A stretch of DNA of 29,447 nt from a virus (lineage: Duplodnaviria > Caudoviricetes): IMG/VR virus record IMGVR_UViG_3300017910_000564, positions 1-29,447 of that record; one strand, 5' to 3'. The notes beneath the pieces were generated by a model. That model was not told the DNA's origin. It saw only the letters and a program-made list of their open reading frames with translations, and did no database searches. Position numbers and translations under genes: made by a program. Positions 1-29,447 of this stretch are shown in pieces; the stretch's first letter is position 1, and each line of letters starts with the position of its first letter.

Positions 1-179
1 GGATCATAGCTGCGCTCGCCAAAGCGGGCTTCTTCAGCAACCCGGTCAATAAGCGGGCTGTACTGATAAGCAAAGGTAGCTTTGAACGCCTCCATGAAAG
101 GAACGCCGGGTGGCTGATTGCTGACCGGCCCGATATCAAGCGGAGGAACGTAGTCTTCTGATCTGACCTGCTGAACCAT
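1..179 (-). CDS. Internal virion/ejection protein, N-terminal part (runs off the window)
   Basis: ATG at 179 overlaps the stop of the 710-aa gene (TAATG). The frame MVQQVRSEDYVPPLDIGP... stays open to the window edge. Position follows the other internal virion genes. Confidence 0.6.
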   Translation of the reverse strand, partial: MVQQVRSEDYVPPLDIGPVSNQPPGVPFMEAFKATFAYQYSPLIDRVAEEARFGERSYD

Positions 180-2311
180 TACGGGTACATGGCTTCCTGA
201 TTTTGCATTTCGATCATGTTCTCGCGGACACGACGCGCTCTATTTATCTTCAGCTTGCGAGCTTTGGTGAACGCCGTTTCCATGGCTGGCAGCTTGTTGA
301 TCTCTTGAGACGAGATAGAGATCAGCTGGCCCTGCTTGTCCTGCACATATCCGCCATCCTTGCCAATGACATTCCAGACAATCTTGCGGTTGGTAGATTT
401 AGAACTTGGCCACAGGAAATAGTCCTCACCAATCTCAATCCCCGGCATATCAAGACGCCGCTCAATCTTGCTGTTCACATGGTTCTGGAAGATGCGCATG
501 GTGTTACTGGCACCGCCATAGAACGCTTCTGGCGAAAACTCATGCCGACCAAACTCAATGGCATCAGGGCTTCTGATAAACTCAGTCTTGGTATAGATCG
601 CCTTGTATGCGTTGCTTACAACCTCATCAGCTTTATCCTTTGGCAAGCTGCCATAAGCTCGCAAAGCAATAGGCATCAGACGCTGAACAGTACCGGGAAC
701 CATACGCTCTGATCGCCCGCCCAGATTACCAAGGGTGCGCTTGCCGCTTTCAGCAAACAAATGCTCTTTGATCAGCTGTTCTGCAGACTTATTCGGGTTG
801 TTAAAATTAAGCTGCACATTGTTCTTCAACTCACCAAGACGCCGTGGGTCAGCGGTTAGGAAGTTGGACCCGTCAGCCATCTTCTCAAAGCCGTAAGTGT
901 TGCCGTAAATCGAAACGGCATTGAAGAACTGGAATGTATCTTCTTTCAGATTCTTGGGCCGGAAGACCTCACCCTCTGCTGCCATTCCTTTGGTGGCGTT
1001 GTTAAACAGCACCACCAGATTCTGAAGTTCATTTGCTTCTGGAATGATGGCTGCATTGGCAACCTGATCCATCAGGCCAGCAAGCGATCCCGGCAGGATA
1101 TTGCCATTGGCCAAAGCGTCAGCTGCCAGTTGGTTTTCCTGCAGCTGCGCCCTCGTCCGGTCGCTCATCCAGCTTTGCGGGTCAGGTGCAATGCCTTGAC
1201 TCTGGAAGAACAGATCAAGGTTCTGTTCTGCTTTCATGCCAGTTGCTGCATGGTTGCCAAGTGCAGCCTGCATCCCGGCACTCTGGGCAGCAACAAGTTG
1301 AGCCTGCATAGCCATGTTGTCTTTGAACTCAGTACGAATACGACGTACTGCAGCAGCTATCTCAATTCTGGTAGGGTCATTCTCAATAGAGTCTAGCTGC
1401 TCTTGGCTAATCAACGGCGACAAACGGATGCGCTTGTTCTCATTGAAGTCATCTGCATCATCCTGATTCAGTGCAGATGCAGGGATGTCCTTGTTTACCG
1501 AGCCGGTCTCAAGCGCAAGGATAAGGCCCTCAACAGCTTGGAAATCACCTTCACGCAGCAAACGCTCTGCTTCGGTTCGCACAAGCGTTCCCATGTAAGC
1601 CTTCGACAGATCGTTCCTGATCCTGCGGATATTCGTATCTGTAAGACCATCCTCAACGCCTGTCTCATTCAGATCATCAAGAATGGCATCATGCATCGCA
1701 GCAGCTGTACCAATCTCGCCAGACCTTACAAGAGCCTGCACCATTTCGGTTTGCTCAATATAATCAAGCTGTAGGTTCTCAATGCGTTGCGCTTCTTGCT
1801 GGCGCGCTTCATCAAGAAGCATGGCGCTATAATGCTGGTTCTGTGACAGCGCGCCTGCTTGCTGGATGACGTTGCGAGATACGCCTTGGAACTCATCTGG
1901 CACAGCATCCAGCAGACCTTGCAATGCAGTGGCTGACTTTTGCTGAAACTCTTCTGCGCTCTTGGATTGAGTGCGCGCTTCTATAAGCACACGATCAGCA
2001 TCGATCTTAAACTCACGCGCATAGTTCTGTTCGATGATTGGACGCGCTGCATTACGCGCAACGCGGCTCATATCCTCAGTGATATCTTCAAAGACAATCT
2101 TACCATCTTCACGCTTGATAGGCGTATTGATGGCTGTCTGTCTGCCAAGCTCCTTCTCACGGCTTACAGCTTGAGAGTATGTGGCATCAGCAATACGCGC
2201 ATTGGCGCGCTGCAGGGCTTCGGTCACAAAGCTAGAACCAGTGTCGGTATTGATGCGCCGCACACCAGTGGTAAAAATCTCATTGCCTTTGGATTTGATA
2301 ACGCCAGCCAT
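179..2311 (-). CDS. Internal virion (ejection) protein, T7 gp15-like position
   Basis: 710-aa ORF rich in Ala/Gln/Glu, translationally coupled, downstream of tail tubular B in podovirus gene order. Confidence 0.6.
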   Translation of the reverse strand: MAGVIKSKGNEIFTTGVRRINTDTGSSFVTEALQRANARIADATYSQAVSREKELGRQTAINTPIKREDGKIVFEDITEDMSRVARNAARPIIEQNYAREFKIDADRVLIEARTQSKSAEEFQQKSATALQGLLDAVPDEFQGVSRNVIQQAGALSQNQHYSAMLLDEARQQEAQRIENLQLDYIEQTEMVQALVRSGEIGTAAAMHDAILDDLNETGVEDGLTDTNIRRIRNDLSKAYMGTLVRTEAERLLREGDFQAVEGLILALETGSVNKDIPASALNQDDADDFNENKRIRLSPLISQEQLDSIENDPTRIEIAAAVRRIRTEFKDNMAMQAQLVAAQSAGMQAALGNHAATGMKAEQNLDLFFQSQGIAPDPQSWMSDRTRAQLQENQLAADALANGNILPGSLAGLMDQVANAAIIPEANELQNLVVLFNNATKGMAAEGEVFRPKNLKEDTFQFFNAVSIYGNTYGFEKMADGSNFLTADPRRLGELKNNVQLNFNNPNKSAEQLIKEHLFAESGKRTLGNLGGRSERMVPGTVQRLMPIALRAYGSLPKDKADEVVSNAYKAIYTKTEFIRSPDAIEFGRHEFSPEAFYGGASNTMRIFQNHVNSKIERRLDMPGIEIGEDYFLWPSSKSTNRKIVWNVIGKDGGYVQDKQGQLISISSQEINKLPAMETAFTKARKLKINRARRVRENMIEMQNQEAMYP

Positions 2312-2739
2312 TAACCGCCCTCAACATCTTTGAAGCGTAGATAGTTCGTGTACCCGGAAGACAAGCCATCAAGCAGGATGGAACGCTGTTTGTTGCGCCC
2401 ACGTTCAGCAATAATTGAGGCTTCCAGATTCGATTGAGCAATGTTGGCCAGAGTGTTCTGAGCATTACGCGCTGTGTCAGTCGCCGCATCCGCACGCAAG
2501 CGCGCATTGATGGCATCGATGCTGCGATCATTACGCCCACGGAAAGCAGTCACTGCATTGTTTGTAGATAAGGCGACATCAAGATTGCGAAGCCGCTTGT
2601 TGTGCAACTCCATGCCTTGCAGCCTTGCGTTCTGAGCATCAGCTTGTGCTTGCTGGCGCGCAAGATCAGCTTCACGCGCAGCCCCGCGCATACCTCGGAC
2701 AGTGCTAAATGCTGATAGTGCAATCAGAAACGGGTCCAT
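2311..2739 (-). CDS. Small internal virion protein, T7 gp14-like position
   Basis: 142 aa with hydrophobic N-terminus (MDPFLIALSAFSTVRG) then Ala/Gln/Arg-rich helix; directly after tail tubular B. Confidence 0.6.
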   Translation of the reverse strand: MDPFLIALSAFSTVRGMRGAAREADLARQQAQADAQNARLQGMELHNKRLRNLDVALSTNNAVTAFRGRNDRSIDAINARLRADAATDTARNAQNTLANIAQSNLEASIIAERGRNKQRSILLDGLSSGYTNYLRFKDVEGG

Positions 2740-4976
2740 CAGACAGTCATCTCCGTTACTAGGCCATTAAGCATCAATGACATTGGAGCCGATTGCGACA
2801 CGGTCACTGTAGGATCACGATCAAAGCCGAGAACAAAGAACTCCTTCTTGCCAGATACAGCTGTAAAGCCAGTTGAAAAATCTTCGTTAACTTGCCTGAC
2901 GATAAGATCAGTCCCGTCAACGGACACAGAAAGCGTATCCTCAAGATCAAGAATGACTGAGGTGACGCGGCGAGGCTTGCCAGTTACCGGGCCATTGCCA
3001 ACTTCCCCATCAACAGGGAGCGTTTGCATCTCAGGGGTAAAAGCATACCCAATGAAAGCAGAGCTTGCTGTGGCGCTAATCCCAGACACATCCACATTGC
3101 CAGACGCTACCGTAAACTCGCCCAGATAATCAGAGCCAGATACCACCTTCACAGTTGCCCCATTGGCAAAGTTAGCACTGACATCAAAGACACCAGACGA
3201 GCCGGTGTAGCTCTTGCAATAATCCATCGGCTGGGATGATTGAAACTCTTCAAGATAGAACTTATTGGTTCCGCTTCCGTTATCACGAACAACAGCAACA
3301 AACAGGCGGTTGCCTACAGCACAGACAGAATGGAAGCTTCCTGTAGTTGTCCACAGCATCCAGCCCTGCCGCTTGTCAGCACGCATGGAATAGAAGACAG
3401 CGAGATTGCCATCAGCACCAACATAGAAAGCAAAGCTCTCAGGCTTGGCCATAGCGCCCTTCGACACAGCTTGTTGCCAAGGGTCAGTAATCAGATGCGT
3501 AGACAGAACCGACAGATCGGTTGAAACATATGCGCCCTCTGTATCACTGAAGATATATTCGCGCACTGCATTGCCAGCGTTCTGAACATAAAGCGTTGCA
3601 CCGTCTAGCGGCTCCGGCCTGACCACCTTACTGCCGAATGGTGTCTGACGACGCACCTGTGCAGTTGCAGGAGTAACCGGGGTGGTAGCAAAGGCCGGTA
3701 TATAAAACTCGGCTTCACTGGCGAATATCTGCAGATCACGGTTTGAAACCAAATGACGAATCTGGTCAAACGTACCAACCCCTGCAGACACATCGATCGC
3801 GTCGTCATCCTCACCATCTCCAACATCAAAGTTAAAGAAGCGGTTGCTTTTAGACGCCCACAGATGCGCAGGCTGTGCCTGAGTCCCGCCAAACCAAAGT
3901 CTCCCCTCATGAAAGGTGACTGCAGCCGGATAGCCACGCAGAGATGAATATGATTGCTCGGCCCACTCAGTTGTAGCTGCACCGCTTTGGATACGCGGCG
4001 AGCCTCCACCAACAGCTGTAGAGGTGGCACTGGCACCTGCAGTTATTTCGTAGGTGTTCTCATCAAGGACAGCCGCCACCGTTCTAGAGCCATTGATGTT
4101 CGATGCAGCAATACCGCCAACACCCGCAGCCCTGTCGATAGTGATCGAAGCAGACGGAGCAAGACCATGTCCAGCGTGAGTGACCAGCAGCTTATTGCTA
4201 CCTTCCACAGTTTCCAAAGCGTCAATAGCCAGTTGCTGGCGCAGCGTCCCACTAATCGTTCCAGTCGCGGAGGTGGCGCTTGCAACCGCAGTAATCTCCA
4301 CATCTGTTGAGCCAATGAGTAGTGTTGTTCCAACATGGCCACTCTCGAAATAGTTCGCGCTAGTCGTAAGGGTGACACCACTCCCGCTTGTTGCGCTTGC
4401 AGCAATCGTAACGCCAGTGTTCTGGAAGCTGTGATAAGGCTGGAAGATGGTGTTGCCATCAGTTGATTGCTCGAAAGCAAATGTCTCAACTTGGAATGTG
4501 GTCAGGCCAGTTCGTACCAGCTTCCTGATCATGAAGGTGGTATGCGAGATAAACATGACATCGCCAGCTTGAGCGAAAGTGATCTCGCCACACTTGGCTT
4601 GCGTCCATGGCAGGGCAGCTGATGCAGTGTCTGCGGTAATGGCTTGGATGTGTGATACATCGCCATTTGTCAGCAGCCGGTAGATATCCAGACGACCAGC
4701 TGAGAAAGCCACAATGTATTGCTCGTCATCCGAGAATACGAATGGCTCAAGGCGGAATTGCAAACCAGATGCACTACTGGAATAAGAGACTGCACTCTGG
4801 GCCTCATCCCAGATGCGCGTGCCAGCCCGCTTCTCAAGCCCACCCTCAGATCGAATAAAGAAGTTACGCACCTTCTGCGCTGACCGCTTATAGACTGTAG
4901 AGTCCGTGCGCGAGCGCAGTTGCGGACTAACCTCTCCGTAATCGAAGCTAGTCTGAGAAACCCTGATGCGCGCCAT
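2739..4976 (-). CDS. Tail tubular protein B / nozzle (T7 gp12, P22 gp10-like)
   Basis: 745 aa. N-terminal QTSFDYGEVSP...GGLEKRAGT and the GYPAAVTFHEGRLWFGG motif are typical of podovirus nozzle proteins. Confidence 0.85.
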   Translation of the reverse strand: MARIRVSQTSFDYGEVSPQLRSRTDSTVYKRSAQKVRNFFIRSEGGLEKRAGTRIWDEAQSAVSYSSSASGLQFRLEPFVFSDDEQYIVAFSAGRLDIYRLLTNGDVSHIQAITADTASAALPWTQAKCGEITFAQAGDVMFISHTTFMIRKLVRTGLTTFQVETFAFEQSTDGNTIFQPYHSFQNTGVTIAASATSGSGVTLTTSANYFESGHVGTTLLIGSTDVEITAVASATSATGTISGTLRQQLAIDALETVEGSNKLLVTHAGHGLAPSASITIDRAAGVGGIAASNINGSRTVAAVLDENTYEITAGASATSTAVGGGSPRIQSGAATTEWAEQSYSSLRGYPAAVTFHEGRLWFGGTQAQPAHLWASKSNRFFNFDVGDGEDDDAIDVSAGVGTFDQIRHLVSNRDLQIFASEAEFYIPAFATTPVTPATAQVRRQTPFGSKVVRPEPLDGATLYVQNAGNAVREYIFSDTEGAYVSTDLSVLSTHLITDPWQQAVSKGAMAKPESFAFYVGADGNLAVFYSMRADKRQGWMLWTTTGSFHSVCAVGNRLFVAVVRDNGSGTNKFYLEEFQSSQPMDYCKSYTGSSGVFDVSANFANGATVKVVSGSDYLGEFTVASGNVDVSGISATASSAFIGYAFTPEMQTLPVDGEVGNGPVTGKPRRVTSVILDLEDTLSVSVDGTDLIVRQVNEDFSTGFTAVSGKKEFFVLGFDRDPTVTVSQSAPMSLMLNGLVTEMTV

Positions 4977-5563
4977 TAGCTCAACCTTTCAGTCTTGAAC
5001 CTATTCGTAACGAGCTTGCGGGTTGTTTGTTGTTGTGAATCCAGAGTGCGGGCCTGACGCATGAATGTCTCAGCCTTGGCATCCATCATCTTCATCAGGG
5101 CATCATCTCTGGCGATAGCCGCTGCAAAGATAGATGCCAGCTGATACTCAACCGCCAGTGTGAAGTAAGACGGCCATGTGTTTTCTTCTGCCCGGAAGGT
5201 GAAGTCAGCAACGACCTGATCAGCTTCGTTGGTATTGGCAAATGCCTTATCGCCATACACCGTATATTCAATCAGGTTGTCGCTTACAGTCAGCGCATGA
5301 AGCATGATCAGATCAGATGGCAACTGATACGCCTGATCAAACCTGCCTGTCGGGGCATCAGACAGCAGGTTGAGAACCTTTTGATTGGTAGCAAATCGCC
5401 ACCTAGCCATAGCCAGAGCAGCGCGGGCTACGTCTTCATACATATTGTTGGCTACCGTTGCCTCGGTACTGGTGTCGTCAAACGACGAAATCGGGTTCGC
5501 GCCAATCAAAGTGAGTGCGCGAGCCGCGATATCTACAGATGAGTTTGCTGCACTAGAAGCCAT
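4976..5563 (-). CDS. Tail tubular protein A / adaptor (T7 gp11-like)
   Basis: 195 aa with IAARALTLIGANPISSF...WRFA...YQLPSD motifs; lies between capsid and nozzle genes. Confidence 0.85.
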   Translation of the reverse strand: MASSAANSSVDIAARALTLIGANPISSFDDTSTEATVANNMYEDVARAALAMARWRFATNQKVLNLLSDAPTGRFDQAYQLPSDLIMLHALTVSDNLIEYTVYGDKAFANTNEADQVVADFTFRAEENTWPSYFTLAVEYQLASIFAAAIARDDALMKMMDAKAETFMRQARTLDSQQQTTRKLVTNRFKTERLS

Positions 5564-5572
5564 TCAAGTGAA

Positions 5573-5607
5573 TGAGGGGCGGCAAATAGCCGTAAAACCG
5601 CCCCTCA
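5573..5607 (-). terminator. Hairpin after capsid and decoration genes, probable leaky terminator
   Basis: Perfect 10-bp inverted repeat TGAGGGGCGG/CCGCCCCTCA with only a weak U-tract on the minus strand. Confidence 0.55.
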
Positions 5608-5613
5608 AGCTCC

Positions 5614-5877
5614 TTAGTCGCTATCAGTTACACTGATTGCTGTGCCGTCAGAGATATCAACGACAGAGCCAGTGTTCGACAGGACGACTGCAACACTCAG
5701 AGCAGGTGCATCGCTATCCAGTACGAAAATGGCGTCGCCAACATTAAGCATGGTGGCTGCGTCATTGAAGTAACCGGAAGCACGCACTGCAGTCATGGCG
5801 TCGGTAGAGTCATAGAACCAAAGGCTATGACCGCCACCACCTGCCATGCGAGTCAGACCAGATGCAGAATAAGCCAT
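5614..5877 (-). CDS. Probable capsid decoration/cement protein
   Basis: 87-aa beta-rich ORF immediately downstream of the major capsid gene, with GGAG RBS. Confidence 0.55.
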   Translation of the reverse strand: MAYSASGLTRMAGGGGHSLWFYDSTDAMTAVRASGYFNDAATMLNVGDAIFVLDSDAPALSVAVVLSNTGSVVDISDGTAISVTDSD

Positions 5878-5888
5878 AATCTAACTCC

Positions 5889-6701
5889 TTATGTGTTGTT
5901 GTCGAGGACTTCGTAGACACCGTTGTCATCAATAACAACTGCGCCCATCGACATCATCGAAACGGTGAGGTGGGATACCTTCTCAGGGATATAGTTTACC
6001 TCAGTCGAAACTTCGGCGTTTACCCCAATACCTACGGCGTTCTGGTGGTAGGCCATGTTCTTGCCTGCCGTGATTGCCGAGGTCGAGAAGATGCTAAAGC
6101 CAAGGAACTGCTTCATGGTCATGCCACCTGCAAACGGCAGGTTCTGTGGCCCGACATAGTCCGACGAAGCGAACTCATCGATCAGGAACAGATCGGCAAA
6201 ACCCTTCGGGTTCATGGCAAGGTAGCGTTGGCCATCTTCCGGTACGTTGGCAGTGCCGAAAGTTTCGAACAGCGTCAGCAGGTCAGCCTTAGCAATGGCC
6301 GAGCTAGTGTCGTTGATCTGGGTCGAGTTTGCACCCGCATCCATGGCCTCAAAGATGATTTCGTCAGTCTTACGACCAAGGGCAGCAGCAGCAGAAGTTG
6401 CCACAGCCTGACGCTCATCGATGTTGGTCTTGAGTTCATCAAGCTTGTCGATGTACTCAGCTGCGTAATGATCAGCCATTGTGGCTTCAACATTTGTGTG
6501 CGTAAGCTCCATCGGGGTGACAGCGCCATTACGCGATTTGGTGGAAGCAGTACCGGCTCCGATTTTTTGGAAACGAACAACGTTCCCGCTCACCTGCTGA
6601 TTGCGGATGGTGTTCTTAAGCTTCGAACCCATACGCTGATAAGCCATGTGAACTTCGGACTCGAACTGCTTGATAAAGGCGGTATCAATCGTATTCGCCA
6701 T
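5889..6701 (-). CDS. Major capsid protein
   Basis: 270 aa with AFIKQFESEVHMAYQRMGSKL and AAALGRKTDEII motifs typical of podovirus major capsid proteins; downstream of the scaffold. Confidence 0.9.
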   Translation of the reverse strand: MANTIDTAFIKQFESEVHMAYQRMGSKLKNTIRNQQVSGNVVRFQKIGAGTASTKSRNGAVTPMELTHTNVEATMADHYAAEYIDKLDELKTNIDERQAVATSAAAALGRKTDEIIFEAMDAGANSTQINDTSSAIAKADLLTLFETFGTANVPEDGQRYLAMNPKGFADLFLIDEFASSDYVGPQNLPFAGGMTMKQFLGFSIFSTSAITAGKNMAYHQNAVGIGVNAEVSTEVNYIPEKVSHLTVSMMSMGAVVIDDNGVYEVLDNNT

Positions 6702-6736
6702 TTCACAGTCCTTCCTGTTACAAGGTTTACAAGTCC

Positions 6737-6797
6737 CGGTTGTCCGCTTCGCTCATCGTCTGGTTATCCTTGCGGGCCATTAGTTAGACGCGGGCCG
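6737..6797 (-). promoter_or_regulatory. Structured RNA leader upstream of the capsid gene
   Basis: Minus strand reads CGG-C-CCG CGTCT...TGG-C-CC GCAA GG-ATAA-CCA GACG...CGG-ACAA-CCG: nested stems with a repeated internal loop and a GCAA tetraloop. Confidence 0.5.
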
Positions 6798-7322
6798 TTC
6801 GTCCTCTTCGAATGACACTTCTATGTGTGAGGCACAACGCACAAATCTCAACACAGTGAAGCCATTCACCACGGTTGGATTCACAGCAAAATGGAACCCA
6901 AGACTGTCCAGCCATCTGATGGTCCGGCTGTGGTCGAGCGGCACTACATTCTCCAAGATGTCCCATTGCAACTGGTACATATTGAGAAGGTCTTTGATGG
7001 CTTTGTGGAAGTTCTTCGGATGCTCTTCGATCAGGTTGCTTCCAAGCATCCAGATAGAAGCGATGCGGGTTTCAGATGCCACATCGATAGGCACTATCCC
7101 ACCCATACAGATCGGCGTTCGATCAAGCATAATTGAGTAGGTTGAAGCCCCCTCAACTGTGAGTGGGTAGTGCAGGGCGCGCCACGGCGTAGCACCATGG
7201 ATCATGCACTCACGCAAGTCTGTAACACGGAGGTGATGTTGCAGCTTGCCAGCATGTGTCGCCGTAGCGCGCTTAACTTTCAGAGGTCCGTAACTATCTC
7301 TGATAGATTTTTGAGAAGCCAT
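6780..7322 (-). CDS. GNAT-fold protein, T7 gp13-like
   Basis: LRVTDLREC...IWMLGS...LENVVPLDHSRTIRWLDSLGF pattern matches gp13-like acetyltransferase-fold proteins. Confidence 0.7.
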   Translation of the reverse strand: MASQKSIRDSYGPLKVKRATATHAGKLQHHLRVTDLRECMIHGATPWRALHYPLTVEGASTYSIMLDRTPICMGGIVPIDVASETRIASIWMLGSNLIEEHPKNFHKAIKDLLNMYQLQWDILENVVPLDHSRTIRWLDSLGFHFAVNPTVVNGFTVLRFVRCASHIEVSFEEDERPASN

Positions 7323-7989
7323 CTTCCACCCGCTTCACAAATGCTTGGTCACGGCTTCCCTGCTTCCAGTATCTTTCATCCATCATCATGCTGCGTAGCT
7401 CGTCCTCAGACAGCTGGCTAGATGCCTCGACACTGCCAGACACAGGCGTCACATTGATGGCAGACATAATCTTCTCAAGCACCTCAATGCCCATGGCAGT
7501 CTCGCCAAGACGCTCAACAGCCTCATACTGGGATTCATCGAAGAACTGATTTGACCACAGCTTGACCGCTTCAATGCGGGCATCAGCGTTCTCGCCAAGC
7601 TTGCCATGCTCTTCTTCAAGATCGACACCGCCATTCAAGGCATGCGCATACTTCTCAATGCCAGCCTCAAACTTCTCCTGACCGAAGCCATTGTCATAGG
7701 AGAACTGCGCCCACCAATTCAGTAGTTCGTCTCCTACAGCTGCTTCTTCATCAAGGCTTTCGGGAATTGTGTAATCACCGACAGTGGCTGGGCGATCAGC
7801 CCATTGCTCCTGATACAACTCATCTTTGAGAGTTGCGCGAAGCTCTTCATCGCTTTTGCCCAACTTGCTTTCAAGATGGGAATAGCTAGACACCAAATCT
7901 TCCGGGGTCTTGAATTTCTCAGGAAGCCACTCTGGGCGATCAACAGGTGCTTCAGTCTCTGCGACTTCCACATTATCTGTTTCGTTCAT
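7294..7989 (-). CDS. Capsid scaffolding protein
   Basis: Acidic ~231 aa with RPEWLPEKF...SYSHLESKLG and C-terminal DERYW...FVKRVEDGF motifs. Start set at MNETD (7989). Confidence 0.8.
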   Translation of the reverse strand: MNETDNVEVAETEAPVDRPEWLPEKFKTPEDLVSSYSHLESKLGKSDEELRATLKDELYQEQWADRPATVGDYTIPESLDEEAAVGDELLNWWAQFSYDNGFGQEKFEAGIEKYAHALNGGVDLEEEHGKLGENADARIEAVKLWSNQFFDESQYEAVERLGETAMGIEVLEKIMSAINVTPVSGSVEASSQLSEDELRSMMMDERYWKQGSRDQAFVKRVEDGFSKIYQR

Positions 7990-8248
7990 CCGACTTAATC
8001 CTTTCGGCATGTTTGATACGGCGTTCGATAACGCCAACGAGATATCGCTGCCCTTCAAGATGGCGAAGTTCAGCATCGCTCACGCCACCACCAGTGACTG
8101 CTTCAATGGTGATAGAGCGCAAGTAGCGCAGCACTTCCTTGCCGGAAGCGGTGCTAAATAAAGAGGCGATGGTTAAAGAAATCTGATCGTCTATTTCTTC
8201 TGGACGATTGAAACCATCAAGTCTGAGGCGGGGCTGTTGTTGGGCCAT
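7973..8248 (-). CDS. Small conserved head-module protein (Bbp19-like)
   Basis: 91 aa with LFSTASGKEVLRYL...LRHLEGQRYLV, between portal and scaffold. Confidence 0.7.
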   Translation of the reverse strand: MAQQQPRLRLDGFNRPEEIDDQISLTIASLFSTASGKEVLRYLRSITIEAVTGGGVSDAELRHLEGQRYLVGVIERRIKHAERIKSDERNR

Positions 8249-9752
8249 TTGCTACTCCCTGCATCTGGGCCATGGCTTGTACGATTTGCTCGCGCTGTGC
8301 GGCATCACGGATCAAACTGTCTGGAACACCGAACTTCTTAGCGAGGAACGTCGCAGCCTCCTCAGATGACACCAGCAGGTTCACCATCTGCGGGCCAAAG
8401 CGACCACCCACCATTTCCAAGAACCGATCAATGGATGCGATATCCTGATTGGCTTGAGCTTGGGCAAGCGGGGATATCGAACGTATCTTTACCTCACGCC
8501 CATTGAGGGTAGGCACATCGATGCGCCCCTGCTTCTTCAAGATATAAACAACGCGCTGCAAGACCGGCTGGATAAACTCAGCCTGCAAGCGCCCGAAGGC
8601 AGAGCCGATGCGACGGGAGAGATCAGCCATCCGCTCTGCTACTTCGGTCGCTGTAGCCGGGGTGCGATTGGGATCACCAAGCATGTCATTATACAGCGCA
8701 CGCTTGATGTTGTTTCGCATATCCCCAAGAACCAGATTCGCCACATCAAACGAGCCAGCTGCACGAATAGGCTGCAGGCCTGAGCTATTCGGTGACTTCG
8801 GAATGATAGTACCCGGTATCAGATTGATCGTGTCTGTGTTGATGACGCCGTCGTCATCCATTTGATAGATGCCAGAGATAGCCATCTGCGCATTTTCAAG
8901 AACAAGCTCAATAGTAAGGTTGGTCGTTTTGATTGCACTGAGGCTGTTGACGAGCGGCCCGCGCCCGTACACCTCGCCCGCTGCCTTTGACCAGCGGAAG
9001 CAAACAAAAGGATTTGACCCAGCACCTTCGAACTTTTCCTCGTACAACATCTCCCCGTCATCTTTGGTGATGACGTAAAAAGCATGCCGCTCAACATTGG
9101 GCTTGTCATACATACGGCAGACAACCTCAATGATCTTGAGCTTGCGGTCAGGTGTGTTCATCACCTTGGATGCAAACTCTTGGCTTAATACAGCCTTTGG
9201 ATAAGACAGCGGGATGTCCCGGTAGCGCAACTCACGCTCACGATAGACATGGTCAATGCGGTCATCCGGCCCGTTCTCAAGAACAATCTGTGGCAATGGC
9301 ACAGCATTGAACCTGATCGGGTTGATAGCGTCTCCCTCTTCAACAAGAAGACAGCCAGTACCTACCGCCAGATCAAGAAACGACTCATGCGCTTCCTGAC
9401 CGAAATTAGAGTTCTGGATAATCTCAAACACATATTCAGTGACTTCATCCAGTTCGTTATTGATTCGATCAGCATCGACAGCCTCAACTTCAGAACCCGC
9501 AATGAAGTCTGCCCATCTAGCAAAGTTCGGGCAGATGCCGTTCTGCAAGCGTGATGCAAACTCCTGCACGCCAACAACAGCTGTCTCATCGAAGATACGA
9601 TCATCGCGCCGCTGTCCCGGAGTGAGCTTTGTAAATCCCTCACGCTGCGGGAGAGCGTACTCGTAACACTCATCAAACAGGTTTTCGAATAACTGACGAT
9701 GTGCTTTAGCTTTGTCATATCGCTGCAGAAAGTTCTTGGCAGAGCCGTGCAT
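8217..9752 (-). CDS. Portal (head-tail connector) protein
   Basis: 511 aa with RIFDETA, DLAVGTG, RWSKAAGEVYGRGP and TATEVAER motifs of T7 gp8-type portals. Confidence 0.93.
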   Translation of the reverse strand: MHGSAKNFLQRYDKAKAHRQLFENLFDECYEYALPQREGFTKLTPGQRRDDRIFDETAVVGVQEFASRLQNGICPNFARWADFIAGSEVEAVDADRINNELDEVTEYVFEIIQNSNFGQEAHESFLDLAVGTGCLLVEEGDAINPIRFNAVPLPQIVLENGPDDRIDHVYRERELRYRDIPLSYPKAVLSQEFASKVMNTPDRKLKIIEVVCRMYDKPNVERHAFYVITKDDGEMLYEEKFEGAGSNPFVCFRWSKAAGEVYGRGPLVNSLSAIKTTNLTIELVLENAQMAISGIYQMDDDGVINTDTINLIPGTIIPKSPNSSGLQPIRAAGSFDVANLVLGDMRNNIKRALYNDMLGDPNRTPATATEVAERMADLSRRIGSAFGRLQAEFIQPVLQRVVYILKKQGRIDVPTLNGREVKIRSISPLAQAQANQDIASIDRFLEMVGGRFGPQMVNLLVSSEEAATFLAKKFGVPDSLIRDAAQREQIVQAMAQMQGVANGPTTAPPQT

Positions 9753-9970
9753 TACTCATTCCTGTTCGGGTTGTAGAAGCCAATGCCGCCACCCGGCCCA
9801 GAAAGCAGGGAACGTGCGCCTACGCCTTTCTTGCGTCTGGATACCTGATCAGCCAAAGCATCATCACGACGCCTGCGTGTATCAGCAGTCTCTTGGGCCA
9901 TGCGCTCTTTGCGCTCTGCCTCAACAGCAGGATCAGGCCCCGGCATGCTTGGTGCTTTAATAATACACAT
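9752..9970 (-). CDS. Small virion protein upstream of portal (MC-starting)
   Basis: 72 aa MCIIKAPSMPGP...KKGVGARSLLSG; coupled to portal via TAATG. Confidence 0.6.
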   Translation of the reverse strand: MCIIKAPSMPGPDPAVEAERKERMAQETADTRRRRDDALADQVSRRKKGVGARSLLSGPGGGIGFYNPNRNE

Positions 9971-10013
9971 AATGCTACTTACGCTCCTGCGTTAATGCAG
10001 GGCAACGCACAAA

Positions 10014-11528
10014 TCACATGCGCGCCCATAGTCCCTGCCTGCGCTGTTTCGGCTGGCGCGTAAACACATCGAAGTCTTTCCTAGCTTGGAAAGCTCGTGC
10101 ATTGGCATTGTGGTTTAGAACCTGCCGCCCCTCACCAGCACCAAGCATCAGATACTGCAGCGCATCATGGATGTGGCTAAAGCGGTTCTTCTCTGGCTTG
10201 TCATCATATCGCTCACCAGATACTTGGATGCGCCGATAGCTATACCCGCCTTCAAAGCCTTTGATCAGTTCCTTGCATCTTGGATCAATCAGAAAGCCGG
10301 GGTTGCCATCAACCATTCTGTTGAGTGGGGCGCTTACTGCTTCAAGACGCAAGGCAACATCATTGGATGGTGCAGGTCGTGCAACCAGACCAGCACCGCG
10401 TAAAACTTGGAACGGGGTGGACTCATCTGTCTGTGCGCGGAAGTCGCCAGACGGATCACCGAATATGGTTATCTCTGAGTTAGCATATCGAGTAGCAATC
10501 TCAGCGCGGAGCAGTTCAGCAAAGCGAACAATGCCCATATCGAAAGCCACGATTTCCTGCAATATGAGCCAACGCCCTCTAACCTTTTGTCCAAATACGG
10601 CAGCAGGCGTAAGGCCAAAATCAAGGCCGCAATAAACTGGCAGAGAGTCAGCAACAGGTATCTCTTCCTTGGCAATGTGAGTGTCGCCAACAAACATATT
10701 ATATACCGGCTTGCCGTCTTGGATTGAGCCAAGCCGGTTCATCACATAGACATCGATCCATGTCTTGCTCTTACCTTGCACAAGGTTGGGATAGTAACTC
10801 TTGAGCATGTGCTTGGTGTTCTCAGCCTCCTCATTCGGGCTGTATGTATCGACCTCGCCATCCTCATTGCGCTTTTCTTTCATGCCTGCAGGCTGTGTCC
10901 AGAAACGCCAGTTGTCTGGCTTGACCAGCATCTTGGCTTCTCCTGCAGGGATGTGATCAGGAACCGGAACCTCGCCTGCCATAATAGGCCACCAGTGATC
11001 TTCCTCTGGTGCGTTCGTGTCTGCAATTACACCAGTCCAGCTTGGTCCGCCTTCCCGCATAGACGGGTATCGACCAACACGCATGGTACAAGCATCGATA
11101 ATCGACTTGGGTATCTCGCGGGCCTCGTTGATCCAGATGCCTGTAAGCTCCAATGACAGGAGCTTCTTCACATCTTCGGGCCTGTCGAGAGCCAAGAAGA
11201 TAACCTCAAGCTCAAGATCACCCTGCTTGATGTTGTGTGTATAAGGCACCGACCATGAGAACTTGCCCCACTGATCTTCTGGAAACCAGTCAAGCCATGT
11301 CTTGATTGTGGTGGTTCTCAGCTGCGGGTTGGTATTACGAACAATGGCCCAGCGGCTTTTTCGTTTACCGTCACTGTTTGGCTTTTGCTCAAGCGCCCTG
11401 CGGAAGACTTCAACACAGCAGGCAACAGATTTGCCTGAGCCTACGGGGCCACGGATGCCACGAAAGAACGTGTTGTCCTTCATGAAAGCTTTCAGCACTT
11501 CACCATCAGGCTTGTACTTAAATTTCAT
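10014..11528 (-). CDS. terL: Terminase large subunit
   Basis: Walker A GPVGSGKS, Walker B-like WINEARE, nuclease GLDFGLTP and HIHDALQY. Likely start MKFKYKP at 11528. Confidence 0.95.
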   Translation of the reverse strand: MKFKYKPDGEVLKAFMKDNTFFRGIRGPVGSGKSVACCVEVFRRALEQKPNSDGKRKSRWAIVRNTNPQLRTTTIKTWLDWFPEDQWGKFSWSVPYTHNIKQGDLELEVIFLALDRPEDVKKLLSLELTGIWINEAREIPKSIIDACTMRVGRYPSMREGGPSWTGVIADTNAPEEDHWWPIMAGEVPVPDHIPAGEAKMLVKPDNWRFWTQPAGMKEKRNEDGEVDTYSPNEEAENTKHMLKSYYPNLVQGKSKTWIDVYVMNRLGSIQDGKPVYNMFVGDTHIAKEEIPVADSLPVYCGLDFGLTPAAVFGQKVRGRWLILQEIVAFDMGIVRFAELLRAEIATRYANSEITIFGDPSGDFRAQTDESTPFQVLRGAGLVARPAPSNDVALRLEAVSAPLNRMVDGNPGFLIDPRCKELIKGFEGGYSYRRIQVSGERYDDKPEKNRFSHIHDALQYLMLGAGEGRQVLNHNANARAFQARKDFDVFTRQPKQRRQGLWARM

Positions 11529-11715
11529 CGACCTTGTAGTCCCTGCCAATACGGATGAGGTTTGCAGCTACCTCTGGGCCAATCGTGGCTATGAGCTTGT
11601 CAGCTTCATAGTCTGTGCAGAATTCCTTGGGGTGATATTTGAAATGTACCTTCTTCACCACTTTGCGCAGGATGCGGCGCTCTTCTGGCTTGAGGGCGTG
11701 CAGGAACTGGCTCAT
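11518..11715 (-). CDS. Hypothetical protein upstream of terL
   Basis: 65-aa ORF overlapping both neighbours in the operon. Confidence 0.6.
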   Translation of the reverse strand: MSQFLHALKPEERRILRKVVKKVHFKYHPKEFCTDYEADKLIATIGPEVAANLIRIGRDYKVDEI

Positions 11716-11963
11716 CTGTACCTTTTCGAAATCCTGGCAGCTGCTTTGGGTTGCTTGGAATGTTGCTTGCCAGCAGCTTTGTCCTTCCGCTTCTTGGCAG
11801 AAGAAGCTGCATACTGGGAAGAAGACATGGCCTTGATGGCAGCTGATGGCAGGTAACGCTCACCAGTTGCCTTTGGGCCTTGCGTTGATGGCTTGCCGGA
11901 CTTGGTGCGCCACTTCTGCTTAGTCCAGTTCATCAGGCTGCGCTGTGACTTCGACCTAGCGAT
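11712..11963 (-). CDS. Basic protein, C-terminal half of DUF5872-like family; start uncertain
   Basis: SQRSLMNWTKQKWRTKSGKPSTQGPKATGERYLP... matches the second half of that family. There is no ATG before the conserved part except the internal Met; ATC at 11963 follows GGAGG. Confidence 0.55.
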   Translation of the reverse strand: MARSKSQRSLMNWTKQKWRTKSGKPSTQGPKATGERYLPSAAIKAMSSSQYAASSAKKRKDKAAGKQHSKQPKAAARISKRYR

Positions 11964-12132
11964 AGCCGCCTCCCTTAGCCTTATATTGCTTGGCAAGCAT
12001 CTGGGCTTTACGCGCCGACCATTGACCCGGAGCGCCGCCCTTGCCACCAGCCTTGATGCGGTTGAACAGGTTCTTGCGCATGGTTGGCTTTGTGTAATTA
12101 CCTGCTTCGTTTACGCGACTCTTCTTAGTCAT
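11956..12132 (-). CDS. Basic 58-aa protein, N-terminal half of DUF5872-like family (missing from ORF track)
   Basis: MTKKSRVNEAGNYTKPTMRKNLFNRIKAGGKGGAPGQWSARKAQMLAKQYKAKGGGYR*; ATG coupled to the upstream stop (TAATG). Confidence 0.75.
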   Translation of the reverse strand: MTKKSRVNEAGNYTKPTMRKNLFNRIKAGGKGGAPGQWSARKAQMLAKQYKAKGGGYR

Positions 12133-12812
12133 TAGCCAAACAGGGAGCGTCGTCCCGGCCCTCTTGAATCTGCTCTGGAACGCGCCTGATTAAGCGCAAT
12201 CATGGAGCGGCGGTTGCCATCAGGTGTAACTGGATTGGTTGCAGACTCGACAGGGCGGTCCGGTGTTTCAACCGTGGCACTGTCATCGTTCTGTCTGCGT
12301 ATACGATCTCGCGCATTGTTTGCTTCTGCAATCGTGTTGTAGGTCGTGCCGTCTACGGTTAGATCATCACGCCCTTCAACAAGCTGGCCCCGCTCATTGC
12401 GGGTGCCAGTTACATTGCCACCTGCGCCATAGACAGGATCATTACCTGCACGCAAGGAACGGATCATGCGTTCAGCAAAAAGATTGCCCACAACATTGGC
12501 AGCTGTCAGGGCAAGTGAAGGCGAGCCGCCCGAACTATTACGCTCGTTAATGCGGGCCTCAATCGAACGAATGGCATGGTCACGCTTCTCAGGCATTGTT
12601 GGGTATGCTCTGGAAGAGGTGGCAGTCATCTGGTTTACACCAGTTGCTTTCGGCGCTGCATTGCCCCGGCCACGCTCCTGCCCATACAGGCCCGACATTT
12701 CAATGCGGTCCTGCGGTCCACGCTCAACATAGCCCGGGTTCAGATTCGTCGGCAGCTTGTCCGATGAATCCTTAGTCGCGCCTTCCTTCGGTTCGTTTGA
12801 GGCAACACACAT
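12132..12812 (-). CDS. Hypothetical, likely virion-associated protein (MC-starting)
   Basis: 226-aa ORF coupled by TAATG overlaps on both sides. Confidence 0.6.
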   Translation of the reverse strand: MCVASNEPKEGATKDSSDKLPTNLNPGYVERGPQDRIEMSGLYGQERGRGNAAPKATGVNQMTATSSRAYPTMPEKRDHAIRSIEARINERNSSGGSPSLALTAANVVGNLFAERMIRSLRAGNDPVYGAGGNVTGTRNERGQLVEGRDDLTVDGTTYNTIAEANNARDRIRRQNDDSATVETPDRPVESATNPVTPDGNRRSMIALNQARSRADSRGPGRRSLFG

Positions 12813-12955
12813 TACTTCTTCTTTGCCTTTGCAATCTTCATCTGCAGAGACTTGGGCAATGTCTTCTGCTTTGCAGTCAGACCACCAGCCTTCTTGGCTG
12901 CAGCTTTCTTAGGACGGCCACGCTTAGAGCCGTATGTACCGGGACCCATTGGCAT
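12812..12955 (-). CDS. 47-aa Lys-rich protein with AT-hook-like motif (missing from ORF track)
   Basis: MPMGPGTYGSKRGRPKKAAAKKAGGLTAKQKTLPKSLQMKIAKAKKK*; TAATG overlaps at both ends. Confidence 0.7.
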   Translation of the reverse strand: MPMGPGTYGSKRGRPKKAAAKKAGGLTAKQKTLPKSLQMKIAKAKKK

Positions 12956-13266
12956 TATGCTTTACTCCTCTGTTTCTTCGCTTTGTTACGCTTGGAAATA
13001 GCTGCTGCCTTCTTCTTGGCATCAGCCTTGGATGATGCTCCCCACGCTCTTAGCGAAAGAAGCAACCGGGTTGGCTTGCCCTTGGCGTCACGCTCTGGTC
13101 CGGGCATGCCTCCCATGCGGGCAAGGAAGCTTGCACGCCGGGGGTTGTCACCGCTTTTAACAGGAGCCTTGAGGGTGCCACCTTTGTAAGAAGCACGCCC
13201 CTTGGCGTTCAATCCGCCCTTGGGATTCTTGCCTGCCTTGCGAGTCCATGCGGGTGTCTTAGCCAC
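12955..13266 (-). CDS. Highly basic phage protein (DUF6321-like)
   Basis: 103 aa MAKTPAWTRKAGKNPKGGLNAKGRASY...RRASFLARMGGM, a recurrent phage family. Confidence 0.7.
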   Translation of the reverse strand: MAKTPAWTRKAGKNPKGGLNAKGRASYKGGTLKAPVKSGDNPRRASFLARMGGMPGPERDAKGKPTRLLLSLRAWGASSKADAKKKAAAISKRNKAKKQRSKA

Positions 13267-14446
13267 CTAGAAACTCCCCTGCTCGTTTCAGATACTGTTT
13301 GGTTTCTTCGGGCAGGTCTTCGTAGTTCGAACCTGCATCGCGCCAGTCGGCAGCATTGGTCGGCCCCCAGTTGTAGGCCACCAGCTTTTCAAGCGGCGTG
13401 GTAAATTCATGATGCTCGGAGTAGCCACTCACAAAAGTGTCCGCCAGCTGGCGAGACTTGACCGGGTCCTTGACATCATCAGGTGTCAAATTCTGAGGGA
13501 CGCCATATCCAAAGTCCGGGAGAAACTTCTCAAGGAACTGATACGGACCAAGCGCCCCATCCTTGGAGCGAGCATTGCGAGATGCTTCCAGACTTAAATG
13601 ACCAGTCTCTGCATGCCGGATTGCATTAAGTAGCTCTTCTTGAGACAGCCCTGTATTCAGCAACGGCGCAGGAGCAGCAGAGGCTGGCCTTCCAAAGATT
13701 GCCGCAAGCGCACTATCAAGAAGACCCTTGCGCTCACTATCCATTGGAGTGCTGGGGAATACCGGGTCCTTGATATCAGAGCCGTCTTCAAACCAGCTGA
13801 CACGCGGAGACGGGCGGAAGTCATTCACCTCATCCTCTGGCGGGATGCGGAACCTTACATGCTGCGCGCCGCCCTCTTCGGGAGGAACACTGTCCTCCAT
13901 GAAAAGCTCCCCGTAAGCAAAGGCCATATCATTGAGACTGCCGCTGGATGCAGCACCCATCATGGTGCCGACCGTACCTTTATCCATCCCAAAAATTTCT
14001 AAAGCTGAAGCAAGGTTGGGGCTGTTCTGCTTCAGCTGCGCTTGAAAGGCAGCAGGGTTAGAACTGAAATCATAAGTGTCCGTGACATCAAAGCTCCCGT
14101 CATCGTTGCGCTTGATGGTAAAGCGGCCAAGAGTCCAATTGAGATTGGCAGCATCAGCCTCAGAGATAACCGCATTATCCCCGAACAGACCGCCAGCCAA
14201 CTCATCGATCATGTCGTAATCAACGCCGCCGCTGCGCAACAAATCCTTGCGCTCTTCATCATCTGCCTCGGCTATGCGCTGCTTGGTAATCGCTTCACTG
14301 CCGTAATAGTGATTGGCAACGACACGAAGCAGAGCAAGGAACTCAGGCGACACCGAATCATTGTCGATGACATCGCTGTCCATAAACTCTGGAAGAAGCG
14401 TGTTAAACGCCGCCTTGAGGAAGGTTCTTTGATACTGCTCAAGCAT
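13259..14446 (-). CDS. Protein with C-terminal lytic transglycosylase (SLT) domain
   Basis: AIRHAETG (catalytic Glu), SKDGALGPYQF, VAYNWGP and LPEETKQYL motifs; acidic N-terminal region of unknown function. Confidence 0.75.
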   Translation of the reverse strand: MLEQYQRTFLKAAFNTLLPEFMDSDVIDNDSVSPEFLALLRVVANHYYGSEAITKQRIAEADDEERKDLLRSGGVDYDMIDELAGGLFGDNAVISEADAANLNWTLGRFTIKRNDDGSFDVTDTYDFSSNPAAFQAQLKQNSPNLASALEIFGMDKGTVGTMMGAASSGSLNDMAFAYGELFMEDSVPPEEGGAQHVRFRIPPEDEVNDFRPSPRVSWFEDGSDIKDPVFPSTPMDSERKGLLDSALAAIFGRPASAAPAPLLNTGLSQEELLNAIRHAETGHLSLEASRNARSKDGALGPYQFLEKFLPDFGYGVPQNLTPDDVKDPVKSRQLADTFVSGYSEHHEFTTPLEKLVAYNWGPTNAADWRDAGSNYEDLPEETKQYLKRAGEFLGG

Positions 14447-14589
14447 GCAGCCAATATCACGGCTGGGAAGCGATCAGCACAACGCACATTGGCAGTGCGT
14501 ACCTTTTTGAAGAGAAATGTTTGTATGGGTCCAGTTGCGTGTTGCACCCGCCGGTTTTTCCCCCACCCCCCGCGTCAAGGAACTTGGCC

Positions 14590-14964
14590 CTAGCTTAGAT
14601 CGATCGACACCTGTATCTCACCTGCATGCAAGTGCATGTGCTTGTCCGGAGACTTGAAGCCAGCCCTGTCCAGTATGTCCTTGCTTGCTTCCAGCTGAAC
14701 GTACTCAGACTTAGCGCCCTGTGCTAACTGCATCACCTTCGCCGCCGCACTCGTAGCGTTCAAGCCTATCGTCTCACTCACTCTCTGCATCATGTATTGC
14801 TGAACGTGTTGCAGCTTCAAAGCCTTGCTGGCACTCACTCTCCCGGCTTCGCCCTTGGCGTACCCGGCAGCGTGCGCCGCGTCTTTGATACTGCATCCCG
14901 TAGCTACAAGCGTATCAACCAGTGCTGTTTGCTTATCTGTCAGCTTGCGTGTTGTGACGTTCAT
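14590..14964 (-). CDS. terS: Terminase small subunit
   Basis: LTDKQTALVD...AAHAAGY HTH start and SEYVQLEASKDILDRAG C-terminal motif; upstream of terL. Confidence 0.8.
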   Translation of the reverse strand: MNVTTRKLTDKQTALVDTLVATGCSIKDAAHAAGYAKGEAGRVSASKALKLQHVQQYMMQRVSETIGLNATSAAAKVMQLAQGAKSEYVQLEASKDILDRAGFKSPDKHMHLHAGEIQVSIDLS

Positions 14965-15049
14965 CTTGTGCGCCTCGTCGCCTTGCTCCTCGGGTCCATA
15001 ACCCCCCCTGTCATCCCCCCCTTTACTACTTGCTGCAGAATCACGGTGT

Positions 15050-15600
15050 CAACGCACATCGGCCTTACGGCGGCTGCCTGCGCAGCGTTTTGTCGGCCTT
15101 ACGGCTGCTGCTTCGCAGCGGCGGGATGCGCAGGTGGGCCGGTTGCCTCCCGGCCCGCTGCTTACCCGCGATAGGTGCGCTCTCACCGCGCCACAATTCC
15201 CTGTGGCGCTGTCCCGCTCAGGCCGCTCGGGCCACACAACAATCCTCCACACGGCGCATGTGTCATGGCTCGTCCGCGTGGCGGGTCGAGCAATGCCGGA
15301 CAACGGCGTCGAGCCGTTGCCCGACATGGACACACGCGCCTGACCACAAACGCACAGAATCCCCCCGCCCCTTGGCTCTGCGCCAAGGGGTCAAGGCGCA
15401 ACAGGGCAGGCCAGCTGCCCCGTTACACCTTGATCCGCGCTGGTAACGCGGCTGTCCCTGTCTGTCGTGCAGTCCAGCGCGGACGGCCACGCGCCACGGT
15501 GCGGCGCGTCTGTGGTCAAGCCCAAACCCACTTGGCGGGTTTGAGCTTGAGGGGTCTGTGCGCTTGCGGTCCTACCGGAGATTGTAGCTAGAAGCTACGC
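15050..15600 (-). ncRNA. Candidate large structured RNA or ssDNA element
   Basis: More than 10 nested inverted repeats in a GC-rich gap with no credible gene. A.C mismatches on the plus strand read as G.U on the minus strand. Confidence 0.45.
15059..15120. repeat. Two-copy tandem repeat, each copy holding two mini-hairpins
   Basis: TCGGCCTTACGGCGGCTGCCTGCGCAGCG (15059-15087) and TCGGCCTTACGGCTGCTGCTTCGCAGCG (15093-15120). Confidence 0.75.
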
Positions 15601-15631
15601 AGCAACAAGTCATAGACACAAGGAGTAGATC

Positions 15632-16168
15632 ATGACTGACACACTTAACTTCACCGACACCATCGTTGACAACTGGGACATCGAGTCTCTCGACGACGAC
15701 AAATACCGTCACGACCAGCACGGCAACGAGAACCATCGCTTCAACATGGGCGACAAGTATGGCCTTGGCGGTGTCCTCGACCAGCTTGCCTACACCCTCG
15801 ACAAGAAGAAGAAGTACCTCGACACCGTTGAGGCGCGTCAACAGCAGGAGCATGACACGAACGGCACCGAATCAGCCTTGGCACACCGCCTTAGCAGCGA
15901 TGTCAGGAAGGCAGAAGCCGCGTTCAATAACTACCAAATGCTCTTCGTCGGCTTCGTCGATCTCTATGAAGCCATCACCCAAGACATCTGGTGCGACGGT
16001 GAGTTCCACGAGGACTACGGCCGGGCATGGTTCGTTGAAGAGAAGGAGCGCATGGCGACCCCAAAGAACGAGTACCAAGCTCCCACCAAGAAGGAGATGC
16101 AACGCCGTCGCGAGATGATGCAACAGCGTCTTCGCGATCGGCAGACGCGCACTGCAGTCGCAGGCTAA
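15632..16168 (+). CDS. Hypothetical early protein (first gene of the rightward arm)
   Basis: 178 aa with AAGGAG RBS and strongly C-ending codons. Confidence 0.8.
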   Translation: MTDTLNFTDTIVDNWDIESLDDDKYRHDQHGNENHRFNMGDKYGLGGVLDQLAYTLDKKKKYLDTVEARQQQEHDTNGTESALAHRLSSDVRKAEAAFNNYQMLFVGFVDLYEAITQDIWCDGEFHEDYGRAWFVEEKERMATPKNEYQAPTKKEMQRRREMMQQRLRDRQTRTAVAG

Positions 16169-16177
16169 CAACCAACA

Positions 16178-16199
16178 GCGGGGGGCTTCGGCCTCCCGC
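16178..16199 (+). other. C(UUCG)G hairpin between early genes
   Basis: GCGGGGGGC TTCG GCCTCCCGC, with no U-tract. Confidence 0.6.
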
Positions 16200-16207
16200 A
16201 CTTACAT

Positions 16208-16543
16208 ATGGAGTATGCAATGACAAACATCACAGAAGAATCATACAACCCCTTCAACATTCACCACCGTATCGGATACCCGAAGTTCAACAGCACAGGC
16301 ATCACCTTCCCTTGGCACCACAAAGCCAACGCAGCAAAAACCCTCTGGCGCATGGCAAAAGTTCTAGACGTGCCTTTCGACTATCATTCCATACACCGTG
16401 CCGTCAGCCTCACCCTCGACAGCAGCCGGTACTCATTCCGACTCGGCGGTTTCTGCTTCGACATTCCCATCGGCTTACAGCGTGCTGCAATCCGCTGCGA
16501 CATCGGCGACCTAGCTGGCGTCGAGATCGAACGCGACCTATAA
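16208..16543 (+). CDS. Hypothetical early protein (start may be 16220)
   Basis: 111-aa ORF; GGAG precedes the ATG at 16220. Confidence 0.7.
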   Translation: MEYAMTNITEESYNPFNIHHRIGYPKFNSTGITFPWHHKANAAKTLWRMAKVLDVPFDYHSIHRAVSLTLDSSRYSFRLGGFCFDIPIGLQRAAIRCDIGDLAGVEIERDL

Positions 16544-16549
16544 CATCAC

Positions 16550-16567
16550 GGGGTGCTTCGGCACCCC
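16550..16567 (+). other. C(UUCG)G hairpin
   Basis: Perfect stem GGGGTGC TTCG GCACCCC, with no U-tract. Confidence 0.6.
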
Positions 16568-16697
16568 AACTCCCCCACACCCAACGACACTAGGCAGGCC
16601 AGCCCCGCTGCGCGCCGCTGGTCCCCACCCCGCCTTCGGCGACCCCGTGGGTTCCCCGCTTTCTCGCTCAGGATTTCCCTGTCAAACTCATTTCATT

Positions 16698-16734
16698 TTG
16701 CATTTATGCAGTTTGCGATTATGCTTTTATGCAG
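16698..16734 (+). promoter_or_regulatory. Promoter with two operator-like sites
   Basis: TTGCATTTATGCAG (16698-16711) and ATGCTTTTATGCAG (16721-16734) overlap TTGCAT-N16-TATGCT. Confidence 0.65.
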
Positions 16735-16742
16735 GAGTTACC

Positions 16743-17243
16743 ATGAACCATAACGAACATAGAAAACAGAATGAACTGCTTGCTCAGATTGTCATCGCTG
16801 TCTGCGAGACAACCAAGTCACCAACCTCACTTGTATTAGGTATACGCCGACACCGCACTGCCATGTGGTCTCGCTGGCTCGTGTACCTGATTGCGCATGA
16901 CTACTGCAACCTGTCTTACACAGGCATTGGTCATGCGTTAGGCCGTGATCACACAACAGTGATGCACGGAGTGCAACGAGCGTCAGAGGAATTCGAACGC
17001 AATTCTGAATTTCGTGACGCCTACATCCAAGCAACCATGGAGGTCAGACAATGGATGGAACAACAACACTCTCGGACTTCGACTTCCCCGTCGAACTGGT
17101 TAGCCTCTCAACTTCTGAGATCGACGGATGTTCGTATCCGGTACCCACAAACATGGCGCGTGCCGTTATACGGACAGATACAAATGACATACTCGGTGTC
17201 CATGGCTCCCGATACAGCATCACCTCACACTCAGATGTCGTGA
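16743..17243 (+). CDS. DnaA C-terminal (domain IV)-like HTH protein
   Basis: R..VYL...LSYTGIGHALGRDHTTVMHG signature of DnaA domain IV; AGGAG RBS before ATG 16743. Confidence 0.8.
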   Translation: MNHNEHRKQNELLAQIVIAVCETTKSPTSLVLGIRRHRTAMWSRWLVYLIAHDYCNLSYTGIGHALGRDHTTVMHGVQRASEEFERNSEFRDAYIQATMEVRQWMEQQHSRTSTSPSNWLASQLLRSTDVRIRYPQTWRVPLYGQIQMTYSVSMAPDTASPHTQMS

Positions 17244-17905
17244 ACGCCACCGTTGATGCGGTGAAGCAATCACACATCAGCCATGACTGGGACATGACAA
17301 CAGATGTGTATGAGAATGGTGCGCTCATGAAAGGCACCATTCAGTTCAACGATCTGGTGATTGAGCCAGAGGTTGGTGACTTCGTACGCTTCGATGCCAA
17401 CTTCTGGAATTCATACAACGGCCAGTGGTCTATCCAGATTGTGGCAGAAGGTCGGCGTCTGTGGTGCTTGAACGGATGCAGCACACCACACTCTGTATCC
17501 AAGACATTCAAGCGGCACACTGGCTCAGTCAACATGGATCAGGAAGCAGGCAAGCTTGGTGCTGCACTGTCAGTCTTCTTTGATCAGAAGGCTGTATGGC
17601 AGCAGTACATGAAGCAGCCCATCGGCAACATGCAAGCTGAAAAGTTCCTGCGTGAGCAGCTATGCCGTTACCCAGCCAAGTCCAGCCACGCCAAGCAGTT
17701 CAACGACAAGCAATCAGATGTCTTGTACTCACAGTGGCTGACTGAATCGACACTACTGGGACGCAATGCATGGGCGCTTTACAACACCATGACCCATTGG
17801 TCCTCACACCCAGACACAGCCAAGCCATACAACGCAGAGCGTGACCGTTCCAACAAGGTCGCAACCGCTCTGCGCAGTGAAGCTTGGAAACAACTGACAG
17901 CTTAG
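17051..17905 (+). CDS. DUF932/DUF945-family phage protein
   Basis: VIRTDTNDILGVHGSRY, NSYNG...RLWCLNG and NAWALYNTMTHWSSH motifs; GGAGG RBS. Confidence 0.8.
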   Translation: MDGTTTLSDFDFPVELVSLSTSEIDGCSYPVPTNMARAVIRTDTNDILGVHGSRYSITSHSDVVNATVDAVKQSHISHDWDMTTDVYENGALMKGTIQFNDLVIEPEVGDFVRFDANFWNSYNGQWSIQIVAEGRRLWCLNGCSTPHSVSKTFKRHTGSVNMDQEAGKLGAALSVFFDQKAVWQQYMKQPIGNMQAEKFLREQLCRYPAKSSHAKQFNDKQSDVLYSQWLTESTLLGRNAWALYNTMTHWSSHPDTAKPYNAERDRSNKVATALRSEAWKQLTA

Positions 17906-18062
17906 GGAGGGGATAGAGAAGCGGCCCGGTCGGGAGTCCGGTAGCTAGATGACCAGCGTGCCTCAGCACGTTAACTGCAGCCCCTCCGGGGTACATGGTC
18001 CCTTTCATTACTGCAGATGGCATCGTCCCGACATTTTCACCAGCCAGACATTGGAGGTCACA

Positions 18063-18353
18063 ATGGCTTATGTATCACTTGCTGCCAAACCCGGACACAT
18101 CACAGTCCAACGGGTTGTACATCCCGGATTTACATCCATCACCTTGAAGGTTGTCGATCAGAACGGCAGCGAATTCAATCTCAGTATCAGTGATGGCACC
18201 GAGACACCACGCATCACAGAACACGCAGCCTACATCACGGACTTGCAGTGCGAGGACAGTGACTATCGTGCGCGGTATCCTTTGTTCTTACCGCAGATCA
18301 CTGACGCTGACCTGCATGAACTGAATCAGGAAAGCGAGGCTCTTTGTGCCTAA
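18063..18353 (+). CDS. Hypothetical protein
   Basis: MAYVSLAAKPG... preceded by TGGAGGTC RBS. Confidence 0.65.
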   Translation: MAYVSLAAKPGHITVQRVVHPGFTSITLKVVDQNGSEFNLSISDGTETPRITEHAAYITDLQCEDSDYRARYPLFLPQITDADLHELNQESEALCA

Positions 18354-18531
18354 GTATGCAGTGAATGTGACGGTGTCTGTCATGCTTGACTTCATCCCCG
18401 CAGTCTCAGAGATGCACGCCAAACAGCTGGCTCATACCGAGTTGGAAAGGATCATCAATGAAAAAGCGGAGTACCAAGTTACCGAGACAGACATCTATAG
18501 CGTCACGTCGGAACCCTATCGCGAAGACTAA
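18346..18531 (+). CDS. Hypothetical protein
   Basis: 61 aa with GTG start after GAGG, overlapping the previous stop. Confidence 0.55.
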   Translation: MPKYAVNVTVSVMLDFIPAVSEMHAKQLAHTELERIINEKAEYQVTETDIYSVTSEPYRED

Positions 18532-18613
18532 CACACGCCCAATGCAAGTGATCCCCGCCAAGAAAGGGCGGGGGTCATATCGCAGAACTAAAACTTCTGT
18601 ATGGACTGAATGA
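18458..18613 (+). CDS. Small basic ArfA-like peptide
   Basis: MKKRSTKLPRQTSIASRRNPIAKTNTRPMQVIPAKKGRGSYRRTKTSVWTE with GGAAAGGA RBS; KKGRGSY resembles the ArfA KKGKGSY motif. Confidence 0.55.
   Translation: MKKRSTKLPRQTSIASRRNPIAKTNTRPMQVIPAKKGRGSYRRTKTSVWTE
18549..18577. terminator. Hairpin at the convergence of the early arm and repressor gene
   Basis: TGATCCCCGCC AAGAAAG GGCGGGGGTCA, 11 bp past the repressor stop. Confidence 0.5.
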
Positions 18614-19151
18614 CCTTGCCGATAATCTCAACATCTTTAATTTTGCGCGGCGTGCGTTCCGAATTTGTCAAATGATTCGTGTTTCTAAAGATTATCAAAG
18701 AGTCAAAATAATCGCCGACAAGCATGCCATCTTTTTCATCTTTGATAAGCAGAACATCACCATCTTTTGGCTTTGAGCAATCAACTACAATCACATATGA
18801 ATATGAAAATATTCCAGCTTGGCCATAGCCTGTGACCTCACCAAGCTGATATGCCCGAACTTTGCCAGCTTTCGGGTCGGTAATCATGTCAACAACCTCT
18901 CCTTTTGCGTTCAGCACCGGGACAGTTGTGACAGTTGGGCCTTGGCCAAAAGACGGCTGGCTTTTGGAAACAGAGGCTAACTTTGCAATAGTACGGGCGC
19001 TCGGTATGAACTTAGAATCTGAATTGAGAAACCTCGTGATATTCGTGGGCGACGTACCAGCTTTTGTAGCCCACTCGTTAGCGGACATACCTTGTTCCGA
19101 CATAACCTGACGCATCCATACCTTGATAGATTTAACTTCAACGTCGTTCAT
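18588..19151 (-). CDS. cI: CI-like phage repressor (XRE HTH plus S24-like C-terminal fold)
   Basis: SANEWATKAGTSPTNITRFLN...PSARTIAKLA HTH; divergent from a cro-like gene across operator sites. Confidence 0.75.
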   Translation of the reverse strand: MNDVEVKSIKVWMRQVMSEQGMSANEWATKAGTSPTNITRFLNSDSKFIPSARTIAKLASVSKSQPSFGQGPTVTTVPVLNAKGEVVDMITDPKAGKVRAYQLGEVTGYGQAGIFSYSYVIVVDCSKPKDGDVLLIKDEKDGMLVGDYFDSLIIFRNTNHLTNSERTPRKIKDVEIIGKVIQSIQKF

Positions 19152-19164
19152 ATAAACGGCCCCT

Positions 19165-19275
19165 ACTGCAAAAATGCAGTGTAACCGTAAGCCAGCAACA
19201 GTTCATTACGAACTAATGCAGTATAGCACCTTCAATAGTAGTTGCAATGCTGCATTAGTGCAGTAATATACAGGG
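19165..19275. promoter_or_regulatory. cI/cro switch with operators and rightward promoter
   Basis: CTGCAAAAATGCAG (19166-19179), half site TAATGCAG (19214-19221), and CTGCATTAGTGCAG (19250-19263) lying between TTGCAA (19242) and TAATAT (19264). Confidence 0.75.
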
Positions 19276-19482
19276 ATGGACAGTTATTTTGATCATCTTA
19301 AATCCCTGTGTAATCAACGGGATATAGATTTGCGTACTGCATTTGTTCTTGCTGGCATCCCGACAAGCACATTTTACAGGGCGCAGAAACGAAATGACAT
19401 GCGATTTGAAACAGCGTTGAAGGTTCTAGATGCCATCAAGCGAATTCACGCATCTCAAACAGCCAGTCAGCATCGATCCTAA
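19276..19482 (+). CDS. cro: Cro-like HTH protein
   Basis: 68 aa with LRTAFVLAGIPTSTFYRA...MRFETALKV; divergent from the repressor. Confidence 0.65.
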   Translation: MDSYFDHLKSLCNQRDIDLRTAFVLAGIPTSTFYRAQKRNDMRFETALKVLDAIKRIHASQTASQHRS

Positions 19483-19681
19483 CTGGCTTCGAACCGTCGA
19501 GCGTCTTGTCGAAGCACGCCACACACTCGCTCTGTCCCAAGAGGCATTGGCACACAAGATAGGATGTGCGTCGAGCCTCATACATAAGTGGGAGCAGTAT
19601 AAGCGTCTGCCCTCTGGATTCATGTTCCTGTGCTGGTTGGAGGCGCTCAACTGTGAAATTGAAATACGACCGCGTCGGTAA
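19430..19681 (+). CDS. XRE-family HTH regulator
   Basis: LSQEALAHKIGCASSLIHKWEQYKRLPS is a classic HTH_3 pattern. Confidence 0.8.
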   Translation: MPSSEFTHLKQPVSIDPNWLRTVERLVEARHTLALSQEALAHKIGCASSLIHKWEQYKRLPSGFMFLCWLEALNCEIEIRPRR

Positions 19682-19922
19682 GGCTCGCAGCTGCGACGCA
19701 TGTGGAACCCGTACACCTTATTATGTTTGCCCACTGAAACACTCAGGCGGGTCATACACCATTTGTCTCAACTGCTATGAGAGGGAGACATGGCAAGCCG
19801 CGCTCGCAGTAAAGGAAACTACCACGAGAACTGGTTCATCAAACTATTCAAAGCGTGGAAGATCAAAGCCAAAAAGCAACCGCTCTCTGGCAGCTTGGGC
19901 GGAGAGTATCGGGGAGACATAG
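19653..19922 (+). CDS. Putative zinc-finger protein
   Basis: GTG start after GGAGG; CDAC...CLNC motifs. Confidence 0.55.
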   Translation: MKLKYDRVGKARSCDACGTRTPYYVCPLKHSGGSYTICLNCYERETWQAALAVKETTTRTGSSNYSKRGRSKPKSNRSLAAWAESIGET

Positions 19923-20107
19923 TCCTCAACATCAACGGGATCGAACTGATCACCGAAGTCAAATACAGGAAGGGGACCTTCCCTTCCCCGTTCACCGTTC
20001 TGGATGGACGCGATGCAGCAATTTACAAACGAGGCACCGGCAACAATCCCAAGTGGATACTGATCCTGCCAGATCACGTTGTCGAACGCCTATGGAGGTC
20101 AAAGTGA
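19790..20107 (+). CDS. Hjc-type Holliday junction resolvase (PD-(D/E)xK)
   Basis: SKGNYHE...PLSGS...GDI...EVKYRK motifs. Confidence 0.8.
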   Translation: MASRARSKGNYHENWFIKLFKAWKIKAKKQPLSGSLGGEYRGDIVLNINGIELITEVKYRKGTFPSPFTVLDGRDAAIYKRGTGNNPKWILILPDHVVERLWRSK

Positions 20108-20308
20108 AATGTGAAGTTAAGGCGATGCTTCTAACGGTCATTCAAGACGCAAAACACGATTTGAATGTTGACCTTCGCCAGCTTCATGGCTTTCGAGCCA
20201 ACTTTGAATATGTCACTAGCACATACCCTAATTGCCCGAAGAAAAAAGCGGCATTGGTGGCTTGTGAATTGGCCCGTCACAGTGACGGTTGGAGGTCAAA
20301 GTGAAATG
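20093..20308 (+). repeat. 19-bp direct repeat flanking one small gene
   Basis: TGGAGGTCAAAGTGAAATG at 20093-20111 and 20290-20308. Confidence 0.9.
20104..20304 (+). CDS. Hypothetical 66-aa protein between the direct repeats
   Basis: GTG start after GGAGG; MKCEVKAMLL...DGWRSK*. Confidence 0.5.
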   Translation: MKCEVKAMLLTVIQDAKHDLNVDLRQLHGFRANFEYVTSTYPNCPKKKAALVACELARHSDGWRSK

Positions 20309-20911
20309 GCATACAGACTTGTTGATCAGGTCATCAACTCTGACATTGGCGATGCTATTGCCAAGCTTGTCCTTATTGCTCTTGCTCGATTTGCTAATGA
20401 TGCTGGCACATGCTTTCCAAGCATTGCCACACTCTGCCGTGTCACCCACCTCAGCAATGCCACTGTATGTCGCAAGCTGAACTGGCTGCAGGAACAGGGC
20501 TACATCCATCGTGATACACGCGCAGGTGTCTCAACCAGATACATGCTGCTTGTCTCACAGCGAGATACCCCTGTCTCACAGAGAGACACTAAGCAGTCAA
20601 TAAGCAGTAAGAAACATAACATACCGGAAGACTGGTCAGCGTCAGCTGATCTGCGTGCTTCCATCAACGAGGTTTTGGGAAGGGAGATAGACCATGACCA
20701 TGAAGAAGCTAAGTTCCGTGACTACTACCTTGCCGACGGCAAAGCCCTCGCCAAGTGGGAACCAGCATACAGAAACTGGTGTCGTAACATTAGACCCGCA
20801 ACGATCAACGGCGGCGCTGGAAAAGCTCAAGCATCACGCTCCAAACACAACCAACAAGGAGATTCTTTTTTCGCTAGAGCGGCTAGGTCTTTATCTAACA
20901 CCAAACATTGA
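20306..20911 (+). CDS. Phage replication initiator (N-terminal winged HTH)
   Basis: AKLVLIALARFA...CFPSIATL...LSNATVCRKLNWLQEQGYI, plus C-terminal KFRDYY...KWEPAYRNW; contains internal DNA repeats. Confidence 0.8.
   Translation: MAYRLVDQVINSDIGDAIAKLVLIALARFANDAGTCFPSIATLCRVTHLSNATVCRKLNWLQEQGYIHRDTRAGVSTRYMLLVSQRDTPVSQRDTKQSISSKKHNIPEDWSASADLRASINEVLGREIDHDHEEAKFRDYYLADGKALAKWEPAYRNWCRNIRPATINGGAGKAQASRSKHNQQGDSFFARAARSLSNTKH
20526..20589. repeat. Iterons / probable replication origin
   Basis: TGTCTCACAGCGAGATAC (20551-20568), TGTCTCACAGAGAGACAC (20572-20589) and degenerate GTGTCTCAACCAGATAC (20526-20542). Each is quasi-palindromic, and an A-rich stretch follows. Confidence 0.7.
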
Positions 20912-21308
20912 TAGCAGCTATGACATCAAAGGCTATCTCATCAAGTCTATCGATGCTGATCAGCTTTCCAGCCAATGTGCAGATGGCCTGCAGATTGTGG
21001 CTGAAAGCATGGTGCCATTGCCTGTCAATGAGATGGAGAAGGCACTACTCACATCTTCAATGCTGATGACTAAGTCACCCGGCGAAACGCCGGAGGATTT
21101 GGCCATGCGCTGCCAGCTATACGCAGCACAGATGCATGACTGGCCAGCCGATATCTTTCTCAAGACATGCGAGATCATTGTGCGCAATCACAAGTGGTGG
21201 CCTGCCTTTGCAGACTTTGAGAAAGAATATCAGTGGATGATCAAGCCACGCAAAAGGATGCATGAAGCACTGCAAAAATGCATGATTGGTATTGATCGTA
21301 CTGCATAA
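20694..21308 (+). CDS. Probable helicase loader/inhibitor-type replication protein (start uncertain)
   Basis: Follows the initiator; Y...DWPAD...KWWPAFADF pattern seen in genes at this position. Confidence 0.5.
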   Translation: MTMKKLSSVTTTLPTAKPSPSGNQHTETGVVTLDPQRSTAALEKLKHHAPNTTNKEILFSLERLGLYLTPNIDSSYDIKGYLIKSIDADQLSSQCADGLQIVAESMVPLPVNEMEKALLTSSMLMTKSPGETPEDLAMRCQLYAAQMHDWPADIFLKTCEIIVRNHKWWPAFADFEKEYQWMIKPRKRMHEALQKCMIGIDRTA

Positions 21309-21320
21309 ATGCACTATATT
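21270..21320 (+). promoter_or_regulatory. Promoter of the recombination/integration operon with two operators
   Basis: CTGCAAAAATGCAT (21270-21283); TTGATC-N17-TATATT with CTGCATAAATGCAC (21301-21314) in the spacer. Confidence 0.7.
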
Positions 21321-21342
21321 CATAGAGTGATTGGAGGTCGCA

Positions 21343-22143
21343 ATGAATGAAATGAATCACCGCATGGGCTTCATTGGTGGCTCAGACATGATGACAATTA
21401 TGGACGGGGACTGGGAGCATCTCTGGCGGATCAAGACCGGGCGTGCAGCCCCCGATGATCTCAGCAAAGTCTTCCCTGTCCAGCTTGGCATCGCCACCGA
21501 AGAGTTCAATATGTCACTGGTCGAAGACGCTACATTGCCAATGGACCGGCAACACTCAGCAGTCTTGTCATGGAACAATGTACCACTCAAAGCAACACTT
21601 GACGGCTATCGCTGGTTTCCTGCGGAACGTATTGGTATAGGCGCAGAGTGCAAGCATACCTTTGAGCGCAACACGCTGGACAATCAGCTGCAACGCTACA
21701 TGCCTCAGCTGCAGTTCTATATGTGGGTTGCCAACTGCGAGTATATGTACTTTGCCAACATCTTCGGCAACCGCGATTGGAAGATGTGCAAGGTAGATCG
21801 TGATGCTGACTACATCAAAGCAATGCAGGACCCGCTGCTGAAGTTCTGGTCCTTTGTAGCTTCAGACACACAACCTCAACTGCCGCACTACCCAGTGATG
21901 CAGCCCAGCATCAACCACATCCATATCGATGATATGATTAGTCGTGACATGACAGGCGACAACGCTTTCGCTGATCGTGCCTACGACTTCATCGAAACCA
22001 AGAGTGCGCACAAGCTTCATGAATCAGCCAAGGCTGATCTCAAAGCCATGCTCGGCCCTGACGAGCGTGAGCTTTACTCGGACGTATTGTCCGTCAAACG
22101 CACCAAGTCTGGTGTACGCATCACCGCCAAGAAGGAGGTCTAG
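21343..22143 (+). CDS. YqaJ-like viral recombinase exonuclease
   Basis: RMGFIGGSD, LWRIKTG, ATLDG, ECKHT and YMPQLQFYM motifs. Confidence 0.9.
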   Translation: MNEMNHRMGFIGGSDMMTIMDGDWEHLWRIKTGRAAPDDLSKVFPVQLGIATEEFNMSLVEDATLPMDRQHSAVLSWNNVPLKATLDGYRWFPAERIGIGAECKHTFERNTLDNQLQRYMPQLQFYMWVANCEYMYFANIFGNRDWKMCKVDRDADYIKAMQDPLLKFWSFVASDTQPQLPHYPVMQPSINHIHIDDMISRDMTGDNAFADRAYDFIETKSAHKLHESAKADLKAMLGPDERELYSDVLSVKRTKSGVRITAKKEV

Positions 22144-22144
22144 C

Positions 22145-22366
22145 ATGACGCAGAATCAAAACATCCTGATTGATCTGCAAGAGGGCAAGAAGATCAGCCC
22201 GCTTTCTGCACTGCAGGATTATGGCTGCATGAGATTGGCAGCACGCATTTGGGAGCTACGCAAAGATGGGCATGACATTCAGTCAGTCCCTGTCACCAAA
22301 GGCAAAACCACATGGGTCGAATATAAAATGGCCGAGGATGCTGCCACACCCTCGACCATACGCTAA
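22145..22366 (+). CDS. Small winged-HTH protein
   Basis: ISPLSALQDYGCMRLAARIWELRKDGHDI; AAGGAGG RBS. Confidence 0.75.
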   Translation: MTQNQNILIDLQEGKKISPLSALQDYGCMRLAARIWELRKDGHDIQSVPVTKGKTTWVEYKMAEDAATPSTIR

Positions 22367-22385
22367 CAGACTGGAGGTCAGTAGC

Positions 22386-22895
22386 ATGTCTACTTCTACC
22401 ACAAAGGCCGCACCGCCTAAACCAAAGAGTGATCCGAAGCCCAAGTTCGAATACCACACAATCGAAGAAGCATTGATCGCTTGGCACAAGACACTGCCAA
22501 GCGCATCAAAGGGCGGCACTAACCCGCACTTCCGCAGCAACTACGCCACGCTGGAAGAGGTCATTGCTGTAGCTGAGACAGCTACAGAGTTCGGCCTCAC
22601 CTTCACCCAGCTGACAGACTTCACGATTGTAGAGAATGGCATCATCGAGTTCGTCAAGACTGCCATCTTGCACGAGAGCGGTGATCGCTTGGAAGCCCGC
22701 ACACTTATCAAAGCTAAGGATTCATCCAATCCGCAGCAGATGGGATCGGGCATCACCTATGCCAAACGTTACGGCCTGCAGGCTGCGCTTGGCATCCCAT
22801 CCGAAGACGACGACGCCAATGAGGCAAGCAAGCCAAAAGCGCAACAAGTTGTCGAGTTCGGCAATAAGGCATCAAACGACGAAGGAGGTTGGTAA
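22386..22895 (+). CDS. erf: ERF-family ssDNA annealing protein
   Basis: NPHFRSNYATLE, HESG and PQQMGSGITYAKRYGL...EDDDAN motifs. Confidence 0.9.
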   Translation: MSTSTTKAAPPKPKSDPKPKFEYHTIEEALIAWHKTLPSASKGGTNPHFRSNYATLEEVIAVAETATEFGLTFTQLTDFTIVENGIIEFVKTAILHESGDRLEARTLIKAKDSSNPQQMGSGITYAKRYGLQAALGIPSEDDDANEASKPKAQQVVEFGNKASNDEGGW

Positions 22896-23134
22896 TGCCG
22901 GTATTTAAGTCAGGGATTGTTATCCCGCCCCGTGAGTTTGTAACCAACAACAAGGGCAAGACTAAGTTTGGTTGGGTTCACAACTGGAAGGTTGGGGACT
23001 GCATTGAAATCGATAGCGAGAAGGAGTGCCAGAAGATCGATAACGCCATCCGTCGCCTGACGGAAGGCAAGGTTATCCGCCGCAAGGTCACTGAAAATGA
23101 CCAGACCTTTTACCGTATGTGGAGGGTTGCATGA
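22895..23134 (+). CDS. Hypothetical small DNA-binding-like protein
   Basis: MPVFKSGIVIPP...WKVGDCIEI...YRMWRVA; coupled start. Confidence 0.7.
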   Translation: MPVFKSGIVIPPREFVTNNKGKTKFGWVHNWKVGDCIEIDSEKECQKIDNAIRRLTEGKVIRRKVTENDQTFYRMWRVA

Positions 23135-23508
23135 CGCAACAGTATGACGACACAGATCGGGGGGCGGCGTTCCCGCCCCGCGATAACCAGTCAATGATCT
23201 TGACTGGCCCCATCAATGACAATGGCGATGAGTCCCGCGTGGCCGTTGTAAAGTCCAGCCTGCCTGACGGCAGGACCATCTTCGATCTGTACCAGAAGGT
23301 AGGCACACTGTTTGACAATGAATCAGACAAGCCGAACGCGCCTCACTTCACAGGTCCATGGAAGGGCAGACGGGTTGCAGCTTGGAAGCAGCAGAAAGAC
23401 GACGGCAGCAAGTATATGTCGATGCGTATCTCTGACAAGCAGCCTCCAACCATGACGCCAATTGCTGAGACAACAGCAACCGAGATCGTGGATGACATCC
23501 CTTTCTAA
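23131..23508 (+). CDS. SSB-like protein (DUF736-like)
   Basis: VGTLF...PNAPHFTG...VAAWK...KYMSM with an acidic DDIPF tail. Confidence 0.7.
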   Translation: MTQQYDDTDRGAAFPPRDNQSMILTGPINDNGDESRVAVVKSSLPDGRTIFDLYQKVGTLFDNESDKPNAPHFTGPWKGRRVAAWKQQKDDGSKYMSMRISDKQPPTMTPIAETTATEIVDDIPF

Positions 23509-23788
23509 TATCGTAGGGATTGAAGATGTGTCTCTTGCATTGGGCATCTCACCTAAACAGGTGAAGACCCTTTGCAAGAAACACGGTGTTCCTGTGATCA
23601 AGGCAGGTCACACCATAAGATTCACAAAGGACTCAGTGGATCGATTGTTGGAGGCAATGACATGGCGTTACAGCTCATACGAAGGGGAAGCATCTACCAC
23701 ATCAACGACACCGTTTCGTGGGGTAACAAGTCAGTCCGCATACGGCAAACTACAGGCCGAACTTCAAAAGCAGAAGCGCGACAAGTAG
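23492..23788 (+). CDS. xis: Excisionase-like HTH protein
   Basis: EDVSLALGISPKQVKTLCK...IKAGHTIRF; directly upstream of the integrase. Confidence 0.7.
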   Translation: MTSLSNIVGIEDVSLALGISPKQVKTLCKKHGVPVIKAGHTIRFTKDSVDRLLEAMTWRYSSYEGEASTTSTTPFRGVTSQSAYGKLQAELQKQKRDK

Positions 23789-24618
23789 CAGACGCTGTCT
23801 ACCACCAAGCAATGCAACAACTCAGGGACGGCGGGAGTGCCGCCGTTCCTTTCTCACTAGCTGCCCTTGACTGGGTCAAAACAAAAAAGCGAGGCGACAC
23901 TGATGTCAGGAACATCGAACGTCTATCTGATTTCTTTAAGCATAAGACAACAGATCAAATCACTGCGGAGGACTGGCTGCTTTACTGCAGACAGCATCTT
24001 TCAGACCGTAGGCCAGCAACCGTAAACCGGATACGAGCGACGTTAAACGCGGTACTGCAGTCAGCCTCCACCAGTGTTGAGCTATACAAGGCAAAAGATA
24101 AATCTGAACGGAATGTCTTTTTGTCAGTGGAGCAACAAGAAAGATTGCTGGCAGCATACCCGGACTATGTACGCCCGTTCTTCATCTGCCTTTGCTACCA
24201 AGGGCTTCGCCGCAATGAAGCGATATCCCTGCAATGGCGCGACATAAACCTCGACACAGACACAATTCAAATCAGAGATGAAAACTCAAAGTCAGGAATC
24301 GGCAGGGTCATACCGCTTCATCCCCGAACGCGAGACGCCCTCGCACACAACCACCCCACACACGTCTTCGTTAACCGCTTCGGAAAGCCATACGCCAAGG
24401 AAGGACCGCGCGCGGCTCACGAGACAGCGCGCGCGCGGGCCGGACTCGACTACTTCCGAATACATGATTGGCGACATCATTGGGCGAGCAGGCTCGTTAT
24501 GGTAGGGGCCAATGTTAAAACGCTTATGGCACTGGGCGGCTGGTCATCTGAACGCATGGTCATGAGGTACGCAGCCGTAAGCGATGAACACAATCGTGAC
24601 ACACTCAACAAGCTGTGA
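23662..24618 (+). CDS. int: Tyrosine integrase
   Basis: GLRRNE (R), SKSG (K), HDWRH, GGW and MRY (Tyr) catalytic motifs; adjacent to a tRNA-derived att core. Confidence 0.93.
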   Translation: MALQLIRRGSIYHINDTVSWGNKSVRIRQTTGRTSKAEARQVADAVYHQAMQQLRDGGSAAVPFSLAALDWVKTKKRGDTDVRNIERLSDFFKHKTTDQITAEDWLLYCRQHLSDRRPATVNRIRATLNAVLQSASTSVELYKAKDKSERNVFLSVEQQERLLAAYPDYVRPFFICLCYQGLRRNEAISLQWRDINLDTDTIQIRDENSKSGIGRVIPLHPRTRDALAHNHPTHVFVNRFGKPYAKEGPRAAHETARARAGLDYFRIHDWRHHWASRLVMVGANVKTLMALGGWSSERMVMRYAAVSDEHNRDTLNKL

Positions 24619-24666
24619 GGGTAATTATGCAACAAGATCATTGGTTTATCGGCGGCACCCACGCCG

Positions 24667-24711
24667 TTGGTAAGGGTGAGGTCGCGTGTTCGAATCACGC
24701 TGGCAGCACCA
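24667..24711 (+). other. attP core: 3' half of tRNA-Thr(GGT)
   Basis: TT GGT AA GGGTG AGGTC GCGTG TTCGAAT CACGC TGGCAGC A CCA runs from the anticodon loop through the T-arm to CCA. The 5' half is absent. It lies 48 bp after the integrase. Confidence 0.9.
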
Positions 24712-24775
24712 TCGAACCCCACCTAATACACTGTAAACCAACAAGAAAGCACCAGCGTAAGCTGTGGCTGCGGAG

Positions 24776-24832
24776 ATGCATTACTGCAGGTATTGCCTGT
24801 TTTGTTCTGTTTCTGCTGCTTTATTAGTGCAG
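24776..24832. promoter_or_regulatory. Operator-like sites right of attP
   Basis: ATGCATTACTGCAG (24776-24789) and CTTTATTAGTGCAG (24819-24832). Confidence 0.5.
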
Positions 24833-24878
24833 GAAGCACAAATAAAAAACACAAATCTGACACAACAAGGAGGCGCAG

Positions 24879-25082
24879 ATGCCCTACTCACACTACAAAG
24901 ATCGTGACCTAGCACCCGGCGCAATCGCTGGTACATATCACGGCATCAACACCCGTGTTATCGAAGAGCGCAACAGGGAAGCATGGATCAAAGTATCTGA
25001 ATCCCTGCCCGACAATGCCTTCGCTGACAATGTCAAAGACAATGATGACAGGCCATACCGCAGGGGGTTTTCATATGCTTGA
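24879..25082 (+). CDS. Hypothetical protein
   Basis: 67 aa with AAGGAGG RBS. Confidence 0.7.
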   Translation: MPYSHYKDRDLAPGAIAGTYHGINTRVIEERNREAWIKVSESLPDNAFADNVKDNDDRPYRRGFSYA

Positions 25083-25416
25083 CGCTTATCAGCTGCTGGT
25101 CAAAGCACAAACAACAGTCAAAGAACGTGGGCAGGACTATGGTGATGTCCTTGAGAACCACCACCGTATCGCTGACCTGTGGAGCATTATCCTTGGACAT
25201 GATGTAGACCCTGAGCAGGTAGCCCTGTGCATGGCAGGCATCAAGATCGCACGCCTGATACAAACACCGACACATGCCGACTCATGGCTCGACCTTGCTG
25301 GTTATGCTGCTGTTGGATCAGAATGTGCTAAGGCTGCTTTGACCGCTTCCAGCGAAGATAATCTGCACCCTCATCCACATTTACAAAGCACTGCACAAAC
25401 CCAGTCGGGTGGGTAG
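25075..25416 (+). CDS. DUF6378-like phage protein
   Basis: ERGQDYGD...NHHRIADLWS...QVALCM...KIARL...DSWLDLAGYAA. Confidence 0.8.
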   Translation: MLDAYQLLVKAQTTVKERGQDYGDVLENHHRIADLWSIILGHDVDPEQVALCMAGIKIARLIQTPTHADSWLDLAGYAAVGSECAKAALTASSEDNLHPHPHLQSTAQTQSGG

Positions 25417-26359
25417 CATGCGGGTCAATGATCTGAAAAATGGCGTGTCCAAAGTTCTGCTGTTCAAAACCTTTGACCAGCGCAAAGTCATCACGGAATT
25501 TGTAACCACGCGCTCTAGCCAGCCACGCCACTTCCTCTTGCTCCACGAGTTCGATCTGAGCGAGCGCCCAATTGTGACGGTGGCCACTTATGTAAAGATG
25601 GGCGTTGCTCTTGAACCGGGCCATTTTGGTTTGAGCATGAAGCGGATTCCACTGACTATGTCCCGGCATATCGTGCGCAGCATGGATTCTGCACTCCCTG
25701 CCATTGGGGAACTTTATGCAGACCCTAGCTTCCCAGTCTTCTTGGATACTGTGGGGACCGGTCATCCATTTGAGCGGGTCGCCAGCACCACTCCACATAT
25801 CATGATTGCCGCCAATCAAAATCAACGGATTTATACTATCGATTAGCCATTCGACTAGCTTCCATGCTGTCTTGTGGCTCGTGTCCTGATGATCGTAGAG
25901 TCGTGCCAGACGACCGATCCAGTTGTTCTGGTGGTCGCCTAGCGAGCAACCATATACACCCTCGTTATCTTGGATAACAGCGATATGTTTACGCAGTGTA
26001 GGCCAATCGCAGTAGTTATCATCTATATGCGGATCGCCGAGCCATAGAAGCCCTATGGGTGCGTCTGAGCGCATGTTGACTGGTATCCACTTGCGCGCGT
26101 TCTTCGCCTCCATACGGCGCTCAAATCGCGTTGTAAGCTGTTCTACGATTTGCTCTGTAGGAAGGTCATCTGTCGGCAAAGCAGGGACATCGTAATCCCT
26201 GTTGTCTGATTGGAGTCTTGCTTGTGCCTCACGCACACGCGAGGTCAACGTTGTCCGGGGTATGCCAAGATGACTAGCTGCTTCTGCAGCTGTTTCAAAT
26301 TGTTCATAAGCTTCTAATGCATCACGAAGTTCGTCTTCAGTCAGTCGTGGTGCTGGCAT
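25328..26359 (-). CDS. HTH plus calcineurin-like metallophosphoesterase
   Basis: N-terminal AASHLGIPRTTL HTH; GDPH, LGD, GNHD and GHRH metal-binding motifs. Confidence 0.85.
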   Translation of the reverse strand: MPAPRLTEDELRDALEAYEQFETAAEAASHLGIPRTTLTSRVREAQARLQSDNRDYDVPALPTDDLPTEQIVEQLTTRFERRMEAKNARKWIPVNMRSDAPIGLLWLGDPHIDDNYCDWPTLRKHIAVIQDNEGVYGCSLGDHQNNWIGRLARLYDHQDTSHKTAWKLVEWLIDSINPLILIGGNHDMWSGAGDPLKWMTGPHSIQEDWEARVCIKFPNGRECRIHAAHDMPGHSQWNPLHAQTKMARFKSNAHLYISGHRHNWALAQIELVEQEEVAWLARARGYKFRDDFALVKGFEQQNFGHAIFQIIDPHATHPTGFVQCFVNVDEGADYLRWKRSKQP

Positions 26360-26765
26360 CTGCCGACTCCATAAGGCGGGTTAGCTCAGGCCCACGAGAT
26401 TTTATCTGCTGATACCAAAGAGAGTCCTGCATCTCTCTGGACGCGCCAGCAAAATCTCTGTCCTGCAAGCAGCTGATCATTCTTTTGAAACGAGAGAAGC
26501 GCGGCCAACCCAGATTAAAAACCATGGATGCCAGCACATACTGAGCCGGTTCTGGCAGATCGCGCCACCAGTCCATGCGCTCATCCAGTTCAGCTATGGC
26601 TATGCCAATGTCATCTTCCAGTATCATGCGCGCAGCCCTGTCAGATATAGGCTCACGAAGGTTATGCCCATACCCAATAGTCGGAACGCCAACCGTGTCT
26701 TCATACATGATCAGGCGCACGCCCTCATGCTTGGCAATCAGGTCAGTGAGAGCTTGAATATCCAT
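26337..26765 (-). CDS. Endolysin (T4-type/GH24 lysozyme)
   Basis: HEGVRLIMYEDTVGVPTIGYGHNL (E-x8-D-x5-T), MVFNLG and SLWYQQ motifs. Confidence 0.93.
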   Translation of the reverse strand: MDIQALTDLIAKHEGVRLIMYEDTVGVPTIGYGHNLREPISDRAARMILEDDIGIAIAELDERMDWWRDLPEPAQYVLASMVFNLGWPRFSRFKRMISCLQDRDFAGASREMQDSLWYQQIKSRGPELTRLMESADASTTTD

Positions 26766-26777
26766 GAAGTCCTTCCC

Positions 26778-27119
26778 CTACTTCTTGAACATTTGTGTAA
26801 GTTTTTGCACACCGAAGCTGGCGGCAAACACCACGCCAACGGCAGTCTTATAGAAGTCAGGCATGGCGTCCAAAGCATCGAAGCCGCGCCGCACCACATC
26901 TTCATTTCCTGTAAATGCCAAGATCAGGGGGATGCTGATCAGAATGGTAAGCCACTCGTCTTTCCAGCTGCCAGCTGAGTTCTTGGCTTGCTCAAGATTC
27001 CATTCCTGTTCGCCAGCCTGCACGCGCTTGGCAATCTCAACCTTGGCTTTTTGAGTCTCAACCTTGCCCTGCACCCAAGTACCAGCCAAGGATGCTATTG
27101 CATTGATGATGGGAAGCAT
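26778..27119 (-). CDS. Holin-like membrane protein
   Basis: SWKDEWLTILISIPLILAF...VVFAASFG hydrophobic segments; adjacent to the endolysin. Confidence 0.7.
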   Translation of the reverse strand: MLPIINAIASLAGTWVQGKVETQKAKVEIAKRVQAGEQEWNLEQAKNSAGSWKDEWLTILISIPLILAFTGNEDVVRRGFDALDAMPDFYKTAVGVVFAASFGVQKLTQMFKK

Positions 27120-27199
27120 TATCGCTTTACCTGCATGTAGATTATAGCCAGCAACAATCCCAACTGAATGGCATCAACTGCTGGAACCGGAATCAACAC
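27119..27199 (-). CDS. Possible 26-aa membrane peptide (missing from ORF track)
   Basis: (M)LIPVPAVDAIQLGLLLAIIYMQVKR*; its stop overlaps the holin ATG (TAATG) and it fills the gap. Confidence 0.4.
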   Translation of the reverse strand: MLIPVPAVDAIQLGLLLAIIYMQVKR

Positions 27200-27350
27200 G
27201 GCCTAGTAACCTCTGTACTGTTTGGGTTTCATAAATGCGAAGCGCCGTCCACACGATTGTGAACAGCGCAGCAATGGGAGGAAGCCAGTCACCAAGCGTA
27301 CCAACAGTGGTGCCAACAGCAACTAAATCTAATGTCTGCTTGGTGTCCAT
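27174..27350 (-). CDS. Small holin-like membrane protein
   Basis: MDTKQTLDLVAVGTTVGTLGDWLPPIAALFTIVWTALRIYETQTVQ. Confidence 0.65.
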   Translation of the reverse strand: MDTKQTLDLVAVGTTVGTLGDWLPPIAALFTIVWTALRIYETQTVQRLLGRVDSGSSS

Positions 27351-27363
27351 ATGCAGTAACGTA

Positions 27364-27392
27364 CTGCAGTTATGCAGGCTGCAAAACGCACA
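27364..27392 (-). promoter_or_regulatory. Lysis-cassette promoter with overlapping operator
   Basis: Minus strand TGTGCG TTTTGC-N17-TACGTT; CTGCAGTTATGCAG (27364-27377) lies in the spacer. Confidence 0.55.
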
Positions 27393-27394
27393 AA

Positions 27395-27826
27395 CTATAA
27401 CTTGCCTTGAGCGTGCAGAATCAAGAACACAAGCGCACCAAGAACAGCCAGACAGCACAAGATAAAGAAAGCAATGATGATGCCTTCTATAACTTTCTTG
27501 CGCTTGAGCATGGCAGCTTGTTCAGCTTCCCTGCGAGCGTTCCTAGCCTTGGCTTGGAAGCGTTGCCAATCATGCCAGAGTCCCGGCCGACCAGCGTAGA
27601 TCATGATTGTTTTGAGTTCTTCTTCCTGCTGCTTGATTTTCTCAAGCGCCATGAATTCTTCAAGGTCGGAGCCGCCGCCTTTTCTCTGTGCCTTGCGCTG
27701 CAACGCTTCCTTGGCACCGACAAACTGACCAACGGCAGCTGCCGCATCAGCTATCTCACGCCCATTCTGAACACATTGTTTTAGAATTCCAAAGGCTGCA
27801 TTGGCTGCGGCAAGCTCGGCAAGCAT
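27395..27826 (-). CDS. Hypothetical protein with C-terminal TM helix
   Basis: 143 aa MLAELAAANAAF...IIIAFFILCCLAVLGALVFLIL. Confidence 0.75.
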   Translation of the reverse strand: MLAELAAANAAFGILKQCVQNGREIADAAAAVGQFVGAKEALQRKAQRKGGGSDLEEFMALEKIKQQEEELKTIMIYAGRPGLWHDWQRFQAKARNARREAEQAAMLKRKKVIEGIIIAFFILCCLAVLGALVFLILHAQGKL

Positions 27827-28011
27827 CAGTCATAAACGCGTGTACGTTCCTCATTGACCGTGACCGGCTGGCAATATGCCGTGATCTTCTGGCCCTGTTT
27901 ATGAAGCGTCTGTGCGTACCAGACACAGGACTTCAATGATCGGAAGTACATATCATTTGAGACGATCTCACCACTCACAAACATGAGTAATAAGAAGGCG
28001 TGGATCATCAC
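27826..28011 (-). CDS. Hypothetical small protein
   Basis: 61 aa with hydrophobic N-terminus and two Cys; coupled to neighbours. Confidence 0.65.
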   Translation of the reverse strand: MMIHAFLLLMFVSGEIVSNDMYFRSLKSCVWYAQTLHKQGQKITAYCQPVTVNEERTRVYD

Positions 28012-28598
28012 AAGCTGAAGTGTTCAATATCTAACGTCCAGCCAGTAGCCAAATACTTGGTGCCATTCAGTGGCGGGTTGCCTCTGTGCATGGCACCCCA
28101 GTGAGCAGGGAACAAAACCAAACGGCCCCTGCGTGGCTCGCAACGTTTTTTGTAGTACAAAAACTCTGTCTCGCCGCCTTCGAACCCGTCATTCAAAAAC
28201 AATGACCAAGTGACAAGCCGATCACTATGGGTGCGGTCAAAGGCTTCATGATGCCATTTATGAAATCCGCCACCCGGGACGGTCTTCTGTAACTTGCATT
28301 GCAGATTCGCCAGCCTCTTATTGTTAAGGAAAGGGAATCTTTGTGCATAAGCTGGGAGTGCAACGCTTTCATAGCGATCAAGAAATGTACGCCAAAAATC
28401 GCAACAGTCACCGTGAGCAACATGATCGTGATCATGCAGATATAACTGCATGTCTTTTCTTTCATGGTCAGATGGGGAGGACATCGCCCCGTACTTATGG
28501 GCAAACCCAAAATCAATGAGCTTATCCATTTCTTCGATGACAGCTATACACTCGCTTGGAGAGAAGAACTCATCAATGACCATAATTTCATCTGTCAT
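28008..28598 (-). CDS. 2OG-Fe(II) oxygenase
   Basis: GGFHKWHHE, FLNDGFEGGETEF, LVLFPA..HRGNPP...KY. Confidence 0.88.
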   Translation of the reverse strand: MTDEIMVIDEFFSPSECIAVIEEMDKLIDFGFAHKYGAMSSPSDHERKDMQLYLHDHDHVAHGDCCDFWRTFLDRYESVALPAYAQRFPFLNNKRLANLQCKLQKTVPGGGFHKWHHEAFDRTHSDRLVTWSLFLNDGFEGGETEFLYYKKRCEPRRGRLVLFPAHWGAMHRGNPPLNGTKYLATGWTLDIEHFSL

Positions 28599-28601
28599 TG
28601 C

Positions 28602-29156
28602 TTACCTCCATCTTGGGCCATGAAACCACGCAACAAGTGATTTGCGTGTACCGCTTGTGACTGGTGCAACGCGGTGTCGAAGATAACTCGGGAACACTAA
28701 AACCGTGCCTTTGGCTCTGGCATCGGTTGGCGTTTGACATTCATCAAACTCAAACTCACCGCCTTTGTATTCAGACGAATCGCTTAGTTGAACTGTGATA
28801 GACAGCTTGCGATCTGCGTTTGTTTTCAACTTACCGTCTTGCTGCCAGTGAACATCGTGATGCCAGTCGTAATGGCCATTCTCAGTAGCGTGGTATTCAG
28901 TGAATTGTAGCTCCGCAACATTCATGACATCGACGCCAAAGGCATTGATGTTTGCCTGCTTAACAAACTCCCAAAGCCTATCTCTTATCCACTGATCTCC
29001 GATCCAGCGCACCTTGCTACTGCGAACTTGCTCAAGAAGCTGATCTCGATTGCTGACGGTCGCAGCATGTGCTTCTTCTGCTTCACCGCACGCAATGATT
29101 TGCTGAACGGTCTCAGGCGACAGAGCAGATCGAAAAAGTTGCCAGAGGTCTCTCAC
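28602..29156 (-). CDS. 2OG-Fe(II) oxygenase (PKHD/prolyl-hydroxylase type)
   Basis: HYDWHHD, RKLSITVQLS, YKGGEF and VFPSYLRHRVAPVTSGTRKSLVAW. Likely GTG start overlaps the upstream TGA. Confidence 0.9.
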   Translation of the reverse strand: MRDLWQLFRSALSPETVQQIIACGEAEEAHAATVSNRDQLLEQVRSSKVRWIGDQWIRDRLWEFVKQANINAFGVDVMNVAELQFTEYHATENGHYDWHHDVHWQQDGKLKTNADRKLSITVQLSDSSEYKGGEFEFDECQTPTDARAKGTVLVFPSYLRHRVAPVTSGTRKSLVAWFHGPRWR

Positions 29157-29446
29157 GGTTTGACTGGCCATGTAACATTGACCCACTCAGTCCAATCAAA
29201 ATCAGTGTCATCATAGCGAAGCGTTGCGTTAGGACTGTTTGCAGGCAAATCTCGCAAGGCTTGCCGGTAGTTAATTTGTTCGGTGGTCATGGACGGTGTG
29301 TCTTGCAAGGCCCAATGATCTGTTTCAGCCAATAGTTCATTGCGCCTTGCTCTTAGCGCAGTCATGCCATCAGAACCTGAGAAATCATCAGGCCGGACAT
29401 AGTCTTGAACAGCACCAAACTCGCCAGCAACGGCTCTTGCAAACAG
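29153..29446 (-). CDS. Tail fibre assembly/chaperone protein (partial, 5' end outside window)
   Basis: LRARRNELLAETDHW...YRQALRDLP...VTWPVKP; frame open to the window edge (LFARAVAGEFGAVQDY...). Confidence 0.8.
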   Translation of the reverse strand: MFARAVAGEFGAVQDYVRPDDFSGSDGMTALRARRNELLAETDHWALQDTPSMTTEQINYRQALRDLPANSPNATLRYDDTDFDWTEWVNVTWPVKP

Positions 29447-29447
29447 A

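Follow-up and report, generated by a model that had tools for sequence, protein, structure and literature searches.

Promoters that act on single-stranded DNA have so far been described for conjugative plasmids, whose DNA enters as one strand. On the F plasmid, Frpo1 sits upstream of ygeA and ygeB, and Frpo2 upstream of ssb, as described in PMC9849209. According to PMC13037366, GNA triloops confer unusual stability on DNA mini-hairpins, far above that of the related RNA hairpin, and such triloops are found at the G4, ssiA and N4 sites. Weinberg et al. (PMC5737381) consider ssDNA and RNA motifs to be hard to separate bioinformatically.

The present study concerns a structured locus of a tailed phage. 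The window, i.e. the whole stretch of DNA that was analysed, is the 29,447-nt virus record IMGVR_UViG_3300017910_000564, which is 89% complete. Its source is a short-tailed phage whose head and tail genes are T7-like, and a Pfam and PHROG scan of its 51 ORFs also revealed genes for a repressor, an O-like initiator, a RecE-like exonuclease, an ERF protein and an integrase. The closest cultured relative is Pelagibacter phage Hödr (58% for terS, 65% for terL). The top matches for the two terminase genes (best 30 of 46 terL records) are Hödr, MEP301 and BcepC6B-like phages, and an assignment to the HTVC010P type was dropped on the basis of these matches. In MEP301 the divergent gap at terS is absent. 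We estimate that approximately 1,400 stretches in IMG/VR match the terS patterns.

The element occupies the gap between terS, encoding the terminase small subunit (14590..14964, minus strand; PF03592, phrog_2538), and a divergent plus-strand cluster. The first early gene of this cluster, g1 (15632-16168, plus strand; RBS at 15620-15625), encodes a 178-aa protein of no known family, for which comparison with PHROG, Pfam and protein structures gave no family and no usable structural match. The remainder of the cluster (16208..18531, plus strand) includes genes for a DnaA C-terminal HTH protein (16647-17243, plus strand) and a DUF932 protein (17051-17905, plus strand). The former is a stand-alone domain, which might compete for host DnaA boxes. 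UUCG-loop hairpins, which are typical RNA elements, follow early genes 1 and 2 (16178-16200 and about 16550-16567, plus strand). Elsewhere in the window, a lytic transglycosylase-like protein is encoded between terS and terL (13259-14446, minus strand), and a tandem pair of 2OG-Fe(II) oxygenase genes is located at 28008-29186 (minus strand). Just 3' of the integrase gene lies a partial tRNA gene (24667-24711, plus strand), presumably tRNA-Thr, which consists of the 3' half with its terminal CCA and is the probable attP core; ARAGORN detected no full tRNA in the window. A contig of one RNA run (X4) departs from the window at position 24667 into tRNA-like sequence.

Structure and covariation of the element

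The branched, non-coding fold-back (15053..15600) lies on the minus strand, which is the template strand of the early cluster. All ten stems listed in a preliminary description of this DNA pair as specified there (10/10), and in the four long ones all 6 non-Watson-Crick positions are indeed A·C on the plus strand, equivalent to G·T or G·U on the minus strand. RNA folding of positions 15050-15600 gave -329.3 kcal/mol for the minus strand (z -9.94) and -296.1 kcal/mol for the plus strand (z -7.05), and in neither case was the value equalled by any of the dinucleotide shuffles (0/100). With DNA parameters, folding of 15050-15630 gave z -10.14 and -7.02, respectively. The shuffling check proposed in the preliminary description, run on both strands, therefore showed that both far exceed the shuffles, the minus strand more so. 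Tiling of the window into 53 segments of 551 nt, with just 2 shuffles per segment, identified the element as the most over-folded of them (excess of -73 on the minus strand and -49 on the plus strand; runner-up, -38). The raw energy gap between the strands (-33) is not unusual, the window-wide mean being -15 ± 15, and therefore only the excess over shuffles counts.

The earlier view that the element contains no credible gene held up: its three longest overlapping ORFs match 0 PHROG and 0 Pfam families, and in alignments to two related loci (L001 and L127) many gap lengths are not multiples of three. An Infernal search of Rfam, also proposed earlier, yielded 0 matches at the gathering score, including to the models of GOLLD, ROOL, OLE and pRNA, and 5 chance-level matches with E of 1.7 or more. 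Comparison with phage sequences by blastn produced only 2 chance matches of 27 nt, and a DNA pattern scan returned 27 loci, just 3 of which are homologs (already known).

The largest domain is multibranched and is closed by a long-range stem (15342-15358 / 15555-15571; 15342..15571, minus strand) that contains two G·T pairs on the minus strand and shows compensatory changes in L001 and L127. A side domain with two hairpins (15253..15340, minus strand) is mostly deleted in these two loci. Within the large domain, four helices form a conserved core (15388..15549, minus strand), found in six other sequences (L001, L127, L007, L008, L123 and L124) that represent roughly three or four lineages.

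The core alignment bore out the predicted covariation among relatives, with compensatory change in 10/43 named core pairs. Core pairing is kept in 95% of 294 cells, compared with 28-42% in slid controls, and RNAalifold detected compensatory-type changes in 13/50 pairs. Wherever the minus strand has G·T pairs at alignment columns 14-20, 48-54 and 123-153, they do not vary, which argues for selection rather than mutation bias. Over the whole element (211 predicted pairs, about 60 of them gapped in either locus), 17 double changes vs 15 broken pairs were counted in L001, and 21 vs 20 in L127.

Related fold-backs and the folding strand

Two sets of related regions were compared, both dereplicated at 80%: set 1, with 45 regions from a search with terS of the window, and set 2, with 25 new, low-GC regions from a search with terS of Hödr. 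The set-1 regions were bounded by the terS promoter-like motif. Regions that could not be delimited were left out (16 loci of the set-1 search and 36/86 of the set-2 search), and L124 was removed before set-1 dereplication owing to a wrong ORF call. In total, 69 relatives were used, and L017, which has a wrong start, is left out of the copy, folding, promoter-position and whole-promoter counts. The representatives are related to each other, and thus the counts overstate their independence.

Folding at least 15 kcal/mol better than shuffles (3 each) was observed in 65/69 relatives. The set-1 regions split into 18 sequence families, the sequence not being conserved clade-wide. In 48/69 relatives the fold is a rod, in which a non-coding inverted copy (the mirror arm) pairs with the upstream region and start of the first early gene. 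The inverted copies show 82% identity, with the coding part interrupted by one or more gap openings in 48/48, and most of them (37/48) reach a point 49-70 nt inside the gene. At least three clusters of first-gene proteins are associated with such copies, which are present in 38/39 members of the largest cluster, 5/5 of another and 0/10 of the window's own. The folds of this last cluster (10/69 relatives) are branched or end before the gene, and the gene-start copy is absent. Since the copy follows the protein family, the window carries a clade-wide fold-back in its branched form. The rod form is found in Hödr (OQ414635), with a DNA folding z of -17.

It is worth mentioning that the fold-back is present in four related genomes (G001, G003, G004 and W01) in which a match to the window's integrase is absent. 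Spread of a prophage by conjugation was disfavoured as a general cause, the integrase occurring in only 1/5 related fold-bearing genomes.

Mismatches within the stems point to one of the two strands. In the strand-symmetric stems of 45 representatives, G·T and A·C occur in a ratio of 40:14 on the template strand (8.6:7.2 in shuffles); taken individually, G·T prevails in 15 representatives and A·C in 3, with 27 ties. The corresponding ratio for the window is 7:0. Alignments of the inverted copies gave 281:60 for set 1 and 65:15 for set 2, which is independent (17/25 regions with a copy), and the g1 template strand has the larger excess stability in 57/69 relatives. Selection for folding of the minus strand, as suggested in the preliminary description, is supported by this bias, together with the covariation and the invariant G·T pairs. 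An excess of A·G in the copy alignments (321 vs 67 C·T) was not used as evidence for DNA, because it is gone when isolated mismatches are considered (16 vs 27).

Fold-back synthesis can give rise to inverted copies, and the arms might accordingly be by-products of template switching, regenerated by replication errors and devoid of function. Such an origin appears very improbable, given the compensatory changes, the invariant G·T pairs, the narrow range of copy end points and the excess folding in 65/69 relatives.

The strand bias also bears on the idea of a plus-strand mRNA leader, which would fold over the RBS of g1 and silence a toxic early gene until the RNA is processed. The mismatches favour the other strand, no plus-strand promoter scored above chance (6.55 vs 6.98 for shuffles, 45 representatives), a terminator-like site is present on the plus strand at 15073-15086, and in the window's lineage the fold stops short of the gene start. 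We regard this leader as quite improbable, even though folding of the plus strand, too, greatly exceeds that of shuffles (z of about -7) and the fold covers the g1 start in 48/69 relatives.

The fold, its position, its strand preference and its covariation were thus all observed, as was its presence across the clade: the element is a real, previously undescribed, clade-wide fold-back. In the literature searched, mostly outside subscription journals, we found no description of this element or of an ssDNA promoter in a tailed phage.

Promoter signals and the nature of the folded molecule

A conserved motif upstream of terS (15002..15058, minus strand) comprises TTGACA (15047-15052), an 18-nt spacer, an A-rich -10-like hexamer and two G7 runs. 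Column counts for the 45 representatives of set 1 revealed the same arrangement (TTGAC(A/G), about 18 nt, an A-rich hexamer and two G-runs), and Hödr-like phages have TTGACA-17-TATACT at the equivalent place, from which we infer that the motif is the terS promoter. As it sits between the element and terS, the element is not the leader of promoter-driven terS. The two G7 runs (15002-15021, minus strand), directly after the predicted promoter, are kept in set 1 and absent in Hödr-like phages; they may serve for packaging or pausing, or form a G-quadruplex. In several Hödr-like loci (L134, L141, L145, L147, L149, L151, L153, L157 and L158) 4-7 nt separate the end of the mirror arm from the terS promoter's -35 box. 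This box is itself paired in the fold predicted for Hödr, which suggests that folding could also silence terS.

On the side of g1, a candidate -35 box, TTGAGG (15547..15552, plus strand), lies 85 nt 5' of the ATG, where relatives have TTG(A/C). In set 1 this motif occurs in 14/44 regions at -90 and in 11/44 at -80 (1-8 in the other bins), the excess being less clear in set 2. The hexamer overlaps one arm of a hairpin with a 3-nt loop and an invariant G·T next to the closing pair (15516..15550, minus strand), and pairs with TTGACC (15519 to 15514) in the other arm. Mispairing in the clade peaks near -45 of g1. Scored with approximate matrices, the -10 box supplied by the mirror arm is better than that of the real strand in 22/35 regions (worse in 10) and 11/15 (worse in 3), its absolute scores being poor (means of -0.4 and 1.3). 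Whole-promoter scores were 5.0 for the mirror arm, 4.1 for the real strand and 3.4 for the null, compared with 8.3 for terS promoters.

Loop sequences were compared to see which kind of molecule they suit. The commonest hairpin loop of set 1 is C-GAA-G, and C-GNA-G triloops on stems of at least 5 bp occur 11 times vs 0.2 expected, in 6 sequence families. C-GNA-G hairpins were counted in 14/45 representatives. RNA-type tetraloops are near chance in set 1 (GNRA, 2 vs 1.4; UNCG, 2 vs 0.6). GCGAAGC was found 18 times in this set vs 2 on the opposite strand. No cUUCGg hairpin is present in its 21.5 kb of element sequence; in the flanking early-gene DNA these hairpins are distributed 18:0 in favour of the mRNA strand. 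The triloop excess was not replicated in the low-GC set 2 (2 vs 2; GCGAAGC, 5 vs 1). There are 7 instances of the reverse loop, C-TNC-G, in two families, and one family bears C-GNA-G loops on the opposite strand. The intergenic regions of L066 and L112 differ from most other families in that each has three C-GNA-G hairpins on the plus strand. The window itself has a single GAA triloop, in a GC-GAA-GC mini-hairpin with a 5-bp stem (15107..15119, minus strand) located some 510 nt away from g1; it also has a pair of GTAA loops, compatible with either RNA or DNA. When mismatch spectra and loop lengths were compared with those of controls (rRNA, RNase P/tmRNA and F intergenic DNA), noise prevented a distinction between RNA and DNA. 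Taken together, the sequence evidence leans towards an element that folds as DNA, as an indication rather than a proof.

The preliminary description had put forward a new large ncRNA, for which support was lacking: there is no clade-wide sequence conservation and no conserved minus-strand promoter, and RNA tetraloops are not enriched. A minus-strand RNA would start near 15575 in the window, or inside g1 in the rod types, and fold as predicted. Its role could be to divert RNA polymerase as a decoy, to regulate g1 as a processed antisense RNA or to bind a defence protein. The invariant G·U pairs and the covariation of the multibranch fold are equally expected of RNA, and the window has a promoter-like TTGTTG-16-TACAAT (15581..15608, minus strand) at the 5' base of the large domain. 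This sequence was not seen conserved in close relatives, however, and the best minus-strand promoter scores of the 45 representatives equal those of shuffles (7.66 vs 7.74). Moreover, no terminator-like site ends the element on the minus strand, the regions fall into 18 sequence families, GNRA and UNCG loops are not enriched, and the antisense arm of the rods would be sequestered by its own copy.

An expression search retrieved four RNA runs, whose word shares do not exceed 0.08; all are in the form of contigs, which therefore give no strand, start or level. Three contigs of one run (X1) are 100% identical to the window. One of these falls inside the element (15068-15247), as would suit a minus-strand RNA, but none of the three X1 contigs indicates a strand, and the remaining two map largely to coding genes. 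On balance, we consider a minus-strand RNA rather unlikely; if this reading holds, it would define a class by shape and position, not by sequence.

For a packaging RNA, another earlier suggestion, we found no support. A folded ssDNA signal for replication or packaging, i.e. a single-strand origin that primes the plus strand or an end-processing structure by the packaging site, agrees equally well with the DNA-type evidence (strand bias and triloops). The element adjoins the terS promoter and the conserved G-tracts, and the locus ends no more than 200 nt upstream of terS in 16/144 cases vs 1-9 in the other bins; this excess is ambiguous, being visible downstream as well (6 vs 0-4), and assembly may account for it. 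The 51 ORFs include genes for an O-like initiator, ERF and a RecE-like exonuclease, and none for a primase was detected. GC skew follows the coding strand in relatives (24/82 positive in the early part) and was therefore discarded as an indicator of strand displacement, to which it lends no support. Such a signal would leave unexplained why the mirror arm tracks the promoter region, RBS and first ~20 codons of the adjoining gene, and we judge it unlikely.

Of the three options in the preliminary description, an ssDNA structure (single-strand origin or hairpin promoter) fits best, and of its two forms we prefer the promoter, at about an even chance. The element would then be an Frpo-like ssDNA promoter of the early cluster, working as DNA and not as RNA, a proposal that we find about as easy to accept as to doubt. 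Once single-stranded, the minus strand would fold into a duplex promoter. Our prediction is that host RNA polymerase would transcribe the cluster from g1 to the DUF932 gene from this promoter, as it does from Frpo on conjugative plasmids. Among the three steps involved, folding as DNA rather than RNA is probably the best supported; the next is the putative role of the TTG hexamer near -80 as a duplex -35 box, with a better -10 box provided by the mirror arm. The least supported is exposure of the strand, which might occur by 5'-to-3' resection of the end of the incoming genome or by replicative strand displacement. End resection would expose the minus strand if the end is on the terS side, as it would be with P22-type headful packaging. 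The same transcript could prime complementary-strand synthesis, like that of Frpo. In the rod forms, though not in that of the window, a mirror arm reaching about +64 would hold the nascent RNA displaced until a ribosome loads.

We tentatively propose, with more doubt than confidence, that in an abundant clade of marine podoviruses the first genes are expressed from one DNA strand folded on itself, in a programmed ssDNA stage after entry. If this is true, a genome end or replication intermediate of a dsDNA phage would be deliberately exposed as ssDNA to switch on the first genes of host takeover, and in most members a co-evolving mirror copy would lend the non-template strand just until the first ribosome loads. 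The proposal is directly testable, because the cultured SAR11 phage Hödr (OQ414635) carries the rod.

Comparison with known systems

Like the cabRNA of staphylococcal phages (PMC10686824), the element is a structured sequence near the terminase genes. According to that source, cabRNA is transcribed from the terminase genes themselves, whereas the element is non-coding and located upstream of the terS promoter motif. GOLLD and ROOL, as presented in PMC5737381, are comparable to it in size, multibranched fold, covariation and location in phages. Unlike these RNAs, the element has no Rfam match and no clade-wide sequence conservation, no tRNA gene is found in the window, and RNA tetraloops are not enriched.

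The early hairpin promoters of N4 (PMC13037366) have a short stem with a GAA or GGA triloop on the early-gene template strand, close to the start site. A C-GNA-G triloop hairpin is found on that strand in several rod-type relatives, ~95 nt 5' of the first ATG, whereas the hairpin of the window is ~510 nt from g1 and set 2 shows no enrichment. The same source describes the N4 promoters as 5-bp hairpins used by a virion RNA polymerase, in contrast to the fold of 230-800 nt described here. No RNA polymerase gene was detected among the 51 ORFs, and PF00940 matched 0/5 related genomes in a search whose control matched nowhere either.

The closest resemblance is to Frpo and ssi of the F and ColIb-P9 leading regions. 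As described in PMC9849209 and PMC11541004, these are, like the phage element, non-coding imperfect fold-backs on the template strand before an early cluster. They also share the G·T bias on the folding strand and a DUF932 gene in the downstream cluster. In the F plasmid record the DUF932 gene is found at the place of Frpo1, the phage and F proteins being only distantly alike. Analysis of the F plasmid with the same scripts, as a control, revealed template-strand rods before ssb and ygeA, with 9 G·T vs 2-3 A·C. These rods end about 45 nt before the ATG, like the form of the window, whereas in most relatives the duplex continues into the gene for ~60 nt.

The differences are also clear. The element lies in a tailed dsDNA phage and not in the leading region of a conjugative element, no relaxase being encoded by the 51 ORFs of this 89% complete record. 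The form found in the window is multibranched, unlike Frpo, and canonical -35/-10 boxes are not clearly rebuilt, in a comparison made without Frpo's supplementary box assignments. Sequence similarity to known Frpo was not detected: blastn against 72,556 plasmids gave no match, and only 2/69 regions showed marginal matches (21-34 nt) to the F leading region. The analysis thus suggests that the element most likely works like Frpo, without being a member of the Frpo family.
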